This document shows, piece after piece, positions 1 to 64,000 of a DNA stretch of 64,000 nt. The stretch is taken from positions 13,211 through 77,210 of the forward strand of contig JAIXXV010000032.1 of the NCBI GenBank assembly GCA_027490575.1, given 5' to 3'. Source of the stretch: a bacterium. Its GTDB lineage: Bacteria > Patescibacteriota > Minisyncoccia > Phycocordibacterales > CAIZLB01. A model generated the notes under the pieces. The model ran no database searches. It was not told the origin of the DNA and saw nothing but the letters and a program-made list of their open reading frames with translations. The first letter of the stretch is position 1. Every line of letters starts with the position of its first letter. Both the position numbers and the translations under genes were made by a program.

Positions 1-189
1 TGGCACCTTATCTCCATAAGTGAAATCTTCACCGCCGTTCATATCCGGGTGCTCTAGAGTCTGAAGCACAATATCTGCACCAAACTTATTTATCTTAAAA
101 GGTGAATTTTTAGATGGAGGATTGATAGCTATAGTCAAATCTCCATATTGAATCTTAAAACATTCGTGTCCAAAGTATGTAACAATCAT
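1..189 (-). CDS. MBL-fold (beta-lactamase-like) metal-dependent hydrolase, first 63 codons; gene continues past the window start
   Basis: Own minus-strand translation from ATG at 187-189: MIVTYFGHECFKIQYGDLTIAINPPSKNSPF... This MxxTxxGHxCFxI opening is typical of UPF0173/MBL hydrolases. It is absent from the ORF track because the window edge truncates it. Confidence 0.5.
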   Translation of the reverse strand, partial: MIVTYFGHECFKIQYGDLTIAINPPSKNSPFKINKFGADIVLQTLEHPDMNGGEDFTYGDKVP

Positions 190-273
190 ATGCCGACTAT
201 TTTACATTAGTTTTGAAAATGGTGCTAGTTGATGCGTATTTACGCATTCTAGATAAACATACTCAAACTGTAA

Positions 274-295
274 ATCAACTGTACATCAACTGTAC
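274..295 (+). repeat. 11-bp tandem direct repeat ATCAACTGTAC x2 upstream of the S1 gene
   Basis: Read directly: atcaactgtac atcaactgtac atc. An extended -10-like TGTATAAT follows at 311-318. Confidence 0.7.
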
Positions 296-413
296 ATCCC
301 GCCATTTTTATGTATAATACTGGGACAATCTTTTATTAACCGAAAGTACGTGTAATCCCTGCTGTGCCATTCAGTCAATCCATGCAGAAGCTCGTATTTT
401 CAAAAACTAACAA

Positions 414-1541
414 ATGACAAATACAAAAGATTTGGAAAATGTGTCAGTTTCTAAAGAAGAAATGGCTCAGGCTCCCGTAAACCCAACGTACATGGGTAAA
501 CTATTAGCAGATACAGCCAATCCACCTAGTGTTGGAGACCTTGTAGAGGGTCCGGTTATCGCCATCGACAAAAAAGGTGTATTCATAGACCTGAAGCCGT
601 ATGGTACTGGTATTATCTTCGGAAGAGAGTACATCAACGCCAGAGATATCATCAGAAAGGTAAATGTTGGTGACAATATTGCCGCTAAGGTTGTAGAAAT
701 CAGTAATACTGATGGATACGTAGAACTTTCACTTAAAGAAGCTAAACAAGCCCTTATTTGGAATGAGGCTGAAGACGCTATCAAGTCAAAAGTCACATTT
801 GATATACCTGTACTTGAAGCAAACAAAGGAGGTCTACTACTATCATGGCAAGGTATTCACGGATTCCTTCCAGCATCTCAACTTAAAGCTGATCACTACC
901 CACGTGTAGAAGATGGTGATAAAGACAGAATCCTAGAAGAACTAAAAAAGCTTGTAGGCCAAAAGCTTTCAGTTACTATCATTGGTGCATCTCCAAAAGA
1001 AGGTAAACTTATCTTCTCTGAGAAAAACCCTGAGACTAAGGAGAAAGAACAAGCAGCTGGTAAGTACTCTGTAGGTGATGAAGTTGAAGGTACTGTTACA
1101 GGTGCAGTTGATTTCGGAGTCTTTATCAAGATAGAAGAAGGTCTAGAAGGACTTGTTCACATATCTGAGATAGACTGGGCACTTGTTGAGGACCCTAGAC
1201 TTCTATACAAAGTCGGAGACAAAGTTAAAGTTAAGGTTATAGAAATCAAAGACGGCAAGATATCTCTATCTATCAAGGCTCTAAAGGAAAATCCTTGGAA
1301 AGAAGCTGAGAAGAAATACAAGAAAGACGATATCGTTAAAGGTGTTGTTATCAAATTCAACAAGCACGGTGCACTTGCTAGTATCGAAGAAGGTGTTGCA
1401 GGACTTGTACACGTTTCAGAATTCGGTAGTGATATCAAACTTAGAGAAAAACTAGAGCTAGGAAAGATTTACACATTCAAGATCAATCTATTTGATGCAA
1501 AAGATCAAAAGATGGCGCTTGGGTTTGTCGACAAAAAATAA
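414..1541 (+). CDS. rpsA: S1 RNA-binding domain protein (ribosomal protein S1-like, four S1 repeats)
   Basis: 375-aa ORF with repeated GxxVxGxVxxIxxxGxFVxL-type S1 motifs (GDLVEGPVIAIDKKGVFIDL, GDEVEGTVTGAVDFGVFIKI, DDIVKGVVIKFNKHGALASI). TAA stop. Confidence 0.8.
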   Translation: MTNTKDLENVSVSKEEMAQAPVNPTYMGKLLADTANPPSVGDLVEGPVIAIDKKGVFIDLKPYGTGIIFGREYINARDIIRKVNVGDNIAAKVVEISNTDGYVELSLKEAKQALIWNEAEDAIKSKVTFDIPVLEANKGGLLLSWQGIHGFLPASQLKADHYPRVEDGDKDRILEELKKLVGQKLSVTIIGASPKEGKLIFSEKNPETKEKEQAAGKYSVGDEVEGTVTGAVDFGVFIKIEEGLEGLVHISEIDWALVEDPRLLYKVGDKVKVKVIEIKDGKISLSIKALKENPWKEAEKKYKKDDIVKGVVIKFNKHGALASIEEGVAGLVHVSEFGSDIKLREKLELGKIYTFKINLFDAKDQKMALGFVDKK

Positions 1542-1568
1542 AAATCTTCGCAACTATTTTTAGAGAAC

Positions 1569-1600
1569 AAAACCTCGAAACAATCGGGGTTTTTGTTTTT
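1569..1600 (+). terminator. Rho-independent terminator after rpsA
   Basis: Stem aacctcg (1571-1577) / cggggtt (1585-1591) followed by tttttgttttt. Confidence 0.6.
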
Positions 1601-1664
1601 CCTAATACTAGTAAATGCTATTTGATGGCCATATTTAAGCCCTATCTTGAGCCACATTTTGTAT

Positions 1665-1692
1665 TTGACAAGCCATATAGTGCTGGTATAAT
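1665..1692 (+). promoter_or_regulatory. Near-consensus sigma70-type promoter (TTGACA, 16-nt spacer, TGgTATAAT)
   Basis: TTGACA at 1665-1670. TATAAT at 1687-1692 with TG at 1684-1685 (extended -10). Confidence 0.6.
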
Positions 1693-1793
1693 ACTATTCC
1701 AGTACAAGGCGCAAGTTTTGTACAACCTCAACAATTTAGAAGGTGTTCATGTGATCACCTTAGCACCCGAATTGAAAGGCGGGTTTGAACATT

Positions 1794-1991
1794 ATGGCAG
1801 CCATGTTTAACGACGGAAGACCTATTCAAAACGTCTTCCAAGTAAGTCAGAGAGCATTGCTTTCGGAGGAAAGCCTACTTCTTGAAGAAATGAGAGAAGC
1901 ATCACTTGCTGATTTCCATCCAGTTCACGCTGGATTCGCTGGTGCCCTCGCACTAATTCTGGAGGTAGGTGCCGACGACAACGAACTCTGA
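1794..1991 (+). CDS. Small orphan protein (65 aa), islet A
   Basis: ATG at 1794 preceded by GAAAGGCGGG. The ORF lies between the consensus promoter at 1665 and the hairpin terminator at 2011. TGA stop. No recognisable motif. Confidence 0.4.
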   Translation: MAAMFNDGRPIQNVFQVSQRALLSEESLLLEEMREASLADFHPVHAGFAGALALILEVGADDNEL

Positions 1992-2010
1992 GCCTCAAAA
2001 GCTCCCAATA

Positions 2011-2049
2011 GCCGACTCTCACCCTCGTGGTGGCAGTCGGCTTTTTTTA
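2011..2049. terminator. Hairpin terminator between islet A and the convergent pth
   Basis: gccgact (2011-2017) / agtcggc (2035-2041) followed by tttttttt. Confidence 0.7.
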
Positions 2050-2087
2050 TTTCCCAAAGATTGCTACTGGTCAGACTCACACTTAAA

Positions 2088-2699
2088 CTAACCCTGATTA
2101 AACTCACCCATTGCCTTTTCCCTACCTTCACTTATACACATGTAAATTGCTTCTGCGACTTTTTTTGATATTTTCTTTATCTCATCAAACTCAGCTGGCT
2201 TGAACTCACCTACTATAAAATCCATGATTTTATCTGAACCTGGCTTTTTGGGTTTACCAGAAGGAGTTGTTGGACATATGCCGACTTTTATTCTGGCAAA
2301 TGCTTCTGTCTTTATAGCTTTTTTTATTGACTCTATACCCCTGTGCCCACCTGATCCTCGATTGAAAAGTATTTTTATCTTTCCAATGGGCATATCTAGG
2401 TCGTCTTGCACGACTATCAGCTTTTCAGCTTTTTTTGCACTTGTCACCAAGGGTGCGACACTGGCACCAGACTTGTTCATATAGGTCTCAGGTAAAACGA
2501 GAGTGACTTTTTCTACACCTGTTTTTGCGTTTTCTGAATCAATCTCATCTTGAGAAATCATTGCCGAATACTTAGAACTTTTTACAAACTCAGGAAACTT
2601 ATACTTTTTTGCAAATTGTTCAACTCCAATACGACCAGCATTATGTCTGGTATTTTTGTACTCTTCACCTGGGTTTCCTAGTCCAACGACAATATACAT
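2088..2699 (-). CDS. pth: Peptidyl-tRNA hydrolase
   Basis: N-terminus MYIVVGLGNPGEEYKNTRHNAGR is the canonical Pth signature. 203 aa. Confidence 0.9.
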   Translation of the reverse strand: MYIVVGLGNPGEEYKNTRHNAGRIGVEQFAKKYKFPEFVKSSKYSAMISQDEIDSENAKTGVEKVTLVLPETYMNKSGASVAPLVTSAKKAEKLIVVQDDLDMPIGKIKILFNRGSGGHRGIESIKKAIKTEAFARIKVGICPTTPSGKPKKPGSDKIMDFIVGEFKPAEFDEIKKISKKVAEAIYMCISEGREKAMGEFNQG

Positions 2700-2751
2700 A
2701 TTATTTTATTTATATTTTGATTATAACATAAAAGTGTAGTATCATGCTGAT

Positions 2752-3303
2752 ATGAGTTTTTTATCAAGACAATTTAAAGAGTGGCGTTATACGATTTTGC
2801 TTTTCATTGTATTGATATCTATCCGACTATTTGTTGCAGAGCCATTTCTAGTTTATGGAAGTTCTATGGATCCCACGTTTACATCCGGTGATTATCTGGT
2901 GGTTGATGAGATAAGTTACAAGCTAGAAAATCCAAAGAGAGGTGAAGTCATAGTTTTCATACCACCATATGACAACACCAGACATTTTATAAAAAGGATT
3001 ATAGGGCTTCCAGGTGAGACAGTTATAGTTGATGGTTCAGTTATAAAGATTATAAATGACCAGAATCCAAAAGGATTTATCTTGGATGAGCCATATGTAA
3101 AGTTCCAGAGCAATAGAAAATCCACAGTAAAACTCAGCGAAAATGAGTATTATGTGGCTGGTGACAACAGAAATGTCAGCTACGACTCTAGAAGCTGGGG
3201 TGCCTTGCCATCTGAGAATATTACTGGTAGAGCATTATTGAGATTGTATCCTTTCCAAAGTATAGGTATACTCCCTGGAAATGAGCACATTACGGCTGAA
3301 TAA
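2752..3303 (+). CDS. lepB: Signal peptidase I
   Basis: N-terminal TM segment, catalytic-Ser box GSSMDPTF, KRIIGLPGE box and GDNRNVSYDSRSWG box. Confidence 0.9.
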   Translation: MSFLSRQFKEWRYTILLFIVLISIRLFVAEPFLVYGSSMDPTFTSGDYLVVDEISYKLENPKRGEVIVFIPPYDNTRHFIKRIIGLPGETVIVDGSVIKIINDQNPKGFILDEPYVKFQSNRKSTVKLSENEYYVAGDNRNVSYDSRSWGALPSENITGRALLRLYPFQSIGILPGNEHITAE

Positions 3304-3432
3304 GGGCCAAATCCTGCATAATAGCCTTACATAGGCCGCAGACAGCTCAATGCAGGGCCAAGGGTCCAGATTTAGACGCAATATCGGACACAGCATATAG
3401 CTGGATTTAGCATAAATAAATCAAACAAAAAA

Positions 3433-4713
3433 ATGGCTGAGAAGAAAACAAAAAGCAAAACTGACCAAAAAAACATTTTGACTGATAAAAACCCAATTTT
3501 CAAAGGACATGAACATGCAAGCCACACTGCAAAACACTATGGCTTTCACCCATTTGCAGGACTACAGGTAGAAAAACAAGACCTGGTAAAAGCTAAAAAC
3601 TTCAAAGATAGTAAGAAAACCGCCTTCAACGACAAGGACTCTCTTTTGAGTTTTGATAAGTTACTTGAAGAGAAGATTGCCATCATGAGAATGTATGTCG
3701 AGAAACAAATGGCTGACATTCATCAACCACCGATGATTTCATACAGTGGTCCTCTTACTGGAAACCCTCATGCATCTGATAAAACTAAACTCAAGACATT
3801 TAACCTTGATATAGTTGCCAATCCAAAAAGTATTGCCGATGCACTAGTTATCGAAACAGCTTTTGTTATTTTGAAAGAGCAGATTGATGCTGATTCTGAG
3901 TTAATGATTGAGATAAACTCTATTGGAGATAAAGAATCATTCCAAAAATTCACTAAAGACTTGATAGTATTTTCAAAAAAGAGAGCGCCGGATATGCCGA
4001 CTAGCATCAGGCAAGCATTTAAGAAAGACCCTTTTACTTTGTACTCATGTAAAGACGAAGAGTGTCTAGCTATACAAGAAGAGGCTCCAAAGCCCATGAG
4101 CTACCTTTCAGAAGAAAGTCGTGATCATTTTAGAGAAGTACTTGAGTATATTGAGTCATTGTCTATCCCCTACACCATCAATCATTCACTTATAGGCAGT
4201 AGACACTATTCTTCTGGGACAATATTTCAAATCGTGAAAGTTCCGAAAGCAGGCAAAGGTCCAAAAGATGGCAAGATAAAAAGAGAGGTATTGGCTATTG
4301 GCGAAAGATACAACAATGTATCAAAGAAAGCTTGGAACAAAAAAGAAGTTCCTGCTGTTGGTGTAACAATGCTAATAGATGAAAAAGCTATAAAGAATCT
4401 ACCACCAAAAAAGATTATCATTGAAGAGGCAAAGTTTTACTTTATACAGCTTGGTTATGATGCAAAGCTAAAGAGTCTTTCTATTATAGAAATGCTTCGT
4501 GTTGCAAATATCCCTGTTCATCAATCTCTATCTAGAGATAAGATAACGAGCCAGCTTGCTGCCGCGGAGAAACTAAACGTACCGTATATCATCTTGCTTG
4601 GCCAAAAGGAGGCTATAGAAAACAGTGTAACTATTAGACATGTCCAGACTAGAGTACAGGAAACAGTAAAACTCCATGAACTAGTGGATTATATAAAGAA
4701 ATTATTAAAATAA
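3433..4713 (+). CDS. Histidyl-tRNA synthetase-like class II aaRS homologue with degenerate catalytic motifs
   Basis: HisRS-type layout with a C-terminal anticodon-binding domain (VPYIILLGQKEAIENSVTIRH). HisRS boxes are recognisable but altered: GGRYD becomes GERYN, RGLDYY becomes GSRHYS, and the motif-2 arginines are not seen. Confidence 0.6.
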   Translation: MAEKKTKSKTDQKNILTDKNPIFKGHEHASHTAKHYGFHPFAGLQVEKQDLVKAKNFKDSKKTAFNDKDSLLSFDKLLEEKIAIMRMYVEKQMADIHQPPMISYSGPLTGNPHASDKTKLKTFNLDIVANPKSIADALVIETAFVILKEQIDADSELMIEINSIGDKESFQKFTKDLIVFSKKRAPDMPTSIRQAFKKDPFTLYSCKDEECLAIQEEAPKPMSYLSEESRDHFREVLEYIESLSIPYTINHSLIGSRHYSSGTIFQIVKVPKAGKGPKDGKIKREVLAIGERYNNVSKKAWNKKEVPAVGVTMLIDEKAIKNLPPKKIIIEEAKFYFIQLGYDAKLKSLSIIEMLRVANIPVHQSLSRDKITSQLAAAEKLNVPYIILLGQKEAIENSVTIRHVQTRVQETVKLHELVDYIKKLLK

Positions 4714-4833
4714 TATTAAGAAAGGCTCAAATATACCTAAATATATCTTTACGGCGCATTAGGATTGCTAGAATTGGTAATAATTCTATATGATTTGCAA
4801 GAATTAGCCATTCATGATATATTTTGAAACCAT

Positions 4834-5076
4834 ATGATAAACGTTAATATCCAGAAGAACCCAACAGAAAGTGCTGCTTCTATTTTGAGAAGATTTACTA
4901 AGAAAGTACAAGAGTCAGGTGTACTTAACAGAGTTAGATCTATCAAATACGCAGAGAGAAACCTTTCATACTACAAAAAGAAAAAAGGTGCTCTTGAAAA
5001 GCTTAAAAGACAACTTGAAAGAGAGAACTTGATCAAGCTTGGAAAACTCACAGTTGTTACAAGAAAAGGTAGATAG
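4834..5076 (+). CDS. rpsU: Ribosomal protein S21
   Basis: 80 aa, basic, S21-like ILRRFTKKVQESGVL..YYKKKKG pattern. Confidence 0.85.
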   Translation: MINVNIQKNPTESAASILRRFTKKVQESGVLNRVRSIKYAERNLSYYKKKKGALEKLKRQLERENLIKLGKLTVVTRKGR

Positions 5077-5164
5077 TTGGTCACTAGATAACTAAGTTCA
5101 CTTATCTAGTATAAGTGTCTTCAAGCCTTAGTGCTGTCTAAAAGTCATAGTCAAAGTTACAATT

Positions 5165-5569
5165 ATGAATACTTTATACACACAAGACACATTCGAAATA
5201 TCTACAACCGTAAAAAAGGCGCCTAAGATTGATGGCGCTCTTTTTTATAAGTTAAAAAACCATGTTTTAGGTAAGAACTATGACCTGAGTTTTGTTTTTA
5301 TCGGACAAAAGCGTATGAGACACCTGAATAACACTCATAGACGAAAAGATTATGCGACTGATATTTTGAGTTTTACTATTGATAATGAGAACGGAGAAAT
5401 ATTTATTTATCCAAAAAAAGCAGAACAAAAATCAAAAGATTTTGATAAAACTTTTAAAGAATATTTACCTTTTTTATTTATCCACGGGTTAATGCATTTG
5501 AAAGGATTCGAACATGGTAGTATTATGGATAGTGAAGAAGCTCGAGTTAGAAGCTTGTTCAAAGTTTAA
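5165..5569 (+). CDS. ybeY: rRNA maturation endoribonuclease YbeY
   Basis: Zinc-binding motif HGLMHLKGFEH (HGxLHLxGxxH). Confidence 0.85.
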   Translation: MNTLYTQDTFEISTTVKKAPKIDGALFYKLKNHVLGKNYDLSFVFIGQKRMRHLNNTHRRKDYATDILSFTIDNENGEIFIYPKKAEQKSKDFDKTFKEYLPFLFIHGLMHLKGFEHGSIMDSEEARVRSLFKV

Positions 5570-5593
5570 ATAATCTTTTCAAGAAATATACAA

Positions 5594-6781
5594 ATGGCAT
5601 TAGGTCGAAATACAGCTGTCGGCATTGACGTAGGAACTCATCAAGTAAAAGTGATCGTCGGTGAATCTGACCCTAAAAATGAAAAATCTATGCCTCGAAT
5701 CATTGGCTCTGGTATCGCAGAATCAAAAGGTATTCGTCATGGATTTGTAACAAACGTTGATGATATTGCAAAGAGTATCAGGACAGCGGTATCTATGGCC
5801 GAGAAATCATGTGGTTCCCCTATCAAAAAAGCCTATATATCAGTAGGTGGTGTAGGACTAGGTGCCATCATATCTTTTGGAAGTGTAGCAACCACCAAAG
5901 CAGACTCAGAGATCACAGAGCTAGATATCAAACGTGCCATAGAGGAGAGCGAAAAGGAGCTACCAAACACATACATACAAAACAGAAAGATTATACATAC
6001 AGTACCGCTCGAGTTTAGAGTAGACGGAAAAAGGATACTGGGCAGACCTGTTGGCCTAAAGGGCGTCAAACTAGAAGTGAAAGTTTTATATATCACATGT
6101 CTATCGCACCACCTCAACGACTTACTATCTGCATTTGACGAAGCAGACATAGAAGTTCTAGACGTCACAGCTTCACCTATAGCAGCAAGTCTTGTCACCC
6201 TAAGTAAAACTCAAAAGATTGCAGGTTGTATACTAGCTAACATTGGCGCTGAGACTACATCTATCATAGTATTTGAAAACAACACACCAGTTTCTATGGA
6301 GGTATTTCAGATAGGTTCAAATGATATAACCAACGACTTGGCATTAGGTCTCAAGATATCAATAGAAGAAGCCGAGGATATAAAGCGAGGTACAGGACGC
6401 ATTGGAGAATTTTCAAAAAGAAAGATTGAGGAAATCATCGTCGCTCGTCTATCAGACATATTTGACCTAATAGAAGATCACCTAAAACGTATAGATAGAA
6501 ACGGCCTACTTCCAGCAGGTATCATCATGACAGGTGGAGGATCAAATATCCACAGTATCGAAGAGTTAGCAAAAGTAACACTTAGACTACCTTCAAAACA
6601 ATCAAGGCTGCGCTTCGAAGGAAACATAAAAAACATGCAAAATGACACTGAATGGGCGGTTTGCTATGGTTTAGCCCTTTTGAACCTTACAGACACTCCA
6701 GGAGACGATTTTAAGCCTTTAAACGAGTTTAAAAAGGTCAGTAGATTCATGATTAGATTCTTTAAGAAGTTTCTACCTTAG
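5594..6781 (+). CDS. ftsA: Cell division protein FtsA (actin-like ATPase)
   Basis: 395 aa. Starts AVGIDVGTHQVKVIV, has the later GGGS phosphate loop (IIMTGGGSNI), and lies immediately upstream of ftsZ. Confidence 0.85.
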   Translation: MALGRNTAVGIDVGTHQVKVIVGESDPKNEKSMPRIIGSGIAESKGIRHGFVTNVDDIAKSIRTAVSMAEKSCGSPIKKAYISVGGVGLGAIISFGSVATTKADSEITELDIKRAIEESEKELPNTYIQNRKIIHTVPLEFRVDGKRILGRPVGLKGVKLEVKVLYITCLSHHLNDLLSAFDEADIEVLDVTASPIAASLVTLSKTQKIAGCILANIGAETTSIIVFENNTPVSMEVFQIGSNDITNDLALGLKISIEEAEDIKRGTGRIGEFSKRKIEEIIVARLSDIFDLIEDHLKRIDRNGLLPAGIIMTGGGSNIHSIEELAKVTLRLPSKQSRLRFEGNIKNMQNDTEWAVCYGLALLNLTDTPGDDFKPLNEFKKVSRFMIRFFKKFLP

Positions 6782-6824
6782 TTACATAGGGCTACTTGTT
6801 GCACCTTGGCATATTTAGACGTCC

Positions 6825-6980
6825 TTTACATGTCTTTTAAAATACTTATATTTTAGGCAATACTTTGCCATTATTGTCGCCTTTTACATTTAAAATGGTA
6901 GTGGTATTATTGTCTCATATTAACCAGTGCGGTTGATTTGTCTGTTTGACTTTTACATGCTAGAAAAAACTTTATAAATA
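6825..6980 (+). promoter_or_regulatory. Three tandem TTTACA/-10-like promoter candidates in the 278-bp ftsA-ftsZ spacer
   Basis: TTTACA occurs at 6825, 6883 and 6952. The first two are followed 16 nt later by TATATT and TATTAT; the third has a weaker TATAAA/TAAATA 15-17 nt downstream. The CTTTTACAT context is repeated. Confidence 0.4.
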
Positions 6981-7058
6981 ATTCATTATTTATAAGTATC
7001 ATTGTGTATGACAAGTTTAAGACATTGTCCGTAATTATTTCAGAATTTTATAAATACT

Positions 7059-8315
7059 ATGCCTCAAGTAAAACCAGAAATAGAAACATTCGCTAGAATC
7101 AAAGTCATCGGTATCGGTGGCTCAGGAAAAAACGCAACTAATCACATGATTAATGCGAAAGTTAAAAGTGTAGACTTCTTAGCTATCAATACTGATGCTC
7201 AAGATCTACACCACTCACTTGCAAAGAAAAAAATTCACATTGGAAAAAATCTAACACGAGGACTAGGTGCTGGTATGAATCCTGAAGTAGGTAAAAGAGC
7301 TGCTGAAGAAACAAAAGAAGAGATTCAAGAGGCTTTGAAAAACTCTGACATGGTGTTTGTTGCTGGAGGTCTAGGTGGTGGTACTTGTACTGGTGCTTCC
7401 CCTATCGTAGCAAAGATTGCTAGAGAGATGGGTGCTTTGACTATCGGTGTAGTTACAAAACCTTTCATGTTCGAAGGTCAATCTCGTATGAGACTTGCAG
7501 ACCAAGGCCTAGAAGAACTAAGTAAAGCCGTTGACGCTCTAGTAGTTATCCCTAACGACAAGCTTCTAGCCGCAGTTGGCAAAGACACTACTGCAAAGCA
7601 AGCTTTCAGTATGTGCGATGAGGTTCTTAGACAAGCAGTAGAGGGTATTTCAGACCTTATCACTATGCCTGGTACAGTCGGAAACATTGACTTTGCTGAC
7701 ATCAGAGCGGTCCTAGAGGACGCTGGATCAGCACTTATGGGTATTGGTAGTGCTAGTGGTGAAAAGAGAGCTGAGGAGGCCGCTAAAGCCGCTATCAGTT
7801 CCCCACTTATCGATATTTCTATCCATGGTGCCAAAGGAGTACTATTCTCTATCGCATCTGGAGACGACCTCACTATGTGGGAGATCCAGGAAGCTGCCAA
7901 GATCATTACTGACTCAGTTGATCCAAATGCCAAGATTATCTTCGGTACTGTAAAAGACGAAAAGCTCAAGAAAAATGAAATAAAGATCACTGTTATCGCC
8001 GCCAACTTCCCTGATTCATCAGCTTCTAGGAGATCATTTTCTATGAATCCAACTCAAGTAGTAGAGAGAGAAGAGATTGTTGAACCAAAAAGAGGTATAT
8101 TCAACTCATTTGGAGGAGGTTCATCTTCACAACCAGTACAGCAACAACCTCAGCCAGAACAAGCACCTGCTCCAGCTCCAGTGCACACACCTACTCAAGC
8201 AAGCCCTATAGTGGAGACAAAGCGCACTGAGGCTCCTACACCTATACAGACAGTACAAGATGATGACGACGAATGGGGTGCTGTGCCAGCGTTCCTAAGG
8301 AGAAGTAAGAAGTAG
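7059..8315 (+). CDS. ftsZ: Cell division GTPase FtsZ
   Basis: GIGGSGKNA and GGLGGGTCTGASP tubulin signature. P/Q-rich linker and C-terminal peptide DDDEWGAVPAFLRR. Confidence 0.95.
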   Translation: MPQVKPEIETFARIKVIGIGGSGKNATNHMINAKVKSVDFLAINTDAQDLHHSLAKKKIHIGKNLTRGLGAGMNPEVGKRAAEETKEEIQEALKNSDMVFVAGGLGGGTCTGASPIVAKIAREMGALTIGVVTKPFMFEGQSRMRLADQGLEELSKAVDALVVIPNDKLLAAVGKDTTAKQAFSMCDEVLRQAVEGISDLITMPGTVGNIDFADIRAVLEDAGSALMGIGSASGEKRAEEAAKAAISSPLIDISIHGAKGVLFSIASGDDLTMWEIQEAAKIITDSVDPNAKIIFGTVKDEKLKKNEIKITVIAANFPDSSASRRSFSMNPTQVVEREEIVEPKRGIFNSFGGGSSSQPVQQQPQPEQAPAPAPVHTPTQASPIVETKRTEAPTPIQTVQDDDDEWGAVPAFLRRSKK

Positions 8316-8322
8316 TATTAAT

Positions 8323-8408
8323 AATAACCTTTTTCAAGAGAACAGAGATTTTCTGCTGAAAATCTCTTCTGTTCGTTACAACTACCAAGTCTCTTGAAAA
8401 AGGTTATT
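8323..8408. terminator. Nested inverted repeat (19-bp perfect outer arms) downstream of ftsZ
   Basis: aataacctttttcaagaga (8323-8341) pairs with tctcttgaaaaaggttatt (8390-8408). An inner hairpin agagattttc/gaaaatctct is also present. Confidence 0.5.
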
Positions 8409-8573
8409 ATTTTATATACAAAAGGAGACAACCGACACTTGCAACTCGCAAGCCTATCTAAAACACTTGTTTATCATTTAATGACAAGAACATTTGAAAC
8501 AACAATATTTACTGAATAAAAAAGAAGCTGGTGGGTTTGATTACCCTACCAGCTTTTTGATTTTGATTTTTGG

Positions 8574-8954
8574 TCAAGTGAAAGAACTTGCTGAGGAGCG
8601 GGATCTTTTGATAAAAACCAGCCTGCTAACAACTTGACCCAAGTACATAGCAGAAAAGGCCAGCATCATCCCTACAAATGAAGATATTGTTCGACTAAAA
8701 GCTATAACAACATCAGAATACGTGTATCCTAACTTGTGATACAAATCAAAAATACCAAGGTCTTTTGTCACCCTCCCGCCTGTCTCCTGCATTATATACA
8801 TGTAGATATACGGGTATCCGATATAGCTTTGGAAAATCCTGTATCCATTGTACCAAAGGCACAAAAATACAAGACAAATAATCACCTTGGCCAAATTGAT
8901 TGTGGTTGCTGTGACAAGTGGTTTATCCTCCATCAGGAATCGATGCTTGCTCAT
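8574..8954 (-). CDS. Hypothetical multi-pass membrane protein (126 aa)
   Basis: The ORF has 3 hydrophobic segments and a TGA stop. Hairpin agctggt/accagct at about 8527-8557 lies downstream. No family motif recognised. Confidence 0.4.
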   Translation of the reverse strand: MSKHRFLMEDKPLVTATTINLAKVIICLVFLCLWYNGYRIFQSYIGYPYIYMYIMQETGGRVTKDLGIFDLYHKLGYTYSDVVIAFSRTISSFVGMMLAFSAMYLGQVVSRLVFIKRSRSSASSFT

Positions 8955-9162
8955 ATTATATTAATTTTGGTTTTAATTTTGGTTTTTGAATTAGCGTTGT
9001 TTTTTATATTATTGTTTTTATTATTTTACTTGTGCTTGTTTATAGTTGTCTTTGTATGAAAATGTGCATTTAAATATGCATAGGAACAAAGAACAAAACT
9101 GCAATGAGAGTACATCTGTTATGGTACAAAATCAAGTGACGTGGTGACGAAAAAATTATATA

Positions 9163-10143
9163 ATGTGCTTTATGAATTCTTCAGAAAATATTTATGATCT
9201 TATCATTATTGGTGGTGGTCCTGCAGGCGTTGCAGCAGGTGTTTATGCATCTCGTAAAAAGCTTCGCACGCTCTTTTTGACAACAGACTTTTTAGGACAG
9301 AGCTCTGTTTCAGAAGGCATTGAAAACTGGATTGGTACTATCAAGATTAGTGGCACAGATCTATCAAAAGACCTTGAGGCTCATTTGCGTGCCTATGCTG
9401 GCGATATTGTGGATATAAAGACAGGTATATGGGTTAAGGATATCAAAAATCTCTCAGAACCTTCGCCTGCATCTACCCTATTTGAAGTAACAACAAAAGA
9501 CTATTCAGAAAAAGAAAGCTCGTACAAAGGCAAGACGGTACTTATAACCACTGGTAGTACACGTCGAAAACTTCCAGCTAAAAATGCTGATGTATTTGAG
9601 CATAAAGGTCTTACTTATTGTGCAACTTGTGATGGGCCTATCTTCTCTGGACAAGATGTTGCAGTCATCGGTGGAGGTAACGCTGCTTTTGAAAGTGCGG
9701 CTCAACTCGCTGCTTACTGTAAATCAGTGACTATAGTTAACCGTACTGACAAGTTTAGAGCTGACCCTGTTACAGTTGAGAAAGTTTGTGCTATGCCAAA
9801 CATGAAGGTTGTGACAGGTGTAGTTGTCGAAGAAATACTTGGAGATAAGTTTGTCAGTGGTTTTACATACAAAAAAGACGGATCAGATGTACTCGAGACA
9901 CTAGCGGTTACCGGTATCTTTGTGGAGATAGGACTAATACCAAACACTAGTTTCGCAAAGGAGGTAGTAGAGATAGACGCATATGGAAAGATAGCCGTTG
10001 ACCCTCGAACACAACAGACCAAAACAGCTGGCATATGGGCAGCTGGTGACTGTACAGATGGACTTTACCACCAAAACAACATTGCAGCAGGTGATGCAGT
10101 GAAGGCTTTGGAAGATATATATGTGAATTTGTTTACGAGGTAA
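9163..10143 (+). CDS. trxB: Thioredoxin-disulfide reductase
   Basis: FAD motif IIIGGGPAGVAAG, redox centre CATCDG, NAD(P)H motif VIGGGNAA. The start could instead be the ATG at 9172. Confidence 0.85.
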   Translation: MCFMNSSENIYDLIIIGGGPAGVAAGVYASRKKLRTLFLTTDFLGQSSVSEGIENWIGTIKISGTDLSKDLEAHLRAYAGDIVDIKTGIWVKDIKNLSEPSPASTLFEVTTKDYSEKESSYKGKTVLITTGSTRRKLPAKNADVFEHKGLTYCATCDGPIFSGQDVAVIGGGNAAFESAAQLAAYCKSVTIVNRTDKFRADPVTVEKVCAMPNMKVVTGVVVEEILGDKFVSGFTYKKDGSDVLETLAVTGIFVEIGLIPNTSFAKEVVEIDAYGKIAVDPRTQQTKTAGIWAAGDCTDGLYHQNNIAAGDAVKALEDIYVNLFTR

Positions 10144-10220
10144 TTTCAGCACTTCAGAAACTTTAAAAAACAATCTTTATTTTATTTGACACCCCTTTGT
10201 CAAAATGGTTTTATATATCA

Positions 10221-10361
10221 CAGAAACGACTGTCGGGTCGCTAGCGATATGGTATAAAAAGTGGTCTGGCTTTCAGTCAGCTCTCTTAGGGTAGCAATTT
10301 CCCTACCTATCAGGATCATTCAAAAACATAGGGGCCGACAACCCTTAGGAGGATAATAATC
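10221..10361 (+). promoter_or_regulatory. Structured 5' leader of 2-TM gene B1 with conserved boxes
   Basis: Boxes: CAGAAACGACTG (10221-10232), TGTCGG (10231-10236), palindrome TCGCTAGCGA (10238-10247), CATTCAAAAACATA (from 10317), GGGGCCGACA (10331-10340), SD AGGAGG (10347-10352). TGTCGG can pair with CCGACA (10335-10340), enclosing 98 nt. Confidence 0.45.
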
Positions 10362-11222
10362 ATGCAAAGCGAATTAGAAAAACAAGTAGAAGGAGCAGAA
10401 GATGGTGCAGAAAAAGACGAAATCGACTCGAGCATCTCGAGTGAGGTAGTTACCACGACAACAACAGCGCAAGGTGTCAAGCTTACCGAGCGAGAGCTCA
10501 GGATGCTGTTTGTCAGGACAAATCTGATTGACGACCTTGTCATGAGTATCGCAGGGAAAGTCCCTAAGAATGAAAAGGATGCCGGCCGGATCAAGAAACT
10601 CATTATTGCGACTCCTGCACAAATCTTGATCTTTGTTATCATTATGATACTGGCAATATTCACAATTTCGTCAGCGAAACATCTTGATCAACTATTCACA
10701 GGGACTGTGTCCAGTGCACTACTCAGTGTATCAGCAATCATGCTAGTTTTTTCCATCATCTTCACGTTGATTTCTGCGATTCGATGGTGGTATGACTACA
10801 AAAAAGAGCAGATTGACGGTTTGAAGAAGGTTGAACTCTTCATCGAGCACTTCCTCGATTCAATCATCCCAATAGAACGAGTCGATCAGGATAAAGTAAT
10901 CCATGAACTAGATGAGTTCGTCTTGGAAAGACTAACAAAAGTCTATCTTCATCTGCAAGCATATGTGGAATATTGCTCTATAAATCACATGATTTCTGTG
11001 TACGGTGTTCCGGAAAATTACGCTGAGTACGAAGAAGAGTGTGAAGTCATGTTTGATATTGCAATTAAAATTGGATGGAGCGTTGGAAATATTAGCCATT
11101 CAAGAGGTCGAATTGCAGGTGCTATCAAACGTCGAATCGATGAACTTGGAGGAGACGGTCTCTGGTCTAATACCTACTACCAGAGATGTGTTCATGGGCA
11201 CACTTGGATATTCCCAACATAA
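10362..11222 (+). CDS. Orphan 2-TM membrane protein B1 (acidic N-terminus, two central TM helices, helical C-domain)
   Basis: 286-aa ORF with a strong SD. TM helices ILIFVIIMILAIFTI and LLSVSAIMLVFSIIFTLI. C-terminal box YEEECEVMFDIAIKIGWSVGNIS is shared with B2. Confidence 0.6.
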   Translation: MQSELEKQVEGAEDGAEKDEIDSSISSEVVTTTTTAQGVKLTERELRMLFVRTNLIDDLVMSIAGKVPKNEKDAGRIKKLIIATPAQILIFVIIMILAIFTISSAKHLDQLFTGTVSSALLSVSAIMLVFSIIFTLISAIRWWYDYKKEQIDGLKKVELFIEHFLDSIIPIERVDQDKVIHELDEFVLERLTKVYLHLQAYVEYCSINHMISVYGVPENYAEYEEECEVMFDIAIKIGWSVGNISHSRGRIAGAIKRRIDELGGDGLWSNTYYQRCVHGHTWIFPT

Positions 11223-11260
11223 GTACATGGTATAACCCGGTTTGTTTGATGATCCAGTAT

Positions 11261-11290
11261 GCGCTCCGCCTGAAAATGGCGGAGCGTTTT
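11261..11290 (+). terminator. Rho-independent terminator of B1
   Basis: gcgctccgcc (11261-11270) / ggcggagcg (11278-11286) followed by tttt. Confidence 0.75.
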
Positions 11291-11347
11291 AATTATTTAC
11301 CTATTTACTTATAGTACAAAAATGCTTTAATCTACCTAGATTTTGGT

Positions 11348-11481
11348 TGTCGGACCATATCTCCAAACACGTAGCATGGAGTAACGGCCGAAAACCGTTG
11401 TTTCCTGGACCCGAAAAGTCCCGTTAATTTGGCACATTCAAAATACAAATGAGGGGCCGACACTTCTCGCACTCAAATACA
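11348..11481 (+). promoter_or_regulatory. Structured 5' leader of 2-TM gene B2, homologous to the B1 leader
   Basis: TGTCGG (11348-11353), two hairpins with identical CCGAAAA loops (11383-11399 and 11407-11421), CATTCAAAATACAAA (from 11435), GGGGCCGACA (11453-11462). The spacing from TGTCGG to CATTCA is 82 nt, against 81 nt in B1. Confidence 0.45.
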
Positions 11482-12249
11482 ATGAAACTCAGTGAAATCA
11501 ACTACCGCTTTACAGTCGAACCTGTATTGAGACTAATCCAATCCATGATGAAAAATGGCAATTACATCACTCCACAGAGCTCAAGCAGAACTCTGTCGAT
11601 GATGTTTTGGCTAAATTCGTCCATACGAAACGAGCTGATGCAATGGACTTTCAAAATTGGTCCATCGTGGCCAGAAGATCCAAATCCTCTAAAATCAATT
11701 ACAGGCGCAATGATTGCATTCATCATTGCATTAGCAGCAGGAGTGGCGCAGTACTTATTTCCAAATTTAGTACCATTTTTGATCATTTTCTTGCCCTCAG
11801 CAGTACTGTGTATTTACTGGACCACACTGTCTTTAGCCGCTGTGGTAGTCAGAATCAAAAAAGCATGCTTTCTTACTGACTTTATCAACATAGTTGGTAC
11901 AATACCGCTAATAAGGAGGCAGCATCTCATAAACCCTGGACATCGTGAAAGTAGCTATGATTACCTTGTCGTGGTGATGCTTTTGCAACAACTCATGAGT
12001 GTTTCCAAAAAGGTCAAAGGTAATACTGAAGACCCGAAGCTAAAAGATGAAGAGAAAAGGCTATATGACTCAGCCTTCAAACTTGGTGTACTAGGAGATG
12101 ACATCTCGGCCGTATACACGTTGGTATATCGGTTGATTGAGGAAAAGGAGCAAGGTAAACCTATAGGATCGGGTCAAAATAGCGGCGGAGATGGAGACGG
12201 CTTTCCAGAACCTGACCCAGACGCACTCCCGACAAGCGTCCTTGGTTAA
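11482..12249 (+). CDS. Orphan 2-TM membrane protein B2, tandem paralogue of B1
   Basis: The track ORF starts at 11449. ATG 11482 is preferred because it lies 29 nt after the GGGGCCGACA box (31 nt in B1). It has two TM helices, and its box DEEKRLYDSAFKLGVLGDDIS aligns with the B1 box. Confidence 0.55.
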   Translation: MKLSEINYRFTVEPVLRLIQSMMKNGNYITPQSSSRTLSMMFWLNSSIRNELMQWTFKIGPSWPEDPNPLKSITGAMIAFIIALAAGVAQYLFPNLVPFLIIFLPSAVLCIYWTTLSLAAVVVRIKKACFLTDFINIVGTIPLIRRQHLINPGHRESSYDYLVVVMLLQQLMSVSKKVKGNTEDPKLKDEEKRLYDSAFKLGVLGDDISAVYTLVYRLIEEKEQGKPIGSGQNSGGDGDGFPEPDPDALPTSVLG

Positions 12250-12307
12250 AGAGACAACGGAAGAGCGCCTGAGAAATCTGAGTAATAGAACGAGATTCTA
12301 GGACTGT

Positions 12308-12346
12308 GACCACTGTACCTGATAGCAAAGGTATGGTGGTTTTTTA
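12308..12346 (+). terminator. Rho-independent terminator of B2
   Basis: gaccactgtacct / aggtatggtggt (2 mismatches) followed by tttttatttg. Confidence 0.65.
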
Positions 12347-12381
12347 TTTGTAAATTATTAGCACCACCCACCTTTTGCACC

Positions 12382-12465
12382 CAATTCTTAATCCTTAATT
12401 CTTAATTTGCCGGTTCTGTTAATTCTGCGGGCAATTGTCAATTGCTAATTACTAATTACTAATTG
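12382..12465 (+). repeat. 7-nt periodic spacer, TAATTNN/CAATTNN class (12 heptads)
   Basis: caattct taatcct taattct taatttg ccggttc tgttaat tctgcgg gcaattg tcaattg ctaatta ctaatta ctaattg. The array overlaps the antiporter stop codon. Confidence 0.7.
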
Positions 12466-13832
12466 CTCACCTCCAACTTCCTCGCAACCCATTTAGTCAA
12501 AGGCGGTTGTATCACCAGAGTCATAATTATCACCCACATACCTATTGAGATAAGCATTTCAGGGTTACCAATATCGTATTTTGTCAAAAGACCACTGTAT
12601 GCAACTTGCACAAGAAGTACTGCTGGGATAACGCCAGTCTCTCGGACCCATGACATGAAGAGAAGCTCGCGAGTGTTAAGATCAATCTTCTTTGAAAAGA
12701 AACCGAGTGATAGAAATACTGAGGCAGGACGCACGATGAACATAAAGACAAGTCCGGCGAGTATTCCAAACCAAGCGTATTGTAGTAGCATTTGCACATT
12801 GACCAATGCTCCTAGGAGTATAAAGATACTTGGCTTTGCAATCCCCTCCACCAGCTGATTGAAAAATGTTTCTGTCTTGTGCACTTTTTCGTTCAATACA
12901 ACTAGAAGCCCTGCGATGAATGATGCTAAGTAACCACTTCCGCCAAACAGTACCGCAAATGCATATGCCATAATAGGGATAGCGATGAAGAAACCGATGT
13001 CGGCGTGGCACTCCGCACGCATTACCCTTTGTCTAACAAAAAATCGGATTGCAAAGAATCCGATAATACCAACTATTGACCCTACTACTAGCTCTTTTGA
13101 TAGGAAAATCATTGATTCCATAGAGACTAGTGCGCTAATACCTTGTGACATGTGCGTAAAAGCCCCTGCTCTTTCTACATACGTGATAAATGCCAATGTG
13201 ACCAAAGTACCAACCACGTCCGTCAATGCACTTTCTGAAACCAAGATGTCTTTGATACGGTCTTTCTTGAGCTTAAGCTCTTTGAACACAGGGATGATGG
13301 CTGCTGGATCAGTCGATGCAAGTATTGCCCCCAAAAGTAGTGCTAGCGACACGGACATTGTCATACCTGTCACTGTGCCGAGGACCGATAGACCTTGTGC
13401 CATAAAGAGAGTAGATGCCACAAGTCCGATGAAAGATAGTAGTACGGTAGGTAAAACTATTTTTCTAAATGATGAAAACGATATCTCCAAGCCTCCACCA
13501 AAAAGTATATATACCGCTGATATAGTAACTATCATGTTTAGAGCTGCGCTGTTTTCTATAAGTGGTTCCAACAAGTTGTGCATACTTAAACCTATAAACA
13601 AGGCAACTAGAAACGATGGAAATATTGTCCCCCTAGAGAGCGAGTGACAGATGGTACCCAGAAGAAACATTCCTCCTATCAAAAACAGTGGGGTTATACC
13701 CCCTACATGATCCACAGGAATCATTTCCGAATACTGTACAAACAATGCATTGAATATTGCAAAAACCGTAACACTGGTCAAAAGTATAAATGATGATGAA
13801 TGTCTCTTAAGCTTGCTTAGTTTGGCTATCAT
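12459..13832 (-). CDS. Monovalent cation:proton antiporter (CPA1/NhaP-type Na+/H+ exchanger)
   Basis: 457 aa with about 11-12 TM segments. The ASTDPAAIIPVF motif is typical of the Na+/H+ exchanger family. Confidence 0.8.
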   Translation of the reverse strand: MIAKLSKLKRHSSSFILLTSVTVFAIFNALFVQYSEMIPVDHVGGITPLFLIGGMFLLGTICHSLSRGTIFPSFLVALFIGLSMHNLLEPLIENSAALNMIVTISAVYILFGGGLEISFSSFRKIVLPTVLLSFIGLVASTLFMAQGLSVLGTVTGMTMSVSLALLLGAILASTDPAAIIPVFKELKLKKDRIKDILVSESALTDVVGTLVTLAFITYVERAGAFTHMSQGISALVSMESMIFLSKELVVGSIVGIIGFFAIRFFVRQRVMRAECHADIGFFIAIPIMAYAFAVLFGGSGYLASFIAGLLVVLNEKVHKTETFFNQLVEGIAKPSIFILLGALVNVQMLLQYAWFGILAGLVFMFIVRPASVFLSLGFFSKKIDLNTRELLFMSWVRETGVIPAVLLVQVAYSGLLTKYDIGNPEMLISIGMWVIIMTLVIQPPLTKWVARKLEVSN

Positions 13833-14024
13833 ATTGGTGATTAATTTTTAATATATCTTTTCTAAAAAATCAAAAAACCACATGGCGCGCGGCTTTTGTA
13901 TCTGAGGAGAAAATGATCGATGAGCTGATTTGAGATCAGACCACCAACTTTCTCAAACTGAGTTCTAAACCTTTTAGTTACATCAGTACTCAAGTCGTGG
14001 AGGCTATAATTATATTGATTCTTG

Positions 14025-14157
14025 TGGGCGGTAGAGGATTCGGTCCTTACAGGACCAGTACAGGTTTCCTATTTTCTCAAAGCTCGACAAATCTCGCTTT
14101 TCAAAAATATAGGATAACCTTTTCGAATCCTCCAGAAGCGATGCTTCTGCCGCCTAT
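14025..14157 (-). other. tRNA-fragment mosaic folding into a ~130-nt rod; carries a copy of the tRNA-Val 3' end
   Basis: 14023-14042 is identical to 14179-14198, the last 18 nt of tRNA-Val plus 2 flanking nt. ggcggtagaggattcg (14027-14042) pairs with cgaatcctcc...gccgcc (14124-14154). Inner helices are aggttatcctat/ataggaaacct and the hairpin cagaagc/gcttctg. Confidence 0.35.
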
Positions 14158-14180
14158 AACCGTACTTCGTACGATCACTG

Positions 14181-14253
14181 TGGGCGGTAGAGGATTCGAA
14201 CCTCTGACATCAACAACGTCAATGTTGCGCTCTACCAACTGAGCTAACCGCCC
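14181..14253 (-). tRNA. tRNA-Val (anticodon GAC)
   Basis: The reverse complement folds as a cloverleaf: GGGCGGT TA GCTC AGTTGGTA GAGC G CAACA TTGACGT TGTTG ATGTC AGAGG TTCGAAT CCTCT ACCGCCC A. 73 nt, CCA not encoded. Confidence 0.9.
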
Positions 14254-14361
14254 ATGCCCTGTTTTTGTCTAGTTTTACAGCTTTATATCTTACCTTTCAG
14301 TAAATATATCGACTAGTAATTTTTAACAAAACGCATTTTTTAGTGTAGCAAATACACGTAA

Positions 14362-15195
14362 TTATTTCAACATAAATTGACACATTATTGCCATATGATC
14401 TGAAACATTACCTACAACCTTTGCTTTGTCTAGGTAAAACCTATTTCCTGAGAACATACAGTCTACCACTAGCATTAACCCGCCTGCTCTATGCAAGGTT
14501 TTATCAATTGTGGTTTTACAATCTTTTGGAACATTGTCGTTAAGGATACTGGACAAGCTATCGTACAGACACTTCCCTCTTGGTGAATTCAGGTCACCGC
14601 AAAGTATCGTGTTTTCTAAATCTTTTTTTGATAAAAAGTTTATAAGATTTTCATAATGACGCATTTGTTCACCTGTAACCCCCCCTTTACCAGACCAAGT
14701 AAAGTGAATATTTGCTATTGAAAAAGACGTTTCCCTTTCCTTCCCATTTACTACAAAATTTGCCAAAGTTAAATTTCTTCGATAAGTTTCCGAGTGTTTA
14801 TTTTTGTCATGGTAAACAATCTCTTTATCTGGAAAATCTCCATAGGAAAAAATCTCACTTGAGCCTATTTTGTGTTTTGAAAGTATCAATGTCCCTGATT
14901 TTGAGAAATCATACTTTTCTAAAGCACCTTTTTCTTCATTTACTACTATTTCATAATGATTCATCAGCTTACTATAAAGAAAATCACCTGTAGGCGTCAT
15001 GGTCTTTTCCTTGTAAGGTAAAATGGTTGCCGGCGAAAATAAATGGTGATGCATATTCAAGGAATGAGAGAGGTAATCTATATCTTTCTCAAAGACCTCC
15101 TGTAGACAAGCAACGTCTGGGTTTTGCTCTTTTATGAAAGGTATAAATTTGTCAAAATGCTTATCCAGTTCAATGTTTAATGTTATAACTTTCAT
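14362..15195 (-). CDS. Endonuclease/exonuclease/phosphatase (EEP) family protein
   Basis: N-terminus MKVITLNIE...VACLQEV and a C-terminal SDH motif (NVSDHMAI) are typical of the EEP fold. 277 aa. Confidence 0.7.
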   Translation of the reverse strand: MKVITLNIELDKHFDKFIPFIKEQNPDVACLQEVFEKDIDYLSHSLNMHHHLFSPATILPYKEKTMTPTGDFLYSKLMNHYEIVVNEEKGALEKYDFSKSGTLILSKHKIGSSEIFSYGDFPDKEIVYHDKNKHSETYRRNLTLANFVVNGKERETSFSIANIHFTWSGKGGVTGEQMRHYENLINFLSKKDLENTILCGDLNSPRGKCLYDSLSSILNDNVPKDCKTTIDKTLHRAGGLMLVVDCMFSGNRFYLDKAKVVGNVSDHMAIMCQFMLK

Positions 15196-15322
15196 AGATT
15201 TATGATTACTAATATATCATAAGTCAGAAAATCACCTTACCTTTATATATTTTGCTTTTTTTAACAAAAATGTTATATTGTTGACCACGCAATGGCTGTA
15301 TAGTACAGCTTGAGCAAACCAT

Positions 15323-15371
15323 GGCCCTATCGTCTAACCTGTTTAGAATATAGCGGACACGGCCTTTTCAA
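15323..15371 (+). pseudogene. Duplicated 5' half of tRNA-Glu with a 16-nt replacement in the D-loop
   Basis: ggccctatcgtctaac (15323-15338) and ggacacggccttttcaa (15355-15371) are identical to tRNA-Glu positions 1-16 and 22-38. ctgtttagaatatagc replaces ggtta. There is no T-arm or 3' acceptor. It is followed by the self-complementary ccttttca a tgaaaagg. Confidence 0.7.
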
Positions 15372-15403
15372 TGAAAAGGTAGGTTTGGTAAAAAACAATA
15401 TAT

Positions 15404-15475
15404 GGCCCTATCGTCTAACGGTTAGGACACGGCCTTTTCAAGGCTGTAATCGGAGTTCGATTCTCCGTAGGGTCA
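15404..15475 (+). tRNA. tRNA-Glu (anticodon TTC)
   Basis: Cloverleaf: GGCCCTA TC GTCT AACGGTTA GGAC A CGGCC TTTTCAA GGCTG TAAT CGGAG TTCGATT CTCCG TAGGGTC A (G2-U71 wobble). 72 nt. Confidence 0.9.
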
Positions 15476-15584
15476 CAGATTTTAACGAACAAAGTGAGTA
15501 TAAAATCGTGATGCAGGGGTACTTCATATTTTCGAGCTTGCAATGAAAATATGTTAGTACCAGCTGCGCACAGATTTTAACGAA
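15474..15584 (+). repeat. 16-bp direct repeats CACAGATTTTAACGAA flanking a 79-bp hairpin-containing insert at the tRNA-Glu 3' end
   Basis: DR1 at 15474-15489 overlaps the last 2 nt of the tRNA. DR2 is at 15569-15584. The insert contains the perfect inverted repeat catattttc...gaaaatatg. Confidence 0.6.
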
Positions 15585-15684
15585 ACAGTTCTCAAGCATA
15601 TAAATCTTTTTTTGCTTACATAGCTATCACAATCATAAGTAAAAAGGGGTTGAAAATCAGATTATTTGATATACTTACTTCTAT

Positions 15685-16128
15685 ATGGAAACCAAAAAAG
15701 TAGGAGCTGGTTTTGGAATAATGATACTCCGAGACAATAAAGTATTACTCGGACAAAGACACATTGACCCCGAGAAAGCTGACAGTGAATTAAACGGCGA
15801 AGGCACGTGGACTATGCCCGGAGGAAAACTAGAGTTTGGAGAAAGCTTCGAGGAAGGAGCAGTGAGAGAAGTTCAAGAAGAGACGGGTATAGATTTAGAC
15901 ATAAAGGATGTAAAGGTTATTAGTCTTTCCAATGATATGGTTCCGACTGCTCATTTTGTAACTATCGGTCTTTTGTGTTTAAACTGCCCACAAGATCCGA
16001 AAGTAATGGAACCTGACGAAATAACCCAGTGGAACTGGTTTGACTTAGAAAATCTTCCTGAACCACTTTTCGAGCCAAGTAGAAAGATTATTCAAAATTA
16101 TTTGAGCGGTGTGTTTTATAATGGTTAA
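15685..16128 (+). CDS. Nudix hydrolase (MutT-like)
   Basis: Intact Nudix box GGKLEFGESFEEGAVREVQEETGI. Confidence 0.8.
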   Translation: METKKVGAGFGIMILRDNKVLLGQRHIDPEKADSELNGEGTWTMPGGKLEFGESFEEGAVREVQEETGIDLDIKDVKVISLSNDMVPTAHFVTIGLLCLNCPQDPKVMEPDEITQWNWFDLENLPEPLFEPSRKIIQNYLSGVFYNG

Positions 16129-16218
16129 TGTTGACTACATCTTTTTATAATTGTAACATCTTCGGCAGAACCCAGAGTTCCAAATACAAACCTCAAAACA
16201 TGAAAGGAAACGACATAG

Positions 16219-16860
16219 ATGAACATTTCAGAAGAGATTTCAATTAGGGTCAACAGAAACTTGACAGATCGCCTTGGCGGCCTGGAAAGCCAACTGGTTG
16301 AAACAATGAGTAAGGAGAGGGTAAAAATGGCCAAAAGGCAAATGCTTTCAAAGTACACAGCTGCCATTGCAGTCAATTTCACCGATTGGATAGGAAAAAC
16401 CTACCCGTGGACAAGAAGCCTTGAAGCTCAGTTGGCGCTCATGGATCTTCTTAACCAAGAGCAGACTAATGATCGAATCGGGGCGCTGCACAGGCTTGCT
16501 AAACAATGCCAAGCAATGCCACAGGAAGAGCATTTTGCCGTCGTTGAAGAAAAAGTTTCTGCTGTTCGCCACCTACTCACGAACATCAAGACAGTAGGTA
16601 TTAGTGGTTTAGCCGTAATAGCAATACTTGAAAATGCATCTGAGGTTTTTATGCCCACACTTGAAAGTTGGGCTATATCACTTGGTTGCATCGACTTTGA
16701 GTATTTTGAAGTGAAGGAAAAGCCAAACGGCAAACATGCTAGTTCCCTGCTAAATGGTCTAGAAATCGAATTGTCTCGGAATTATCGCAACTTGGACCAA
16801 CTTCTCAGTACTGCAGAAGCTCACAGTCTCAAGCTATTATCCAGCATCTTCAGTATCTAG
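16219..16860 (+). CDS. Orphan helical protein (213 aa), islet C
   Basis: The ORF has AAAGGAA 9 nt before the ATG and its own terminator. The sequence is helix-rich. A heme-oxygenase-like helical fold is only a weak guess. Confidence 0.45.
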   Translation: MNISEEISIRVNRNLTDRLGGLESQLVETMSKERVKMAKRQMLSKYTAAIAVNFTDWIGKTYPWTRSLEAQLALMDLLNQEQTNDRIGALHRLAKQCQAMPQEEHFAVVEEKVSAVRHLLTNIKTVGISGLAVIAILENASEVFMPTLESWAISLGCIDFEYFEVKEKPNGKHASSLLNGLEIELSRNYRNLDQLLSTAEAHSLKLLSSIFSI

Positions 16861-16892
16861 ATTGTGGCCAAAGTCCTGTTTATCGTACCCCT

Positions 16893-16925
16893 ACCCTGCC
16901 ACTTCACGGTGCGCAGGGCTTTTAT
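16893..16925 (+). terminator. Terminator of islet C
   Basis: ccctgc (16894-16899) / gcaggg (16913-16918) followed by cttttat. Confidence 0.6.
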
Positions 16926-16943
16926 ATAAAGAAGCAACATGCA

Positions 16944-17237
16944 TTAGGCCTTGGACATATACTCAGTATTAAATATTTCTAGCATTTCAGACTCAGTAAA
17001 ATCTTCTTGTTTGTAACAATCATCGTGGTTCTCATTTGCGAAAGCCAGAGTATATTTTCCATCATCTTGTTTTTTCACACCATACAAACTTATAGCACCG
17101 TACTCTATTGAGTGAATGATTTGAGACATAGTACCAATCAACTCTTCCTTATCCTCCTGATACTCATGATCATGAAAATGATACATAAGCAGCGCTTTGT
17201 CGATTGGTGGGTTTTCACCTTGGTGTGGATTTTCCAT
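16944..17237 (-). CDS. Hypothetical acidic protein (97 aa)
   Basis: ORF only. No motif recognised. Confidence 0.4.
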   Translation of the reverse strand: MENPHQGENPPIDKALLMYHFHDHEYQEDKEELIGTMSQIIHSIEYGAISLYGVKKQDDGKYTLAFANENHDDCYKQEDFTESEMLEIFNTEYMSKA

Positions 17238-17296
17238 TTGTTTTGATTATAACATTATCTGACAACTACTACACGTTAACATATATCTGCTACTTG

Positions 17297-18016
17297 CTAA
17301 CACCCTCCCCACAACCCAACTCCCGCACTCTTTGCAACTCCCTCAGCCGTCCTAAACACATTTTGCATCTTTGTATCTGGCTTATATGCCTTAGCACGAG
17401 CGTAACCACCCTCAACTAGTTTTAGGTTTACAAAACCGACATCAACGTACTCACCTGTCACATTATCTTTTTCGACTACATAAACATAACGAAGCAGTCT
17501 TCCAAAACGGTCCTTGTCGCTGACATCTTTTTCTAACCTAACTACTTTTCCAAAAACCAACTCTTCGTTTTTCAACTTCGCATTCAGACCATAGCACTGT
17601 ACCTCCTCAGTCGGATGCGCCGTCTCAGGTGCATCGATACCGATATATCGAACCTTCCACTCACCTTCTCTGTTTCGTACCTCTACAGTGTCACCATCGA
17701 CAATCCTAGTCACTAGATATTGCCCTGCTTGAAGTTGATTTAAAGTATTTTGAACAAATGATTCGTCCAAGACGCGCACATTTGGAGTATCTACTTCTGT
17801 GCCTTTATTATTCTCCGCTTCAGAATCATTAAGCTGTGTTGATTGATTTAGAGATTTATTTCCAATATTAAAATTTTCAGAAAGTATGTTGTTCGCAAGG
17901 ATGTCATAACCAAAAAACACCAAAAGTAAGGCGACTATCAAATACAGTATTTTTTTGGTGTTTTTAGAGCTCATTATGTTTAGTGAAGGTATTATATTAT
18001 AATCAGACCAGAACAT
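17297..18016 (-). CDS. Secreted or membrane-anchored thermonuclease (staphylococcal nuclease family)
   Basis: VDGDTVEV...VRYIGIDAPE...DRFGRLLRYVYV...EGYA matches the SNase core. It has an N-terminal TM/signal segment. The start may be the internal MSSKNTKK (17974). Confidence 0.8.
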   Translation of the reverse strand: MFWSDYNIIPSLNIMSSKNTKKILYLIVALLLVFFGYDILANNILSENFNIGNKSLNQSTQLNDSEAENNKGTEVDTPNVRVLDESFVQNTLNQLQAGQYLVTRIVDGDTVEVRNREGEWKVRYIGIDAPETAHPTEEVQCYGLNAKLKNEELVFGKVVRLEKDVSDKDRFGRLLRYVYVVEKDNVTGEYVDVGFVNLKLVEGGYARAKAYKPDTKMQNVFRTAEGVAKSAGVGLWGGC

Positions 18017-18086
18017 GAAACTCGGTCAGGTAAAAAACAGTTAAAAAAACCGACATATTAGTACAAATCATTAACTACACAAAATC

Positions 18087-18443
18087 ATGCCACTACCTAT
18101 GCCAAATGCTGTTCCTGAACCAGGATACTACTATCACTACAAACATGACGCAGAGGGTTCTGTAGACAACTACGCCTACTATGTTGTTGGAGTCGGATTC
18201 CACACTGAGGATGATCCACGTGAAGGAGAGGCTCATTTCTTGATTTACCAACCTCTTTATCCTGCCGCTGTCTATACAGCATCTACAGAACTTGGACTAC
18301 CTTGCTTTGACGCTCGGCCACTGAGTATGTGGATGGAATCTGTTGAGTACAAAGGTCAAACATTGCCAAGATTTAGCAAAATCACTGACCCAGCAGTGCT
18401 GTCACAGTTGGAAGCAAAGCGTGCGGAGATGTATGGTGTTTAG
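18087..18443 (+). CDS. DUF1653-like small protein
   Basis: Pattern GYYYHYKHD...YYVVGVGFHTE...FLIYQPLY...RPLSMW...LPRF resembles the DUF1653 consensus. Confidence 0.55.
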   Translation: MPLPMPNAVPEPGYYYHYKHDAEGSVDNYAYYVVGVGFHTEDDPREGEAHFLIYQPLYPAAVYTASTELGLPCFDARPLSMWMESVEYKGQTLPRFSKITDPAVLSQLEAKRAEMYGV

Positions 18444-18487
18444 TTGTATTGAATGATTAAGAAGCTCTATTATTAAATATTGAAACG

Positions 18488-18976
18488 ATGACACCAGAAA
18501 TAAAAAGCAGGAAAGATTACCTCAAAAAGCTCAACTATTTAAACAAGGAAAAAATCTGCGGATTTTGTAATATTAAAAAAGAATTTATCATTAAAGAGTT
18601 CAAAAATTGGATATGGGTATTTAGTGAGTTTCCGTACTGGAAGTACAATACGATTATCATCTCAAAAAAGCATAAGACCAATTTTTCAGAACTAACATCT
18701 AGAGAAGTATCTGAATTAAAAGATATTTTTGTATTTGCTGAAAATAGTTACAAAAAAGCAGATATAGTAAAAGACGATTCTACTTGGGGAATGGATATAT
18801 TGTGGAGACAAAGAGCAAAGACCAATGGTTACGAGACAAGGTCACATATTCATATACATTTATGCCCACAACCCGAAGGCAGGTTTAATCCTATTCTAGA
18901 CAACAAATCACATAAAATAAAGCCAGAACTACTAATTAGCGCTGCAAAAACATTGAGAACAAAGCAGATAAAGTAG
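18488..18976 (+). CDS. HIT (histidine triad) family nucleotide hydrolase/transferase-like protein
   Basis: C-terminal histidine triad SHIHIHLCP (HxHxHxx) and N-terminal CGFC. Confidence 0.55.
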   Translation: MTPEIKSRKDYLKKLNYLNKEKICGFCNIKKEFIIKEFKNWIWVFSEFPYWKYNTIIISKKHKTNFSELTSREVSELKDIFVFAENSYKKADIVKDDSTWGMDILWRQRAKTNGYETRSHIHIHLCPQPEGRFNPILDNKSHKIKPELLISAAKTLRTKQIK

Positions 18977-18978
18977 AC

Positions 18979-19509
18979 CTAAACCAAACTCCCCCACCTC
19001 TCCACATGACACGTATACCCACCTGGATTCTTCTGTAGGTAGTCTTGGTGATAATCCTCAGCTGACCAAAACTTTTTAAATGGTTCTAGTGTAGTGACGA
19101 CTGGATCTTTCCAAAGACCACTTTCATTTACAATCTTTATCATTTTTTCAGCATCTTGTTTTTCTTCTTCATCTTGATAGAAAATTGCGGATCTGTATGA
19201 AGAACCGATATCATTTCCCTGACGATTGACCGTAGTTGGATTATGAATTCTGAAGAAATAATCAAGTATTTTTAAATAACTCGTAACTGCTGGGTCGTAT
19301 GTTATTTCCATTGCCTCAGCGTGCGATTCTGCAGAATCGTGTCGCGCAATGTCCATTGAAGCGCGACCGTGACGCTCGTATGTAGGATTATCATTTTGTC
19401 CACCACTATAACCTACCTCAGAATCAATCACACCTTCTTGCTTTCTAAATAGCTCTTCCATTCCCCAGAAACATCCACCTGCAATATATGCTTTTTTATA
19501 GTTGTTCAT
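18979..19509 (-). CDS. msrA: Peptide-methionine (S)-S-oxide reductase
   Basis: Active-site GGCFWG near the N-terminus. 176 aa. Confidence 0.9.
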
Positions 19510-19543
19510 AATTACTAATTGTTAACTACCAATTGATAATTGC
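19509..19543 (+). repeat. msrA-msrB intergenic spacer made of exactly five TAATTNN-class heptads
   Basis: taattac taattgt taactac caattga taattgc. The array abuts the msrA start (cat 19507-19509) and the msrB stop (cta 19543-19545). Confidence 0.7.
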
Positions 19544-19947
19544 TATTCCTCCTTTTTAAAATCCAAAGAAATACTATTGATACAGTACCTATCACACACT
19601 CCGCCACTTGCTTTCACGGGACCATCTGGAAAAACATGACCTAGGTGTGCTCCGCATTTTTTACACAAAACCTCAGTCCTTCTCATACCATGCGTATCAT
19701 CTGGCACCAAAGTCACAGCTTCTACATCAGCAGGGTCTGTAAATGATGGCCATCCCGAACCACTGTCAAACTTTGTATTCGAAGAAAAAAGCTCAGTACC
19801 GCATACGGCACAGTGATACATACCGTTACCTTTCTCATTTACATGTTTCCCTACAAAAGGCGCCTCGGTTCCTTTTTCAAATGCGACTTTGTATAGTTCC
19901 GGATTTTTTTCTTTTAATTCCTCATGATTAGTGTTGGTGTTATTCAT
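19543..19947 (-). CDS. msrB: Peptide-methionine (R)-S-oxide reductase
   Basis: Two CxxC zinc motifs ([20 protein letters not shown]) and the SelR core. Confidence 0.9.
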
Positions 19948-20050
19948 GTACTAATTATACTCCTATTGATCGAAATTGTTATTAAGTAATAAATATGGCA
20001 TTATGTTTTATCTAAATAAATTGGCTTTTGCCGTAGCCTGTAAGCACCAA

Positions 20051-21379
20051 ATGACTAAAAACAAGGATAAATTGAGAATATTATCAATAGAAACCAGCTG
20101 TGACGAGACAGCAGTTTCAATAATAGACGCTGAAGGAGGTGTTGATACACCTGTTTTCAAAGTTCTTGGAAATGCACTCTACTCACAAATAGACTTACAT
20201 GCCGAATACGGTGGTGTATTCCCGATGCTTGCCAAAAGAGAGCATGGTAAAAATCTGGTTCCACTACTTGATCAAGCAGTTGATATTGCTTTAAAATCAG
20301 CTGACATAACTGACAGTACTGCACAATCCACAGAATCACAAAACTCATTCACAAACCTCACCGAGCAAACTACTCTCATCACAAGCATCCTAGAGAAAGA
20401 GCAAGGTCTATCAGAGACTCTACTAAAATACCTTGAAGAAAATATAAATAAATTATCAAGTTTAAATATAGATTATATTGCGGTAACAAAAGGACCAGGG
20501 CTTGAACCCGCTCTTTGGGTAGGTATTAGTTTTGCAAAAGCACTTTCTATAGCTGTGCAAAAACCATTGATACCTATAAATCACATGGAAGGTCATATTG
20601 TTTCTGTTTTGACTGACGATACTCTGAACGGAGCCCCTAGCGACTCGGTAGAGCACAGAGTAAACTTCCCCGCTCTCGCATTACTAATCTCTGGTGGCCA
20701 CACCGAGCTAGTAGAATGCAAAAACTGGAATGAATACAAGATAATCGGACACACTGTGGATGATGCTATAGGTGAAGCCTTCGACAAAGTAGCTAGACTC
20801 ATCGGTATACCATATCCCGGTGGACCAGTCATATCAAAGCTTGCAAAGGAAAGTCGAGATCAAGACACAACTGCTGAATACGAAAGAACTCATGGAAACA
20901 GACCATGGTCACTCCCTCGACCAATGATACATAGTAAGGATTTAAACTTTTCGTTTTCAGGTATCAAGACCGCTGTTCTATACGCTGTTAGGGAAAAAAC
21001 AGCACAATCAAAGGGTGCAGAACTATCGGACACTGACAAAAAAACATTAGCAGAAGAATTTGAAAATGCTGTAACTGAAGTTATTATCAAAAAAACTGAA
21101 AGGGCCATTGAACAAACTCACTCCGAAACACTCATAGTGGGTGGCGGTGTTATTGCAAATACATACATACGAAATGAACTGAAAAAAATGATTTCAGAAA
21201 AGTTCTCACATGTATCACTTTTGATACCGACCCTTGATATGACAACAGATAACTCAGTCATGATTGGAGTTGCTGGGTATTTGAAAGCTATTTCTAAACC
21301 TGAAAACATCATCCTGCCTGGTGATATAGAAAAACTCACTGCACTTGGTGCCAAAGGTAGTCTTGGACTAGAAGAATAA
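20051..21379 (+). CDS. tsaD: tRNA N6-adenosine threonylcarbamoyltransferase TsaD (Kae1/Gcp) with lineage-specific insertions
   Basis: ILSIETSCDETAVSIID, GPGLEPALWVG, HMEGH. The ATG at 20051 is preferred over the TTG at 19976. An insertion of about 60 aa lies after NLVPLLDQAV. Confidence 0.85.
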   Translation: MTKNKDKLRILSIETSCDETAVSIIDAEGGVDTPVFKVLGNALYSQIDLHAEYGGVFPMLAKREHGKNLVPLLDQAVDIALKSADITDSTAQSTESQNSFTNLTEQTTLITSILEKEQGLSETLLKYLEENINKLSSLNIDYIAVTKGPGLEPALWVGISFAKALSIAVQKPLIPINHMEGHIVSVLTDDTLNGAPSDSVEHRVNFPALALLISGGHTELVECKNWNEYKIIGHTVDDAIGEAFDKVARLIGIPYPGGPVISKLAKESRDQDTTAEYERTHGNRPWSLPRPMIHSKDLNFSFSGIKTAVLYAVREKTAQSKGAELSDTDKKTLAEEFENAVTEVIIKKTERAIEQTHSETLIVGGGVIANTYIRNELKKMISEKFSHVSLLIPTLDMTTDNSVMIGVAGYLKAISKPENIILPGDIEKLTALGAKGSLGLEE

Positions 21380-21429
21380 TCCGACTTGCGTTCAATCACA
21401 CCGTGAGTTTTCAGGTGGGATTTTCTAAT

Positions 21430-21771
21430 CTACATCACAAACTCAATACTCAAAGTACAAGTATCTCCTTGTTGCAAACCTTCAGCTCTCCGTATTTTCG
21501 CATTTATAGGTAAAATGTATTCTGTGACACCTTTAGTATTTAAAGTCTTAGTCGGAAATACTGATGATGACCATGTCGACTTTCCCACCAAAACATTTAC
21601 CTTTACAGTACCAAAATCTCTACCAACTTTCTTTATCTCTTTTCTACGATTGTTAATGATCTCCGAATACCCGCTCGGCAAAGTCACAAAATGCCAACTC
21701 GCCGATTCACTCGGATATATCCATATTTGAGCTGTGAATGGTTTTAACTTCACTTTCACATATTTTGCCAC
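21430..21771 (-). CDS. DUF1905-like small beta-barrel protein
   Basis: WHFVTLP...GTVKVNVLVGKSTWSSSVFP...YILPINAKIRR...GDTCTLSIE resembles the DUF1905 pattern. Confidence 0.5.
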   Translation of the reverse strand: MAKYVKVKLKPFTAQIWIYPSESASWHFVTLPSGYSEIINNRRKEIKKVGRDFGTVKVNVLVGKSTWSSSVFPTKTLNTKGVTEYILPINAKIRRAEGLQQGDTCTLSIEFVM

Positions 21772-22009
21772 ATATTCTATTAATTATGTAATAAATCTAT
21801 CTATTTACAAATATATGTATTAATGATATAATATAGGCACTTTTGGTTTAGTTAAAAGCTTCCCTTTTGTCTAAAGGTGAGCTCATAAGCCCAAGGTATT
21901 GTTCATTGAAAAGTATAAGGTGGCGCATTAGTCATCTTTACCAAAAAACAAAAAAGAAAGGATTAGAAAAGTGAAATCATTAAGGCAACTAAGTGTTGAG
22001 GTGAAAAAA

Positions 22010-23038
22010 ATGGGCCGTGAACTCAGAGTGGTCACCCACGACGGCATGAGCCATCCAGATGAAGCATTTGTACTCGCCATGATCAAGTGGCTCTGTATCA
22101 ATGTTTTGAATGTCAAATACAAATTCAAACGCACACGGGATCCAGGCCTCATAAATGCTGCGGACATTGCAATCGATGTCGGCAACGTTTATGACCCTGA
22201 GCATTTCCGGTACGATCATCACGGTCCAGAAGGTGCTGGAAGGCGTCCTGAAAAGGCAGGTCACCAAGGAATCAGCTACTCTTCTTTCGGGATCTTTTGG
22301 AAAGATCATGGTCTAGAATTCGTATCAGGTGTCGTAAAAAAGCTTACTGATTACGAAATTCCAACATGGATACTTGAAAAAGCCGTTGGAGAAGTCGACA
22401 GAAATCTGGTTGAAGGGACATGCGCCTTAGATACCGGAGAAGCGAAGGTCAGGTCAAACAACATCAGAGTACCTTCGTTGCATTCAGCTTTTTCAGTAAT
22501 AAACCCGACGTGGATTGAGGCTTCCGGAAAAGATGCACGTGACAACGCGCTCTGGAACTCTCTTCCTATGATGGGTGACATACTGATTGGCTACATCATG
22601 AGGTCGGTCGAACATCACTACTCCGAAAGCTACGTGATGCAAGGAATCAATTCATGTCGTGACGGGATCTTGGTACTCAAAACACCGACCCAGGCATGGA
22701 GAAGACTTGTCAACAAATCAAGACGAGGGAATGAAATCCTTACTGTGGTTCAGCCACAGATGGATGACGCTCAAACTTGGTGTGTTCATGCGGTAGAGGA
22801 TGGAGAAGGTACTCTGAGGATTCGCTTTCCTGAAGAGTGGGGTGGTCTGGAGCAAGATAGCTTGCGTAGTGTCACTGGTAACGAAAAAGTAACCTTTGTA
22901 CACACAGCGGGTTTTATCGCTGCAGCTGAAGACAAACAAAGCGCGATTATGTTAGCAAAGCTGGGTATCGCCAAGTATCAAAAAGAAGACGAATACGAAG
23001 GGGCAGGTTTGGATTCAGAAACTGCTACCGTAAACTAA
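22010..23038 (+). CDS. MYG1/UPF0160 family metal-dependent hydrolase/exonuclease
   Basis: N-terminal THDGMSHPDEAFVLAMIK (HxGxFHxDE-type motif) and DHHG. GAGGTG lies 6 nt before ATG 22010. Confidence 0.65.
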   Translation: MGRELRVVTHDGMSHPDEAFVLAMIKWLCINVLNVKYKFKRTRDPGLINAADIAIDVGNVYDPEHFRYDHHGPEGAGRRPEKAGHQGISYSSFGIFWKDHGLEFVSGVVKKLTDYEIPTWILEKAVGEVDRNLVEGTCALDTGEAKVRSNNIRVPSLHSAFSVINPTWIEASGKDARDNALWNSLPMMGDILIGYIMRSVEHHYSESYVMQGINSCRDGILVLKTPTQAWRRLVNKSRRGNEILTVVQPQMDDAQTWCVHAVEDGEGTLRIRFPEEWGGLEQDSLRSVTGNEKVTFVHTAGFIAAAEDKQSAIMLAKLGIAKYQKEDEYEGAGLDSETATVN

Positions 23039-23069
23039 CAATCTCACTGACATAAGTCAGTCGAGGTCG

Positions 23070-23106
23070 TAGGGCTCCCCCAGTGGGAGCCCTATATTTT
23101 TTTATA
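23070..23106 (+). terminator. Terminator of the MYG1-like gene
   Basis: tagggctccc / gggagcccta followed by tatttttttt. Confidence 0.75.
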
Positions 23107-23138
23107 TAAAACTTGCTTAAATAGATAGATGCATAAAT

Positions 23139-23172
23139 AAAAACCCACCGGCGAAACAAGTCGCTCGGTGGG
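23139..23172 (-). terminator. Terminator of the convergent gene 23252-23878
   Basis: On the minus strand: cccaccga...ccggtggg followed by ttttt (plus-strand a-run at 23139-23143). Confidence 0.7.
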
Positions 23173-23251
23173 CACACTAACTTGTTGATACACTTGTGGA
23201 CAGACAAATGCATGCAAGCAGGTAGCAAAGCTAACGAGACTGGCCAACTCT

Positions 23252-23878
23252 TCAAGGTACAGGATTCGCAAGTACAGTTAAGAGCCAAATTAGACCCACA
23301 ACACTAGCGAGGACAGAACCTACTGTAAGTACGAGTACCCATCTGAACCTTGAAGATTTGCTTTCCTTCATCTCCAATATCAAGGATTTTCTTTTCACCA
23401 GTCTTTCAGCAAGAAGCTTGCAAAAAGTATCCATCAGCTTTGTTCCACTGCCTGCCAATCTCAACTCTTCAGATGTTGGCTTAGGTACCTTGATTGAATC
23501 ATTGAAAAATGTCCAATCTTTTGAGAAGAGATGAGAATGAGAGTAAAGCCTGATCAAACTCGACAACCTCGGCACATCCCCCCAAGTAAGATTGTTCCAA
23601 AAAGAAGCAATGTGACTTGAATGCATGCTTCCTGGACCGAAAGGATCGGTGACCATATCAACAATCTTCTCGTAGACATAGTCAAAACTCGAATTCATCG
23701 TGCGAGGGATTTCCTGATCTGGATTGAATGGTCTTTTCTTACCCCTACGACCCAGTACTCTTCTTATCGCATTGTTACGACGACGTAACTTTTCCCTTCG
23801 TCTCGCTTCCTCTTTCTTTGCCAGTTTTCTTTGTTCCGACACCGCCTTTTCACTGTGCTTAATTCCACTAAGATTCAT
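23252..23878 (-). CDS. Orphan tail-anchored protein with an Arg/Lys-rich N-terminus
   Basis: 208 aa. AAGGAGG lies 6 nt before the ATG. N-terminus KLAKKEEARRREKLRRRNNAIRR. A single C-terminal TM (WVLVLTVGSVLASVVGLIWLL). TGA stop. Confidence 0.5.
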   Translation of the reverse strand: MNLSGIKHSEKAVSEQRKLAKKEEARRREKLRRRNNAIRRVLGRRGKKRPFNPDQEIPRTMNSSFDYVYEKIVDMVTDPFGPGSMHSSHIASFWNNLTWGDVPRLSSLIRLYSHSHLFSKDWTFFNDSIKVPKPTSEELRLAGSGTKLMDTFCKLLAERLVKRKSLILEMKESKSSRFRWVLVLTVGSVLASVVGLIWLLTVLANPVP

Positions 23879-24082
23879 AAACAGCCTCCTTTTTTATTGG
23901 TTTAGTTTTGACTTGAGAATGAGCTATACCGACGGACATGTGTAGCCGAGGTAACTGTATTTTCCTGACTACATATTACATAATATCTAGACATTATCAA
24001 TGTGTCCGCTATCTACTAACGGCACCCCTACTCCTACTATCTGCAAACTGACAACCCCTTAAAAATCTGATAATATCTACCT

Positions 24083-26560
24083 ATGACCAATAATACAAAT
24101 AGTGGTGGTCCTGGTTTTGAACATAACCAAGAGCCTGCCACTCAAAACAATCCTAAAAACAATATCCGAGACACAGACAAGCCTATTTACAAAGAGCCTA
24201 ATATCCCTGCGCCACTACTCTCACCTTACAACCCTGCATTATCAGAACCTGTTGCCATATCTATCAACGAGAAAAGTGGACTTGCTAATCCTGATAAATG
24301 CATAGAGCTTGGACTGACATCAACAGACGCACCGCACTACTCCATAGTACTTCCCCCACCAAATGTTACAGGCACACTTCACTTAGGACATGGTCTGATG
24401 GCGACTCTACAAGATATCAGTATTCGTTTTGAGCGTATGCGTGGCAAGCAGGCACTTTGGATACCAGGTACCGACCACGCTGCCATTGCTACTCAATCAA
24501 AAGTAGAAAAAGATATTTCAAAGAAAGAAGGTAAAAGCCGTTATGACCTTGGTCGCGATGAGATGCTTAAGCGCATAGACGCATTTGCAACTGAAAGTCA
24601 TGACACTATAGTCACTCAGATAAAGAGAATGGGTGCATCTTTGGATTGGTCACGAGAAGCATTTACACTCGATGAAGCTCGTAACAAAGCAGTGAGAACA
24701 GTTTTCAAAAAAATGTACGACGATGGTTTGATATATCAAGGATCGCGCATAGTAAACTGGGACCCAAAAGGACAGACTACGATTTCTGATGATGAGATTG
24801 TGCATGAAGAGAGGAAAGCAAAGCTATACACATTTAAATACAGCAAAGATTTCCCTATCTCTATCTCAACGACTAGACCTGAGACAAAGGTTGGAGATAC
24901 AGCAGTAGCAGTACACCCAGAAGATGAAAGATATGCAGAGTATGTTGGTAAAACATATGACCTAGATTTTTGTGGGTCAAAGATTTCTGTAAAGATTATT
25001 GCTGATCATGCAGTTGAAAAAGACTTCGGTACAGGTGCTCTCGGAGTAACACCTGCCCACAGTATGGTTGACTGGGAAATGTCTCGTAGACATGACTTGC
25101 CAGTTGTACAGGTCATAGATGAAAAGGCTCGAATGATTGTTTCTCAAGACTCCCCTCTCTATGACAAAGAAAAAAATATCGGTATGAAGACTACTGATGC
25201 ACGCGAAAAGGTCGTCGAGTGGTTACGTGAGCAAGGTCTTCTAGAAAAAGAAGAAGATATTATACAAAGAATCGGTACAGCAGAGAGAACAGGTGGTATC
25301 ATCGAGCCTCTTCCGAAGAAACAATGGTGGGTAGCTGTTACAAAACCATTTACAATCAAACACTCAAATATCAGTGGTGTACAAAGCGGTCAACAAACAA
25401 CTCTAAAAGAGATAATGCAAAAAGCTGTTTCAGAAGGACAGATTGCTATTATGCCCGAGCATTACAATAAGACTTATTTCCACTGGATAGATAACCTCAA
25501 CGACTGGTGTATTTCTAGACAGATTTGGTATGGGCATAGGATACCTGTTTGGTACAAGATGGGTTCAAGCGACCAAAGTTCAGGTGCGATTTCTAGCTCA
25601 GCAAAAAGCGAAGTGTACTGCGATGTTCTATCACCTACCGAAGCTGGTCTACCTGATGCTGACATGTATGTACAAGATGAAGACACCCTAGACACTTGGT
25701 TCTCATCTGGTCTTTGGACTTTCTCGACGCTTGGATGGCCAGACAACATTGACGCTAAAACTGGAGAAACAATGGCTGGCTCTGACCTTTCTCGTTTTCA
25801 CCCTACAAACCTGCTTATCACTGGACCTGACATACTTTTCTTCTGGGTTGCACGAATGATCTTGATGACAGGATACGCACTTGGTGAAATACCATTTTCA
25901 AAAGTATACCTAAACGGTATCGTTCGAGATATCAAGGGTCAAAAGATGAGTAAGTCACTTGGAAACGGTGGAGACCCGGTAGAGATATCTGAAAAGTACG
26001 GCGCGGATGCACTTCGTATGTTCTACGCTATGAGTACAGCGCCAGGAACTGATTCTAGGCTAGATGAAAACAAGATAAAGGGCTTTAAGCATTTTGCAAA
26101 TAAGATTTGGAATATCGTAAGGTTCGTGCTGACTGCAACAGAAAACCATACATATGATAAAAGCTTCAGTGGATGGACAGAAAAAGACTCAGTACTGCGC
26201 GCAGAGAGAGATGATATTTTCAAAGCTGTAACCAGAGAGATAGAAGAGAGCAAATACCACCTAGCATCTGAAAAAGTTTATCAATATACATGGAGTACCC
26301 TTGCTGATGTAATACTTGAGGATAGCAAGTTCGTATTCGCAGGTAATGACGAGGAGGCAAAATTATCTCGAGCAAAGTTTCTACTTGAGACAATCAGACT
26401 TATCACGATAGTCGCGCACCCTTTCATGCCACATGTCACTGAAGAAGTTTGGTCATTGTTAACCACAGGTAAAAGTCTAATAGAGCGAGTACAAAACGAT
26501 ACTTCACATGCTACAATAAATCCAAGCGATCTATTGATGGCACAAAAATGGCCTTTTTAA
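24083..26560 (+). CDS. valS: Valine--tRNA ligase
   Basis: Class I HIGH variant PPPNVTGTLHLGH and KMSKS. 825 aa. Confidence 0.95.
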   Translation: MTNNTNSGGPGFEHNQEPATQNNPKNNIRDTDKPIYKEPNIPAPLLSPYNPALSEPVAISINEKSGLANPDKCIELGLTSTDAPHYSIVLPPPNVTGTLHLGHGLMATLQDISIRFERMRGKQALWIPGTDHAAIATQSKVEKDISKKEGKSRYDLGRDEMLKRIDAFATESHDTIVTQIKRMGASLDWSREAFTLDEARNKAVRTVFKKMYDDGLIYQGSRIVNWDPKGQTTISDDEIVHEERKAKLYTFKYSKDFPISISTTRPETKVGDTAVAVHPEDERYAEYVGKTYDLDFCGSKISVKIIADHAVEKDFGTGALGVTPAHSMVDWEMSRRHDLPVVQVIDEKARMIVSQDSPLYDKEKNIGMKTTDAREKVVEWLREQGLLEKEEDIIQRIGTAERTGGIIEPLPKKQWWVAVTKPFTIKHSNISGVQSGQQTTLKEIMQKAVSEGQIAIMPEHYNKTYFHWIDNLNDWCISRQIWYGHRIPVWYKMGSSDQSSGAISSSAKSEVYCDVLSPTEAGLPDADMYVQDEDTLDTWFSSGLWTFSTLGWPDNIDAKTGETMAGSDLSRFHPTNLLITGPDILFFWVARMILMTGYALGEIPFSKVYLNGIVRDIKGQKMSKSLGNGGDPVEISEKYGADALRMFYAMSTAPGTDSRLDENKIKGFKHFANKIWNIVRFVLTATENHTYDKSFSGWTEKDSVLRAERDDIFKAVTREIEESKYHLASEKVYQYTWSTLADVILEDSKFVFAGNDEEAKLSRAKFLLETIRLITIVAHPFMPHVTEEVWSLLTTGKSLIERVQNDTSHATINPSDLLMAQKWPF

Positions 26561-27333
26561 GCACACTAAATAATCTAGCATCGACACCGGTTGAGAGTCT
26601 GATAAGTACTCCTAGTATTTTTAGCCTGGAAGTTTTCGGTATTGCACTTATAGGAGGACTCCTACCCGCACTGGTATGGCTTTGGTTCTGGATGCATGAA
26701 AGTCATGACCACCATGAGCCAAAAAGCGTGCTTTGGAGTGTATTCATACTTGGCATGGCCAGTGTTTTTTTAGTACTACCAATACAAGCACTTTTGTCTA
26801 GGTATATGGACTTACCAATGGTGCCCGATAACTCATTCAGCATTATACTTTGGGCTGGTATTGAAGAAATTATAAAATACTCAGTTGCATTTGCTGCAGC
26901 ACTTAGATTTAAACCTGATGTATTTGATGAGCCTATAGACGCATTTGTCTATTTGATGACGGCGGCACTTGGCTTTGCTGCTATGGAAAATATACTTTTC
27001 TTGATTGGGCCACTACTACAAGGCGAGACAATCCTGACTATCATGACAGGTAATATGCGCTTTATGGGTGCCAACTTATTGCATGTTGCTTCATCAGGTG
27101 CACTGTCTATATTTATAGCCTATGGATATTACAAATCAAAAACTGCTCAACTTGGATACTTGATATCAGGACTTGCTGCGGCTACTCTATTGCATGCATT
27201 GTTTAATTTTCTTATAATACTATTAACAGAAATACAAAAGGAAATGATCTTTGTTGCATTCTCATACGTTTGGGTCACTCTGATCATTCTGATTCTGGCA
27301 CTTGAAAAGGTGAAAAAGATAAAACAATTTTAG
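26548..27333 (+). CDS. PrsW-family intramembrane metalloprotease
   Basis: Multi-TM protein with the GIEEIIKY (EExxK) and FAAMEN...H motifs. Overlaps the valS end by 13 nt. Confidence 0.65.
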   Translation: MAFLSTLNNLASTPVESLISTPSIFSLEVFGIALIGGLLPALVWLWFWMHESHDHHEPKSVLWSVFILGMASVFLVLPIQALLSRYMDLPMVPDNSFSIILWAGIEEIIKYSVAFAAALRFKPDVFDEPIDAFVYLMTAALGFAAMENILFLIGPLLQGETILTIMTGNMRFMGANLLHVASSGALSIFIAYGYYKSKTAQLGYLISGLAAATLLHALFNFLIILLTEIQKEMIFVAFSYVWVTLIILILALEKVKKIKQF

Positions 27334-27334
27334 T

Positions 27335-27390
27335 CAGTTAGCAGGTATCAGATGACAGATATCAGTTGTCAGATAGCAGGTATCAGTTAG
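27335..27390 (+). repeat. 7-nt periodic spacer, CAGNTNN class (8 heptads)
   Basis: cagttag caggtat cagatga cagatat cagttgt cagatag caggtat cagttag. Starts directly after the prsW stop. Confidence 0.75.
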
Positions 27391-27447
27391 GGGCAAAAAA
27401 AGGCGGGCAAATTAATAATTAGTAACTTCAAGCATTAAGCAAAAACC

Positions 27448-27933
27448 ATGAAAAAAAGATCATTTTTTGAAAGACTGACAGGTAGTGTAAATCTCGATGA
27501 TGACGATTTCATCTTGGACGAAGATGCAGAGGCTAGCGAACCAAAAGAGATCCGTCGAACAATACAACCAGGCGCGTCTTCATGGATGGATGAGCAGGCT
27601 GGTGAAGGTGAGCTTTCTGTAGATGTGTACCAAACTCCTGATGAAATAATTGTAAAAGCCCTTATACCTGGTGTTAGAAAAGATGATGTTGATATATCTA
27701 TATCTCGAGACTCTATAACTATTCGCGGTAGCAGAAAAGAAGAAAAAACTATCTCAGACGATAACTACATTGTTCAAGAGCTATATTGGGGAGCATTTTC
27801 AAGAACTGTTAGACTTCCCCATGAAGTAGACATCGAGCACTCAGATGCTACTGAAAGCCAAGGGGTGCTTACGATAAAACTTCCTCGAGTAGACAAGGAC
27901 AGACAAGCGAAGCTTAGGGTGAAGTCTGTTTAG
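27448..27933 (+). CDS. Hsp20/alpha-crystallin small heat-shock protein
   Basis: Alpha-crystallin domain pattern (LSVDVYQTPDEIIVKALIPGV...FSRTVRLPHEVD...GVLTIKLPR). Confidence 0.85.
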   Translation: MKKRSFFERLTGSVNLDDDDFILDEDAEASEPKEIRRTIQPGASSWMDEQAGEGELSVDVYQTPDEIIVKALIPGVRKDDVDISISRDSITIRGSRKEEKTISDDNYIVQELYWGAFSRTVRLPHEVDIEHSDATESQGVLTIKLPRVDKDRQAKLRVKSV

Positions 27934-27981
27934 GTTTAGGGTTGATGTTGAGCTCTTTGGATAAGTTAAATATATACACAA

Positions 27982-28010
27982 GAAAAAAGACCCTAAACGG
28001 GTCTTTTTTA
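27982..28010. terminator. Bidirectional terminator between hsp20 and rpsP
   Basis: aaaaaa agaccc taaac gggtct ttttt. Confidence 0.75.
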
Positions 28011-28029
28011 CATCTCTTTATATCTTTGA

Positions 28030-28332
28030 CTATGCAGCTACCGCTTCTTCTTTCTTTGCAACAGTCTTCTTTGGAAGTACGTTTTTCTTTTTAGCATCTA
28101 GAACCTTGCTAGTAACTAGTAGGTTGTGAGCAGTATCAGAAACTTGGGCTCCTTTTGAAATCCAATGCTTAATCCTATCAGCTTTTATAATAGTACCATC
28201 CTTTCTAAAGTTGTGAGAACCTAGGATCTCAAGAAACTTACCGCTTTTTGTAGAGTTTTGAGATTCAGTCAAAACAAGTCTAAAAGACGGCTCGTTTTTC
28301 TTCCCTACTCTTTGTAGTCGTATTTTTAACAT
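28030..28332 (-). CDS. rpsP: Ribosomal protein S16
   Basis: MLKIRLQRVGKKNEPSFRLVL is the canonical S16 N-terminus. The ATG at 28332 is preferred over the track start at 28353. Confidence 0.9.
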   Translation of the reverse strand: MLKIRLQRVGKKNEPSFRLVLTESQNSTKSGKFLEILGSHNFRKDGTIIKADRIKHWISKGAQVSDTAHNLLVTSKVLDAKKKNVLPKKTVAKKEEAVAA

Positions 28333-28448
28333 AAGTGGCTTAGATAGTATCAAAAAAGCCCCTAAGCGTCAATGACCATTATGAAATTGGCCTGTTTTCT
28401 GGTAGCATATACACAATAAACGCCCGATAAACATAAAATCAATACAAT

Positions 28449-30569
28449 ATGAACAATAAAAGAATAGGTACAATATCCCTAAACTCCAAGGGAAAAGGCT
28501 TCGTCGAGATAGAGGGTCAGGAGCTAGATATACCGGTAGAGCCTAGGGACATATCTACAGCGCTTCCAAGCGACACAGTTGAGATAGAGCTATACAGCGG
28601 TTTTAGAGGCGCTGAATACGGCAAAGTACTTCGGGTGATAGAGCGCAAGAAAACCCAGTACGTAGGGACGATCATAAAGGGTGAAAATACGTCTTGGTAC
28701 AACCAGGACCCTGAAAGCTATGCCGACCTAAAAGATGTTTTGGTTTTGGCACCAGATGACAAGAGGGCTAATATAATCATTAAGATAGATCAAGATGGTT
28801 TCGAAGACGAATCTCATGACAAAGACATCGCGCTTACGGGTGCTGGCGCAGTCATAAACAATGTCACCAAGCACGAGATACGTGAGAGCTTTAAAGCTAT
28901 AGCAAAAATAGACCTTGAGACATGGTCAGATAGAGATGGTCGAGTTCCTCATGGATACATCACTAGGGTTATTGGAGAAAAAGGCGAAAACAATGCCGAA
29001 ATGGAGTCTATAGTACTAGAAAGAGGTTTTGATACGACTTTCTCATCAGAGGTTATCAGAGAGGCCGAGGAAGCTGCCAAGGACTATAGTTCTCTATCCC
29101 CTTCTGCAGAAGAGCTGTCTTCGAGAAGAGACATGCGAGGAGTATTCACATGTACTATCGACCCATTTGATGCAAAAGACTTCGACGATGCTCTTTCCAT
29201 AAGAGTTCTTTCTGACTCAGAGAAAAAGGCTTGGTCTGACGAGACGAAGAGTTATAGTGGTACGGACTTACCTGAGGCTCATTTTGAAATAGGTATACAC
29301 ATCGCTGACGTTGCACACTATGTACGTCCCGGGACTGCACTTGATATGGAAGCAAGACGTAGAGCTTTTTCTGTGTACTTAGTAGATAGAACTATCCCTA
29401 TGCTTCCATCAGTACTTTCAAATGGTATGTGTAGTCTAAACCCGCATGAGGATAGATTCGCATTTTCTACTATTTTCCTGATGACAAAAGACGGGCGTAT
29501 TTTGGACAAATGGTTTGGGCGGACAATCATTTACTCAGATAGACGTTTTTCATACGAAGAGGCCCAAGATGTTTTAAATGGCAAACTAGAAAGTGAATAT
29601 GCACAGCAGATAAAAGATTTTGACCATATTGCAAAGATAATGCAAAAGCAAAGAAAAGATAAAGGTTCTATCGACTTTGAGACAACTGAGATAAAGTTCA
29701 AACTAGACGAGCAAGGTCGCCCTATAGCTGTATACAAAAAAGAAAGACTTGATGCTCACAGACTTGTAGAAGAATACATGCTCTTGGCCAACAGAGAAGT
29801 TGCCGAGTATATCTCAAAGAAAAATAAAGAAATAAAAACTGAAAAAGCTGGAGTATACCGTGTCCACAATTCACCAGACTTTGAAAGACTTACTGACCTT
29901 GGTATCTTTGTGAGAGCACTAGGATTTGAATTTCATCCAACCAAAAACATTACCCCTAAGGACGTACAGAAGCTTCTCAGTGACGTTGAAGGTTCGCCTG
30001 CCGAAGCCGTCATCAAAGTAGCAACTCTACGCTCTATGGCAAAGGCCACTTATGCTACTTCCAACACTGGTCACTTTGGACTAGCTTTTGATTTCTACAC
30101 CCAGTTCACTTCACCTATCAGACGTTACCCTGACTTGATGGTTCACCGTATTCTTGCCCTGCTACTAGAAGGTAAAGTTGTACCGCACCAGATGGCTATA
30201 ACACTTGAAAAGATATGTCTCGACTCATCAAAACGTGAAGTAGAGGCCGCCGATGCAGAACGCGCATCTGTAAAGTACAAACAAGTAGAGTTTATGATGA
30301 ATAAGATTGGTCAGACTTTCGAAGCAACAGTTTCTGGTATCTCTGATTGGGGTATGTATGTTGAGGAGCCTGAGTCAAAAGCAGAAGGTCTCATAAGACT
30401 TAAGGACCTAAAACCTGACGACTTCTACAGCGTAGATCAAAAGAACTACAAGATCATTGGTCAAAATACTAAAAAGGAATTCAATATTGGTGACAAGATA
30501 ACTGTAAAATTAGTTAGTGCTGACTTGGATGCGAAGATGTTGGATTTTCAGGTTGTGACTCAAAGCTAA
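28449..30569 (+). CDS. rnr: Ribonuclease R (RNB-family 3'-5' exoribonuclease)
   Basis: RNB motifs DPFDAKDFDDALS and IHIADVAHYV, plus a C-terminal S1 domain. 706 aa. Confidence 0.9.
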   Translation: MNNKRIGTISLNSKGKGFVEIEGQELDIPVEPRDISTALPSDTVEIELYSGFRGAEYGKVLRVIERKKTQYVGTIIKGENTSWYNQDPESYADLKDVLVLAPDDKRANIIIKIDQDGFEDESHDKDIALTGAGAVINNVTKHEIRESFKAIAKIDLETWSDRDGRVPHGYITRVIGEKGENNAEMESIVLERGFDTTFSSEVIREAEEAAKDYSSLSPSAEELSSRRDMRGVFTCTIDPFDAKDFDDALSIRVLSDSEKKAWSDETKSYSGTDLPEAHFEIGIHIADVAHYVRPGTALDMEARRRAFSVYLVDRTIPMLPSVLSNGMCSLNPHEDRFAFSTIFLMTKDGRILDKWFGRTIIYSDRRFSYEEAQDVLNGKLESEYAQQIKDFDHIAKIMQKQRKDKGSIDFETTEIKFKLDEQGRPIAVYKKERLDAHRLVEEYMLLANREVAEYISKKNKEIKTEKAGVYRVHNSPDFERLTDLGIFVRALGFEFHPTKNITPKDVQKLLSDVEGSPAEAVIKVATLRSMAKATYATSNTGHFGLAFDFYTQFTSPIRRYPDLMVHRILALLLEGKVVPHQMAITLEKICLDSSKREVEAADAERASVKYKQVEFMMNKIGQTFEATVSGISDWGMYVEEPESKAEGLIRLKDLKPDDFYSVDQKNYKIIGQNTKKEFNIGDKITVKLVSADLDAKMLDFQVVTQS

Positions 30570-30641
30570 TATTTTCCAAGAAGAGATACTAGCTTGACGA
30601 TTTTATGCCGTTGAGTATTATGTAGGTGTAAAGCTAGTATA

Positions 30642-30740
30642 TTTTGATTGGGGCGAAGAGCAGAAAATCGGCTCGGCTGCCAGCGACTCATTCATGAGTT
30701 ATGCGATGGAGGAATTGCCGACCTCCCACCTCAATCAATC
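30642..30740 (+). other. G+C-rich ~100-nt segment with nested helices; candidate small RNA or 3'-UTR structure (strand uncertain)
   Basis: ggggcgaagagcag...tcggc...ccagcg actca ttca tgagt tat gcgatgg...gccga cctccc. Nested pairs are TCGGC/GCCGA, CCAGCG/GCGATGG and ACTCA/TGAGT. A promoter-like TTGACG-N16-TATTAT lies at about 30594-30625. No T-run follows on either strand. Confidence 0.2.
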
Positions 30741-31015
30741 TGTATTAGCTTTTTGAATTTCCTACGTGTATATTTTATATCGACAATCATTGCAGTTACA
30801 GCGCTGTTTATTCCATTTACTTCGATTACCACACCTACGTACCTGTCATTCACTCTAGACACCAGTATAAACCTTCTTTTGGCTAGGTCTTTTAAACTTT
30901 TTTTATCACTTATATATATTTCACTACAATTGTTTAATGTGTTTTGAATATTGTTAATTAAATATTCATGTACAACATGTTTACACATAATATGATTCAG
31001 TGTTCTACCAGACAT
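30731..31015 (-). CDS. Hypothetical small protein (94 aa)
   Basis: ORF only. AT-rich, TGA stop. Its 3' end overlaps the structured segment 30642-30740. Confidence 0.35.
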   Translation of the reverse strand: MSGRTLNHIMCKHVVHEYLINNIQNTLNNCSEIYISDKKSLKDLAKRRFILVSRVNDRYVGVVIEVNGINSAVTAMIVDIKYTRRKFKKLIQID

Positions 31016-31252
31016 GTATAAACTATGCCTTTTAATTTTAAACTTTAATTACACTGGTTGACAACTCAAACTCACTATCATTTTCTTTACACATCAAAAA
31101 ATACTACCGCCATGTGTATTAAGAAAACTTGAAGGAAATATAAATAAAAAAGCAGATACTAGAGGATCCAACAGACTGGAGCCTATTGTTTCTTAGTATC
31201 CGCCTTGGGCGAGGGTTGTTAGTGTTGGGATGACTGCTCCACCTATGTGGAT

Positions 31253-31666
31253 TTAGATCCGTTGCAGAACTGACTTGGATGTTACTTTACCAGCTAATCC
31301 GAGAGAGAACCAGCGGTCAATTTTCAACGCCGCCTCGTGAGTGTCGCATTTTTCCATCACGGCAACGAAATCAAGTTGGTTACCACGGCACCTACATGCA
31401 TGGTTGTGACAGACCCAGCGATTCCTGGAGAGAGTCACTTTAAATACGTTTCCGCTATCGCCTGGGTGAATAGGACAAGGACCAACCAGACTACTGCCAT
31501 TGCGAGTTGGCTGCATTTTTGATTTGAAGCCGTAGTATCCCAACAACCTCTCTAGGGATACAGCGGCCTTAACCGCTTTAAGATCAATAGATATTCTCTT
31601 CATATACAGAACGAACAATTTGAGTTTATTGGGTATCTGCACTTTACAGACACTTCCACTACTCAT
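31253..31666 (-). CDS. Stand-alone CHC2 (DnaG/primase-type) zinc-finger protein
   Basis: GPCPIHPGDSGNVFKV...WVCHNHACRCRGNQLDFV fits the CHC2 zinc finger (C-x2-H...C-x4-C). The start ATG overlaps the upstream Nudix TGA (ATGA). Confidence 0.6.
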   Translation of the reverse strand: MSSGSVCKVQIPNKLKLFVLYMKRISIDLKAVKAAVSLERLLGYYGFKSKMQPTRNGSSLVGPCPIHPGDSGNVFKVTLSRNRWVCHNHACRCRGNQLDFVAVMEKCDTHEAALKIDRWFSLGLAGKVTSKSVLQRI

Positions 31667-32151
31667 ATTACCAGACCGTTGGCTTTATGTAAATTTGACA
31701 CCGGAGAAATGGATTGAAGGATTAACTCTTTATGTGATGGAATTAATCCGTCAGGAAGGTTGTTTAAGTTGAAAAATTCCGCTTCGATTATTTCCTTAGG
31801 ATCAAGCAATTGTGTTCCACCGGTGAGCCGTGCAACGAATGTAATCTCCAGACGCAATTTAAAGCCACTTTTAATTCGTAGTAATCGCTCCACATGAACC
31901 TCGTACCCAGTTTCTTCCTTTAACTCTCGTTGGACAGTCTGTTCTATTGTTTCGCCGGAAATTGCATACCCACTCGGTAACCCCCAAGAACCGGATTTCC
32001 AAAAACGGTGCCTTAAAAGTAAAATCCGACCATCATTATCAAACACCACTGCCGATGTACCTAAAATAAATTTTGAATGGAAAATCCAAAGTATTCTCCA
32101 CTGAAGATATCCTCCCATTTTTCTCCAAAAAGTTGCTAGTGTTGAATACAT
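31663..32151 (-). CDS. Nudix hydrolase with a hydrophobic N-terminal segment
   Basis: Nudix box GLPSGYAISGETIEQTVQRELKEETGY. TGA stop overlapping the next start. Confidence 0.75.
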   Translation of the reverse strand: MYSTLATFWRKMGGYLQWRILWIFHSKFILGTSAVVFDNDGRILLLRHRFWKSGSWGLPSGYAISGETIEQTVQRELKEETGYEVHVERLLRIKSGFKLRLEITFVARLTGGTQLLDPKEIIEAEFFNLNNLPDGLIPSHKELILQSISPVSNLHKANGLVI

Positions 32152-32160
32152 GGTGGTAAT

Positions 32161-34515
32161 TTATTTAGCAACCGCCACCGCCTCATCAAAAGCTATAGAC
32201 AACAACTTAGAGTATCCCTCACCTCCCATCGTCACTCCGTATATAACACCAGCACGTGACATTGTCTCTCTATTGTGAGTTATAAGTATAAGCTGTGAAT
32301 GTTTAGACAAAGCCTCAATCATATCTCCATACTTTCTAGAGTTAGCCTCGTCGAGCGCTGCGTCTGTTTCATCTAGTATTACAAATGGTGGTGGATTTAC
32401 CTGTGACATTGCAAAGAGTAGTGCAATAGATGTTAGCGCTCGTTCACCTCCTGAGAGCATTGTAAGTCCCTTTATGCGTTTATGTGGCAAAGAAACATTG
32501 ATCTCAATACCTTCTTCGGCCGGTTCGTCACCATCTAGCTCTTCAGCAAGAGCAACTGACAAGTCACCACTGTCATCCTCCAGGTCACCCTTCTTTTTCT
32601 TTCGCTTTATTTCTTTTATGAGTTTAAGCTCGGCTGTACCACCTCCAAACATTAGTCCAAAAAACTTTCCAAACTCTTTATTGATTTTAGAAATACCATC
32701 CTTGAAAAGTTCACTGAGTTTTTGATTTAACTCATCTATCAGAAGTTTCAATGATTCTGAAGAAGTTATCAAATCTTGTAGCTCTTTCGCCAAGAAAATA
32801 TCCCTTTCCTCCGCATCTTTGTATTCTCGAACTATATCGTCGCCTCCACCGCCACCCATTTCCTCAAGTCTGATCTTTGATTTTTCCACAGCACGTCTTC
32901 TATCCACTTGGGCATGTCTATCTTCGACAACAGAGAAGTCAACTTCGGCGTTTTCATAATCCACAGCGTCTCTACCAACAAGCATGTGCGCCTCTTGTAT
33001 TTCACTTTTAAATTCTTCCTCCTCAACTCGAAGTCTTTCTTCTTTGGCCTTTACGGTCTCTATATGAGAATGTAACTCATTTTGCTTGGACATTATCACA
33101 AGTACAGCCTTTTCACTTTCAACATTCTTATCACGTTCTTTGTCTATATCCACTTTTATCTGTGTATATCTTTCTGATTGCTTTAATTCTTCTTCAGAAA
33201 ATGTTCTGAGTTTTTCCTCAAGAGTTTTCATTTCCTCGGATATGCGCTTTATCTCAGCTTCCTCTGTCTCAGTGCTGTTTTGCGGCTTCTCAACGTGATC
33301 TGATTCTTTGTGATAATTTACAAAACTACTAATACGCTCATGAATATCTTGGATAGATTGTTTTACGTAAGCCAATCTTTGTTCTGGAGATGCATTTGCA
33401 TGATCACCAATGCCGTCTATGGCTTCCAGAGCAACAGTTGCTTTGACGTCTATATCTTTTTGAATGAGCTCCACATCTTTCAAGTAGACTTGCTTAGTAC
33501 TTTGCACATCAATGTGGTTTTCTGACTCCTTTATCTTTTTATCTATAACTCTTTTTAGATATGAAATCTCACCTTCTAGTCGCCCTATCTCCCTGGTGCA
33601 AGAGTCTTTCTTGGCTCTAGTATCTCGCATCTCTTGCTCAAGTGACAAGAGTCCAGACATACTACTGCTTTGCCCTAGGTTGGCCTTTGCTTCATCCAGT
33701 ATAGACTTGTGGTGAACTAGCTCTTGGTGCAACTTTTCTAGCTCTTCTTGCGGAGCTTTCTTTTCATTTGACAGTCTAGCTTTCTCCATTTTTATATAAT
33801 GATTTTCACGAGCAAAATACTCTTTGTACATACCAACCAACTCTTGGCGCAAAACCACAGCCTTTTCAATCTTCTCCACCTGCTTCTTCAAAAATTTTAT
33901 ATGTGGTGCGATCTCACGCCTAAGTGACTCAATCTCTTTGATGTGATTACCCGTTTTCTCTAGCTTCTTTTCACTTTCTTGTTTTTTGTATTGATACACC
34001 TTTAGACCTAGTGCATCCTCTATCATCTCTCGCCTATCTTTTGGTTGAGCTGACAAAAGTCTATCAGCTTCACCTTGCGAAATGATATGGTGACCAGACG
34101 AGCCTATATTGGCATAAGCCAAAAGCTCCACGACATCTTTTAGTCGCACAAGCGTGCCGTTTATAAAATACTCATTAACACCATCTCTATGGACCACACG
34201 CTCTATAGAAATCTCATCGAAGTCCATGTTGAACATCCGGTTCGTATTATCGAAAACAACTTTCACTGACGCCCTGTTTGCACGCGCACTGTCCTTACCT
34301 CCGTTGAAGATAAGATCCTCGCCTTTTTTCCCTCTCATAGACTTGAGTGATTGCTCACCAAGCACAAAACGAAAAGACTCCGCCACATTTGACTTACCCG
34401 AGCCGTTTGGACCAACAATAGATGTTATAGGAGAAGTGAAGGTCAAAGATCCCTTTTTTGAAAATGATTTGAATCCGTTTATTTCTAGGGATTTTAGACG
34501 TGAGACGAAGGACAT
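32161..34515 (-). CDS. smc: Shortened SMC-family chromosome segregation ATPase
   Basis: N-terminal head FKSF...GPNGSGKSNVAESFRFVLGEQS. C-terminal head LSGGERALTSIALLFA...VILDETDAALD. A coiled-coil-like middle. 784 aa from ATG 34515. Confidence 0.8.
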   Translation of the reverse strand: MSFVSRLKSLEINGFKSFSKKGSLTFTSPITSIVGPNGSGKSNVAESFRFVLGEQSLKSMRGKKGEDLIFNGGKDSARANRASVKVVFDNTNRMFNMDFDEISIERVVHRDGVNEYFINGTLVRLKDVVELLAYANIGSSGHHIISQGEADRLLSAQPKDRREMIEDALGLKVYQYKKQESEKKLEKTGNHIKEIESLRREIAPHIKFLKKQVEKIEKAVVLRQELVGMYKEYFARENHYIKMEKARLSNEKKAPQEELEKLHQELVHHKSILDEAKANLGQSSSMSGLLSLEQEMRDTRAKKDSCTREIGRLEGEISYLKRVIDKKIKESENHIDVQSTKQVYLKDVELIQKDIDVKATVALEAIDGIGDHANASPEQRLAYVKQSIQDIHERISSFVNYHKESDHVEKPQNSTETEEAEIKRISEEMKTLEEKLRTFSEEELKQSERYTQIKVDIDKERDKNVESEKAVLVIMSKQNELHSHIETVKAKEERLRVEEEEFKSEIQEAHMLVGRDAVDYENAEVDFSVVEDRHAQVDRRRAVEKSKIRLEEMGGGGGDDIVREYKDAEERDIFLAKELQDLITSSESLKLLIDELNQKLSELFKDGISKINKEFGKFFGLMFGGGTAELKLIKEIKRKKKKGDLEDDSGDLSVALAEELDGDEPAEEGIEINVSLPHKRIKGLTMLSGGERALTSIALLFAMSQVNPPPFVILDETDAALDEANSRKYGDMIEALSKHSQLILITHNRETMSRAGVIYGVTMGGEGYSKLLSIAFDEAVAVAK

Positions 34516-34522
34516 GGTTTTA

Positions 34523-34578
34523 CAGTTATCAGTTAGCAATTAACAGTTAAAGAATTAAGAAATCAATAGTTAATCCAA
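34523..34578 (+). repeat. 7-nt periodic spacer (CAGTTAN grading into AATTAAN), 8 heptads, directly upstream of smc
   Basis: cagttat cagttag caattaa cagttaa agaatta agaaatc aatagtt aatccaa. Confidence 0.65.
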
Positions 34579-34655
34579 TGTTGATTGTTGGCTATATTTT
34601 AGCATCTTTGAAGGAGGATACAAAGGAGGGTTTGCGCTAATTTAAAAGTTAATGA

Positions 34656-35348
34656 CTACACCTCCCATCCCTTCAACTGTATAGCCTTCTGCGCCGCATC
34701 TTGTTCAGCCTCTTGTTTAGATTTACCCTCACCTGTTGTCACTAAGTCATCTTTCAAGTAAACACCAACTGTAAAAACTTTGTTGTGGTCTGGACCGATT
34801 TCTTTGATGATTTTATAAGATGGTGTTATAGCTGTTTTTTCTTGAGCTAATTCTTGGAAAAAACTTTTTGAGTCTATGAACTTTCTCTCAGCAATCATAT
34901 CGTCTGTAAGATCAAATAGCTGGCTGGCAACGAAGTCACGAGCTTTGTCATAACCACTGTCTATATATATGGCACCAATGATAGCCTCGAAAGCATTTGC
35001 AAGTATAAACTGCCTAGCGCGTCCCGTATCTTTTGCCTCACCTTTTGAAAGCATCATGAAAGAGTTCACGCCAAGCTTTTCAGCTGCAGTTGCCAATGTA
35101 TTTGAGTTAACCAGAGCCGATCTGTACGCAGTCAAATCACCTTCTGGCTTATCAGGGTACTTGTTGTATAGATAATCAGTGATGACGAGTTCGAGTACAG
35201 CATCACCCAAAAACTCCAGACGCTCATTGTGCTCCAGCTTTGTGTTTTTATTTTCGTTTAGATATGAACGATGGATAAATGCTTGCCTAAGCAAGTCTTT
35301 ATTGTTGAATTCTATAGCTATACTTTTTTCGAATATATTGAAATCCAT
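34656..35348 (-). CDS. rnc: Ribonuclease III
   Basis: Signature NERLEFLGDAVLELV plus a C-terminal dsRBD. Confidence 0.9.
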   Translation of the reverse strand: MDFNIFEKSIAIEFNNKDLLRQAFIHRSYLNENKNTKLEHNERLEFLGDAVLELVITDYLYNKYPDKPEGDLTAYRSALVNSNTLATAAEKLGVNSFMMLSKGEAKDTGRARQFILANAFEAIIGAIYIDSGYDKARDFVASQLFDLTDDMIAERKFIDSKSFFQELAQEKTAITPSYKIIKEIGPDHNKVFTVGVYLKDDLVTTGEGKSKQEAEQDAAQKAIQLKGWEV

Positions 35349-35396
35349 TTTGTTAATTCGTATTTATATTTTTGTTTGTTTTTGTCTTTTGTCGGG

Positions 35397-35438
35397 CCAA
35401 CTGTTAACTGCTATCTGATATCTGTCATCTGACACCTG
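35397..35438 (-). repeat. 7-nt periodic spacer, CAGNTNN class (6 heptads, minus orientation) abutting the nusB stop
   Basis: Minus strand reads caggtgt cagatga cagatat cagatag cagttaa cagttgg. Confidence 0.75.
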
Positions 35439-36362
35439 TTAAGCTACCACGTTCTGTTTTTTAAGCAATATCTGTACCGCCTTCGTAACTATTGGCAAAA
35501 TGTCATTATAAAAATTGAGCGTTAGTAGATCTTTTGCATTAAACCACCTTGCATCTGTTAGTCCTCCACTGGTTCCAAGTGTAAGCGGTATAAAGTCGGA
35601 CTTTGCCAGGTAGTAACAAACTTGCTTTCGAATCTTGCCATCTTCTGGATGAGATGCAATGTACTCATTGTTAGCCAACTCTTCCTCTATCTCAATATCT
35701 ATACCCATCTCCTCCTTAATCTCACGCATGATGCCATCTTTCATATCTTCGTCACCTTCTAATTTACCTTTTGATAGAGTCCAGTGCCCAAAAACATCAT
35801 GAACTAGAGCGAACTGCATCTCACCATCGTGCATGGCATATACCACAGCACCTCCTAGTTTTTGTATTGGCATTTCTTCATAAGGAACTTCCTTTTTCTC
35901 CTTTTTTTGCTTTTTTGTAGAAACCTCCTCCTTTCCTGGCTCGCCCATCTCTTTGTAGACAGCACCGAGTACTCCGTTTACGAACTTGCCGGATGTTTCC
36001 CCTCCGAAAGACTTCGCCAGCTCAATAGCCTCGTTGATGGCCACTTTAGCTGGTACCTCCTTCCTATCGCCAAAAATTAGCTCAAAAAGGCCTATTCTGA
36101 GCACATTTCGATCAACTATCGCAATCTTGGGTATTGGCCACTCAGGAGCTGCTTTTTCAATGATTAGGTCTATTTCAGGGTTCTTTTTAACCACACCATC
36201 TACAATGTTTTTAATAAACGAAAAATCGCCCATACCAGGAGCGAATTCTTCAACATTTCTTTGAACAATTTCACCAACAACAGCAGAGTCTGAAATACCT
36301 CGAAAGTCTCTTTCGAAAAGTGATTGTAGTGCTATTGATCGTGAAAGGTGCCTATTTGCCAT
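35439..36362 (-). CDS. nusB: NusB antitermination factor fused to a C-terminal Nudix hydrolase domain
   Basis: N-terminal ~140 aa are NusB-like (RSIALQSLFERDF...AINEAIELAKSFG). A K/E-rich linker follows. The C-terminal domain has an intact Nudix box GKLEGDEDMKDGIMREIKEEMGI. Confidence 0.8.
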   Translation of the reverse strand: MANRHLSRSIALQSLFERDFRGISDSAVVGEIVQRNVEEFAPGMGDFSFIKNIVDGVVKKNPEIDLIIEKAAPEWPIPKIAIVDRNVLRIGLFELIFGDRKEVPAKVAINEAIELAKSFGGETSGKFVNGVLGAVYKEMGEPGKEEVSTKKQKKEKKEVPYEEMPIQKLGGAVVYAMHDGEMQFALVHDVFGHWTLSKGKLEGDEDMKDGIMREIKEEMGIDIEIEEELANNEYIASHPEDGKIRKQVCYYLAKSDFIPLTLGTSGGLTDARWFNAKDLLTLNFYNDILPIVTKAVQILLKKQNVVA

Positions 36363-36447
36363 ATCAAAGATATATTTTTGTAACCAACCGAATATACTTT
36401 TAGTATATATTAAGTCGTATTGTTTATCAACCGTCTATATCAACCGC

Positions 36448-36678
36448 TTACTTTGTCTTTGTAGTCTTTTTAGCTTTACTTGTGACTTCTGCTTTGTCAG
36501 CTTTAGCTTGAATACCTAGAATATCTTTCCCTTTGTAAAAACCACAATGAGAACATGCGAGGTGTTTCTTCTTCGGCTGACCACATTTTTCACATAGGAT
36601 AAAGCCTACTCCAGAAAGGGCGTGGTGACTTCTTCGGTTCCGAGTGTGACCTCGGGTATGTCGCATTTGATTTACCAT
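36448..36678 (-). CDS. rpmF: Ribosomal protein L32
   Basis: RHTRGHTRNRRSHHAL plus a CxxC...CxxC zinc ribbon (CEKCG...CSHCG). Confidence 0.85.
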   Translation of the reverse strand: MVNQMRHTRGHTRNRRSHHALSGVGFILCEKCGQPKKKHLACSHCGFYKGKDILGIQAKADKAEVTSKAKKTTKTK

Positions 36679-36784
36679 AGATGACTATTATACTGATTTT
36701 AAGAAGGTTTGCAACAGGGCCAATGCGCTTGGTATTACGCGCGCATTTCCACGAGTTTTTCAGCGTACTTAGGAGTATTTGCAT

Positions 36785-36817
36785 AAAAAAAGGCTCTCCG
36801 GTACTGGACCGGGAGCC
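36785..36817 (-). terminator. Terminator of the small basic-protein gene
   Basis: Minus strand: ggctcccgg tccagta ccggagagcc followed by ttttttt. Confidence 0.7.
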
Positions 36818-36898
36818 TAGGGGTTGATTAGGGCGAAATTCAATCATTATTTGTGAGACTTGGCTCAATGATTGGTTTCTATGTTCTTAGAAAAACTA

Positions 36899-37051
36899 TC
36901 AGCTTGCTCGGCCAGGCCTGCGACGAATGTGCCCGCCTGGGTTATCACGTTCGTCCAGGTAGTGAACCACCCTGTCGTGCTCGTTTCTTGGTGTACGCGG
37001 CCGCTTGTGGCCGTTTCTTGGATTCCGCTTTAACTGACGTCCTTGTGCCAT
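36899..37051 (-). CDS. Very basic 50-aa orphan protein (MAQGRQLKRNPRNGHKRPRTPRNEHDR...)
   Basis: ATG 37051 is preceded by AAGGAA at 5-6 nt. Visibly G+C-rich, TGA stop, own terminator. Rich in Arg/Pro/His/Asn. An RNA-gene alternative cannot be excluded. Confidence 0.4.
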   Translation of the reverse strand: MAQGRQLKRNPRNGHKRPRTPRNEHDRVVHYLDERDNPGGHIRRRPGRAS

Positions 37052-37114
37052 ACGATTTCCTTTTTTTTCGATTTTATGTGTGACCATTGTCGACTCCTGC
37101 TACCAAGCAGAAAT

Positions 37115-37888
37115 TTAGATGGATTTACGTATATTACGACAATAACTCTCTCTATGCAAGTCAGATAATCCATGTTGTGATATAAGGCGCCGGTGAGACT
37201 CCGTACCGTACCCTTTGTGCTTTTCAAAGCCATATTTTCCGTATTCTGGATTATTCGCACATTTGGCCATATTTAGATCCCTTTTCACCTTTGCATAGAT
37301 AGAAGCAAATGATATGACCATCTCTTTTTCATCACCTTTTGTAAATGTTTCCTGGTTTTCGAAATCCGCCGGAGCTTTCAGTCCACCGTCGAGTAAAATG
37401 CAATATTCAGATTCAGTTGATCCAGTATCTCTCATGTGTTTTTGAAGACCGTCACCGATGCAACTTTTTATACACATACTTATACCTTGGTTATCAATTT
37501 GCCTAGCTGTTTTTGATAGGTAAATGAAACTTGCAGAGGAGCCTAGCTCTGCGTCCTTAAAAAATCTTGACCAAGATTCCCTCAGCGCTGATGAAAGTTT
37601 TTTTGAATCTTTTTCATACACATATGAGAGTTTATGCTTTTTAAGATTCTCTTTGTTTTTCTTTAAAAATTCTTTATATGAATTTGAGACATTCTTCACA
37701 AAGGGCATGAAGCAGATACCTACACCTACTGGACCTGCCAGAGGCCCTCTTCCTACCTCATCTATACCTACGAGCCACTTTGGTTTATGACTTTTCAGTG
37801 TGTTTTTTGGTGTACTTTTTCTCGCCCGTATTTGCACAGGTTTTTGCGCAGGTCTTTTCACGATCATTTGTTTAGCCATTAGTGTCAT
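37115..37888 (-). CDS. rnhB: Ribonuclease HII with a basic N-terminal extension
   Basis: GIDEVGRGPLAGPV catalytic motif and HKGYGT. Confidence 0.85.
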   Translation of the reverse strand: MTLMAKQMIVKRPAQKPVQIRARKSTPKNTLKSHKPKWLVGIDEVGRGPLAGPVGVGICFMPFVKNVSNSYKEFLKKNKENLKKHKLSYVYEKDSKKLSSALRESWSRFFKDAELGSSASFIYLSKTARQIDNQGISMCIKSCIGDGLQKHMRDTGSTESEYCILLDGGLKAPADFENQETFTKGDEKEMVISFASIYAKVKRDLNMAKCANNPEYGKYGFEKHKGYGTESHRRLISQHGLSDLHRESYCRNIRKSI

Positions 37889-37962
37889 TATTTACCCATT
37901 ATACAACACACAAACCTTATCCACTTCTTTATGTTTCTTAATAAAAATTTTATAATAGCTTC

Positions 37963-40900
37963 ATGACTTCTAAGGACCCTATCGTTCCCGACAATGAAAC
38001 AGCAAAAAAGAGATTTGTGCACTTGCACACTCACACTCACTATAGTCTACTCCAAGCACTACCAAAGATCCCGGATTTGATAAAAAAAGCAAAAGAGTCA
38101 GGTATGGACGCATTGGCAATCACTGACAATGGAAACATGTATGCAACTATCGAGTTCGTAAAAGAAGTTGATGGGAAAGATATCAAACCAATCATCGGTG
38201 TAGACTTTTTCGTGGCAGTCAGAACAAGACATGACAAAGAGCCTCGCATAGACAATCGTAGTAAAAAACTTTTATTGTTGGCAAAAGATTCTGTTGGTTA
38301 TCAAAGTCTAAAGATGCTTGTGACTCGTTCAAACTTTGAAGGTTTCTATTATCGTCCACGTATTGATAAGGAACTTATAGAAGAGTACAAAGATGGTGTG
38401 ATTGCTATCATGCCGTCTTTCGGTGGTGAAGTCGCGTCTTTAGCTAGCACAGGTAACATAGATGAAGCCAAGAAAGTATTAGAATATTATAAAGAAGTAT
38501 ATGGTTCATCAAAAGACCCTAAAGAGAGTAACCTATTCATAGAAATCACAAAACATGATGATGTGGAAGATCATAAAGTGACTATGGAACGCATGATAGA
38601 GATTGCGAGAGACTGTGATGTACCTATAGTTGCTGCTCATAACATTTTCTATACAAATCCTGACGATAAAAAAGCACGTACGACCCTACTCTCAGTTCAG
38701 AAAAGCTTTTCAAGTGGCCCGGTTGAAGATGCTGAGGGAGATTTTTCATTTCAAAGTACAGATCAAATGCTTGAGCATTTCAAAGACTTACCTGAAGCTA
38801 TAGAAAACACTGGTATCATAGCTGACAGATGCAACCTTGAGATACCACTTGGAAACTGGGTTTTTCCAAAACTAGAAGTAAGTGATCATCATAAAAATTC
38901 TGAAAAACCATATGATGAGGAGTTGCGCGAAGTTGTATATAAAGGATTCGCCAGAAGAAAAGTAGAAAAAACTGAAGAAGTTATAAAGAGAGTTGAATAC
39001 GAATTGGAAGTTATACGAAATAAAGGTTATGCACCTTACTTCTTGGTGGTAGCCGACCTTCTAAGGTATGCAAAAGAAAATGGCATACTCTCAAATATTA
39101 GAGGATCTGTATCTGGTTCGATGGTGACTTACCTTTCTGGTATTACAAATATTGACCCTATTGAGTACGAAATACCATTTGAAAGATTCCTAAACCCCGA
39201 TCGTCCATCAGCTCCCGATATCGATATGGACTATGCCGATAACCGTAGAGATGAGATGGTGGAATACACAAGACAAAAATACGGTAGAGACAAAGTGGCA
39301 CAGATTGGAACTTTCGGTACGATGGCAGCCCGCGGATCAGTTAGAGATGTGACACGTGCACTTGGCTTTCCTATCTCACTTGGAGATCAAGTCGCCAAAC
39401 TTATACCTATGGGTAAGCAAGGTTTTCCTATGACTATAGAGTTAGCGCTTGCGACAGTTCCAGAGCTAGCTGACTTGTACAAAGAAAATGCTGATGTAAA
39501 GCAAGTGATAGACATGGCAAAAAAGATTGAAGGTTGTGCAAGACATATCTCTATCCACGCAGCAGGTGTAGTTATTTCCCCAACTGATATCACTGACTAT
39601 ACACCTTTGCAATACGACCCTAAAGGTGAGATGAAAATCATTACTCAATACGATATGTACTCTATCGAGGATGCAGGTCTTTTGAAGTTTGACTTCCTCG
39701 GCTTGAAAAACCTCTCTATCATCGCCGATGCCATAGAGATTGCCGAGGCTCGTAACAAAGATAAAAACTTGCACATTGATATAGACACGATACCTCTCGA
39801 TGATGTTAAGACTTTTGAAATGCTTCAGCGTGGTGAGACGGAAGACTTGTTCCAATTAAACGGCGATGGTATGACACGTTTCCTAAAAGAGCTAAAACCC
39901 AACTCTATCCACGACATCAATGCGATGGTGGCACTATATCGTCCCGGACCACTTCAGTTCATCCCAGACTATATCGAGAGAAAGCATGATCCGAAAAAGA
40001 TTCCTGACATGGACCCTGATGTTTATGAAATCTTGAAGAAAACTTTTGGTGTACTAGTGTATCAAGATGACCTTTTGATGATGGCGCACAAGCTAGCTGG
40101 ATATAGTTGGGGCGAAGTAGATAAGTTCCGTAAAGCTGTAGGAAAGAAGATTCCAGAGGAAATGGCAAAGCAGAGAGAGAAGTTTATCCAGGGCTGTATA
40201 GAACACAGTGGTTGGGACAAAAAGCGTGCAGAGGAAGTGTGGGTAAAGATAGAACCATTTGCATCATACGGTTTCAACAAAGCTCACTCTGTATCATACG
40301 GACGAGTTGCGTATATCACGGCATATCTAAAAGCCAACTATCCCGCTGAGTATATGAGTGCTGTACTTACTCATGAATCAGGTGACGTTGAAAAGATTGC
40401 AGTATCTGTACAGGATTGTAAAAGAATGAAGATAGAGGTATTGCCTCCAAATGTAAATGAGAGTTATGGAAACTTTGGTGTGGTCGAAGATAAGATAATA
40501 CGTTTTGGACTATACAGTGTGAAAAACTCTGGTGAAGGCATAGCGGATGCGATTATCGCTGAGCGTAAGAAAAATGGAAAATATAAAACTCTTGAAGATT
40601 TTCTAAAGAGAGTTAAGGACCGAAACCTCAACAAGAAGTCTATGGAATCTTTGATCAAGGCTGGTGCTTTTGATGAGTTTGGAGACAGAGGAATCCTACT
40701 TGCCAACCTCCCTGACCTTCTCGAATACAACAAGGAACTTGCAAAGATGCCAGAAAACCAAGATTCACTCTTTGGCGCATTTGGCATGGATGACTCCGAC
40801 GGCTTGAGTACAGATGCAAATCATCTAAAACTTCAAGATGCACAGCCCGCCGATCCTACAGAAAAACTTCTTTGGGAAAAAGAGCTTCTCGGTTTGTACA

Positions 40901-41517
40901 TCTCAGGTCACCCTCTCGACAAACATCGCGCAACTTTGGACCAGCGTGAGCACAACATCGCTCGAGTAAAGCGAATGATTATGGAAGACGCTGAAGCCTT
41001 TGAGGCAAAGCAACAACGCGATGCTGAAAAAGCAGCTTTCCGACTGGCTCAAATGATACAGTATCGAAAAGAGCGAGGTCTACCTATAGAAGACATGGAC
41101 ATTGATGCAAGTGATGATGGAAAGTTGGCAGCGAGCGCTGGTAACAACGGTGTTGCGGAGGCAAACGGATCGGCGGAAAAAGGTAATGAACCAAAACCAA
41201 CAAAACCTGCTAAAAAAATGACACGTGAAGAAATACGAAAACAACAAGAAGCATCTCGTCCGAAAGAAAGAGTCTTGGTTATTGCAGGTATCATTGAATC
41301 AGTAAAAGAAATCCCTACCAAAAAAGATCCTACTCAAAAAATGATGTTCCTAAACGTCGCCGACTTCACTGGTTCTATAGAAGTAGTGGTCTTTCCAAAA
41401 TCATATGAACTCCATAAAGCCATGTTAAAACCTGATGCATGTGTAGCCATAAAAGGCAGGACTTCTAGTAGAAATGGTACACCGAGTTTGATGTTGGAGA
41501 ATATTAAGGTTTTGTAA
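37963..41517 (+). CDS. dnaE: DNA polymerase III alpha subunit
   Basis: PHP domain FVHLHTHTHYSLL, followed by polymerase core and OB-fold regions. 1184 aa, unbroken. Confidence 0.95.
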   Translation: MTSKDPIVPDNETAKKRFVHLHTHTHYSLLQALPKIPDLIKKAKESGMDALAITDNGNMYATIEFVKEVDGKDIKPIIGVDFFVAVRTRHDKEPRIDNRSKKLLLLAKDSVGYQSLKMLVTRSNFEGFYYRPRIDKELIEEYKDGVIAIMPSFGGEVASLASTGNIDEAKKVLEYYKEVYGSSKDPKESNLFIEITKHDDVEDHKVTMERMIEIARDCDVPIVAAHNIFYTNPDDKKARTTLLSVQKSFSSGPVEDAEGDFSFQSTDQMLEHFKDLPEAIENTGIIADRCNLEIPLGNWVFPKLEVSDHHKNSEKPYDEELREVVYKGFARRKVEKTEEVIKRVEYELEVIRNKGYAPYFLVVADLLRYAKENGILSNIRGSVSGSMVTYLSGITNIDPIEYEIPFERFLNPDRPSAPDIDMDYADNRRDEMVEYTRQKYGRDKVAQIGTFGTMAARGSVRDVTRALGFPISLGDQVAKLIPMGKQGFPMTIELALATVPELADLYKENADVKQVIDMAKKIEGCARHISIHAAGVVISPTDITDYTPLQYDPKGEMKIITQYDMYSIEDAGLLKFDFLGLKNLSIIADAIEIAEARNKDKNLHIDIDTIPLDDVKTFEMLQRGETEDLFQLNGDGMTRFLKELKPNSIHDINAMVALYRPGPLQFIPDYIERKHDPKKIPDMDPDVYEILKKTFGVLVYQDDLLMMAHKLAGYSWGEVDKFRKAVGKKIPEEMAKQREKFIQGCIEHSGWDKKRAEEVWVKIEPFASYGFNKAHSVSYGRVAYITAYLKANYPAEYMSAVLTHESGDVEKIAVSVQDCKRMKIEVLPPNVNESYGNFGVVEDKIIRFGLYSVKNSGEGIADAIIAERKKNGKYKTLEDFLKRVKDRNLNKKSMESLIKAGAFDEFGDRGILLANLPDLLEYNKELAKMPENQDSLFGAFGMDDSDGLSTDANHLKLQDAQPADPTEKLLWEKELLGLYISGHPLDKHRATLDQREHNIARVKRMIMEDAEAFEAKQQRDAEKAAFRLAQMIQYRKERGLPIEDMDIDASDDGKLAASAGNNGVAEANGSAEKGNEPKPTKPAKKMTREEIRKQQEASRPKERVLVIAGIIESVKEIPTKKDPTQKMMFLNVADFTGSIEVVVFPKSYELHKAMLKPDACVAIKGRTSSRNGTPSLMLENIKVL

Positions 41518-41563
41518 TGAAAACACCCTCCCAAAACCCCAAAAATCTGCTATCATAGACACC

Positions 41564-43405
41564 ATGAATAAAGATAACCAAGAAGCGCAAAGCGCTCAAA
41601 ACATAGAACATATTCGCCATTCCCTAGCCCACCTATTGGCGACGGCGACCTTGGAAATCTTTCCTGACACTCTTTTGACTATAGGCCCTGCCGTGGACGA
41701 TGGATTCTACTATGATATGGATTTTCAAAAACCTCTTGTTGAGAGTGACCTAAAAAGTATAGAGGAAAAGATGGGGGATATTTTGAAACAATGGTCTAAA
41801 CTACCCGATGGAGAAAGAGGTTTCAGACACAAGGAGGTTTCAGTCGATGAGGCTCGAGCACTTTTTGCCAACAACCATTACAAGCTAGAGCTTATAGAAG
41901 ACATCGCCAAAAAAGGTGAAGCTATCACTTTATATACATGTGGTCACAGTATAGATACTTCTGCGCAACCAACGCATCCTAAAAATCACATTCCCGAATT
42001 TACAGACTTATGCCGTGGAGGACATGTTGAAGACTTGTCAGAGATTGATCCAAAATCATTTAAGCTAACTCGTATTGCAGGAGCATACTGGCGAGGTGAT
42101 GAAAAGAACAAGATGTTAACTAGAGTTTACGGTATTGCTTTTGGAAGTAAAGACGAACTTCAAGCGTATATAACTCAACAAGAAGAAGCTAAAAAGAGAG
42201 ATCATAGAAAACTCGGACGCGAACTAAAACTTTTCACTATATCTGATCTTGTAGGATCTGGCCTTCCCCTTTTCCAACCAAAAGGTACAGTGCTCAGAAA
42301 AGCACTTGAGGATTATCTATGGGAACTACATGAACCTAGAGGCTACAGCAGAGTATGGACACCTCACCTTGCAAAAGCTGACCTATATATGACATCAGGT
42401 CACGGTATGCACTATCTTGCGGATATGTTCTCAGTACATGGTGGTACTAGTAAAGAAGACTTCTATGTAAAACCTATGAACTGTCCTCACCACATGCAGT
42501 TGTTTGCTGACAATCAGTTTTCATACAGAGATATGCCTGTAAGATACTTCGAACCTGCTACAGTATATAGAGACGAAAAAACGGGACAACTAGGAGGTCT
42601 TACTCGTGTGCGTTCAATCACCCAAGACGATGGCCACCTTTTCTGCAGAGTATCTCAACTTCACGAAGAAGCGTCTAGTATAGTTGATATCATTAAAACT
42701 TTTTATGGGACTATGGGAATGCTCGATGGTTACAAAGTCCGTCTATCACTACGAGGCGACGACAAAGAAAACTATTTAGGGAGCGATGCGGTTTGGGAAA
42801 CAGCTGAAAACGCACTGACTGAAGTATGTAAAAGCAAAGACCTTCCTTATTTCGAAGGTAAAGGTGAGGCGGCTTTCTACGGACCAAAGCTAGACTTCAT
42901 GTTCAAAGATGCTATCGGCCGTGAGCACCAACTGGCAACTGTACAGTGTGATTTCAACTTACCTGAGAGGTTCGATTTGTCATTTGTTAACGAGAAAGGC
43001 GAAAAAGAAAGACCTGTCGTTATCCACCGAGCAATATCAGGTTCACTAGAGAGATTCTTAGGAGTAATGATAGAGCACTTTGCAGGAGCATTCCCACTTT
43101 GGATGTCACCCGTTCAAACAAAAGTCGTACCTATTGGCGAAAGACAATTTGAGTATGCACAAGAAGTTCAACAGCAACTGCGTGCGAAAGGTATCAGATC
43201 AGAAGTAGATCTGTCTGGAGACTCATTAGGTAAAAAAATCCGTAATGCAAAAACTGAAAAAATTCCATATGTACTCGTACTAGGAGACAAAGAGGTTGAA
43301 ACAAAAACTGTGACTATCGAAAGTAGAACTGGCAATGAAGGTGCTGTTTCTGTTGAAGACTTTTTGGTGAGATTGAAGAGTGAGATTGATGGCAGGGAGT
43401 TATAA
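41564..43405 (+). CDS. thrS: Threonine--tRNA ligase
   Basis: Class II core with RDHRKLG, the editing-domain HxxxH region and a C-terminal anticodon-binding domain. 613 aa. Confidence 0.95.
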   Translation: MNKDNQEAQSAQNIEHIRHSLAHLLATATLEIFPDTLLTIGPAVDDGFYYDMDFQKPLVESDLKSIEEKMGDILKQWSKLPDGERGFRHKEVSVDEARALFANNHYKLELIEDIAKKGEAITLYTCGHSIDTSAQPTHPKNHIPEFTDLCRGGHVEDLSEIDPKSFKLTRIAGAYWRGDEKNKMLTRVYGIAFGSKDELQAYITQQEEAKKRDHRKLGRELKLFTISDLVGSGLPLFQPKGTVLRKALEDYLWELHEPRGYSRVWTPHLAKADLYMTSGHGMHYLADMFSVHGGTSKEDFYVKPMNCPHHMQLFADNQFSYRDMPVRYFEPATVYRDEKTGQLGGLTRVRSITQDDGHLFCRVSQLHEEASSIVDIIKTFYGTMGMLDGYKVRLSLRGDDKENYLGSDAVWETAENALTEVCKSKDLPYFEGKGEAAFYGPKLDFMFKDAIGREHQLATVQCDFNLPERFDLSFVNEKGEKERPVVIHRAISGSLERFLGVMIEHFAGAFPLWMSPVQTKVVPIGERQFEYAQEVQQQLRAKGIRSEVDLSGDSLGKKIRNAKTEKIPYVLVLGDKEVETKTVTIESRTGNEGAVSVEDFLVRLKSEIDGREL

Positions 43406-43488
43406 TTAGGAACTAACAATTGAAAATTGTCGATTGACACAAAGTCTGTCCGTGATAAAATACAATCACAATGGACTACAAAATGTAG

Positions 43489-43926
43489 TCAGTCGAGGAA
43501 GCCATCTCTAGTAAATAGAGATGGCTTTCGATCTTTTAGGGCTGCTATTATAAGGTTCTTGATATTTTTAAAGTCTAGGTTTGAAATCCTACTTATATTA
43601 TTAACTTGCCTAAGAAATCTCTTTGAGCTCATCATCTTAATCTGTGATATCAGAACAGTATAAGGTTTATTATCAATGTGAATCCTGTAATCAAATATTC
43701 CGAGATTAGTTTTTGAGGACAAAGGTAAAACCCAAGCCATATTTTTGCTAAACTTCCTAAGGATTAATATCGGCCACTCAAAGTTTTGATTTTTTCCATC
43801 TTGTTCATGGCCAACATTCAAACCAATGGAAGACCACCAAATTTCTCTTTCTCTAAAAAAAATCAGGGAGTCATCTCTCTGATTAATTACTGACTTTAAA
43901 TCACCCCAATCTGAAAAATCCTTCAT
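43489..43926 (-). CDS. PemK/MazF-like toxin-fold protein, no adjacent antitoxin ORF
   Basis: REIWWSSIGLNVGHEQDGKNQNFEWPILIL resembles the MazF/PemK N-terminal beta core (GxIxW..fg.n.G.Eq.G..RP.lIl). TGA stop. The last ~13 codons run through hairpin 43499-43527. Confidence 0.55.
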   Translation of the reverse strand: MKDFSDWGDLKSVINQRDDSLIFFREREIWWSSIGLNVGHEQDGKNQNFEWPILILRKFSKNMAWVLPLSSKTNLGIFDYRIHIDNKPYTVLISQIKMMSSKRFLRQVNNISRISNLDFKNIKNLIIAALKDRKPSLFTRDGFLD

Positions 43927-43986
43927 GTATACAATTTAGCACTTAAACACTTAAGAAATATTAAATTTTTTATAAATTAAACATTG

Positions 43987-44727
43987 ATGTATAGTTACAG
44001 GACCAAAGCAATGACACCCTTAAACCTCGACATATCATGGAAAAACCCTCTCTCTGCCGAACTACAAAAGCCCTATTTCATAGATCTTATGAAAGTTGTA
44101 GATGACCTGTACGAACAAAACCCAGACAGTGTATTCCCCTCCCACCAAAACCTATTTAAGGCTTTTGAGGAGTGCTCATTTGATAATGTGAAAGTGGTAA
44201 TACTTGGCCAAGACCCATATCACCGCACTGACAGCAAAGGAGCGCCTCAGGCAACAGGTCTAGCATTTGCTGTGCCCTGCGACCAAAAGCTACCGCCATC
44301 TCTTAAGAATATCTTTAAGGAAATTTCATCTGACTTGTGCATAGACACTAGCGACAACACCAAAAACCAGACTAATGGTGACCTAACTCGCTGGGCAAAG
44401 CAAGGGGTGCTTTTGCTAAACTCCACACTGGCTGTCGAGCATGCGAAGCCTGGTTCACATTATGGATATGGTTGGGAAACATTTACAGACTCAGTCATAA
44501 AAGTACTTTCAGACCAAAGAGAAAACTTAGTCTTTATGCTTTGGGGAAATTATGCAAGGGAAAAGTCACAGCTTATAGACAAAACAAAGCACCTAGTCCT
44601 AGAGTCATCTCATCCATCTCCTTTCTCGGCACATAACAAGATAGATGGATTTATCGGATGCAAGCATTTCAGTAAAGCAAATGATTATCTGGTACAGCAC
44701 GGCAAGCGAATTATAGACTGGCGCTAG
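43987..44727 (+). CDS. ung: Uracil-DNA glycosylase (family 1)
   Basis: GQDPYH water-activating loop, GVLLLN, HPSPFSA. The start could be 43984 (TTG), 43987 or 44011. Confidence 0.9.
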   Translation: MYSYRTKAMTPLNLDISWKNPLSAELQKPYFIDLMKVVDDLYEQNPDSVFPSHQNLFKAFEECSFDNVKVVILGQDPYHRTDSKGAPQATGLAFAVPCDQKLPPSLKNIFKEISSDLCIDTSDNTKNQTNGDLTRWAKQGVLLLNSTLAVEHAKPGSHYGYGWETFTDSVIKVLSDQRENLVFMLWGNYAREKSQLIDKTKHLVLESSHPSPFSAHNKIDGFIGCKHFSKANDYLVQHGKRIIDWR

Positions 44728-44754
44728 AACAAAACACGAATCACTACACGCACA

Positions 44755-44788
44755 AAAAGACCGCACACAAGGCGCGGTCTTTTGTTTG
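44755..44788. terminator. Bidirectional terminator between ung and the surface-protein gene
   Basis: aaaa agaccgc acacaaggc gcggtct tttgttt. Confidence 0.7.
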
Positions 44789-44817
44789 AAAATTGTAGAT
44801 ATTTTCTCAGCAGATTA

Positions 44818-46161
44818 TTAACCGATAATCCCCTTTTTCAACATGTTTTGTCTTTTGAATTCAGCAATTCTATTGTCGATACTTGGTTTGTTGTATTTGT
44901 AGAATGCATAACCAGCGATCGAACTCCACAGTATCATTGCCAATGTTATAACTATCATCTTTGGACCAAAGTCTATACCTGTTGCAGGTACTTGGTTTAG
45001 GAATACTCCAGATACAGGTACACCAGTTACAGGTGTTTGATCTCTGATAACTGTTACGTTAGAAGCTACAGTGTTTGCAAAGATGGTTGTAGCACAAGTA
45101 GCGCTTACACTTTGACCATTTACAAATGCAGTAACACTCGCTGTCTTGTATCCAGGTATGTTGTAAGATCTAGTTAACTGAGCAGAATTTCCGAAAAGTC
45201 CATCAGTTCCTGACCAGTTGTATGAAGTTGCACCCCAGATATTTCCATTTACATACATAGTCCATGTAACGTTTTGGTTTATGAATGCAGTTGCAGGTGT
45301 AGCTACACAGTAAGCTCCGATAGGATTTACAGGTGGTACATAAGTGTCTTGTATAAGAACATTACATGATCTAGTGATTGATTGATTACCAGATGTGATA
45401 GTTACATAAGCTGTCTTGTATCCAAGTGATGCAAATCTTCCCGTAAATGATTGACCTGATGCACTTATACCATCACTTCCTGACCATACGTATGTGTAGT
45501 TTCCAGAACCTCCAGAAGCAGTTGCCATGAAAGTTAGGTTTTGATTAACAAATGCAGTTGAAGGACTAATGATACAGTTACCATTTAGAGTAGGTTCGGA
45601 AGGAGTGTTTGTATTTGAACCACCGCCACCTAGTACAACTAGACTGATGTTGTTGTTGTTTACAGGGTTAAATGTGTTTGAGTTGTTGTTTGTTGCACTA
45701 GCTGTACTGTTGTTTGTGTTAGTGTTTGTATTTCTGTTGGTATTTGTGTTTGTATTAGTATTTGAAGTATATACATACGAAAGCTGAGGGGCAGGTGTAA
45801 ATCCAAAACCTCCTCCACCACCTACATTGTTGTAGACATATCTTTGAGCTGGGGCCGCAACGAATCCTCCACCTACACGGTTTTGAACAGGTTGTACGTA
45901 TCTTTGCGTAGGGGCTGAAAATACAGGGTTTGAATATGTTGTATTCAATCTATATCCTGAAGAAGGACTTGAGTATACAGGGTTAGAGTAAGTTGTATTC
46001 AATCTATACCCAGAACCCGTTGTTCCAACACCTGACAAGCCAGAGCTTGTTTTAGATGCAAAAGTAACTCCTGGAAACAGCGTCACAGAAGAGACCAAAA
46101 TGGCTAGAAATATGAATTTCCCCGCTTTTTGTAGACTTTTTATATTTGTAATTGTTTTCAT
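44818..46161 (-). CDS. Cell-surface protein: signal peptide, low-complexity Asn/Thr/Gly region, two PKD-like Ig domains, conserved C-terminal anchor module
   Basis: The repeat C-x-P-x-A-F-x-NQ...GSGNYTYVWSGSDG...GYKTAYVT occurs twice. The C-terminus is PVSGVFLNQVPATG + TM + KYNK...AEFKRQNMLKKG. Confidence 0.7.
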   Translation of the reverse strand: MKTITNIKSLQKAGKFIFLAILVSSVTLFPGVTFASKTSSGLSGVGTTGSGYRLNTTYSNPVYSSPSSGYRLNTTYSNPVFSAPTQRYVQPVQNRVGGGFVAAPAQRYVYNNVGGGGGFGFTPAPQLSYVYTSNTNTNTNTNRNTNTNTNNSTASATNNNSNTFNPVNNNNISLVVLGGGGSNTNTPSEPTLNGNCIISPSTAFVNQNLTFMATASGGSGNYTYVWSGSDGISASGQSFTGRFASLGYKTAYVTITSGNQSITRSCNVLIQDTYVPPVNPIGAYCVATPATAFINQNVTWTMYVNGNIWGATSYNWSGTDGLFGNSAQLTRSYNIPGYKTASVTAFVNGQSVSATCATTIFANTVASNVTVIRDQTPVTGVPVSGVFLNQVPATGIDFGPKMIVITLAMILWSSIAGYAFYKYNKPSIDNRIAEFKRQNMLKKGIIG

Positions 46162-46200
46162 AATGTCAAAACTATATATTATATTTAAATAAAGTCAAGT

Positions 46201-46229
46201 AAAAAGGCCGACGTCCTGGGACGCCGACC
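46201..46229 (-). terminator. Terminator of lipoprotein gene 46251-46781
   Basis: Minus strand: ggtcggcgtcc cagg acgtcggcc (with G-U pairs) followed by ttttt. Confidence 0.65.
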
Positions 46230-46250
46230 TTGTTGCTCTTTTTGTTTTTT

Positions 46251-46781
46251 TCACCTTCGTGCATCGGGAGGTGGTTGGTAGAGCGAACCAACCGTCCTGC
46301 CTGCCTGTGGAATCATCTGCGGAGGTCCATTTTGACCCTGAAGGTCACCGGGTGCGTAGATCATGCCAGTGGCATGATCCATGAACCATGGTTTGGAATC
46401 GTCCAGTGTCACCTTACTTTCGCGAGGAGCTCCGTGGGTCCTTTGGAACTCACGGAGTTGCTCGTCGTTGAAGTGATGGACGGTGCCGTCGTCCATAGTG
46501 ACGGTGTGTGTACGCGTAGCATAGCCGAGCAGACGTCTACCGTCTGGCATAGCCTGGCCGACATGATTGTCGGCTGAGCCTTGGACCACTTGTCCATGGC
46601 CCCACTGGTGATTTGGAGGTTGACCTCCGTTTTCTACAGTTTGACCATTGAATGCCATGGGCGCTTGACCCATAACCACCCCAGGTTGTTGGACAACTTG
46701 GCGCCGCTGTGGAACAGCAATGCAAGAGACGAAGCTGATCATGGTGACCAGTGCCAATACTAACAATTTCACTTTTTTCAT
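46251..46781 (-). CDS. G+C-rich secreted/lipoprotein-like orphan (Gln/Gly/Pro/His-rich)
   Basis: MKKVKLLVLALVTMISFVSC signal with a Cys at the end of the h-region. ATG 46781 is preferred. TGA stop. Confidence 0.5.
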   Translation of the reverse strand: MKKVKLLVLALVTMISFVSCIAVPQRRQVVQQPGVVMGQAPMAFNGQTVENGGQPPNHQWGHGQVVQGSADNHVGQAMPDGRRLLGYATRTHTVTMDDGTVHHFNDEQLREFQRTHGAPRESKVTLDDSKPWFMDHATGMIYAPGDLQGQNGPPQMIPQAGRTVGSLYQPPPDARR

Positions 46782-46975
46782 GATAATGAACGATTTTAGG
46801 GTTTGCTGAATGTACACTTTCGGTGCTTTACCGTGTGTAGTTGACTAGTATAATAGTATATTATGTCATATTTGTCAATAGTAATAATTGACTTTTATTA
46901 AAAATAGTGATATTAATATAAGCAGACAGATTCATTCTGAAATACCCTCAACCCAAAAATCCAAGACAAAACGAG

Positions 46976-47728
46976 ATGTCAGAAAACATGAAAAGCGCGT
47001 TCCTTACATACATCATGCTAGGTTTTACCAGCTTGATGGCCCAATACAACATCATAGTAGACGCAAGTCTGCAGATGGCCACCCTCTTCCAGGATGGCAA
47101 AATAGTTCAAGGTTTTGCCGAAATACCCATTGCCACCGGCATGCTAGGGCACGAGACCCCGGAGGGTACATGGAGTGTGCTGTCAGCTAAAGCCAGCGAC
47201 CGATCCAACAAATTTGGAGTGAATATGCCTTACTGCTTCAGAACCAACGCGATTGGTGGTGGTATCTGCATGCATGAAGGGCCGGTTTATCCAGGAGCAG
47301 CATCACACGGGTGCATTCGTATTCGTCACGACTTCGCCAAAAATCTTTTTGATAAAGTTGGCGATAACTGGAAATCTATGAAGATTGTAGTGGTTGGGTC
47401 AATTAAGGATTACATCAAGACAAGACTTGGTGGACTGGTGAGCTTTGACAAAGACGGTAGACCTGTAAAGTTTATCAGGGATTCGTCAGGTAGGCTTCCA
47501 GATGAGTTCCTAAAAGCTCTACATGACGGAAGAGTTACGCTCTTCTGCGAGAATAAAAGTGGTACGATTTCATTTGACCAAAATCAATGGTTCATATCGC
47601 TTGAATTTTGGCAAGACAAGAGGTTAAAAGGAGTGACTCTATCAGAGCTACAATCAAGATTTGGCCAAAGGGTTAACCTCACTGAGAACCAAATCAAAGA
47701 ACTTCACAGGAGAGTTGAAAGGTATTAG
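46976..47728 (+). CDS. L,D-transpeptidase (YkuD domain) protein
   Basis: Catalytic motif GICMHEGPVYPGAASHGCIRIRHDF (SHGCIR). N-terminal hydrophobic segment. Confidence 0.75.
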   Translation: MSENMKSAFLTYIMLGFTSLMAQYNIIVDASLQMATLFQDGKIVQGFAEIPIATGMLGHETPEGTWSVLSAKASDRSNKFGVNMPYCFRTNAIGGGICMHEGPVYPGAASHGCIRIRHDFAKNLFDKVGDNWKSMKIVVVGSIKDYIKTRLGGLVSFDKDGRPVKFIRDSSGRLPDEFLKALHDGRVTLFCENKSGTISFDQNQWFISLEFWQDKRLKGVTLSELQSRFGQRVNLTENQIKELHRRVERY

Positions 47729-47748
47729 TTACCAAATCAACCCTCAGA

Positions 47749-47778
47749 GGCGCCGCCCAAAAGGTGGCGCTTTTTTTA
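47749..47778 (+). terminator. Terminator of the L,D-transpeptidase gene
   Basis: ggcgccgcc caaaa ggtggcgc followed by ttttttt. Confidence 0.7.
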
Positions 47779-47903
47779 ATGCACTGATTTTTATCTCGTA
47801 CGATTTATATAAAAAACCTATTGATAAATATAAAAAACCGCCCACTCCACGAATGGAGCAGACGGGCTTTGAGGGTATCTAAAGTCCTCACACCTAGAGA
47901 CAA

Positions 47904-48356
47904 CTACCAGAACCCTGGCTGGCACCCGCCACCAATACCACTACGGTCTGGATTCTGGTTGTAGATGTACTGCAGCTGGCCATAAGGATTCTGTGACCCG
48001 ATATGCGGTATAGGTCCACCACCGTGTAGATAGATAGGGTGACCAGATCTGGAGAATCCTCCGAATACCTGACCGCCTCCCCATCCACCAAAGCCTTGGT
48101 TGAAACCTTGGTTGATCCAAGGGTCAGCACAAGCACCGACAGGTGCAAGGCCTACACCGTCAAAGACAGGAAACCCGTCATCACAGATGACTGCACCTCC
48201 TCCGAAGCCATCGTCTAGAACGAGACAACTCGGCAAAGCCAAGCTACACACCAAAGCCATCAAGACAAGCTTGATTGCCTTTAGGAAGCGCACTGACCGC
48301 GAGACCAAGGGTAGCCGAGCTCCAGTGACAACACAACTGACTGATTTGTTTTTCAT
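47904..48356 (-). CDS. Gly-rich secreted/lipoprotein-like orphan (150 aa)
   Basis: ATG 48356 is preceded by GAAAGGCGGG. The signal segment ends LALPSC. Gly/Phe/Asn/Gln-rich mature part. Confidence 0.5.
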   Translation of the reverse strand: MKNKSVSCVVTGARLPLVSRSVRFLKAIKLVLMALVCSLALPSCLVLDDGFGGGAVICDDGFPVFDGVGLAPVGACADPWINQGFNQGFGGWGGGQVFGGFSRSGHPIYLHGGGPIPHIGSQNPYGQLQYIYNQNPDRSGIGGGCQPGFW

Positions 48357-48581
48357 ACTGACAACCCGCCTTTCAACCGGGTTCGAGCAAGGTTTTTTAG
48401 ACCCACTCTTTTGGTTTGGTTTTTGATTTCGATTTGATACCAATGTCTGACATTTTCACGCCAAATAAAGTTGGTATATTTCAAGCGAACACTGCCCCTA
48501 AAGAAGAATGCTCGTAACTAACCTGTAAAAATATTGCATTAGTTGAGACTAACTGTCAACCCCAACTTAGCCTGACACCGA

Positions 48582-48863
48582 TTATTTAAAACCGCCCATC
48601 ACAGCACCCTCCTCTTTCAATATCTCAATCTTCTTTTCCTTTCCCCTATTGTACCCGCCCGCCTTACCATCCGACCTGACAACTCTATGACACGGTACAG
48701 CAGTATTGTAGTTTTTGTTTAATATATTTCCCACAGCACGAAAAGCATTTGGACTTCCAGCACGAAGAGCCACCTCTTTATAAGTCAAAGTCTTGCCTTT
48801 TGGTATGGACCTGACAGCATCGTATACGCTTTCAGAAAAAGTTTTTATTGTTTGAGACTTCAT
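48582..48863 (-). CDS. ogt: Methylated-DNA--protein-cysteine methyltransferase (MGMT/Ogt DNA-binding domain protein)
   Basis: Active-site PCHRVV. 93 aa. Confidence 0.8.
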   Translation of the reverse strand: MKSQTIKTFSESVYDAVRSIPKGKTLTYKEVALRAGSPNAFRAVGNILNKNYNTAVPCHRVVRSDGKAGGYNRGKEKKIEILKEEGAVMGGFK

Positions 48864-48979
48864 CGTTATTATTTTTTATAAAATTATCTCATTGTTTCGC
48901 GAGGGTTTGGCACAGCCCGCCCTTTTTTCTCTCACATACAGTCATCCTTTTTTTCTTTCGCCTTTTTTCTTTCGCTCAT

Positions 48980-49726
48980 TTACCCCCTAGTCCCAACATA
49001 ATCCGCCTCCACCACATATCTATCATTCTTTGTTCCAAAACTATCACATGTCGATATGGTTAGCATATTTCTTGTTGTATCAAACTTTATCAAAGCTTCG
49101 TTTTTGTCTACCTTATTAACACTTTTTACTTTGTATACAAAAGTAGTACTACCTGATTGCAAAAGTATCTCGTCGCCAGCTCTCACTTTGTGGAGCTCAT
49201 TGAAAACCCTATATGCTTGGTTTTGCACAACTCTAAAACCAGTACTATGCCCGAAGATAAACATATTACCTTTTCCTATAGACCCTGATCCAGGATATCG
49301 CACAGCTCCCTTTTTAAGCTCATTATCAAGTACGGTAATACTAGTTGAGCTAGGATTTTTTACTATAGTGTTTATATCAAGTGAAGGTACTATCAATCTA
49401 TCTGGCACAATGATTTTTCCGTCACCAATACCTGGGCCACTTGTTCCACCAGAACTATTGGCGTCTGAAGATTGAGCAGATGGATTTGTTGAGTTTAGTA
49501 TTCCCAAGGCTGAATGACCCGGTCTATCACCCGCCAAAGGCTCCTGTCCTGAAGTAGGATTATTGAAAAGAGTGTCTACGATGCCGCCATCGGAGCTTTG
49601 TCTAAGTTCACTCGGCAATAAGCCTGTGACAGCCAATAACAAAGCCGATCCTAAAAATACCATGGCAAAAAAACCGATAAATCGGACCTCATTAGTTGAA
49701 AATATATTTTTGAACCATTTTTCCAT
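48980..49726 (-). CDS. Sortase-family transpeptidase
   Basis: N-terminal TM, conserved His (IFGHSTGF), catalytic Cys in LTISTCD and a downstream Arg. ATG 49726 is preferred over the track start at 49804. Confidence 0.8.
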   Translation of the reverse strand: MEKWFKNIFSTNEVRFIGFFAMVFLGSALLLAVTGLLPSELRQSSDGGIVDTLFNNPTSGQEPLAGDRPGHSALGILNSTNPSAQSSDANSSGGTSGPGIGDGKIIVPDRLIVPSLDINTIVKNPSSTSITVLDNELKKGAVRYPGSGSIGKGNMFIFGHSTGFRVVQNQAYRVFNELHKVRAGDEILLQSGSTTFVYKVKSVNKVDKNEALIKFDTTRNMLTISTCDSFGTKNDRYVVEADYVGTRG

Positions 49727-49873
49727 ATTATTTATATGTATTTTATATGAGCTATGTTTATACAAGTATTTTAAACAAGCGTTTATAAGAGTATTATAGC
49801 CCAACCTTTACCTGTATTATAGCCCGAATCCCAAAGATTGACAATATATCTATATATGATATAATTTATTTAT

Positions 49874-51127
49874 ATGAAAAACTTTATTAAAATCATTATC
49901 ATAGTAGCAATACTGGTTATACTGGTATTTCTAAGTGTTGGTATAGTGCGTATTGTACCTAGAGTAGTGTCTTCCCTAGCCTCAGCTACGGTGTCACTTG
50001 GCTCATTTTTTACTGGTGGTTCAGACAGCAATGCCACTTCAACTTCAAGTAGTGGTAACAGTACTAACAATAATGGTACTCAAACATCTACATCTACAAG
50101 TGGAAATGGTTTTGTAGTGATTAATGGAACATCAACAAATTCTAGCAATGAAGATGATAGATCATTGGTCAATATACTTAGACCAAACAATACTTCAGGG
50201 CAACCTACTCAAGGTTCAAACAATTCAAACACTTCGAATGTAAAGAACTCTGTAAACAATTCTGCAAACGCAGGTACAGGCAACGTCTCTTATGTTGCAA
50301 ATACATGTACTAACGGTCGTGTATCTGATCTTGCCGTGAGAGTGCTTTCTCGTGGTGTTATGAACAAGGCTACAGGTCAATACATAGAGACCAACTCATT
50401 TACATCAGCTGACACTGTCATCGTAAAGTTTATAGCTGAAAACAGAGGAAGCTGTCCTACGGGCACATGGAGTCTAAGAGTAGACATGCCATCACAAAAC
50501 ACAGCTGATAGAGTTAGAAATATAGTAAACGTAGCTAGTCTTCCTGCTGGTTCTACAGTAACAGGTGAAGTTAACTTCACTACACCTGTAGTTGGAAATT
50601 CAAATGTAACTCTAACAGTAACTGATAACTCAGGTAGAGATTCAAATCTTTCAAACAATACAGTACCGACTTCGATTACGACTATTGCTACTAACACAGG
50701 TACAAATCCTGGAACACCTATCACAGGTGATGGAAGACCTGACCTGGCAGTGCGAATACTTAGAATGGGTACACTTGGATTCAATAACCAATTCGTCCCT
50801 ATCGCAAATACTTCATCTAACTTCGGCGGTAACTTCAGAGTTGGTGAAAGAGTTGCAGTACAATTTGAAGTCATTAACCAAGGACAAACACCTACTGGTG
50901 CATGGACATGGAGAGCTGACTCTGTAGCATTTCAAAATGGAAGCTATACAAACAATCAGTATGAAAATTCAATCCCTGCAGGAGGCAGACTTGTATACAC
51001 TATTGGATTTGATAGTCAGACTATAGGTACAAACAATATCTCTGTCACAGCAGATCATTTGAACCAAGTAAATGAGTTCAATGAATCAAACAATATCGCT
51101 GGTGTTAGTTTCAATGTTGGATACTAA
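49874..51127 (+). CDS. Secreted protein with two CARDB-like domains
   Basis: N-terminal TM/signal and an S/T/N-rich linker. Two units begin with DLAVRxL and the second ends with NEFNESNN (CARDB-type). Confidence 0.6.
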   Translation: MKNFIKIIIIVAILVILVFLSVGIVRIVPRVVSSLASATVSLGSFFTGGSDSNATSTSSSGNSTNNNGTQTSTSTSGNGFVVINGTSTNSSNEDDRSLVNILRPNNTSGQPTQGSNNSNTSNVKNSVNNSANAGTGNVSYVANTCTNGRVSDLAVRVLSRGVMNKATGQYIETNSFTSADTVIVKFIAENRGSCPTGTWSLRVDMPSQNTADRVRNIVNVASLPAGSTVTGEVNFTTPVVGNSNVTLTVTDNSGRDSNLSNNTVPTSITTIATNTGTNPGTPITGDGRPDLAVRILRMGTLGFNNQFVPIANTSSNFGGNFRVGERVAVQFEVINQGQTPTGAWTWRADSVAFQNGSYTNNQYENSIPAGGRLVYTIGFDSQTIGTNNISVTADHLNQVNEFNESNNIAGVSFNVGY

Positions 51128-51194
51128 TTTACAGGTAAACATCTTCTCCATAAGTACGGCGCTATAAAAATCCAATATCTTACATAAAAAATAA

Positions 51195-51232
51195 GTAAAC
51201 CTCAGTAGAAATACTGGGGGTTTACTTTTTTG
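51195..51232 (+). terminator. Terminator of the CARDB-like gene
   Basis: gtaaacctcag tagaaata ctgggggtttac followed by tttttt. Confidence 0.7.
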
Positions 51233-51255
51233 TATCTGTATGACAACATTATGTT

Positions 51256-51416
51256 CAGAAAGCGACTGAAAAGTTGCAATCTCTGAGCATAGCCTTATGG
51301 GCCGTATCCTCAGGGGTATAGCTTAAATGGTCAAATGTTCTGTTAAAAGTTCAACAAATTCAACAAAAATCAAACCGAGCGAAAGCTCACGGCCTTTAGA
51401 AAGGGGCCTTTAGTAT
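51256..51416 (+). promoter_or_regulatory. 5' leader of 2-TM gene H sharing boxes with the B1/B2 leaders
   Basis: CAGAAAGCGACTG (51256-51268; compare B1 CAGAAACGACTG), ATTCAACAAAAATC (from 51358), hairpin ggccttt aga aaggggcc, GGGGCC at 51403-51408. Confidence 0.4.
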
Positions 51417-52052
51417 ATGAGCAATGACAATGTTACTGGTATTGATTGTACAAATTGTGCTAAGGCCAAGCTAGCCGCTTGGTTTATGCAACAGTGGATA
51501 AACGAACATGTAGGTCACTACATCTCGTGTGATCCAATGCAACTTGAAGGCAGGGTTTGGTGGCAACAACTGTCATCGAAGACAGCAATCATTTCGTTTA
51601 TAATTCTTGTGGCATTTTGTTTAGTGACCGCATTTATTGGACCCGAGGAGACTGAAAAGCTGCGCTTTTTGGTAACTTACGGATTGTTCGTATTGTGCTT
51701 GCTAGCAGTGTCATTCATCGGCAACCTTGCCTTCATGACCTCTCAAGAACACATTGCAATGACATTGGCTTGGATGAAACACTTCAAGCACCTGTCTAAG
51801 ACCAGGGCATACTTGTTCTTGGTCCAACAAATGAAAGTACCGAAAGCGAATAGGCAACCGGGTTTCTGCAGGGAAACTCAGAACAAGTTCGAAGAACGGT
51901 TGCGTGCTGAGTTAGCCGATCTTGCAGGCAGATCCAGAAAAGGTAAACCAGGTTCAGCTGGACCATGCCACAAAACAAGCAAAGAGTTCAGGCACAAGCG
52001 AGAGGCCGCTGAAGCATTCGGTATTGTGGCGCGCTCTACTGGTACACCCTGA
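51417..52052 (+). CDS. Orphan 2-TM membrane protein H (third member of the B1/B2 architecture)
   Basis: 211 aa. A Cys-containing N-domain, two central TM helices (IISFIILVAFCLVTAFI, LFVLCLLAVSFIGNLAF) and a basic helical C-domain. TGA stop. Confidence 0.5.
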   Translation: MSNDNVTGIDCTNCAKAKLAAWFMQQWINEHVGHYISCDPMQLEGRVWWQQLSSKTAIISFIILVAFCLVTAFIGPEETEKLRFLVTYGLFVLCLLAVSFIGNLAFMTSQEHIAMTLAWMKHFKHLSKTRAYLFLVQQMKVPKANRQPGFCRETQNKFEERLRAELADLAGRSRKGKPGSAGPCHKTSKEFRHKREAAEAFGIVARSTGTP

Positions 52053-52069
52053 GTAAGTAATGGTACGAC

Positions 52070-52101
52070 ATGCCGTGTGGAAAACCCACACGGCATTTTT
52101 A
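52070..52101 (+). terminator. Terminator of gene H
   Basis: atgccgtgtgg aaaa cccacacggcat followed by ttttt. Confidence 0.75.
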
Positions 52102-52179
52102 TGTATTTAAAACTTGTGTATAAATAGTATTTTTAGTGGTGCAACATTATTACACAACTATGCCAGTCTATGGATCAAA

Positions 52180-54363
52180 CTAGAAATCAATATTAGCCAT
52201 CTTGGCATTTGTTTGGATGAATGTTTTTCTTGAAGGAACGTCATTACCCATCAACACTTCGATGATTTTGTCAGCATCAACCGCATCTTCAACAGTAACC
52301 TGCTTCAATACTCTCTGTTTGATGTCCATAGTAGTTTCTCCAAGCTCTTCGGCATTCATTTCTCCAAGACCCTTGTAACGTTGGATATGAATCTTTGATG
52401 ATTTTACCTTTTCCTTATCACCTTTACCTTTTTTCTTTGCAGAAGTTTCTCCTTCCTCACCCTCTTCTTCTGATTCTTCTTCGTCACCTTCATTTTCACC
52501 AGACCCATCCTCCACTTCTTGGACCTCACTGATATCTACTCCCTCCTTTTTCAAGAAAGTATTTTTTTCATCATCGTTGTAGAAATAGTGAACCTCTTTA
52601 CCTTTCTTAACCTTGTACAAAGGTGGTTGAGCAATATATACAAAACCTCCGTCGATAAGTGGTCTGAAATATCTGTACATCAAAGTAAGGATAAGTGTAC
52701 GAATGTGTGCACCGTCAACGTCGGCATCGGTTGCTATGATGATCTTGTGGTATCGAAGTCTCGATATATCAAATGTGTCACCAATAGCAGTACCAAGTGC
52801 GATGACTAAGTTTCGGATCTGCTCTGAAGCAAGCATCTTGTCGAGTCTGGCTCTCTCGATGTTTAGGATCTTACCTCGCAAAGGCAAGACCGCTTGAGTA
52901 CGTCTGTCACGTCCCATCTTTGCTGTACCACCCGCTGAGTCTCCCTCCACTATGAAGAGCTCTGACTCCTCTGCTCGTTTACTTTGGCAGTCTGCGAGCT
53001 TACCAGGGAGTGTCATGCCTTCTAGTGCACCCTTTCTAAGAACTGAGTCCTTTGCAGCTTTAGCAGCCTTTCTAGCTCTTAGGGCAAGAAGTCCTTTGTT
53101 AATGATAGCCTTAGCATCGTCTGGATTCTCCTCCATGAACTCACTAAATGCTTCTGCGAATACAGACGCTGTAGCAGCTTGTGCCTCAGTCGATCCAAGC
53201 TTGGCTTTTGTCTGACCTTCGAATTGGATTTCAGGTAGTTTTACAGAAACAACAGCAACCAAGCCTTCCAGTACGTCTTCACCCGCTAGGTTATCTTCTG
53301 ACTCTTTTATCAGATTATTTTTCTTTGCGTACTGGTTGATAGTACGAGTAAGTGCTGTACGAAAACCTGCTATATGAGTACCCCCCTCTGAGTTGTATGT
53401 ATTGTTGGCGAATGCAACTATCTTTGTATTGATATCGTCTACATACTGAAGTGCTACCTCTACAAACACACTAGCGTTTCGAGCTTGATTGGCATCAGCA
53501 GAACCTTTCTCAAGTACGTACTCTTTGTCTGTATGGAAAATGTTTTTATGGACCGCCTTTTGAGTTCGGTTATAAAAAGCCACAAGCGATCGTAGTCCTC
53601 CTTCAAAGAAGAATGTCATAGACGGAACATCAAGACCTGCTTCTTTTACAAAATATGCATCGTCTTCTTTTGGATCCAAAATCTTTTCTATAGCTTTTGC
53701 ATCATATCCACGTGCATCAACGACGTTTATCTCAACACCTCTCACAAGGTACGCTTGCTGTCGCAGGTGGTTAACAATCTTACTCCAGTCAAAGTTTATA
53801 CCTTCTTTGAAAATCTCAACGTCTGGCTTAAACATCACAACTGTTCCATGTCTCTTTGATGTACCAATCTTCTTAGTAGGAGCTTTAGGCTTACCTATAT
53901 TGTACTCTTGCATGTGAAGACCTCCGTCTTGGTGAACTACAACTTTTGTATGCACTGACAAAGCATTTACAACCGATGCACCTACACCGTGAAGACCTCC
54001 AGAAACCTTGTATGCATTGTTATCGAACTTACCTCCGGCGTGAAGAACGGTCATGATTGTCTCCAGTGCAGAAACTTTTGTCTTTGGGTGAATACCTACG
54101 GGAATACCGTTACCATTGTCAGCAACACGAACATAACCATCCGGCAAAAGCGCTACCTCTATATGACTACATCTACCTGCCATAGCCTCATCTCTGGCAT
54201 TGTCAAAAATCTCCCAGATCAAGTGGTGAAGACCCTCAGGACCTGTTGTACCAATGTACATACCAGGACGCTTTCGTACGGGTTCTAGGCCCTCTAGGAC
54301 CGTGATCGACGATGCGTCATATACGTCCTCTTTCTTTGTTTTTTTGGTTTCTTCTTTTGCCAT
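52180..54363 (-). CDS. gyrB: DNA gyrase subunit B
   Basis: GHKL ATPase N-terminus (LEGLEPVRKRPGMYIG), Toprim EGDSAGG, PLRGKILNIE. An acidic insertion lies near the C-terminus. 727 aa. Confidence 0.95.
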   Translation of the reverse strand: MAKEETKKTKKEDVYDASSITVLEGLEPVRKRPGMYIGTTGPEGLHHLIWEIFDNARDEAMAGRCSHIEVALLPDGYVRVADNGNGIPVGIHPKTKVSALETIMTVLHAGGKFDNNAYKVSGGLHGVGASVVNALSVHTKVVVHQDGGLHMQEYNIGKPKAPTKKIGTSKRHGTVVMFKPDVEIFKEGINFDWSKIVNHLRQQAYLVRGVEINVVDARGYDAKAIEKILDPKEDDAYFVKEAGLDVPSMTFFFEGGLRSLVAFYNRTQKAVHKNIFHTDKEYVLEKGSADANQARNASVFVEVALQYVDDINTKIVAFANNTYNSEGGTHIAGFRTALTRTINQYAKKNNLIKESEDNLAGEDVLEGLVAVVSVKLPEIQFEGQTKAKLGSTEAQAATASVFAEAFSEFMEENPDDAKAIINKGLLALRARKAAKAAKDSVLRKGALEGMTLPGKLADCQSKRAEESELFIVEGDSAGGTAKMGRDRRTQAVLPLRGKILNIERARLDKMLASEQIRNLVIALGTAIGDTFDISRLRYHKIIIATDADVDGAHIRTLILTLMYRYFRPLIDGGFVYIAQPPLYKVKKGKEVHYFYNDDEKNTFLKKEGVDISEVQEVEDGSGENEGDEEESEEEGEEGETSAKKKGKGDKEKVKSSKIHIQRYKGLGEMNAEELGETTMDIKQRVLKQVTVEDAVDADKIIEVLMGNDVPSRKTFIQTNAKMANIDF

Positions 54364-54439
54364 TGATTTGAAAGTTTTCTTGAAAGTGTTGATAATTTAT
54401 ACCGTTATATTATAACAGATTGCGGACATTTGGTGGTTA

Positions 54440-54467
54440 TTGACATGATGGTGGTTTGTTGTACTAT
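54440..54467 (+). promoter_or_regulatory. Sigma70-type promoter of islet gene 54517
   Basis: TTGACA (54440-54445), 16-nt spacer, TACTAT (54462-54467). Confidence 0.5.
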
Positions 54468-54516
54468 GTCGTAGGTTCTCAATAATGTTCCTAAAAATCT
54501 AACCCGGGAGGTATTT

Positions 54517-55074
54517 ATGCCGATTAATACGAATTATAGAGTTTATGACAGTTTTTCTCAAGGTGACAGGAGGTTGTTCTCAATGATATTAAGGTTTTGT
54601 CTGGAAATACAAAACAATCTGATTGAAAAGTCTAAGTCTGGTAAGGAAATTCCTAGCTGGGAGTGTCACACAATGGCAAGATTGGTCCACCTAGCCTATC
54701 CTTCTACAATTGTTACCGATGGAAGAATGGTCGGCTTCAAAAGGATTGAAATGTTTTCAAAGCCTGGCGAACCTGAGGGTGAACTTGTACCGAGTATGTC
54801 AGCTGAATTCTCTGTACCAAGAACGACATTGAGAATGTTTACATGTGCTCACTCTTGGTTAAAAACACCGGATGGGAACATTATTGATGTCTATCCATGC
54901 GGTATCTATGCAATAGGACCTATAATGGTTACCGCCGACGATACTTACGGACATTTTGGTGCAAACCAGTACCAAGAGCTTGCTGAAGCAAAAGGCCAGT
55001 TCGATGAAGAGGGATCCCTTAGCACAGCAAAGAAATTGCTAGAAATTGCAGGGATTACTTATCCAGTCGTCTGA
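54517..55074 (+). CDS. Orphan protein with a possible transglutaminase/papain-like Cys-His-Asp arrangement
   Basis: GGGAGG lies 5 nt before the ATG. SWECHTMARLV (Cys), then CAHSWLKTPDGNIIDVYP (His, Asp) in the order and spacing of transglutaminase-like cysteine peptidases. TGA stop. Confidence 0.45.
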   Translation: MPINTNYRVYDSFSQGDRRLFSMILRFCLEIQNNLIEKSKSGKEIPSWECHTMARLVHLAYPSTIVTDGRMVGFKRIEMFSKPGEPEGELVPSMSAEFSVPRTTLRMFTCAHSWLKTPDGNIIDVYPCGIYAIGPIMVTADDTYGHFGANQYQELAEAKGQFDEEGSLSTAKKLLEIAGITYPVV

Positions 55075-55112
55075 TAGCATTCCTAAGTATACAGCCCCGA
55101 TGAGCAAATCGG

Positions 55113-55141
55113 CCGCACTCCACCCGGAGTGCGGTTTTTTA
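55113..55141 (+). terminator. Terminator of gene 54517-55074
   Basis: ccgcactcc accc ggagtgcgg followed by tttttt. Confidence 0.8.
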
Positions 55142-55329
55142 ATTCAGTATTTTTAAAATTGTTACTGGTATCGGGACTCAAGATGATGCAAAAGACCTTT
55201 GGTTCACAGGTCAATACAAAACATACCTCTTTTAGAAAATCATGCTAAAATAACAATTGCTAGATCTTTTCACTAAAACATTCTCAGTAGAATACAAAAT
55301 AAACATCGAAACAAAAGGAGGACTAAATA

Positions 55330-55992
55330 ATGAAATCAAAAAAGTACCCTTATTTGATCACACAGGCACAACAATGCATTGTATTCATGGCAATCCCGAA
55401 AAGCCGTGAAGGTGGCAGTCTAACTGAAATCGATCAAAATAGATTGCAGGCTGTTACCAGAAGGGTTGTTGCAGACATCCTAATTCGGACAGTTTTAGGG
55501 ACTGACAGCTACGCATTGCGCAAAAATCTGCTCATGAGGCAATCACGGATAGTCGATACCTGCGGCGGACCGGATATCAGCACCACCTGCGGCATCGTTT
55601 GCATGGAGGTTGCAAAATCAGAATCCCAAATATTTCAATTTGAACCTTGCGGTGAAGGTCTGAGTGATAACCCTGAACATTTTGCTGCACTTGAAGAGTT
55701 TATCAAAGGCTGCTTTTCAACCGGGTCGATTGCTGAAGGGTCACTAGCTATGTTTACATGGATCCCCGTCAAAATGCGAACAGAAGAGCGAGGTACACTG
55801 ACAGATGGTATCTACAGCTATCCAGTACACAGCTTTCTCAAGGAAGTCTTCCCTGACGCAAGCAAAGGCATGGATTTCATTAAGCTGATGAGGCTCTGTT
55901 ACGCTGATGACCCGCATGCGATAGTCGTCTACCCAGACACAGAGCGAGTAGCATTGATGACAGAGTTTACCACCGAAAGGCTTTCATACTGA
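55330..55992 (+). CDS. Orphan protein (220 aa), no recognisable motif
   Basis: AAGGAGG lies 8 nt before the ATG. Own terminator. TGA stop. Confidence 0.5.
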   Translation: MKSKKYPYLITQAQQCIVFMAIPKSREGGSLTEIDQNRLQAVTRRVVADILIRTVLGTDSYALRKNLLMRQSRIVDTCGGPDISTTCGIVCMEVAKSESQIFQFEPCGEGLSDNPEHFAALEEFIKGCFSTGSIAEGSLAMFTWIPVKMRTEERGTLTDGIYSYPVHSFLKEVFPDASKGMDFIKLMRLCYADDPHAIVVYPDTERVALMTEFTTERLSY

Positions 55993-56008
55993 TTTCAATC
56001 TACCCCTT

Positions 56009-56042
56009 GCCGGTCACCAATCACACGGTGACCGGCTTTTTA
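56009..56042 (+). terminator. Terminator of gene 55330-55992
   Basis: gccggtcacc aatcacac ggtgaccggc followed by ttttt. Confidence 0.8.
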
Positions 56043-56119
56043 TTTTATTTTTATTTTATCTAGAACATGTAGTCCTGCATATAGACGGGTGCATTCTGCG
56101 CACATTTATAAGAATAAGA

Positions 56120-56920
56120 CTAGGCCTTAGTCGCCTCAATACACATAAACAATGGGATCTCCTTTCTTGCCAAATCTTCTATCTTTGCCTTTGGGCCACT
56201 TTGACTCTTTTTATGTGATGACCATTCTTCAAGCTTTGTTATTGAAAAGCCGTTCTTTGTAAGCCATTTTACAAAAACCTGTAGAGGTCTGTGATATGAC
56301 ACTGTGTATTGTTTTAAGTCTTTCTTGTGAGAAGGCACGCTTGGATTCATATCTATCTTTATCATTCCTTCACTTAGATATCTGTATACTACCCTGCCTT
56401 GTTTGCCGATATTTGGATCATCGCCCACTCTTTTGCTTTCATTGAAATACCAATCAGAACTTTGGGGTATGCGAAACGATGGATGGTTTAGAACCAAAAC
56501 AAGTCTTCCACCTTTAGCTAATACACGTGAAGTTTCTTTAAAAACAATATCAAGCTCTTGGATATTTTGAGCAGCTAGTATGCAAATTGCCACATCCATT
56601 GAGCCTGTTGCGATCTTTGATAGATCATGAGCTGGAGAAACTAAAAATCTAGCGTTCTTGTGATTCATCTTTATGGACTGCTCTTTTGCCATAGATACCA
56701 ACTCAGATGATATATCTAACCCTACCAGACTTTTAACCTCAGGTGCGAATTGCATACTAAAAAAACCTTGTCCACAGGCAATATCTAACAATGACTGATT
56801 CTTGTTCAGAGAAAGTATCCTCTTTAGATTCGGAAGGATTACCTTGTTTTGATAAGAGTCCTCATCTTTTAAATACTGATCGTACCAATTCGCTACACCA
56901 CCCCATGAAGTTTTTGACAT
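56120..56920 (-). CDS. Class I SAM-dependent methyltransferase
   Basis: Motif I LLDIACGQGFFS and a later acidic-loop pattern. 266 aa. Confidence 0.75.
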   Translation of the reverse strand: MSKTSWGGVANWYDQYLKDEDSYQNKVILPNLKRILSLNKNQSLLDIACGQGFFSMQFAPEVKSLVGLDISSELVSMAKEQSIKMNHKNARFLVSPAHDLSKIATGSMDVAICILAAQNIQELDIVFKETSRVLAKGGRLVLVLNHPSFRIPQSSDWYFNESKRVGDDPNIGKQGRVVYRYLSEGMIKIDMNPSVPSHKKDLKQYTVSYHRPLQVFVKWLTKNGFSITKLEEWSSHKKSQSGPKAKIEDLARKEIPLFMCIEATKA

Positions 56921-56961
56921 TAATTCTTAATTGCTATCTGATAACTGTTATCTGCTACCTG
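56920..56961 (-). repeat. 7-nt periodic spacer, CAGNTNN class (6 heptads, minus orientation) running into the methyltransferase start codon
   Basis: Minus strand reads caggtag cagataa cagttat cagatag caattaa gaattaa followed by tg (ATG). Confidence 0.75.
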
Positions 56962-56972
56962 TAACCGTTTTG

Positions 56973-57422
56973 TTATTTTACTGCGTTGACTGCTTTGTTT
57001 GCTACTTTCTTGGCAACCTTAGTAGCCTTTTTTACTGTCTTCTTGGCAACTTTAGAACCTACAGAAAGTTCTTTTTTAATATTTTTCCAGTGACTCTTAA
57101 GCTCATTTGCAATAGACTGAACCTCAGTTGTATCAATGTTTTTAACATTTTGATAACGAGTCATAACGGCATCTACAGCTTTGTTGTACAAGTCTTCATT
57201 CACCTCCTTTAGAGATTCTACTTTTTGAAGAACCTCGCCCTTAGCTTTTAGGGCCCATCCTTTTACTTGTTTTATCTTCTTTTGAGCTGGTTTGTTGCCG
57301 TGTATAAAGTAAGCACCTGCAATAGCTGCAGCGGCAAGTCCCCCTAGTATTGCTAGACCGTGACCAGAACCATTATCTGAAGCTTTTGCTGTCTTGTTTG
57401 TTTTTGAATTATTTTTTGGCAT
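56973..57422 (-). CDS. YtxH-like membrane-anchored Lys-rich helical protein
   Basis: Gly/Ala-rich TM LAILGGLAAAAIAGAYFI followed by a K-rich helical region. Confidence 0.4.
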   Translation of the reverse strand: MPKNNSKTNKTAKASDNGSGHGLAILGGLAAAAIAGAYFIHGNKPAQKKIKQVKGWALKAKGEVLQKVESLKEVNEDLYNKAVDAVMTRYQNVKNIDTTEVQSIANELKSHWKNIKKELSVGSKVAKKTVKKATKVAKKVANKAVNAVK

Positions 57423-57499
57423 ATGTTTATTTGTTTATGAGTTTATTATATCACATATAAAAAGCATACACCGCAAACTCCCACTATCAGACCGACACA

Positions 57500-57799
57500 T
57501 TAATCCTCCTTCTTTTTCCGAGCCTTCTTGTAAACTGCTTGTCCGAAAAGAAATGCTGATATCCATTTACCAAGACCTGAAACCTTTTGACCTTCCTCCT
57601 TTATACGCGTCCTGAGGTTTTCGATATCGTCTGCCACTTTTTCACTTTCTAACTCTATTCTTTTTACAATACGACTCATTGATCTGGCAACTTTAGCTAC
57701 GTAAAACAAGACTATTGCTAAAATAATAGCCATTACCACAAATCCAATCGATGCAATGAAGAAAAATATGTCTGCTTGTATAATATTTGATGTATTCAT
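57500..57799 (-). CDS. DUF948-like single-TM stress-type protein
   Basis: N-terminal TM followed by a helical segment VARSMSRIVKRIELESEKVADDIENLRTRIKEEG. Confidence 0.45.
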   Translation of the reverse strand: MNTSNIIQADIFFFIASIGFVVMAIILAIVLFYVAKVARSMSRIVKRIELESEKVADDIENLRTRIKEEGQKVSGLGKWISAFLFGQAVYKKARKKKED

Positions 57800-57841
57800 T
57801 TTATAATTTTAAATGATGTTTATAGATACTAACTATCTGTA

Positions 57842-58609
57842 CTATAGGTTGAATATACGTCTGAAAAAAGATCCTTTACTCTCCGGATGAGCGCCGTGTA
57901 AGTTGGGTTCTGGATGACCTTTTTTTGTTATCATAAGTACAAATAAAACCACCATAGCCAAGTAAAGCGCAAGTATCAATGGATCAGCTACCACAAAAGA
58001 TGTAGGTAAGAAAAATACTAGAAATAGCCAACTAAGATTGCCTGGTAGCTCAAGGTTGTGTAGCCTCCTAGTAATCATTGACATCATCATAAGCGTAACT
58101 GGCGCAAGTATAAATGGGATGGTTGTGATAAAGAGCCCTTCTTGGTCTGACTCAATAGCCGTAGTGATTGCTTCCCAAAGATTTGGAGAAAGTACAGATA
58201 TAGCAACAGCTCCTATGACGAGCGATAGATAGCCGACACTAAAGAAAAACAGAAAACCTAATATGAAGTCCTTTCTGCGAAGTCTACCGGCAAAAAGACC
58301 TTCGTGCTTTGCCACATGAGCGATTTTGCTCTTAGATACGCCTTCGATATGCCTAGTATCAACACGCCCTGATTCACTTGGTACACTGGATGCACTAGGT
58401 GTACCAGGCATACTTAGCGGTGGCAAGAAATCATTTTGAGCAACTAGGTCTTGATGGATATTTTTGTGCTGTCTCCTAACCTCATTGAATCCGTCCGTAA
58501 TATCTGCTTCTGAAAAACCAGCTCTTAGAAGCATCTGCTTTATATGCTCAGGAGATGTTGAATGCTCTAACTTTAGTCTTATAAAAGAAACTATTCCTTG
58601 TTCAGTCAT
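57842..58609 (-). CDS. DUF805-family membrane protein
   Basis: GRLRRKDFILGFLFFF motif followed by 4 TM segments. Confidence 0.55.
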   Translation of the reverse strand: MTEQGIVSFIRLKLEHSTSPEHIKQMLLRAGFSEADITDGFNEVRRQHKNIHQDLVAQNDFLPPLSMPGTPSASSVPSESGRVDTRHIEGVSKSKIAHVAKHEGLFAGRLRRKDFILGFLFFFSVGYLSLVIGAVAISVLSPNLWEAITTAIESDQEGLFITTIPFILAPVTLMMMSMITRRLHNLELPGNLSWLFLVFFLPTSFVVADPLILALYLAMVVLFVLMITKKGHPEPNLHGAHPESKGSFFRRIFNL

Positions 58610-58645
58610 GTAAAAATTATATCACAGAAAAATTATTCAACTACA

Positions 58646-59173
58646 CTAAACAATACTTAGGATGTGATTAAAGTGCTTTTCTGAAACTGGTTGTATGGAA
58701 AGTCTGCTACCTTTTTGACAAACAATCATATCTTTCAACACAGGATCCATTTTTAAATGTTTTAAACTTATCGGCTTGTTAAACTTTTTGACGAACTTAA
58801 AATCAACCAGTACCCAAATTGGCACAAAATTATTTCCATCTTTTTCTGCTTGCTTTTTAAGCTTAAGTGACCTGGGATCAAAGTGCTCATCTTTTGCATC
58901 AAGAGCACTTGGGTCACCGTACGGTGAAGATGCAACCTTTGCCAAGCCATATATACCGGTGGGGTTATCTATATATTTTGAGTTTGAATGATAAAACAAA
59001 GCCAAATCACCAATCTTCATGCTATCCCTCATAAAGTTTCTTGCTTGAAAATTTCTAACACCTGTCCACGGAGAAACACTTTCTCTTTTTAGGTCGTCTA
59101 TTGAAAAGCAATCTGCCTCTGACTTTATCAGCCAAAATGATTTTGCAGGGGTTTTACTCATCTTTTCTACCAT
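58646..59173 (-). CDS. EVE (PUA-like) domain protein
   Basis: FWLIKSEADCFSIDDL...WTGVRNFQARNFMRDSMKIGDLALFYHSN matches the EVE/ASCH-like pattern. Confidence 0.7.
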   Translation of the reverse strand: MVEKMSKTPAKSFWLIKSEADCFSIDDLKRESVSPWTGVRNFQARNFMRDSMKIGDLALFYHSNSKYIDNPTGIYGLAKVASSPYGDPSALDAKDEHFDPRSLKLKKQAEKDGNNFVPIWVLVDFKFVKKFNKPISLKHLKMDPVLKDMIVCQKGSRLSIQPVSEKHFNHILSIV

Positions 59174-59188
59174 TCTTTATCGTCCTTA

Positions 59189-60058
59189 TTATTTAGTTAA
59201 TAGGGTAAATTCAGTAACTGAGATGTTTGATCCGCTTACCGCATAGCTTACCGCTGCATTATAAGTAGAACGTCCGTCCGTGTATGTAACCACAGCTCTG
59301 TTTGTACCATCGAATCTAATACTTGCTATTGTGAATGGAGAAGCAGATTTTACTGGAGACAAAGAATTAATGTTTTGCTTTATAAATGCATTAAACAACT
59401 CTCTTGCTGTAGGCGCTCTTGATGGTTGATTTGTAGTAGTGTCAACCGGTCTGTTCTGAATAGGATTAGCAGTTACAGCACTAGGGAAAGCTGATCTGTT
59501 ATTTTCATCAACAACAACTTCAGCTTCAGGTATAGTACTCATTGAATAAAAATAATATCCTACTCCAGCTAATGCAAGAATGACGAATATAGAAATAATA
59601 GTCCACCATACCTTGGCCATACTGTGAGGAGTGGTACTAACATGGGTATTAGTATGAGTAACTGGAGTGAATGCAGAAACTGAAGGCGTGGAATTTGAAA
59701 AAGTAGTACTTGTTACTGAAGGCTGTGGCTTGAGAGCCGAATAGCTAGATGCAGGTTTTGGTGAGTCTTGAACAGGTGTTTGAACTGGTGATTGAACAGA
59801 TGTAACTGGTATATGTTGAGGTGCAACACGAGAAGAAGATGTATTCATACCGATAAATGCAGGTGTTGTTTCTACAGTCGCTTTGTCATTGTGATCTGCC
59901 ACAGGCATAGCACCTGGTAAAACCACATCGCTCTTAGTAACTGGTTCGTGAGAAAACCCAGTAGATTGCCCTTGGTTCTGTATAGTATTAATTTGACCCA
60001 GACCAGTTGTATTACCAGCTAAATTTCCGTCTTGTTTAGGTATTAAATTATCATTCAT
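59189..60058 (-). CDS. Single-pass membrane protein with a disordered S/T/P/Q-rich N-terminal half
   Basis: ORF with a central TM (WWTIISIFVILALAGVGYYFY) and a small C-terminal domain. Confidence 0.45.
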   Translation of the reverse strand: MNDNLIPKQDGNLAGNTTGLGQINTIQNQGQSTGFSHEPVTKSDVVLPGAMPVADHNDKATVETTPAFIGMNTSSSRVAPQHIPVTSVQSPVQTPVQDSPKPASSYSALKPQPSVTSTTFSNSTPSVSAFTPVTHTNTHVSTTPHSMAKVWWTIISIFVILALAGVGYYFYSMSTIPEAEVVVDENNRSAFPSAVTANPIQNRPVDTTTNQPSRAPTARELFNAFIKQNINSLSPVKSASPFTIASIRFDGTNRAVVTYTDGRSTYNAAVSYAVSGSNISVTEFTLLTK

Positions 60059-60080
60059 GATACGACAATTGTAACATAAA

Positions 60081-60656
60081 CTATAATTTACGTATAACCG
60101 CTTTAACTACAGCAGCAATTTTGAGGTCATACTCAGGGTATATATTTTTAAATTTTTTATTTGCCGGTTCAAGGTATATCTGACCTTTTTTATCTCTCCT
60201 AAAATACTTCATCGTCCAACCTCCGTCGACTTCTGCGATTACAATATCTCCCACCTTTGCATTTTCAGTTCTCTCAACAAGAACAAGGTCACCTTCAGCT
60301 ATGTGAGCTTCTATCATTGATTCCCCTTTCACTTCGAGCATATACGTTGAGCCTTTTGTACCTTCCAAAAGGAGCTCGTCTATAGAAGTAGAATCAAGTA
60401 CATCTTCTTCTGCCACTGTTGGCATACCAGCTTCTACTAGTCCAAGTAAAGGAATCTCATTTGAAAGCTTTTGGGGTGTAAGCTTGCCCCTCGAGTCCTT
60501 GTTGAATACACCTTCCTCTACAAGTTTGTTAATGAGTTTATAGACAGCATTTTTGGACTTGAATCCAAGCATATCCATAATCTCATTATACCCAGGCACA
60601 CGCCTATTGGTCTTATAGAAATTAAGTATTTTTTGTTTGTAATCTTGGTAAGTCAT
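60081..60656 (-). CDS. lexA: LexA repressor (S24 peptidase)
   Basis: N-terminal winged HTH. Cleavage/catalytic region VKGESMIEAHIAEGDLVLVER...GDIVIA...TMKYF. Confidence 0.85.
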   Translation of the reverse strand: MTYQDYKQKILNFYKTNRRVPGYNEIMDMLGFKSKNAVYKLINKLVEEGVFNKDSRGKLTPQKLSNEIPLLGLVEAGMPTVAEEDVLDSTSIDELLLEGTKGSTYMLEVKGESMIEAHIAEGDLVLVERTENAKVGDIVIAEVDGGWTMKYFRRDKKGQIYLEPANKKFKNIYPEYDLKIAAVVKAVIRKL

Positions 60657-60662
60657 TTTTTG

Positions 60663-60753
60663 CAGTTATCAGGTGGTGGTTAGCAGATATCAGGTATCAG
60701 ATGACAGATATCAGGTATCAGGTATCAGGTATCAGATGACAGATATCAGGTAT
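60663..60753 (+). repeat. Longest 7-nt periodic array, CAGNTNN class (13 heptads) immediately upstream of lexA
   Basis: cagttat caggtgg tggttag cagatat caggtat cagatga cagatat caggtat caggtat caggtat cagatga cagatat caggtat. Confidence 0.8.
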
Positions 60754-60787
60754 CCATTAAATGCTAATGCTTAGATGCTGGAGTCTA

Positions 60788-60985
60788 TTAAAACATGAAT
60801 GAGGCGAGTGAGAATGTTCTAGCTAATGAAGCCTCACTTTCAAGTCTTCTCAATTGTAGCATGAGGTTCTTATGCTTTCGAGATTCCTTTTCATATGATT
60901 CTCCTTTTATGATTTTAAAATCTATTCTTTTGTTGATTGAGTTAAGCTCTCTTCTTATTGCAAACATAATTGTCATTTTTCTCAT
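60788..60985 (-). CDS. Hypothetical small basic protein (65 aa), first ORF behind the SOS-type promoter
   Basis: ORF only. No SD. Position between promoter 61038-61066 and lexA. Confidence 0.3.
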   Translation of the reverse strand: MRKMTIMFAIRRELNSINKRIDFKIIKGESYEKESRKHKNLMLQLRRLESEASLARTFSLASFMF

Positions 60986-61037
60986 GGTATTTATTTTGTT
61001 ATTTTTTAATGTTCTTTGTCTTTCCTTGTATGTTTAT

Positions 61038-61066
61038 ATAATAGGTGAACTATAGTTCACTGTCAA
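61038..61066 (-). promoter_or_regulatory. Consensus promoter with a LexA-box-like palindrome filling the spacer
   Basis: Minus strand: TTGACA gtGAACtataGTTCacc TATTAT. -35 is at 61066-61061 and -10 at 61043-61038. The palindrome GAACTATAGTTC (61047-61058) matches the Gram-positive SOS box core GAAC-N4-GTTC. Confidence 0.55.
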
Positions 61067-61102
61067 ACATTTAGTATAAAAATACTGTGGATAAGTCTTA
61101 AA

Positions 61103-61144
61103 CAGATAACAGTTGGTAATTATCAGGTGACAGTTAGCAGTTAG
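61103..61144 (+). repeat. 7-nt periodic spacer, CAGNTNN class (6 heptads) overlapping the helicase stop codon
   Basis: cagataa cagttgg taattat caggtga cagttag cagttag. Confidence 0.7.
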
Positions 61145-62610
61145 GTGCTTATCAAAAAATCAACAACTCTCTGGTCTACTTGTATATCTCTTCTCGTTAT
61201 AGGTTTGGTGAGCTGAATCCCCTCGAGACTTCTAACGCGACTTAGCGCCACATAAGCTTGTCCATGTGCAAAAGTCCCCTTTCCAAAATCTATGATTGCA
61301 TTATCGAACGTTTTACCTTGACTCTTGTGTATAGTAACTGCCCAAGCAAGTTTTACCGGTATTTGTATGTACTTTCCAACAACCTCAGAAGAAACTCTGT
61401 TTTGCTTTGAGTCAAATTCATATCTAACTGATTCCCAACTTTCACTTTCAACTTCCTCGGTCTTGCCATTACGAAGTTGTACATTGATGGAAGTTGAGTT
61501 TAGCTTTTTTACAATACCAAGATCTCCATTGACCCATCTGCCCATAGGATCATTTCTAAGCATCATGACTTGTGCGCCAACTTTCAGCACCAGAGCTTCA
61601 GGCGCTGGTGTAGTTTTTCTATCAAAAGCTCCTTGTACATGACCTTTGTATGTTTTAGCGGCACCATATATTTCAGTTAGCTTTTTGTTATTGATTACCT
61701 CAGCTGATGCATTGGTAGAAACTAGATATATGGCATCACTTGGCATTTTTTTCTTTTTATTTAAACTGCTTTTGCCTGCATTTTTTGAATGAGCGCCAGA
61801 CTTAGTTTTTCCACCAATCCCCTCACTACTATCATTGTCCATATCAATCACTAGCTCATAATCACCTCCGAATTGATAGTCAGACTCTGATTGAAATCCA
61901 CCTGAATCTGACACGGAGTCTTGATTGAAATTTTGTGAAAAATCTAGACAGCACACTGAATTGATTTTATAAAGATCATTTTCATCCATACGACCTGTAC
62001 GAATCCTATCAAGGATAGAGACGAACTCAGTATCACTTTGTCTATAAACTTCTGTAAGCTCAGCTATCTGGAAATTGCCCTTGGGATATGACTTTGAATC
62101 AAAAAAGTATGGGCTCTGATAATGATCTATGAAGACGTACTGTTCATGTGGAGCAACTACCGGAGGCAACTGAAACATGTCTCCAATAGCCACCATTTGT
62201 ACACCACCAAAAAACTCACCAGGCTTTGGACCGTTGAGTCTAAGGAATCTCTCAACACAATCAAAAAGATCTGCACGGACCATAGATATTTCATCTATTA
62301 CAAGTGTGTCTAGCTTTTTGTAAAGCTTAGATAAGGTCTCATCTGAGATAATGCTTATATCTCTATCTATCACACCTATCTTAAACTTAAAGAAGCTGTG
62401 TATGGTCTGACCTTTGATATTTAGTGCTGCTATGCCTGTGGGTGCAACTACGGCTATGTTTTTCTTGGTGGTATCTCGAAAATGTTGCAGCAAAGTAGAT
62501 TTACCAGTACCAGCTCTACCAGTAATGAATATGTTTTGGCTAGAATTTTCAAGCAAATCTAATATATCTTTTGACTCGTCAGATAATTTCATATCTGAAT
62601 AATACTCCAA
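61141..62610 (-). CDS. PIF1/RecD-like superfamily 1 DNA helicase
   Basis: Walker A ITGRAGTGKSTLL, Walker B VIDEISMV, and a C-terminal WAVTIHKSQGKTF motif. A low-complexity insertion lies in the middle. Confidence 0.8.
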   Translation of the reverse strand: MEYYSDMKLSDESKDILDLLENSSQNIFITGRAGTGKSTLLQHFRDTTKKNIAVVAPTGIAALNIKGQTIHSFFKFKIGVIDRDISIISDETLSKLYKKLDTLVIDEISMVRADLFDCVERFLRLNGPKPGEFFGGVQMVAIGDMFQLPPVVAPHEQYVFIDHYQSPYFFDSKSYPKGNFQIAELTEVYRQSDTEFVSILDRIRTGRMDENDLYKINSVCCLDFSQNFNQDSVSDSGGFQSESDYQFGGDYELVIDMDNDSSEGIGGKTKSGAHSKNAGKSSLNKKKKMPSDAIYLVSTNASAEVINNKKLTEIYGAAKTYKGHVQGAFDRKTTPAPEALVLKVGAQVMMLRNDPMGRWVNGDLGIVKKLNSTSINVQLRNGKTEEVESESWESVRYEFDSKQNRVSSEVVGKYIQIPVKLAWAVTIHKSQGKTFDNAIIDFGKGTFAHGQAYVALSRVRSLEGIQLTKPITRRDIQVDQRVVDFLIST

Positions 62611-62615
62611 TCAAT

Positions 62616-63764
62616 CTAACCCTGCATCTTCTTTTTTGTCTTTTGTTGTTGCATTAGTTTAAATGCAGTAGCTATGTCTGAAACAGAGGCTTGTGCATTG
62701 GCACTAGATGATACAGTTGACGCATCAGACGCATTTGAGAAAGACACGAGTCTCTGATTTCCAAATGAGTAATATTTATGGAATACAAGTGCACCCAGTA
62801 AACTACTTAGCATTAAGCCCGTAAGCAAGATTGCGCTTTTTACGCCAGGAGTTACTCCTGTTGCAGGAACTTGGTTTAGGAATACACCCGAGACCGGCTG
62901 TCCAGAAACACCAGAAGTGTACTGGTACGTAGGTTGAACATAAGTATAAGTAGTCGGTTGTGTATATACAGGTTGTGTATATGTTTGTTGGTAGTTGTAG
63001 TCGTAAGGATAATAGTATTGATTTGGATTTTGATATTGCCAATTCCAAGTTTGATTTTGCCAAGTATTGTTCCAACTACTATTATTCCAGCCATTATTCC
63101 ATGTATTGTTCCAATTATTATTCCAGTTGTTATTTGTTCCATAACCAACTTGTACAAATAAACTTGCACAAGAAGTATTATTAAATGATGAGCAAATTGT
63201 GTAAGACATTGTACCTAATTGATTACCTGTAACTGTTATCTGGCTACCACTTATATAAGCACTAGCAATACTTGAGTTATTGTTATTTGAAATAAAATAT
63301 CCTCCGCCAGTACCTGAGATATTTACAGATTGAGTTTGCCCCACATTCAGAGTAAGACTTGTCTGACTTAAGCTTATGGTTTGATTATTCCATGTTCCAC
63401 CTGTCACATTGACCTGAAGCGTTGCACAAGGAGCCATAGACGCTTGCGAACATATAGTTAGACTTGATGTTCCTTGAGATAGACCTTGAACTTGCACTAG
63501 TCCACTTGATGATCCTGCACTTACCACGGTACTGTTTGAGTTTGCTGATACGTAGTAGTTACCTGATCCACCTGACACATTTACAGTAACTGTTTGACCT
63601 GAGTTTATATTTATAAATGACTGACTAAGATATATTGGTCCGTAGTAAGGGGTTGACTGTGCACTAGCAAAACCACCTGGCACCAAAAAAGATAGTGCAG
63701 ATAGGCATACTGAAACTGCGAAAATGGTGCTTTTTATAGCTATTTTTTTAGATATATTTGTCAT
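62616..63764 (-). CDS. Cell-surface protein: signal peptide, two Ig-like repeats, Trp/Asn- and Tyr/Gln/Thr-rich tract, and the same C-terminal anchor module as 44818-46161
   Basis: Repeats ...GQTVTVNVSGGSGNYYVSANSN... and ...GQTQSVNISGTGGGYFISNNNN... WNNNWNNTWNNGWNN tract. C-terminus PVSGVFLNQVPATG + TM + HKYY...AFKLMQQQKTKKKMQG. Confidence 0.65.
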   Translation of the reverse strand: MTNISKKIAIKSTIFAVSVCLSALSFLVPGGFASAQSTPYYGPIYLSQSFININSGQTVTVNVSGGSGNYYVSANSNSTVVSAGSSSGLVQVQGLSQGTSSLTICSQASMAPCATLQVNVTGGTWNNQTISLSQTSLTLNVGQTQSVNISGTGGGYFISNNNNSSIASAYISGSQITVTGNQLGTMSYTICSSFNNTSCASLFVQVGYGTNNNWNNNWNNTWNNGWNNSSWNNTWQNQTWNWQYQNPNQYYYPYDYNYQQTYTQPVYTQPTTYTYVQPTYQYTSGVSGQPVSGVFLNQVPATGVTPGVKSAILLTGLMLSSLLGALVFHKYYSFGNQRLVSFSNASDASTVSSSANAQASVSDIATAFKLMQQQKTKKKMQG

Positions 63765-63891
63765 AATGAGCCTATAGTACGCTTATTATTTATAATTTCA
63801 AGTAAAAAACACCGTATTTAATCGGTGCTTTTTACTTAATTTAGACCCAATAAACCATTTACACGGAGATCTGTGGAGGAAATGATTGAGC

Positions 63892-64000
63892 TTATATCTC
63901 AAATACTACTTGCTCTTTTGGATATCTAACTTTTGCATACTTTGCTGATTCATCACTTTCGTCTCTATAACCTAAAGCAATAACTACTTTAGACTTTAGA
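63892..64000 (-). CDS. C-terminal 35 codons of a nitroreductase-family protein (gene enters from beyond the window end)
   Basis: Own translation: LKSKVVIALGYRDESDESAKYAKVRYPKEQVVFEI*. The xxALGYxxE...K.R.P.EEVV ending is typical of nitroreductases. Confidence 0.45.
   Translation of the reverse strand, partial: LKSKVVIALGYRDESDESAKYAKVRYPKEQVVFEI

Follow-up and report, generated by a model that had tools for sequence, protein, structure and literature searches.

The TAATTNN and CAATTNN units found between genes of this Paceibacteria (CPR) bacterium, an ultra-small organism, form genuine period-7 tandem arrays at 12382-12409, 12432-12466, 19509-19543 and 34523-34578 of the window (the whole 64,000-nt stretch of contig JAIXXV010000032.1 that was analysed; Table 1). 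An initial annotation had set them apart as a second flavour of heptad spacer. Our analysis shows that they are the A-for-G variant, at position 3, of a degenerate heptad Y-A-R-n-T-R-n that also forms the CAGNTAN arrays of the window. The second flavour is thus a mutational variant of the first, and no separate element. As an explanation for both, we consider it probable that the arrays are slippage-driven heptamer microsatellites of a known intergenic class, tolerated in the untranslated spacers of an SD-poor genome.

Heptad phasing, which the initial annotation had proposed to verify by a period-7 scan, was upheld by such a scan, by TRF (period-7 calls at 12383-12407, 12440-12464 and 34522-34550) and by 5000 dinucleotide-preserving shuffles of each region, which served as the null for the lag tests. 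In the cited regions the identity at lag 7 was 0.58-0.82, with P<=0.0006 for lag 7 and P<=0.003 for any lag from 3 to 12. Where 0.01 matches to three successive YAATTNN units were expected, 6 were found (all at one site, counting both strands); for three NARNTAN units the expectation was 0.25 and the count 12, spread over 7 intergenic sites. Pooled intergenic DNA showed a lag-7 peak of 0.314, compared with a level of ~0.285 at the lags on either side, and a second rise at lag 14; the periodicity of coding DNA was confined to multiples of 3, with no lag-7 signal. At the strictest setting of the scan, the window held 4 arrays of period 7, as opposed to 0-1 for periods 4, 5, 8, 10, 11 and 13. One could argue that the AATT runs are chance products of low complexity that lack true phasing, given that the intergenic DNA is AT-rich and that the array between msrB and msrA is short and imperfect (lag-7 identity 0.61). 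However, the lag-7 signal exceeds the shuffles in every cited region, and sister genomes carry arrays at the same sites. The shuffles and the YAATTNN count rule this reading out, and we attach next to no probability to it.

Table 1. Heptad arrays of the window and features beside them
Feature	Position	Strand	Description
Terminator-like hairpin with T run	12308..12341	plus	Belongs to upstream plus-strand gene 11449..12249; kept in relative L169; context only
Array B	12382..12409	minus	4 units, AAATTAA GAATTAA GGATTAA GAATTGG; plus-strand AATTCTT type; P=0.0004
Lone taattct unit	12420..12426	none	Between arrays A and B
Array A	12432..12466	minus	5 units, CAATTAG TAATTAG TAATTAG CAATTGA CAATTGC (antiporter sense strand)
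msrB-msrA spacer array	19509..19543	minus	5 units, sense (TA)G CAATTAT CAATTGG TAGTTAA CAATTAG TAATT A(TG); P=0.0006
CAGNTRN array	27335..27390	plus	8 units; begins right after PrsW-like stop, 57 nt before HSP20 start
Mixed array directly upstream of SMC start	34523..34578	plus	SMC start is ATG, complement 34514-34516; found by direct reading, TRF and shuffles
CAGNTRN array	35397..35438	minus	6 units; begins right after NusB-NUDIX stop, upstream of rnc
Possible weak AATT-type array	43417..43437	plus	Three units, CAATTGA AAATTGT CGATTGA, in convergent gap; read directly
Mixed array abutting methyltransferase gene start	56921..56966	minus	CAGGTAG CAGATAA CAGTTAT CAGATAG CAATTAA GAATTA-ATG
Longest array	60662..60754	plus	13 units, CAGATAT/CAGGTAT/CAGATGA; divergent gap between LexA-like S24 peptidase gene and 86-aa ORF
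Mixed array ending at Pif1-like helicase stop	61103..61140	plus	CAGATAA CAGTTGG TAATTAT CAGGTGA CAGTTAG CAG; P=0.0014

Direct reading bore out the heptad run that had been described at 12382-12465, with the small correction that its last unit ends at 12466. The run comprises two arrays. Array A (plus strand caattgt caattgc taattac taattac taattgc) has a lag-7 identity of 0.82 (P=0.0002, dinucleotide shuffles) and overlaps the stop of the antiporter gene, as had been stated: the ORF, a Pfam Na_H_Exchanger at 12459..13832 on the minus strand, terminates within the array, which supplies its TAG (12459-12461) as well as its two final codons (AGC AAT). Array B (plus strand caattct taatcct taattct taatttg) has array A on one side and the terminator-like hairpin on the other. 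The two arrays are mutually out of phase (offset 50 = 7x7+1), and the phase of the lone unit between them matches neither. The spacer between msrA and msrB (plus strand taattac taattgt taactac caattga taattgc) is indeed five units long, and these 35 nt include the A of the msrA start (ATG, complement 19507-19509) and the G of the msrB stop (TAG, complement 19543-19545); the true gap is 33 nt. At 34523-34578 the plus strand reads CAGTTAT CAGTTAG CAATTAA CAGTTAA AGAATTA AGAAATC AATAGTT AATCCAA, grading from CAGTTAN into CAATTAA/AGAATTA just as had been described, and the SMC sense strand reads ...TAACTGA TAACTGT AAAACC ATG.

All 58 units of the nine arrays in the window fit a single register. 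Y stands at position 1 in 88% of the units, A at position 2 in 93%, R at position 3 in 100%, T at position 5 in 98% and R at position 6 in 97%, with positions 4 and 7 free. The general form YARNTNN that had been suggested as the link between the flavours therefore stands, and can be narrowed to Y-A-R-n-T-R-n. Within CAG arrays, AATT units occur in phase at 34523-34578, 56921-56966 and 61103-61140, and one flavour replaces the other at orthologous sites of related genomes. Because the shared register, the in-phase mixing and the orthologous replacement are three independent lines, we conclude that both flavours are one phenomenon with the CAG heptads, as had been supposed.

The sister genomes compared with the window have a nucleotide identity to it of ~85% (L004 and L169) or ~80% (L008 and L170); L006 is a relative at 70% identity. 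Array sites are kept across ~15-20% nucleotide divergence, while unit number and flavour change. At the 3' end of the antiporter gene, L169 has CAGATAG CAGATGT CAGTTAG CAGTTAA CAGATAG TAGTCGG where the window has CAATTAG/TAATTAG; the counterpart of array B is conserved there (GATTAA GAATTAA GAATTGG). Upstream of SMC, L008 reads CAGTTGT CAGTTAT CAGTTAG CAGTTAA TAGTTAA, with its CAGTTAA unit matching the CAATTAA of the window. Conversely, three GAATTAA units occupy the PrsW-HSP20 gap of L004, and GAATTAA units the NusB-rnc gap of L004 and L005, where the window has CAGNTRN. Length differences between relatives include one clean 7-nt step, between conserved anchors of the PrsW-HSP20 gap (8 units in the window, 9 in L008 and L170); the others are flavour replacements or a 26-nt indel flanked by AAGAATTGG repeats, which separates two contigs encoding identical RNase III. 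The msrB-msrA spacer is 33 nt with 5 substitutions in L169 and degenerate, with 35 nt, in L170. In more distant relatives the msrB-msrA gap is 0-10 nt, and the 33-nt spacer is therefore a lineage-specific insertion. In L006, arrays are absent at all three compared sites. Contigs that encode the very same MsrA show 100% identity to the window, and a public contig with an identical LexA-like protein (L171) ends inside the array at 60662..60754, which carries a 35-nt higher-order duplication.

In the window the arrays occupy 3' trailers, intercistronic gaps and 5' leaders, reaching up to stop and start codons, and they make up ~5% of the intergenic DNA. All nine (9/9) lie in gaps of the ORF map, the one exception to a non-coding location being the overlap of one unit with the antiporter 3' end, and these gaps are co-directional, convergent and divergent. 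An SD-like motif stands upstream of 10/70 genes (~1 in 7) and is absent from every gene directly preceded by an array. According to the microsatellite explanation, the arrays would arise and change at the DNA level, through slipped-strand mispairing and repeat-mediated indels that proceed by 7 nt at a time and with turnover of units; the turnover is seen in the comparison with sister species, and slippage would be its cause. They would persist only where frame-independent, weakly structured, SD-free filler is tolerated. A likely consequence is that msrB and msrA have been pushed 33 nt apart, in which case the downstream gene would start on an AU-rich, SD-free leader and not by tight stop-start coupling.

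The initial annotation had pointed out that every TAATTNN unit carries a TAA. This is correct on the plus strand. Both focal arrays, however, adjoin minus-strand genes and would be transcribed, if at all, with those genes, and on this gene-sense strand the units CAATTAT, CAATTGG and CAATTGC hold no stop. All three frames are nevertheless closed on the gene-sense strand within each array. Following the initial annotation, one may speculate on a stop-codon insulator, in which the heptads are kept for their stops and a period not divisible by three, with one stop triplet in each unit, closes all frames within 21 nt, uncoupling the cistrons. The stop codons met at the beginning of an array or overlapped by one (12459, 19543, 27333, 35439 and 61141) would agree with such a role, and so would the widened distance between msrB and msrA. 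However, any period not divisible by three would suffice, yet enrichment is found only at period 7; frames close quickly anyway in AU-rich intergenic DNA; and in one relative (L011) heptad arrays run in frame inside a coding gene. Since arrays also occur in convergent 3' regions, as well as in divergent gaps, with nothing there to uncouple, translational uncoupling is not needed to explain them, and we consider the insulator role improbable.

It appears more improbable still that the arrays work by folding in RNA or DNA, with slipped hairpins or pairs of inverted arrays serving as terminators, RNase III sites or stability elements. When ten array segments were folded, the CAGATAT/CAGGTAT arrays did better than their shuffles (z -3 to -4), but this is to be expected of every tandem repeat whose unit is partly palindromic, even without function, and the AATT arrays did no better than shuffles (z -0.6 to -1.9). 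In several relatives (L138, L142, L098, L108, L134 and L115) inverted array pairs ~20 nt apart could form hairpins of ~30 bp, some just upstream of rnc; the window has no inverted pairs of this kind. Arrays A and B taken as an inverted pair (12382-12466) were rejected, the long interrupted hairpin between them not being significant (z -0.59). An Rfam scan of the whole window returned two tRNAs only and no match at the arrays, and consensus scans for sigma-70-like promoters and for terminators around four arrays gave no hits on the arrays above chance level; the single terminator-like site (12308-12341) falls outside them. We therefore rejected a structured RNA, an intrinsic terminator and a REP-like hairpin as candidates.

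Sequence and anatomy lead us to infer that the arrays belong to the intergenic heptanucleotide tandem repeats of bacteria, together with the TAACTGA repeats, the STRR and the long SSRs of Mrazek. They consist of 7-nt units, head to tail in at least 3 copies above chance, they are non-coding and they come with an excess of period 7. The cyanobacterial STRR (short tandemly repeated repetitive) heptamers include CCCCAGT, TTGGTCA and CAACAGT. Like the arrays described here, they form non-coding heptanucleotide arrays with several unit types per genome, near starts or promoters, and have no settled function; unlike them, they have different and mostly exact units, often run longer and belong to hosts of another phylum, and the arrays of the window are known from sequence alone. 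Near start codons of Nostoc, heptamers are reported to affect reporter expression (bioRxiv 10.1101/2022.06.06.494920).

The closest resemblance in unit sequence is to the TAACTGA repeats of Beggiatoaceae, cyanobacteria and Bacteroidetes, which are intergenic and have no accepted function (MacGregor 2015, PMC4679880). Both are 7-nt head-to-tail repeats in 2-13 copies and almost only intergenic, and TAACTGA is the reverse complement, permuted, of CAGTTAT. In both, arrays often end a few nt from the start of SD-less genes (SD usage is 25% there and ~14% here); in some species TAACTGA is mixed with other heptamers, and differences between close strains are mostly 7-nt indels. An exact TAACTGA, followed by TAACTGT, occurs once in the window, upstream of SMC; the units are otherwise the degenerate CAGNTRN and, in the focal arrays, YAATTRN. 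Judged by their sequence, the two are related by one or two base changes and not by identity. TAATTGA was described as a single-base variant that forms a few doublets (PMC4679880), whereas the AATT flavour forms full arrays here. Orientation differs too: most window arrays are "reverse" (CAG) on the sense strand after stops, in contrast to "forward" before starts. Beside starts, they are forward at the SMC and LexA-like genes and reverse at msrA and the methyltransferase gene; the other arrays follow stops or sit in convergent gaps. The same mixed picture of orientations is reported for Microcystis (PMC4679880). A patescibacterial host lies outside the reported distribution of the TAACTGA repeats, and our literature search found no report on heptamer repeats in CPR/Patescibacteria.

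Other repeats resemble the arrays in part. Heptanucleotides are the commonest class of long SSRs (LSSR) in many genomes, for which polymerase slippage was proposed (Mrazek et al. 2007, as summarised in PMC4679880). The preponderance of period 7 among the periods that are not multiples of three fits this class, which is a statistical one without unit specificity; in contrast, the units of the window share a core and their variation is confined to certain positions. The phase-variable SSRs at contingency loci of host-adapted pathogens are likewise short tandem repeats that change length by slippage, as the arrays probably do. Such SSRs lie in ORFs or in -35/-10 spacers and work as on/off switches, whereas the arrays here lie in trailers and spacers of housekeeping genes, outside ORFs and with no sigma-70-like promoter spanning them, and we rejected this assignment. 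In the ctxAB promoter of Vibrio cholerae, the copy number of TTTTGAT heptads affects expression through the recruitment of DNA-binding regulators, according to a preprint (bioRxiv 10.1101/2021.05.14.444153). These too are tandem heptads in intergenic DNA, but at one promoter with known binders, while the window arrays are found at many loci with no promoter association.

The evidence does not all favour the microsatellite explanation. Deviations from the majority base of a unit's own array are unevenly spread over unit positions 1 to 7 (10, 4, 7, 22, 1, 16 and 27). Overall P is 6e-8; it is 1.5e-6 when each unit type is counted once, and 3e-4 for the arrays of relatives. The trend is weaker in other lineages, where the two most variable positions hold 68% of the deviations compared with 63 +/- 1.8% under the null, and where the adjacency of these two positions (23/52 against 17 expected) is not significant. 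Neutral slippage with random mutation does not predict such a positional bias, which therefore counts against it and suggests that a reader with sequence specificity and a 7-nt register might exist. Array sites are moreover held in genomes of ~0.7-0.8 Mb, in which DNA without a use would be expected to disappear; the theme A-R-n-T-A is found again in distant phyla; and in the window NARNTAN is read on the sense strand in 5/6 unambiguous cases.

With this in mind, one may think of the arrays as functional multi-site ligands. A nucleic-acid-binding protein with a 7-nt register would recognise tandem copies of a conserved C-A-R..T core, either in the leaders and trailers of mRNAs or in DNA, and would tune translation, stability or transcription of the flanking genes; slippage would supply the raw material only, and AATT units would be sites that are tolerated or bound less tightly. 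Such a reader could have a domain of the OB-fold, cold-shock or S1 type, or be a ring oligomer similar to HutP or TRAP. Cold-shock domains bind ~6-7 nt, and TRAP binds (G/U)AG repeats with short spacers. HutP, which provides a precedent, reads three XAG motifs on a 21-mer RNA (PMC2425495), and S1, Csp or CsrA were proposed by MacGregor to bind the TAACTGA repeats (PMC4679880). As an analogy only, the arrays resemble the HutP and TRAP ligands in repeating an AG-containing core at short, constant intervals with free positions in between, and three heptads span 21 nt; unlike those ligands, they are spread over many unrelated loci on either strand, and there is no AG in the AATT flavour. The positional conservation in both flavours and in sister genomes, the retention of arrays at orthologous gaps, their abutting of SD-less starts and the sense-strand bias in the window would all fit a reader. 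However, there is no rule of orientation relative to transcription among the 44 Paceibacteria arrays between co-directional genes (21 vs 23), the conserved SMC array has the opposite orientation, arrays are also found in convergent 3' gaps, and flavour, number and presence differ between close relatives, with none left at ~70% identity. A Pfam search of 20 window proteins found no cold-shock, S1 or HutP-like protein; the window is ~8% of such a genome. We regard a reader of this kind as possible but rather unlikely.

The arrays are not confined to this window. In 80 Paceibacteria loci (1.19 Mb) we counted 39 arrays of period 7, compared with 0-4 for periods 4, 5, 8, 10, 11 and 13, and arrays in related loci were intergenic in 62/81 cases. 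A metagenome scan with MsrA returned relatives all at <=65% identity and no close orthologs; these loci, which served as a background set, contained 25 period-7 arrays with many different units. Among the GTDB representative genomes, RNase III had its best match at 80%, and the species of the window was not recovered. The unit types vary by lineage, including CAGNTRN, YAATTRN, GAATTAA, AAGTATC, AGCTAGN and TAGGTNN. A broader speculation, to which we give a little less credence than to a reader of the window arrays, is that Paceibacteria share a system of 7-nt-register sites (a core of ~5 bases with ~2 free) that drift by lineage and are read by a putative abundant nucleic-acid-binding protein organising expression at gene boundaries in ultra-small genomes with few SD sites and few regulators; the same principle might underlie the TAACTGA and STRR heptamers.

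In cyanobacteria, intergenic heptamer repeats were recognised decades ago; those of Beggiatoaceae and Bacteroidetes followed in 2015, and no function has been accepted for them. Our analysis adds Patescibacteria, with the same kind of repeat and the same CAGTTAT/TAACTGA theme. The genomes concerned are tightly packed, yet in the window ~5% of the intergenic DNA consists of these arrays; the positions of the arrays are held across species while their flavour turns over, and the confinement of variation to certain unit positions goes beyond what neutral slippage predicts. For annotation, the arrays explain ORFs that end inside repeats, SD-less genes whose start abuts a repeat and contig breaks at arrays. 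The small proteome of these bacteria also narrows the range of possible binding partners. If a lineage-wide reader system does exist, this small proteome would make the function of bacterial heptamer repeats directly testable.

The heptad phasing of the spacers exceeds what composition can produce. Tandem Repeats Finder (TRF) reported period 7 at 12383-12407, 12440-12464 and 34522-34550, and in a sliding scan of the window, among periods not divisible by three, strong arrays occurred at period 7 alone. Across the regions cited in the initial annotation, lag-7 identity is 0.58-0.82, above 5000 dinucleotide-preserving shuffles (P <= 0.0006 at lag 7, P <= 0.003 at any lag from 3 to 12). Three consecutive YAATTNN units occur 6 times against 0.01 expected, and three NARNTAN units 12 times (0.25 expected), spread over seven intergenic sites. 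These shuffles and pattern counts exclude chance phasing in AT-rich sequence. The 65 intergenic gaps in the ORF map made in this analysis, 8.1 kb when pooled, show a lag-7 peak with a lag-14 echo, and the coding DNA of the window has no lag-7 peak. Period-6/12 tandem repeats within ORFs at 45711-45764 and 63079-63134 (TRF scores 52-69) are presumably coding repeats, unrelated to the heptads.

Nine gaps in the window carry arrays, counting one weak candidate. Except for that in the divergent gap, every array has a stop or start codon no more than a few bases from one or both of its ends; in the 12382-12466 gap this holds for array A only. It is very improbable that the arrays serve as stop-codon insulators, an idea that leaves unexplained both the period of seven and the arrays in convergent gaps. 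Direct reading upheld the units first reported at 12382-12465, 19509-19543 and 34523-34578, with one-base corrections. The last unit of array A ends at 12466 instead of 12465; this array, out of phase with array B, includes the stop TAG (12459-12461) of the antiporter ORF (Na_H_Exchanger, 12459..13832, minus strand). The msrA-msrB gap had been called exactly five units: 19509-19543 does include the A of the msrA start codon ATG at one end and the G of the msrB stop codon TAG at the other, but the gap proper is 33 nt. A Pfam-negative 86-aa ORF (60795..61055), neighboured by genes for a LexA-like S24 peptidase and a Pif1-like helicase, has CAG-type arrays in the same orientation on both flanks (60662-61140).

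Period-7 arrays in the window and in loci from related genomes (L-numbers); window sequences were read directly
Feature	Coordinates	Sequence or unit	Place
Array B	12382-12409	caattct taatcct taattct taatttg	convergent gap (12382-12466)
Lone unit	12420-12426	taattct	between arrays B and A
Array A	12432-12466	caattgt caattgc taattac taattac taattgc	convergent gap (12382-12466)
Array	19509-19543	taattac taattgt taactac caattga taattgc	msrB-msrA
Array	27335-27390		PrsW-HSP20
Mixed array	34523-34578	CAGTTAT CAGTTAG CAATTAA CAGTTAA AGAATTA AGAAATC and onward	rnc-SMC
Array	35397-35438		NusB-rnc
Weak candidate	43417-43437		
Array	56921-56966		upstream of methyltransferase gene
Array	60662-60754		divergent, beside LexA-like gene
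Array	61103-61140		convergent, at Pif1-like helicase stop
Inverted array pairs	L098:17107-17207; L108:8557-8653; L134:8480-8567; L115:5093-5186; L138:2862-2956; L142:2414-2499		
In-frame array	L011:582-617	GACTGAT	PrmC/HemK-like ORF
In-frame array	L011:923-961	CATGCTC	PrmC/HemK-like ORF
In-frame array	L011:1008-1051	AAATTGG	PrmC/HemK-like ORF
In-frame array	L011:1181-1221	AAATTTG	PrmC/HemK-like ORF

The 58 units of the window arrays align in a single register, with Y at position 1 in 88%, A at position 2 in 93%, G or A at position 3 in 100%, T at position 5 in 98% and A or G at position 6 in 97%; position 4 is free, as is position 7, where C is rare. TAATTAC, CAATTGC, GAATTAA (a permuted AAGAATT or AATTCTT) and CAGNTAN are all compatible with it, and AATT units occur in phase within the CAG arrays at 34523-34578, 56921-56966 and 61103-61140. 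What decides the question is comparison with sister genomes, reached via RNase III and MsrA homologs: one 771-kb JGI contig (L004/L169), L008/L170 and L006, whose nucleotide identities to the window are ~85%, ~80% and ~70%, respectively. Directly 3' of the antiporter stop, L169 reads CAGATAG CAGATGT CAGTTAG CAGTTAA CAGATAG TAGTCGG and the window CAATTAG TAATTAG TAATTAG CAATTGA CAATTGC; in both, a GAATTAA array and a conserved hairpin come next. CAGNTRN arrays occupy the NusB-rnc and PrsW-HSP20 gaps of the window, where L004 has GAATTAA arrays, and CAATTAA upstream of SMC corresponds to CAGTTAA in L008. At orthologous sites, one flavour thus takes the place of the other. Common register, in-phase mixing and this replacement support the earlier proposal that both flavours are one phenomenon; the second is a mutational variant of the first, and no separate element.

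Between conserved anchors, the PrsW-HSP20 array of the window counts 8 units and that of L008/L170 9, and a 26-nt indel between AAGAATTGG repeats distinguishes two contigs whose encoded RNase III is identical. At all three sites compared, L006 has no array. Window and L169 both have a 33-nt msrB-msrA spacer, and the two differ by five substitutions, about the background divergence; in more distant relatives the distance between the genes is 0-10 nt, and the window spacer is therefore a lineage-specific insertion. The last msrB codons, AAA AAG GAG GAA TAG, hold AAGGAGG (19544-19560, minus strand; L169:9950-9967), a motif missing in more distant relatives. It is too distant from the msrA ATG with the spacer present, and would lie 5 nt away, an ideal Shine-Dalgarno (SD) spacing, without it. 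Insertion of the array may have separated a former SD from its start codon; alternatively, KKEE codons may have produced the motif by coincidence. L169 also has a perfect 158-nt tandem duplication (15727-16062, 2.1 copies), absent from the window, which starts in the 3' end of tRNA-Val; an integration-site or att-like duplication is a possible reading.

In the window scan no Rfam family matched the arrays, scans around four of them found no promoter or terminator consensus on the arrays, and the RNA structure of AATT arrays was no better than that of shuffles. An SD-like motif accompanies 10 of 70 window genes, and none of those directly preceded by an array. A TATAAT-like box stands 8-20 nt upstream of the ATG in many window genes (e.g. 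gtgatataatttttacATG, ttgtataatgggtaaataATG, atgttataatcaaaacaaATG; starts at 58609, 37888, 17237, 2752 and others), a pattern that suggests leaderless or very short-leader mRNAs.

The RNase III homologs carry the names Candidatus Paceibacterota, Taylorbacteria or Patescibacteria. Across 80 loci (1.19 Mb) of related GTDB species there are 39 strict period-7 arrays, versus 0-4 for periods 4, 5, 8, 10, 11 and 13, and 62 of 81 arrays in the related loci are intergenic. Units are lineage-specific (AAGTATC, AGCTAGN, TAGGTNN, CAGTTTA, GTAGTAC), with the A-R-n-T-A theme kept in many. Several lineages of Paceibacteria have inverted array pairs ~20 nt apart (e.g. TAGGTAT... then ACCTACC...), each a would-be imperfect hairpin of ~30 bp; with rnc (RNase III) or nusB immediately downstream of some, the pairs are possible RNase III substrates. 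At L011:420-1419, a PrmC/HemK-like ORF (420..1349, minus strand) downstream of an RF1-like ORF contains four different period-7 arrays in frame, encoding stretches such as ISNFQFPISN and KFQISNFKFQI, and a fifth (AAAATTA x4) occupies the space between this ORF and its upstream neighbour. The locus suggests that such arrays can form at any position and persist within genes as long as the reading frame is preserved. Four unrelated, MsrA-recovered metagenome contigs (L050, L068, L074, L088; GC 52-64%) have heptad units of their own (TATCCGT/AAATCCA, CAGTTGC, ATTTTCG, and CAGTTGN, which has an inverted partner); arrays of period 7 between genes are thus widespread, with units particular to each lineage. 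A public Logan contig with an identical LexA-like protein (L171:1-61, window 60657-60717) ends within the 13-unit array. The arrays, with their 35-nt higher-order duplication, are therefore places where assemblies from short reads break.

MacGregor (2015) described direct repeats of TAACTGA as abundant between genes of Beggiatoaceae, of 15 cyanobacteria and of 5 Bacteroidetes; they lie near start codons of SD-less genes, distinguish strains by 7-nt indels, are mixed with other heptamers in some species and are without established function (PMC4679880). The Mrazek survey, as summarised there, has heptamers as the commonest long SSR and proposes polymerase slippage, and in Nostoc, according to a preprint, heptamers close to start codons affect reporters (bioRxiv 10.1101/2022.06.06.494920). 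The window arrays share with this intergenic class the period, tandem arrangement, intergenic location and period-7 excess. TAACTGA is CAGTTAT on the opposite strand, and TAACTGA TAACTGT AAAACC ATG stands before SMC, but the window units are not the exact TAACTGA. Our literature search found no paper linking heptamer repeats with Patescibacteria. The window arrays are a new member of this known kind, from a phylum new to it and with a degenerate unit.

Within arrays, deviations from the array's own majority base number 10, 4, 7, 22, 1, 16 and 27 at positions 1 to 7, a very uneven distribution: P is 6e-8 for the full set, 1.5e-6 when only unique unit types are counted, 7e-6 if the longest array is dropped, and 3e-4 for the arrays of the sister genomes. 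Because of this unevenness, and because arrays are kept at orthologous gaps in very small genomes, a purely neutral reading is disfavoured. The same two observations speak for a putative protein that would read the 7-nt register, the analogy being HutP and its recognition of three XAG motifs on a 21-mer (PMC2425495). Such a reader is unlikely given that strand relative to transcription is without preference in Paceibacteria (21 versus 23), that arrays are present in convergent gaps and that they turn over quickly. We consider it reasonably probable that slippage and repeat-mediated indels act at the DNA level, with units turning over, and that selection would then filter the products, leaving arrays to survive only in the untranslated spacers of an SD-poor genome.

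Follow-up and report, generated by a model that had tools for sequence, protein, structure and literature searches.

A candidate protein-less insertion element directly behind tRNA genes of Patescibacteria

The tRNA-Val locus and its empty counterparts

The window (the whole 64-kb stretch of DNA that was analysed) carries an intact tRNA-Val(GAC) gene on its minus strand, placed by ARAGORN and by the Rfam tRNA model (71 bits) with its 3' end at 14180 or 14181, and the gene has no encoded CCA, with CAG following A73. Behind it lies a small folded element (Table 1), and the flanking genes encode a Na+/H+ exchanger and an Exo_endo_phos protein. The sole terminator-like hairpin occurs at 13873-13897, about 125 nt beyond the element, which probably lies inside the tRNA-Val transcription unit. 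The 20-mer TGTGGGCGGTAGAGGATTCG is present as two exact copies, as the first-pass annotation of this DNA had noted; the window contains no third match at ≤3 mismatches, and any match at all appeared in 0 of 100 shuffles. Based on the placement of tRNA-Val by both tools, the upstream copy corresponds to C56-A73 plus CA.

The MFE fold of 14020-14160 on the minus strand reaches -56.5 kcal/mol, compared with -32.4 ± 3.7 kcal/mol for shuffled sequences (z = -6.5; 0 of 200 as good), and the plus strand folds nearly as well (z = -6.3), as expected of a palindromic rod. Every helix that had been described from the letters alone is part of this fold, including GGCGG/CCGCC, CAGAAGC-AUC-GCUUCUG, GAGGAUUC/GAAUCCUC, a long internal stem, and GGUCC-UGUAA-GGACC, and the palindrome CGTAC-TTC-GTACG is found in the spacer. 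The element is closed, again as proposed, by an acceptor-like helix stacked on T-arm sequence (5 + 8 bp, with arm X1 pairing at 5 of ~8 positions), though family-wide the corresponding helix P1 is paired in 67% of cells and the distal 3' arm is often decayed. The last C of hairpin P5 doubles as the C56 equivalent and is the first base of the downstream repeat.

The further suggestion that the plus strand at 14122-14141 resembles the 3' end of another tRNA did not hold, as this stretch is an antisense arm in which neither tool calls a tRNA; the plus-strand TTCGAATCCTC (14122-14132) is fully reverse-complementary to the tRNA's T-loop and T-stem 3' strand (inverted repeats I7 and I14). The proposed check with ARAGORN and Rfam RF00005 returned only tRNA-Val and tRNA-Glu, with nothing in 14023-14178 even at E values up to 10. 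A co-transcribed tRNA-like RNA had also been envisaged, and of this idea the co-transcription is in keeping with the probable transcription unit, but the likeness to a tRNA is not, there being no T-loop and no match to a tRNA model. The element may still be a minihelix on which RNase P or the CCA-adding enzyme would act.

Table 1. Coordinates of the parts of the tRNA-Val element in the window
Feature	Coordinates	Strand	Basis
tRNA-Val(GAC), intact	14181..14253	-	ARAGORN, Rfam
Left (upstream) repeat copy, C56-A73 + CA	14179..14198	-	exact repeat, tRNA placement
Spacer GUGAUCGUACGAAGUACGGUUAUA	14155..14178	-	sequence; missing from empty sites
Spacer mini-hairpin CGUAC-GAA-GUACG	14161-14173	-	sequence; equals the spacer hairpin of the family
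Arm X1 GGCGG, 5' strand of P1	14150..14154	-	fold, model alignment, family analysis
Hairpin P2 CAGAAGC-AUC-GCUUCUG	14133..14149	-	fold; family covariation
Arm X3 GAGGAUUCGAA, 5' strand of P3	14122..14132	-	inverted repeats I7, I14
Long stem P4 AGGUUAUCCUAU...AUAGGAAACCU, variable tip	14062..14120	-	fold; family covariation
Conserved unpaired junction GUACU between P4 and P5	14057..14061	-	alignment A1
Hairpin P5 GGUCC-UGUAA-GGACC	14042..14056	-	fold; family covariation
Right (downstream) repeat copy, pairing with X3 (P3) and X1 (P1)	14023..14042	-	repeat, fold, alignment
156-nt block missing from L006 and L007	14023..14178	-	three-way alignment, covariance-model match

The comparison of occupied and empty sites that the first-pass annotation had called for bears out an insertion. 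Two related loci (L006 and L007), with antiporter proteins 91% and 76% identical to that of the window, respectively, have an empty site in which tRNA-Val (in L006 identical to that of the window) runs directly into the flank that follows the right repeat copy in the window. A three-way alignment has a single clean gap of 156 columns between nearly identical flanks, and since tRNA-Val of both relatives lacks the block, the window holds a precise insertion of 156 nt, the boundaries of which can be slid by ≤20 nt because of the repeat (equivalently, 14043-14198). A second such pair was found at tRNA-Glu, where the empty site (L008) reads GGGTCACCATTT and the occupied site (L011) has GGGTCAC followed by AGGTCAAA on the left and GGGTCAC followed by CATTGACGG on the right.

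Across 38 distinct insertions of the wider family (see below) with a repeat of ≥16 nt, the modal repeat is 19 nt and extends from C56 through C74, which separates the first C of an encoded CCA from the remaining CA; the right copy goes on with CA in at least 8 of the 38. The duplication measures 16-24 nt in most of these insertions and a few repeats reach 32-33 nt, at least one of them owing its length to a second copy in tandem. As in integrative elements, direct repeats of the 3' part of the tRNA flank the insert and the tRNA gene is left intact.

Family size, location and conserved structure

The loci of the family sample were fished with a conserved 20-22-nt motif, which in part builds the constancy of P5 into the sample. 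The motif matched 16 times in genomes (15 in MAGs labelled by their submitters as Patescibacteria lineages and one labelled 'bacterium') and at least 120 loci in metagenomes, and a covariance model recovered 165 homologous copies from ~0.9 Mb of the loci obtained in these scans. Among the copies found, the family appears, from these labels, to be restricted to Patescibacteria. The 165 copies (about 115-190 nt) are small, non-coding and multi-copy, as are MITEs. The window element matches the model at 14023-14168 (98.2 bits; E = 2e-26), and with filters off no copy was found in the window besides the one at tRNA-Val; the region after tRNA-Glu at 15474-15584 scores 7 bits.

Linkage to tRNA genes was counted for the 143 copies with enough upstream sequence, using a tRNA end ≤120 nt upstream as the cut-off, and 102 of them have a same-strand tRNA just upstream (about 10-50 nt). 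Counted by motif, 33 anticodon species are occupied among the matches listed, two copies lie directly behind tmRNA genes, and one locus (L131) holds six copies. The spacer folds at -8 kcal/mol or better in 51 of 85 family spacers and is often terminator-like in copies other than that of the window. Rfam searches returned only tRNAs for the window at gathering thresholds and for L131, nothing relevant in 13800-14400 at E values up to 10, and for the best-scoring member (L075) only Clostridiales-1, at 14 bits compared with a gathering score of 48. A literature search that included the motif sequence itself found no description of such an element, and a small, protein-less, folded family behind tRNA genes is apparently undescribed so far.

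Read on the tRNA strand, the members share a layout of a spacer hairpin, two arms split by P2, a conserved three-way junction core with P4, GUACU and P5, and a second tRNA 3' end. Paired cells amount to 87.5% of the alignment compared with 61.7% in shuffles, none of 500 of which matched the observed values, and both sides have changed in 42 of the 45 pairs; when the 3' partners are slid, pairing falls to 38-48%. The strongest helices are P2 (92.6% of cells paired; 8 of 8 pairs covary) and P4 (90.7%; 16 of 16), with P1 the least conserved (67% compared with >90% for P2 and P4), and covariation is also present in a structure-blind MAFFT alignment. The GUACU columns are invariant or nearly so (alignment A1) and are kept in matches found by the model only, in which the stem of P5 covaries (e.g., GAACC/GGUUC and GAAGC/GCUUC) around a preserved UGUAA loop. 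G.U pairs outnumber A.C mismatches 294 to 105 overall and 137 to 36 in P4 alone, a bias of ~3:1 that points to the tRNA-sense strand as the folding strand. From covariation and wobble bias we infer that the element functions as RNA, though a folded single strand of DNA would look similar.

A by-eye resemblance to a hammerhead-type three-way junction (GAAA before P4) was discarded, as there is no CUGANGA segment and no Rfam match. The MFE fold of tRNA-Val together with the element invites another reading, in which the block is an intron of the T-loop, inserted between positions 56 and 57 and spliced out, with the downstream repeat as the real 3' exon. In this fold the 5' acceptor and T-stem 5' strands of the tRNA pair with the distal repeat, and the whole resembles a tRNA whose T-loop holds 156 extra nt; Patescibacteria are also rich in tRNA introns (PMC13011429). 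An intron is nevertheless very unlikely, as the tRNA in front of the element needs no splicing to be complete, most family members have a degenerate downstream copy, and in-silico splicing of the 165 copies (~98,700 joins) yielded no tRNA other than at loci where an intact one already stands upstream. There is also no match to a group I or group II model, and ~100 nt falls below the size of known self-splicing cores.

Arms matched to the local tRNA

Each copy carries two arms that are Watson-Crick complementary to the 3' strand of its own tRNA, one to the acceptor 3' strand and one to the T-stem 3' strand and T-loop. In the window, X1 is the complement of positions 67-71 of the acceptor 3' strand and X3 the exact reverse complement of T54-C64 of tRNA-Val (11/12 against the complement of 54-65), with P2 dividing the two arms at the boundary of acceptor and T-stem. 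Across the family, 52 of 87 copies have an X3 that complements tRNA positions 54-65 without a mismatch, and 68 of 87 have one that agrees at ≥11 of 12 positions. The elements thus contain split antisense segments complementary to the insertion target, a complementarity that is observed and for which a guide role is predicted. The quality of the arm match is not correlated with decay of the downstream repeat (rho = -0.08), and a supposed trend for arms to improve as the repeat decays was rejected on this value.

Where tRNA stems contain G.U pairs, arm sequence agrees with the 3'-strand complement in 28 of 37 cases and with the tRNA 5' strand in 3 of 37. The block is therefore not a collapsed tRNA copy made of the 5' acceptor and T-stem 5' strands. 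A retrovirus-like primer-binding site for mature tRNA was likewise rejected, as the arms reach genomic trailer bases and not a CCA complement (by eye, e.g., L024 and L026).

The arm analysis also bears on the suggestion of decayed att sites, in which the block would be a scar or pseudogene left by old integration and excision, or a degraded tandem duplicate of tRNA-Val, with neither function nor conserved pairing. A direct repeat of a tRNA 3' end and a block without an anticodon arm are what such a scar would leave, and decayed remnants of elements of this kind are probably present after tRNA-Glu (15474-15584). This reading is already contradicted by the model score, the covariation and the arm analysis: the repeat is perfect (20/20), the block scores 98 bits against the family model, its homologues stand behind 33 tRNA species among the motif matches listed and have covarying helices, and the arms complement the 3' strand rather than copy the 5' strand of the tRNA. 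A scar is hence highly improbable. What stands of the att-site idea is the insertion signature at the 3' end of tRNA-Val, with its empty sites in L006 and L007, and what falls is the decay, since the copy is intact.

In copies with a 3' arm that matches the tRNA at ≤9 of 17 positions, P2 and P4 are still 95% and 92% paired, respectively, and an intact core despite a decayed flanking duplication suggests, on this sequence evidence, an RNA useful to the element or to the cell. If useful to the cell, the element could be a trailer RNA, a cis-acting part of the tRNA transcription unit kept by selection, with possible roles as a module for 3'-end processing or termination, in quality control of read-through via the anti-tRNA arms, or as a decoy for the acceptor/T-arm helix. 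Beyond the intact core, such a trailer is consistent with arms that track the upstream tRNA whatever the state of the 3' arm, with common spacer hairpins, and with a predicted fold of the co-transcript in which the arms can pair with the 3' strand of the tRNA itself. Inheritance would be mainly vertical or by homologous recombination, and loss would occur by deletion between the repeats. Natural competence of some Saccharibacteria (PMC10187176) makes a spread by recombination plausible.

Possible mobility, candidate mechanism and known systems

The distribution of cores counts against a host-serving trailer. A core and its nearest neighbour share a tRNA species in just 8 of 90 cases, cores 92-98% identical are found at Gly-CCC, Glu-CTC and Ser-GGA, and those closest to the window element are at Arg-CCT (89%) and Leu-GAG (86%), such that core kinship is decoupled from tRNA identity, the pattern expected of a mobile parasite. 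Further, close relatives lack the element at the same tRNA, only some tRNAs of a locus have one, unlike family members are stacked in tandem behind a single tRNA (L142, L089 and L131), and a generic processing signal would need no tRNA-specific arms. Taken with the points in its favour, a trailer RNA is considered an unlikely explanation.

Mobility could instead depend on a tyrosine integrase whose gene lies elsewhere. The block would then approximate an attP with a crossover in the T-loop and travel as double-stranded DNA, much as cis-mobilisable or satellite elements do, and P4 and P5 would serve as palindromes for protein binding. The repeat from T-loop to 3' end, the regenerated tRNA and the use of both tRNA and tmRNA genes are in line with this, and the repeat of the family matches a T-loop class of integrase sites reportedly described by Williams in 2002. 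The tandem arrays look as if one integration had followed another, decay being greatest in the outermost repeat (L142), and a 3.7-kb island with a KilA-N gene (L134) has the same repeat together with a partial core at its boundaries.

The search for a linked protein offers no support for such an enzyme nearby. The element encodes no protein (no ORF and no intron or ribozyme match in Rfam), and the window copy has 136 non-repeat bases, too few for a gene, and no integrase inside. When the ORFs within 4 kb of all 165 copies were clustered, neither an enrichment of recombinases or reverse transcriptases nor a protein-coding relative of the element that could be its autonomous partner was found, and no integrase lies in or beside the copies. 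A phage or plasmid origin was rejected, the motif being absent from the viral contigs, phage records and plasmid records searched, and the same result weighs against an integrase-borne element. Duplex protein-binding sites would conserve sequence, not compensatory changes or a 3:1 bias of G.U over A.C, classical att sites have no use for antisense arms, and a 156-bp duplex circle is a poor substrate for recombination. An integrase-dependent miniature att element is, like a trailer RNA, considered unlikely.

The best reading of the data is a non-autonomous insertion element specific to tRNA 3' ends that acts as a co-transcribed structured RNA. We put a probability of roughly 0.5 on the 156-nt block being an intact and fairly recent insertion of this kind, belonging to a Patescibacteria-wide, protein-less family of about 130-160 nt directly behind tRNA and tmRNA genes. 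The element would be co-transcribed with its tRNA, act as a structured RNA and multiply by site-specific insertion at tRNA 3' ends, with the choice of target set by base-pairing of the tRNA-matched arms or tail with the tRNA gene and the chemistry provided by an enzyme supplied in trans. The 19-nt duplication would fit staggered nicks at 55/56 and 74/75, as in target-primed copying, and a recombinase is equally conceivable. More tentatively, the elements may represent a class of protein-less, RNA-guided, tRNA-specific transposons in which the tRNA-matched duplex of the RNA recognises both strands of the 3' end of a tRNA gene (the sense strand by the antisense arms, the template strand by the sense tail), insertion takes place between C74 and C75 with a 19-nt duplication, and the arms are re-matched for each tRNA by means of a host or unlinked enzyme. 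Several observations count against the best reading: the many terminator-like spacers would reduce transcription past them into the element, base-pairing is no strict guide, X1 arms often being imperfect in fresh insertions, and a repeat that spans T-loop and 3' end has precisely the form of integrase-type att sites.

Known systems share parts of this design. Genomic islands and prophages at tRNA and tmRNA genes, with a tyrosine integrase and a T-loop crossover, are alike in inserting into the 3' part, in the repeat from T-loop to 3' end, in the intact gene, in targeting tmRNA and in forming tandem arrays behind one gene. They are kilobases long, whereas the element has about 130-160 nt with no integrase or cargo, and it adds covarying single-strand structure and additional antisense copies of the target on either side of a hairpin. 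MITEs, Correia elements of Neisseria, palindromic elements of Rickettsia and att-bounded cis-mobilisable elements are likewise short, non-coding, multi-copy and rod-like, occur in reduced genomes and vary in presence between relatives. In contrast to MITE-type repeats, the element targets one functional site, the tRNA 3' end, in >30 tRNA species, its inverted segments change with the local tRNA instead of being matched to transposase ends, its duplication is 19-20 nt rather than the 2-10 bp of MITEs, and no autonomous partner was found for it.

The attC sites of integrons and the attP of CTX-phi (XerCD) are also folded single strands in which two inverted segments rebuild the duplex of a chromosomal target, and structure is conserved above sequence as in parts of the element. 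They have a known recombinase and are not retargeted to many genes, whereas the element has no linked recombinase and combines a strongly conserved core sequence with variable arms. Group II introns (EBS-IBS) and the IS110 bridge RNA share hairpin-separated antisense segments complementary to one continuous stretch of target, directly adjoined by the insertion. The element is much smaller, lacks ribozyme domains, an intron-encoded protein and an adjacent recombinase gene, and carries a sense copy of the target in cis, with any guide function predicted from the pairing. Lastly, mascRNA-type 3' modules, the tRNA-like domain of tmRNA and viral tRNA-like structures place an acceptor-like helix with a discriminator base on a T-stem and are co-transcribed with or fused to another RNA, as predicted for the element, which differs in having no analogue of a T-loop or D-loop, in escaping tRNA models and in that its acceptor-like helix is the least conserved of the family.

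If the reading holds, a family of unannotated structured elements sits at the tRNA genes of Patescibacteria, a group with small genomes that makes up much of bacterial diversity; the copies are invisible to current annotation and strip the encoded CCA from tRNA genes. A gene-less element of 130-160 nt fitted to >30 tRNA 3' ends could reveal a new, pairing-based choice of insertion site. As some Saccharibacteria are naturally competent and genetically tractable, the predictions would be directly testable.

The clustering of neighbouring ORFs returned recurrent LepA-like, YraN/UPF0102, CCA-adding-enzyme-like and DivIC-like clusters, of which the YraN and DivIC clusters were named by Pfam matches and the LepA-like and CCA-adding-enzyme-like clusters by eye from sequence. 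These clusters follow particular tRNA neighbourhoods and thus reflect synteny rather than linkage to the element. A tblastn search of the window with four proteins from neighbour clusters, including a Xer-like recombinase and a 227-aa HTH protein, returned no match, and the HTH protein was dismissed as a linked partner because its association is with the 5' side of tRNA genes instead. The copies themselves also yield ORFs that are spurious, and 13 loci with one such ORF came up as a cluster.

The insertion behind tRNA-Val

The window holds two tRNA genes, tRNA-Val(GAC) and tRNA-Glu(TTC), and the 20-mer TGTGGGCGGTAGAGGATTCG occurs in it exactly twice, with no match in shuffled sequences (coordinates are tabulated below). 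The copy within the tRNA gene comprises C56 to A73 of tRNA-Val plus CA, the stretch 14020-14160 folds on the tRNA strand into a rod (-56.5 kcal/mol, z = -6.5), and TTCGAATCCTC on the plus strand reverse-complements the T-loop and T-stem 3' strand of tRNA-Val without a mismatch; the first-pass annotation had described repeat, rod and plus-strand sequence accurately throughout. Identical copies of the locus, with the same intergenic spacing, are present in five other assemblies.

The annotation had also called for a comparison of occupied and empty sites, and relatives with homologues of the neighbouring exchanger (L006, 91% identity; L007, 76%; L008, 70%; L011, 69%), from MAGs named Paceibacterota, Taylorbacteria and Parcubacteria, supply the empty state. 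The tRNA-Val of L006 and L007 joins ...CCGCCCACA|AGAATCAATATAA directly, without the element, and in the window this same flank comes after the downstream repeat copy. A three-way alignment of these loci has a single clean 156-column gap between nearly identical flanks, and the tRNA-Val of L006 is identical to that of the window. Only 106-130 nt separate tRNA-Val from the exchanger gene in L008 and L011, with no match to the family model described below, and these sites are therefore taken as empty. The 156-nt block in the window is a precise insertion at the 3' end of tRNA-Val.

A family at tRNA 3' ends in Patescibacteria

A homologous piece in L007 adjoins tRNA-Glu, and its inverted arm fits tRNA-Glu, not tRNA-Val. 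A 22-nt motif derived from the window and L007 copies matched 16 places in a one-genome-per-species collection, 15 in MAGs carrying submitters' (possibly loose) labels of Patescibacteria lineages (Saccharibacteria, Paceibacterota, Parcubacteria, Nomurabacteria and Taylorbacteria) and one labelled only 'bacterium'. A 20-nt motif matched at least 120 metagenome contigs and zero viral contigs, and phage and plasmid records had no match to the motif. A covariance model built from 32 copies found 165 copies in the fetched loci and, with filters off, one only in the window. Upstream sequence of 200 nt or more was available for 143 copies, and in 102 of these a tRNA on the same strand ends within 120 nt before the model start, usually at 10-50 nt; the rest are mostly second members of tandem arrays or lie behind tmRNA-like 3' ends, and a tmRNA gene directly precedes the element in two loci (L061 and L128). 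By a motif-based count, 33 anticodon species stand before copies. Rfam searches of the window and family members, a check proposed in the first-pass annotation, matched tRNAs but no family for the element. The element encodes no protein, neither recombinases nor reverse transcriptases are enriched within 4 kb of copies, and tblastn of the window with four neighbour proteins, including a Xer-like recombinase, gave no match.

On the tRNA strand, the 3' end of the upstream gene itself is followed by a spacer (with a stable, often terminator-like hairpin in 51 of 85 cases), the arm X1 (complement of the acceptor 3' strand), the hairpin P2, the arm X3 (complement of the T-stem 3' strand and T-loop, always ending ...UCGAA) and a core consisting of the long stem P4, the unpaired junction GUACU and P5 (GGUCC-UGUAA-GGACC), directly after which a second tRNA 3' end begins at the T-loop. 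In 38 distinct insertions whose repeat still spans at least 16 nt, the modal repeat is 19 nt, C56 to C74; the left-hand copy reads N73-C and then spacer, and the right-hand copy runs on with CA to a complete encoded CCA in at least eight. The same layout is directly visible at tRNA-Glu, empty in L008 and occupied in L011. These boundaries and this pair place the insertion immediately behind N73 or, in a gene that encodes CCA, between C74 and C75, and the occupied tRNA gene is left dependent on the CCA-adding enzyme. A T-loop intron is contradicted by in-silico splicing of the copies and is highly improbable. The nearest paper deals with group I introns located at position 35/36 in tRNAs of Patescibacteria and reports the phylum to lack group II introns (PMC13011429).

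GUAC(U) recurs unpaired at the P4/P5 junction (J4/5), in some P4 tips and in the loop of an extra hairpin (GCG-UACU-CGC) after P5 in tmRNA-associated copies, and occurs twice in the window spacer; GAGC-N3-4-GCGA(A/G) recurs family-wide in P4 tips and spacers. Both may be protein-binding or kissing motifs.

Covariation, antisense arms and proposed mode of spread

In a model-based alignment of 109 copies, standard pairs fill 87.5% of cells as against 61.7% in shuffles and 42 of 45 pairs change on both sides, pairing values reached by no shuffle; sliding the 3' partners lowers pairing to 38-48%. A model-fitted alignment is biased towards its model, and a structure-blind MAFFT alignment used alongside gave the same covariation in P3 and P4 (one pair, for example, is AU 13, CG 12 and GC 7 times). 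The constancy of P5 is partly by design, because its exact motif was the search key; in copies found only by the model, P5 covaries (GAACC/GGUUC, GAAGC/GCUUC, GAUCG/CGAUC) and the UGUAA loop is retained. G.U pairs exceed A.C mismatches (294 versus 105 overall, 137 versus 36 in P4), and the folding strand is therefore the tRNA-sense strand, more likely as RNA than as single-stranded DNA.

The arms follow the tRNA. Of 87 copies, 52 have an X3 that is the exact reverse complement of upstream tRNA positions 54-65, and 68 have one that agrees in at least 11 of the 12 positions; X3 tracks the tRNA rather than the decayed downstream copy, which is perfect over 57-73 in only 19 of the 87. At G.U positions of tRNA stems, 28 of 37 cases show a Watson-Crick complement of the 3' strand in the arms and three the tRNA 5'-strand base; the arms are thus 3'-strand complements and no remnant of a tRNA duplication. 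Decay of the downstream copy brings no drop in arm match (rho = -0.08), and where half of that copy is lost, P2 and P4 are still 95% and 92% paired. Since the arms track the tRNA and the core stays paired, the element proper, comprising arms and core, appears to be under selection in place, unlike the distal duplicated segment.

The decayed att site proposed in the first-pass annotation is thus not borne out: the window holds an intact copy of a conserved family with covarying helices and tRNA-matched arms. A scar or pseudogene, contradicted by the family-model match, the covariation and the arms complementary to the 3' strand, has very little probability. An integrase-driven 'bare att site' would account for the arrays, for tmRNA genes as targets and for how the repeats are built, but leaves the covariation, strand bias and antisense arms unaccounted for and is considered unlikely.

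Presence differs among close relatives at both tRNA-Val and tRNA-Glu, and L142, L089 and L131 each have a tandem of unlike family members behind a single tRNA, the arms of every member fitting that tRNA. Core similarity is nearly independent of the target: the tRNA species is shared with the nearest P4 neighbour in 8 of 90 cases (random expectation 3%), cores at Gly-CCC, Glu-CTC and Ser-GGA are 92-98% identical, and those closest to the window's are at Arg-CCT (89%) and Leu-GAG (86%). Two copies in L020 have an identical spacer-X1-P2-X3 module and unrelated P4 and P5, so modules recombine. A trailer RNA serving the host would explain conservation of the core in place, but not why presence is patchy, why copies pile up in tandem or why core and target are decoupled, and is likewise improbable. 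Copies are locally clustered in L131, L126, L142 and L089; L131 (14.5 kb) has six model matches in 14 kb, three in tandem behind tRNA-Pro.

The reading preferred here, with a probability of about 0.5, is a non-autonomous mobile element acting as a structured RNA, whose matched arms or tail would locate tRNA 3' ends and whose chemistry would be provided in trans. The observed 19-nt duplication could, speculatively but in keeping with the geometry, result from nicks staggered between 55/56 and 74/75. As the window element precedes the sole terminator-like hairpin and its own spacer hairpin is weak, it should be co-transcribed with tRNA-Val. Two nearly equivalent folds are predicted for the co-transcript: in the first, pairing between arms and downstream copy forms the minihelix of the first-pass annotation; in the second, the arms take up the tRNA's own 3' strand and the downstream copy pairs with the tRNA 5' strands. 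The element is filed among site-specific insertion elements at tRNA 3' ends; a literature search, motif sequence included, found no paper describing it, and we could find no described counterpart to its RNA-like architecture with target-matched antisense arms. If the arms do act as guides, it would constitute a new class.

Related elements and neighbouring features

In L134, a complete element and the repeat stand behind tRNA-Glu(CTC); after them come ~3.6 kb with five small ORFs on the same strand (one for a KilA-N protein), then a partial core and the same 18-nt repeat once more. This segment, in which no integrase was seen, is a relative that carries cargo or else an island using the same site. 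A sister subfamily has P4-GUAC-P5 in common but lacks antisense arms, and its 5' module differs (GAGAAAUG-hairpin-CAUUUCKCAAGACC). Two of its copies abut tRNA 5'-end fragments (e.g., GGAGAGATGGCAGAGTG|...), a hint at a mirror-image association with the D-loop side.

Coordinates of features in the window and in loci with family copies
Feature	Location	Strand	Remark
ORF, 286 aa	10362-11222	plus	
ORF, 266 aa	11449-12249	plus	
Na+/H+ exchanger gene	12459-13832	minus	neighbour
Terminator-like hairpin	13873-13897		
Conserved stretch	~13900-14020	minus	~120 nt
Element	14023-14178	minus	156 nt
20-mer, downstream copy	14023-14042		
20-mer, tRNA copy	14179-14198		
GUAC(U), twice	14161-14173		spacer
tRNA-Val(GAC)	14180/14181-14253	minus	
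Exo_endo_phos protein gene	14362-15195	minus	neighbour
tRNA-Glu 5'-half fragment	~15323-15372	plus	
tRNA-Glu(TTC)	15404-15476	plus	
16-nt repeat, first copy	15474-15489	plus	
Region with probable family remnants	15477-15590	plus	
16-nt repeat, second copy	15569-15584	plus	
Tandem pair	L126:5215-5505		identical copies
Tandem pair	L142:4641-4944		unlike copies
Tandem pair	L089:763-1054		unlike copies
Element with ~3.6 kb	L134:4215-8036		
Sister subfamily	L095:1207-1319		
Sister subfamily	L113:799-913		
Sister subfamily	L112:6106-6224		
Sister subfamily	L131:7830-7906		
Sister subfamily	L089:2808-2923		
Sister subfamily	L020: about 1430-1500	minus	
227-aa HTH family	L055:6518-7195		among others
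227-aa HTH family	L060:5335-6012		
227-aa HTH family	L084:1439-2122		
227-aa HTH family	L104:4836-5510		
227-aa HTH family	L118:5217-5900		
227-aa HTH family	L131:439-1116		
227-aa HTH family	L135:3176-3856		

Just behind the window's tRNA-Glu(TTC), the 16-nt direct repeat CACAGATTTTAACGAA encloses CATATTTTCGAG...GAAAATATG, which resembles P4, and the tRNA has no encoded CCA (GGGTCAC|AG...), like occupied sites and unlike L006 and L008, where its end reads GGGTCACCA. The family model scores only 7 bits in this region, which probably holds what is left of one or two decayed family copies. A partial second tRNA-Glu 5' half (GGCCCTATCGTCTAAC, 16 unrelated nt, GGACACGGCCTTTTCAA) lies ~30 nt upstream of the real gene and is also found in L006. 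The stretch between the tRNA-Val site and the terminator-like hairpin, upstream of the exchanger gene, is conserved in L006 and partly in L007, contains the helix CCACGACUU/AAGUUGGUGG, has no Rfam match and may be a leader or small RNA. The 286-aa and 266-aa ORFs, without Pfam match, lie between thioredoxin-reductase-like and exchanger genes that are adjacent in L006, L008 and L011, and the pair therefore looks like a separate insertion.

A 227-aa protein family that combines an N-terminal HTH of transposase type with a GIYWGEG motif, and for which no family in PDB or NCBIfam and no copy in the window was found, is encoded immediately 5' of a same-strand tRNA gene in 9 of 12 loci (the tRNAs vary: Arg, Met, Gly, Trp), and may be a separate element targeting the 5' flank of tRNA genes.

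Follow-up and report, generated by a model that had tools for sequence, protein, structure and literature searches.

Two surface proteins with a common C-terminal module

The window, by which is meant the whole 64,000-nucleotide stretch of DNA analysed here, comes from an ultra-small, uncultivated bacterium and encodes two surface proteins (A and B) and one sortase (Table 1). The reading frames of both surface proteins are present as described in an earlier note on this DNA. Each protein begins with a hydrophobic segment that on inspection resembles a signal peptide (residues 13-36 in A, ending TFA; residues 8-35 in B, ending ASA), and each has one C-terminal transmembrane (TM) segment. The latter lies within a module common to both proteins, which consists of PVSGVFLNQVPATG, the TM helix and a tail with an end of the type AFK..N/Q..KK. 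Protein A is the conserved sortase-linked orthologue, and homologues of its passenger region are found in 46 of 80 sortase-centred loci. P0001 is an orthologue of protein B with the same tail.

Table 1. Positions of the module proteins, their parts, the sortase and its divergent neighbour in the window.
Feature	Position	Strand	Description
Surface protein A	44818..46161	-	447 aa: signal peptide, N/T-rich low-complexity region, two PKD-like Ig domains, C-terminal module
Cytoplasmic tail of A	44821..44898	-	Residues 422-447: basic KYNK, short linker, terminal motif RIAEFKRQNMLKKGIIG (44821-44871)
TM helix of A module, KMIVITLAMILWSSIAGYAFY	44899..44961	-	K401-Y421, with family-conserved K and WS
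Extended sorting motif (putative) of A, PVSGVFLNQVPATG	44977..45018	-	Residues 382-395
Sortase	48980..49726	-	248 aa from ATG; Pfam PF04203 E 2e-21
CARDB-like surface protein, N-terminally anchored	49874..51127	+	Divergent from sortase; Pfam CARDB 1.8e-5; without sorting motif
Surface protein B	62616..63764	-	382 aa: signal peptide, Ig-like/pilus-N-like beta domains, W/N/Y/Q-rich low-complexity region, C-terminal module
Cytoplasmic tail of B	62619..62780	-	54 aa: S/A-rich linker, terminal motif DIATAFKLMQQQKTKKKMQG (62619-62678)
TM helix of B module	62781..62840	-	K309-F328
Extended sorting motif (putative) of B, PVSGVFLNQVPATG	62856..62897	-	Residues 290-303

When A is aligned with B by BLASTP, only one significant match emerges, over 46 C-terminal residues (50% identity, E 9e-11), within which the 14-mer PVSGVFLNQVPATG is identical. 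The passenger regions are otherwise unrelated, as had been noted before. A six-frame translation of the window contains the motif exactly twice. The likeness between the tails IAEFKRQNMLKKG and ATAFKLMQQQKTKKK looks weak when only this pair is compared, but is real at the level of the family, and a hidden Markov model (HMM) of the module recovers both proteins (E 1e-24 for A, 1e-20 for B). The near identity of the DNA encoding the motif, also pointed out in the earlier note, amounts to 36 of 42 nucleotides, at positions a few nucleotides away from those first given. Identical codons are used at 8 of the 14 positions, where 5.2 would be expected from codon usage. The likeness of the DNA is thus accounted for by protein identity together with codon bias and does not constitute a separate DNA-level feature.

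Distribution and consensus of the module

The earlier note had proposed an HMM search beyond the window, and the module does recur. A model of the motif plus TM helix found it in 85 protein clusters (E<=1e-3) among 1.84 billion representatives, at the C-terminus in all of them. A degenerate DNA pattern gave 59 loci in 185,579 GTDB species genomes, all of them in Patescibacteria and all true module ORFs; at least 10 of the genomes gave two loci each. Clusters and loci share the same architecture with 30-50% identity in the module. The family consensus runs [VI][YF]L[SN]Q[VI]P[AY]TG, about five residues, a TM helix with K..LF..GL..WS, a K/R cluster, a variable linker and finally [IL]E.FK..N[ML].KKG. 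In 147 unique modules Pro at P3, Thr at P1 and Gly at P1' are invariant and stand at a fixed distance from the TM helix, with P4 occupied by V (63%), I (24%) or L (11%). The search pattern itself accounts for part of the conservation of K and W in the GTDB set; the sortase-centred set, which is less biased, has K/R in 24 of 32 modules, W[SAT] in 19 and a basic pair after the TM helix in 28. The passengers carry PKD (32/59), Big_2, SprB or SpaA-like surface domains.

No model in Pfam or NCBIfam covers the module. Proteins A and B do not match the anchor models PF00746 and TIGR01167 (E<=0.1/1); among 63 modules, PF00746 (Gram_pos_anchor) gives weak matches to four, the best with E 0.003, and TIGR01167 matches none. 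In the literature, no paper was found that names the motif or describes the signal read by a CPR sortase.

The sortase

The sortase gene lies where the earlier note placed it, and a protein already on record is identical to its 248-aa product. An N-terminal cytoplasmic stub is followed by one TM helix (approximately residues 16-37), in which F16/F20/F24/L31/G35 form a conserved face, and then by a juxtamembrane LPSEL, a low-complexity linker and the catalytic domain; this N-terminal anchor is the only one, there being no C-terminal TM helix. It exceeds the cutoffs of PF04203 (76.4 against 26.6 bits) and TIGR01076 (41.6 against 39.35 bits). The cutoffs of the NCBIfam sortase class models (A-F and GN) are all missed by far, the scores against cutoffs being 41.8/165 for D, 35.7/160 for E, 32.2/160 for C, 19.1/166 for F and 22.5/158 for GN.

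The catalytic domain of the AF2 model has pLDDT >90 and is predicted to adopt the eight-stranded β-barrel of sortases. Foldseek gives comparable matches to class A, C, D and E sortase structures (E ~1e-9, probability 1.00), which do not discriminate between classes, and the best sequence match in the PDB is Bacillus anthracis SrtA (2kw8, E 3e-8). The motifs FGHS, TISTC and RYVV are invariant in 73 sortase homologues, and the window enzyme retains H160, C227 (in TISTC) and R236. With these invariant His, Cys and Arg motifs and a confidently predicted fold, the enzyme looks functional.

Linkage of module and sortase genes

Module and sortase genes are strongly linked in both directions, which bears on the co-occurrence question raised in the earlier note. 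Starting from the module, a close sortase homologue (E 1e-39 to 1e-91) is present in 20 of the 59 8-kb loci; all 20 homologues are upstream on the same strand, and 12 of them immediately adjoin the module gene. Starting from the sortase, a module gene follows downstream in the same orientation in 33 of 36 metagenome loci that have at least 2 kb of downstream sequence; where a sortase-centred locus contains a module gene, this is downstream in 39 of 40 cases. At one sortase locus (L111), the 2.4 kb downstream contain no module gene. A single sortase gene was seen in each locus examined, and the loci have one substrate gene beside it. No module in a genome lacking a sortase was seen in a partial check made at the level of loci.

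The pair belongs to a conserved gene block, DnaE-ThrRS-[module protein]-sortase-CARDB protein-GyrB, so that the adjacencies cannot be counted as separate events and are partly a matter of lineage synteny. Homologues of the CARDB protein, a conserved neighbour, occur in 36 of 80 sortase-centred and 13 of 59 module loci. The window itself contains two module genes and one sortase, in keeping with a single enzyme serving a few substrates. Four unrelated genes (2.8 kb) lie between the sortase and A, however, and B is at a distance of 13 kb, an arrangement that counts against the pairing.

The cytoplasmic tail

Most members of the family have 10-40 linker residues before the conserved terminal motif. 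The AFK tail is found in approximately 74% of modules, a short canonical basic tail in 17% and a different 70-aa helical domain, AAA+-lid-like and present in other clades, in 8%; the corresponding counts among 60 sortase-paired substrates are 33, 18 and 9. F and K of the tail motif are invariant in 63 aligned modules, partly because these were pre-selected for [FL]K, and many of them also have the N and the KKG-like end. In the DNA sampled the tail motif is confined to module proteins (51/51).

About a quarter of members therefore lack the AFK tail, many of them directly beside a sortase. The tail is thus optional: the core of the module is probably a sortase cell-wall sorting signal, to which the tail is an accessory. 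The long tail had been taken in the earlier note as a hint of a different, undescribed module. It is indeed conserved, restricted to module proteins and covered by no Pfam or NCBIfam model, but its absence from a quarter of the family means that it is not evidence for a system other than a sortase. Our best guess is that the terminal motif, as a short linear motif, docks onto a cytoplasmic or membrane partner. It could do so before cleavage, for positioning or retention, or afterwards, so that the remnant peptide is sensed or cleared.

A probable dedicated sortase-substrate system

The sortase and the module proteins of the window probably form a dedicated enzyme-substrate system, typical of Patescibacteria (CPR) of the Paceibacteria type, in which the module acts as the sorting signal. 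The earlier suggestion that VPATG is a variant sorting motif of the nearby sortase is supported by the two-way linkage, by the constancy of P, T and G and of their spacing from the TM helix with its basic cluster, and by the secreted passengers of Ig/PKD type. Sec would export proteins A and B, whose C-terminal TM helix and K/R cluster would keep them in the membrane. The extended motif, here VFLNQVPATG, would then be read by the membrane-anchored sortase, whose catalytic Cys would cut the T-G bond, predicted in protein A to be T394-G395. The passenger would pass to an amine acceptor, for which a peptidoglycan precursor is the likeliest candidate, leaving the PKD/Ig-type protein covalently attached to the cell surface. 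The substrate TM face (K..LF..G...WS) and the conserved face of the sortase TM helix probably dock in the membrane, and the terminal tail motif may be a clade-specific accessory on the part left there after cleavage.

A conserved TM face and C-terminal motif are unexpected in a discarded remnant and fit an intact protein at least as well. The module might accordingly be an uncleaved, permanent type I membrane anchor, with the PxTG stretch a conserved juxtamembrane stalk, the TM helix and tail coupling to a cytoplasmic partner (in signalling, positioning or cytoskeletal attachment) and the sortase acting elsewhere or trimming only a fraction. The confinement of the tail motif to module proteins would agree with this, as would the folded-looking 70-aa domain, which suggests a real cytoplasmic function. 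We nevertheless regard a permanent anchor as unlikely: the P-x-T-G is placed exactly as in sortase signals, sortase and substrate genes are tightly and directionally paired, the 18 of 60 sortase-paired members with only a short basic tail show the cytoplasmic part to be dispensable for the core, and no other candidate sortase substrate was found in the window.

Slightly less probable again is a class C-like pilus or fibre, in which the sortase would link module proteins to one another via a Lys side chain instead of attaching them to the wall. Pilus loci typically have the sortase gene immediately before that of its substrate, and pilin signals typically have V or I at P4; some sortase-adjacent members contain SpaA/prealbumin-like domains, and at the Pfam threshold protein B matches a beta domain named 'pilus formation protein N-terminal'. 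Against this, a pilin-like [WYF]PK[NDH] motif is present in 0 of 184 module proteins by a regular expression that divergent motifs could escape, the single N-terminally anchored sortase scores far below the class C cutoff, and the one substrate gene beside it is not a tip, shaft and base set of pilins. Finally, that the shared C-terminus is a functionless chance or compositional likeness, or a recent intragenomic DNA copy (gene conversion), which the presence of only two copies in the window, the low-complexity sequence of both proteins and the similar motif DNA might suggest, is refuted by conservation across the family, in addition to the BLASTP score of the pair and the merely slight excess of identical codons.

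The sorting-signal reading could also be extended to a two-sided device, with the sortase signal outside and a functional tail (motif or 70-aa domain) inside that docks the precursor or remnant to a specific partner. We put this forward tentatively, as a possibility with the balance against it. If true, anchoring would be coupled to sensing of the remnant, its clearance by a membrane protease, or targeting to division or attachment sites; combined with TM-TM docking faces, it would represent a new sortase class with substrate recognition spanning the membrane.

Paceibacteria and related groups are abundant; nearly all have escaped cultivation, and they are believed to live attached to other cells. 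Next to nothing has been recorded so far of the proteins that they display covalently on their surface. A sortase is encoded in more than half of CPR genomes (PMC6744442). A defined signal that the Pfam and NCBIfam anchor models miss would allow the anchored surface proteome to be listed from metagenomes and candidate host-attachment proteins to be picked. The cognate enzyme-motif pair might be orthogonal to LPXTG for protein ligation, and the conserved membrane and cytoplasmic parts raise the question of whether substrate recognition by the sortase, or handling of the remnant, extends across the membrane.

Comparison with known systems

The closest parallel is the LPXTG signal with its class A housekeeping sortase (PF00746, TIGR01167), which shares the signal peptide, the C-terminal [L/V/I]PxTG, hydrophobic helix and basic cluster, and a membrane-anchored Cys transpeptidase with a His-Cys-Arg triad, an N-terminal anchor and several substrates per enzyme. 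In the module, by comparison, P4 is V or I in 87% of cases, conservation extends over six further residues upstream ([VI][YF]L[SN]Q), some positions of the TM helix are near-invariant and most members add a linker and terminal motif; the curated models miss the module, and the sortase falls below all class cutoffs. The module would be a new variant, a lineage-wide and so far uncatalogued form of the LPXTG anchor with an unusual, conserved extra tail on its cytoplasmic side.

Class D, E (LAXTG) and F sortases of Actinobacteria and Firmicutes are likewise lineage-specific, housekeeping-type enzymes with altered motif preference. The class D and E models give the best NCBIfam class scores for the window sortase, and SrtE is among the top Foldseek matches; these scores, 36-42 bits, are however far below the cutoffs of 160-165, and the motif differs. 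To our knowledge, the extended flank and tail are absent from class D, E and F systems. Among proven sortase substrates, V or I at P4 has precedents in the Streptococcus pneumoniae class C pilins RrgB (IPQTG) and RrgC (VPDTG) (PMC5640630). In class C pilin systems, too, sortase and substrate genes are neighbours with the same orientation. Unlike these systems, the one described here combines a single substrate beside a single sortase with an enzyme that has no C-terminal TM helix, and no pilin motif was found.

A function for a membrane remnant left by a sortase has a precedent, by analogy only, in the C-peptide of Streptococcus gordonii, an LPXTG-signal remnant sensed by a two-component kinase (PMC11326707); no conserved cytoplasmic motif is described for it, and no sensor partner emerged in the present system. 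The in silico sorting domains of Haft and colleagues (PEP-CTERM/exosortase, PGF-CTERM/archaeosortase, GlyGly-CTERM/rhombosortase and MYXO-CTERM/myxosortase) similarly form the very end of their proteins with a signature motif, a TM helix and a basic cluster, are lineage-restricted with several substrates per dedicated enzyme, and are recognisable by co-occurrence with that partner. Their enzymes are polytopic intramembrane proteins unrelated to sortase, whereas the present system has a true sortase, and its signal runs well past the basic cluster.

The shared C-terminal module

Proteins A and B, two surface proteins of the window, each begin with a signal-peptide-like hydrophobic segment and contain one further hydrophobic segment near the C-terminus. 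Both ORFs are present as claimed in the earlier note, and so is their shared C-terminal module, a PxTG-type motif followed by a transmembrane helix, a Lys/Arg cluster and mostly a cytoplasmic tail. BLASTP gives only one significant segment between them, spanning 46 residues at the C-terminus with 50% identity (E 9e-11) and containing a 14-mer identical in both, PVSGVFLNQVPATG; outside this segment the exported remainders (passengers) are unrelated. A six-frame regular expression and a family HMM agree on exactly two module copies and one sortase in the 64 kb. The claimed conservation of about 40 nt of DNA is also seen, with 36/42 nt identical, at coordinates a few bases away from those first proposed. 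As 8 of the 14 codons are identical against 5.2 expected from the codon usage of the window, the nucleotide similarity is a by-product of protein identity, and a DNA-level element or gene conversion was rejected as its source.

Both passengers contain low-complexity stretches: A has NTNTNTNTNRNTNTNTNN; B has WNNNWNNTWNNGWNNSSWNNTWQNQTWNW and then Y/Q/T/P repeats. These stretches are probably spacers or stalks between the Ig-like domains and the sorting signal. A 489-aa ORF begins 5 nt downstream of B on the same strand and may be co-transcribed with it; on visual inspection its sequence shows a P-loop (GRAGTGKS) and resembles a helicase.

Features of the window, and carriers of the alternative tail (L, loci of relatives; P, module proteins elsewhere)
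Feature	Position	Strand	Remarks
PemK/MazF-like toxin ORF	43489-43926	-	
Protein A	44818-46161	-	447 aa
Motif DNA of A	44977-45018		
Low-complexity stretch, A passenger	45700-45760		
Small lipoprotein-like ORFs	46251-46817, 47904-48443	-	lipobox-like ..SFVSC, ..LPSC; G/P/Q-rich
YkuD-type L,D-transpeptidase	46976-47728	+	Pfam 5.4e-14; between sortase and protein A
Sortase	48980-49726	-	248 aa
CARDB-like protein	49874-51127	+	N-terminal anchor, N/S/T-rich linker; divergent from sortase
489-aa ORF	61141-62610	-	
Protein B	62616-63764	-	382 aa
Motif DNA of B	62856-62897		
Low-complexity stretch, B passenger	~62990-63120		
Alternative tail carriers	outside window		L026, L037, L041, L053, L109, L116, L118, L119, L140; P0012, P0059, P0060, P0078

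The module family

Profile A2, built from the motif and helix of A and B, was searched against 1.84 billion representative proteins, and this HMM check revealed a family: 85 clusters match at E<=1e-3 and 15 at <=1e-10, at the C-terminus in every case. The exhaustive HMM search was decisive here, a word-index search returning 0 matches with the 80-aa module of A and 6 with a 63-sequence alignment. The consensus of the 63 aligned modules is ..GTPVSGV[FY]L[SN]Q[VI]P[A/Y/D/S]TG-I.F.LK..LF.LGL.LWS.F.AY....K.K-(variable linker)-IE.FK..N..KKG..., in which K24, L27, G31, W35 and S36 are near-invariant. G8, L11, P15, T17, G18, F58 and K59 are invariant, the last two partly as a product of selection, since these modules were pre-chosen by a regular expression requiring an [FL]K tail motif. 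A less biased, sortase-derived set gives the invariant core [VI]-[YF]-L-[SN]-Q-[VI]-P-[YA]-T-G.

A hand-built degenerate DNA pattern covering the motif and the helix K and W, run on GTDB with one genome per species, matched 59 places, all in Patescibacteria, and 59/59 translate to genuine module ORFs. Their passengers carry typical surface domains, with PKD in 32/59 as well as Big_2, SprB and SpaA-like domains. Around the predicted scissile T-G bond, the 147 unique modules pooled from all sources have V (63%), I (24%) or L (11%) at P4, mostly A or Y at P2, and G at P1' in 100%.

The sortase

The claimed sortase gene is confirmed by a Pfam sortase match (E 2e-21) and by His (FGHS), Cys (TISTC) and Arg (RYVV) motifs; the ATG at 49726, as first proposed, yields a protein identical in length and sequence to one on record. 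It scores below every NCBIfam class cutoff for A-F/GN (best 42 vs 165 bits), and among solved structures B. anthracis SrtA is nearest in sequence (E 3e-8). An AlphaFold2 model based on 73 homologues predicts the catalytic domain (residues ~105-248) with confidence. Class assignment by structure was tried and abandoned: in Foldseek the model matches class A, C, D and E structures about equally, with indistinguishable scores.

The enzyme has an N-terminal anchor only. Its helix contains near-invariant F16, F20, F24, L31 and G35, followed by P38 within a juxtamembrane LPSE[LF]. By simple helical arithmetic the first five residues lie on one face, as do K24/L27/G31/W35 of the substrate helix, and it is possible from these sequence patterns that the conserved faces form a putative helix-helix docking surface.

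Linkage of module and sortase

Of the 59 GTDB module blocks, which are 8 kb each and not centred on the module gene, 20 contain a sortase closely related to that of the window (E 1e-39 to 1e-91). It lies upstream on the same strand in 20/20 such blocks, directly adjacent in 12. From the sortase side, metagenome contigs scanned with the sortase alignment gave 254 relatives; among the best 80 of these, the module gene is found downstream on the same strand in 33 of the 36 loci with at least 2 kb of downstream sequence. Two of the three exceptions belong to a sub-group with ~2.2-2.4 kb between the two genes, as in the window, and are probably cut off before the module gene; the third, L111, has other genes downstream. 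The proposed check for co-occurrence is thus borne out at the locus level from both sides.

This directional pairing holds at 45-60% sortase identity. The pair sits inside a conserved block, DnaE-ThrRS-[module protein]-sortase-CARDB-like protein-GyrB, so that the adjacencies are not independent and are in part lineage synteny. The putative sorting signal is also found on other proteins, unlinked to the sortase, such as B. Directional pairing together with a signal on unlinked proteins is what an enzyme and its sorting signal would be expected to show.

Genomic setting

The genes of the window are those of an ordinary chromosome (S1, FtsA, FtsZ, aminoacyl-tRNA synthetases, TsaD, RNase R, SMC, GyrB; 39.8% GC). 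All relatives found are metagenome-assembled Patescibacteria (CPR), their informative labels being mostly Paceibacterota, Parcubacteria or Taylorbacteria; in some labelled 'Saccharibacteria' the adjoining genes are near-identical to those of Paceibacterota-labelled ones. The gene order is sortase, an MGMT-like gene, a small lipoprotein-like ORF, the YkuD gene, a second small ORF and protein A. The same spaced sortase-to-A arrangement occurs in an 87%-identical relative (772-kb contig), and YkuD occupies its position in the closest relatives only. The small lipoprotein-like ORFs form local GC peaks of 0.50-0.55 against ~0.40 for the window; they have no Pfam match, and their homologues in other loci are confined to the nearest relatives. 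The CARDB-like protein lacks a sorting motif. Its homologues occur in 36/80 sortase-centred loci (best 80 of 254 relatives), indicating a conserved neighbourhood. A PemK/MazF-like toxin ORF with a weak recorded Pfam match lies between the ThrRS and uracil-DNA glycosylase genes.

The cytoplasmic tail

In 74% of modules the tail is of the AFK type, in which a 10-40-residue A/S/G/T/N-rich linker leads to [IL]E.FK..N[ML].KKG, ending 0-4 residues ahead of the stop. Around 17% have the short basic tail of a textbook sorting signal and around 8% an alternative helical domain of ~70 aa. The 60 substrates found in physical pairs with a sortase divide into 33 with AFK, 18 with short and 9 with alternative tails, the type following the sortase clades; the short and alternative tails in this set show the AFK tail to be accessory rather than required. 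The earlier note took the long tail as a possible sign of a different module: its motif is indeed conserved, but 27/60 sortase-paired substrates do without it.

Several roles for the AFK tail were considered and discarded. A general C-terminal docking motif finds no support, 51/51 occurrences being on module proteins in 1.25 Mb of Patescibacteria DNA that is biased towards module and sortase loci. A hydrophobic moment of only 0.06-0.21 leaves an amphipathic membrane-binding helix of the MinD/FtsA targeting-sequence type unsupported, and the tail is no truncated form of the ~70-aa domain (hhalign probability 0.3%). For a remnant with a function of its own, the one precedent that can be cited comes from streptococci, where a two-component kinase senses the C-peptide (PMC11326707).

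The alternative tail, with consensus LE..ARE.NVLIS.DGLE.I...AE..L..LI.K....W.TLN.EKI, matches no Pfam family; against the PDB its profile gives weak matches to the AAA+ lid region of RFC subunits 5, 4 and 2 (E 0.002-0.016). The N-terminal cytoplasmic and transmembrane sequence of the sortase co-varies with the substrate tail, F[LI]D[LI][VI]W..K[FY] pairing with the alternative tail and LF...E[VL].FI.WF with the AFK tail (loci L006, L017, L035, L037 and L118 vs L008, L009, L019, L027, L028 and others). Contact across the membrane might explain this, as might shared phylogeny alone.

Proposed mechanism and alternatives

The best-supported reading of the sequences pairs a dedicated, lineage-specific sortase with an extended cell-wall sorting signal. 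Module proteins would be exported by Sec and the precursor retained by its C-terminal helix. The sortase would then recognise the VYLSQVPYTG-type motif (VFLNQVPATG in the window; candidate recognition peptides GVFLNQVPATGID and AVYLSQVPYTGVE), form a thioester at Thr and transfer the passenger to an acceptor amine, which is presumably that of a peptidoglycan precursor. A peptidoglycan wall would at least fit with the YkuD gene in the locus. The suggestion that VPATG is a variant sorting motif for the nearby sortase gains support from the directional pairing, the invariant PxTG and the surface-type passengers, and V or I at P4 is known from proven substrates, RrgB (IPQTG) and RrgC (VPDTG) (PMC5640630).

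Conservation of both helix and tail would also suit a type I anchor that stays uncleaved and acts mainly through its cytoplasmic tail. This is unlikely given the invariant PxTG, the pairing of sortase and module genes and the existence of members without a tail. Pilus polymerisation by the sortase, which the style of the locus and the SpaA-like domains of some members might suggest, is quite improbable, as a motif search found the pilin motif in 0/184 proteins and each locus has one sortase and one adjacent substrate.

Comparison with known systems

A sortase family is encoded in more than half of CPR genomes (PMC6744442). In the literature searched, by motif string and by sortase combined with CPR taxa, no paper describes the motif, the module or its pairing with a sortase. 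The system would be of solid interest for protein sorting and for research on the CPR cell surface, its unexplained parts being the conservation across the membrane and the cytoplasmic tail. It differs from the new CPR pilus of a 2026 preprint, a chaperone-usher-like system. Module and enzyme would work like LPXTG and sortase, and the enzyme belongs to the sortase superfamily. Neither fits the existing subdivisions, the signal being missed by the anchor models (PF00746 and TIGR01167 do not match A or B; of 63 family members, 4 match PF00746 weakly and 0 match TIGR01167) and the enzyme falling below all class models.
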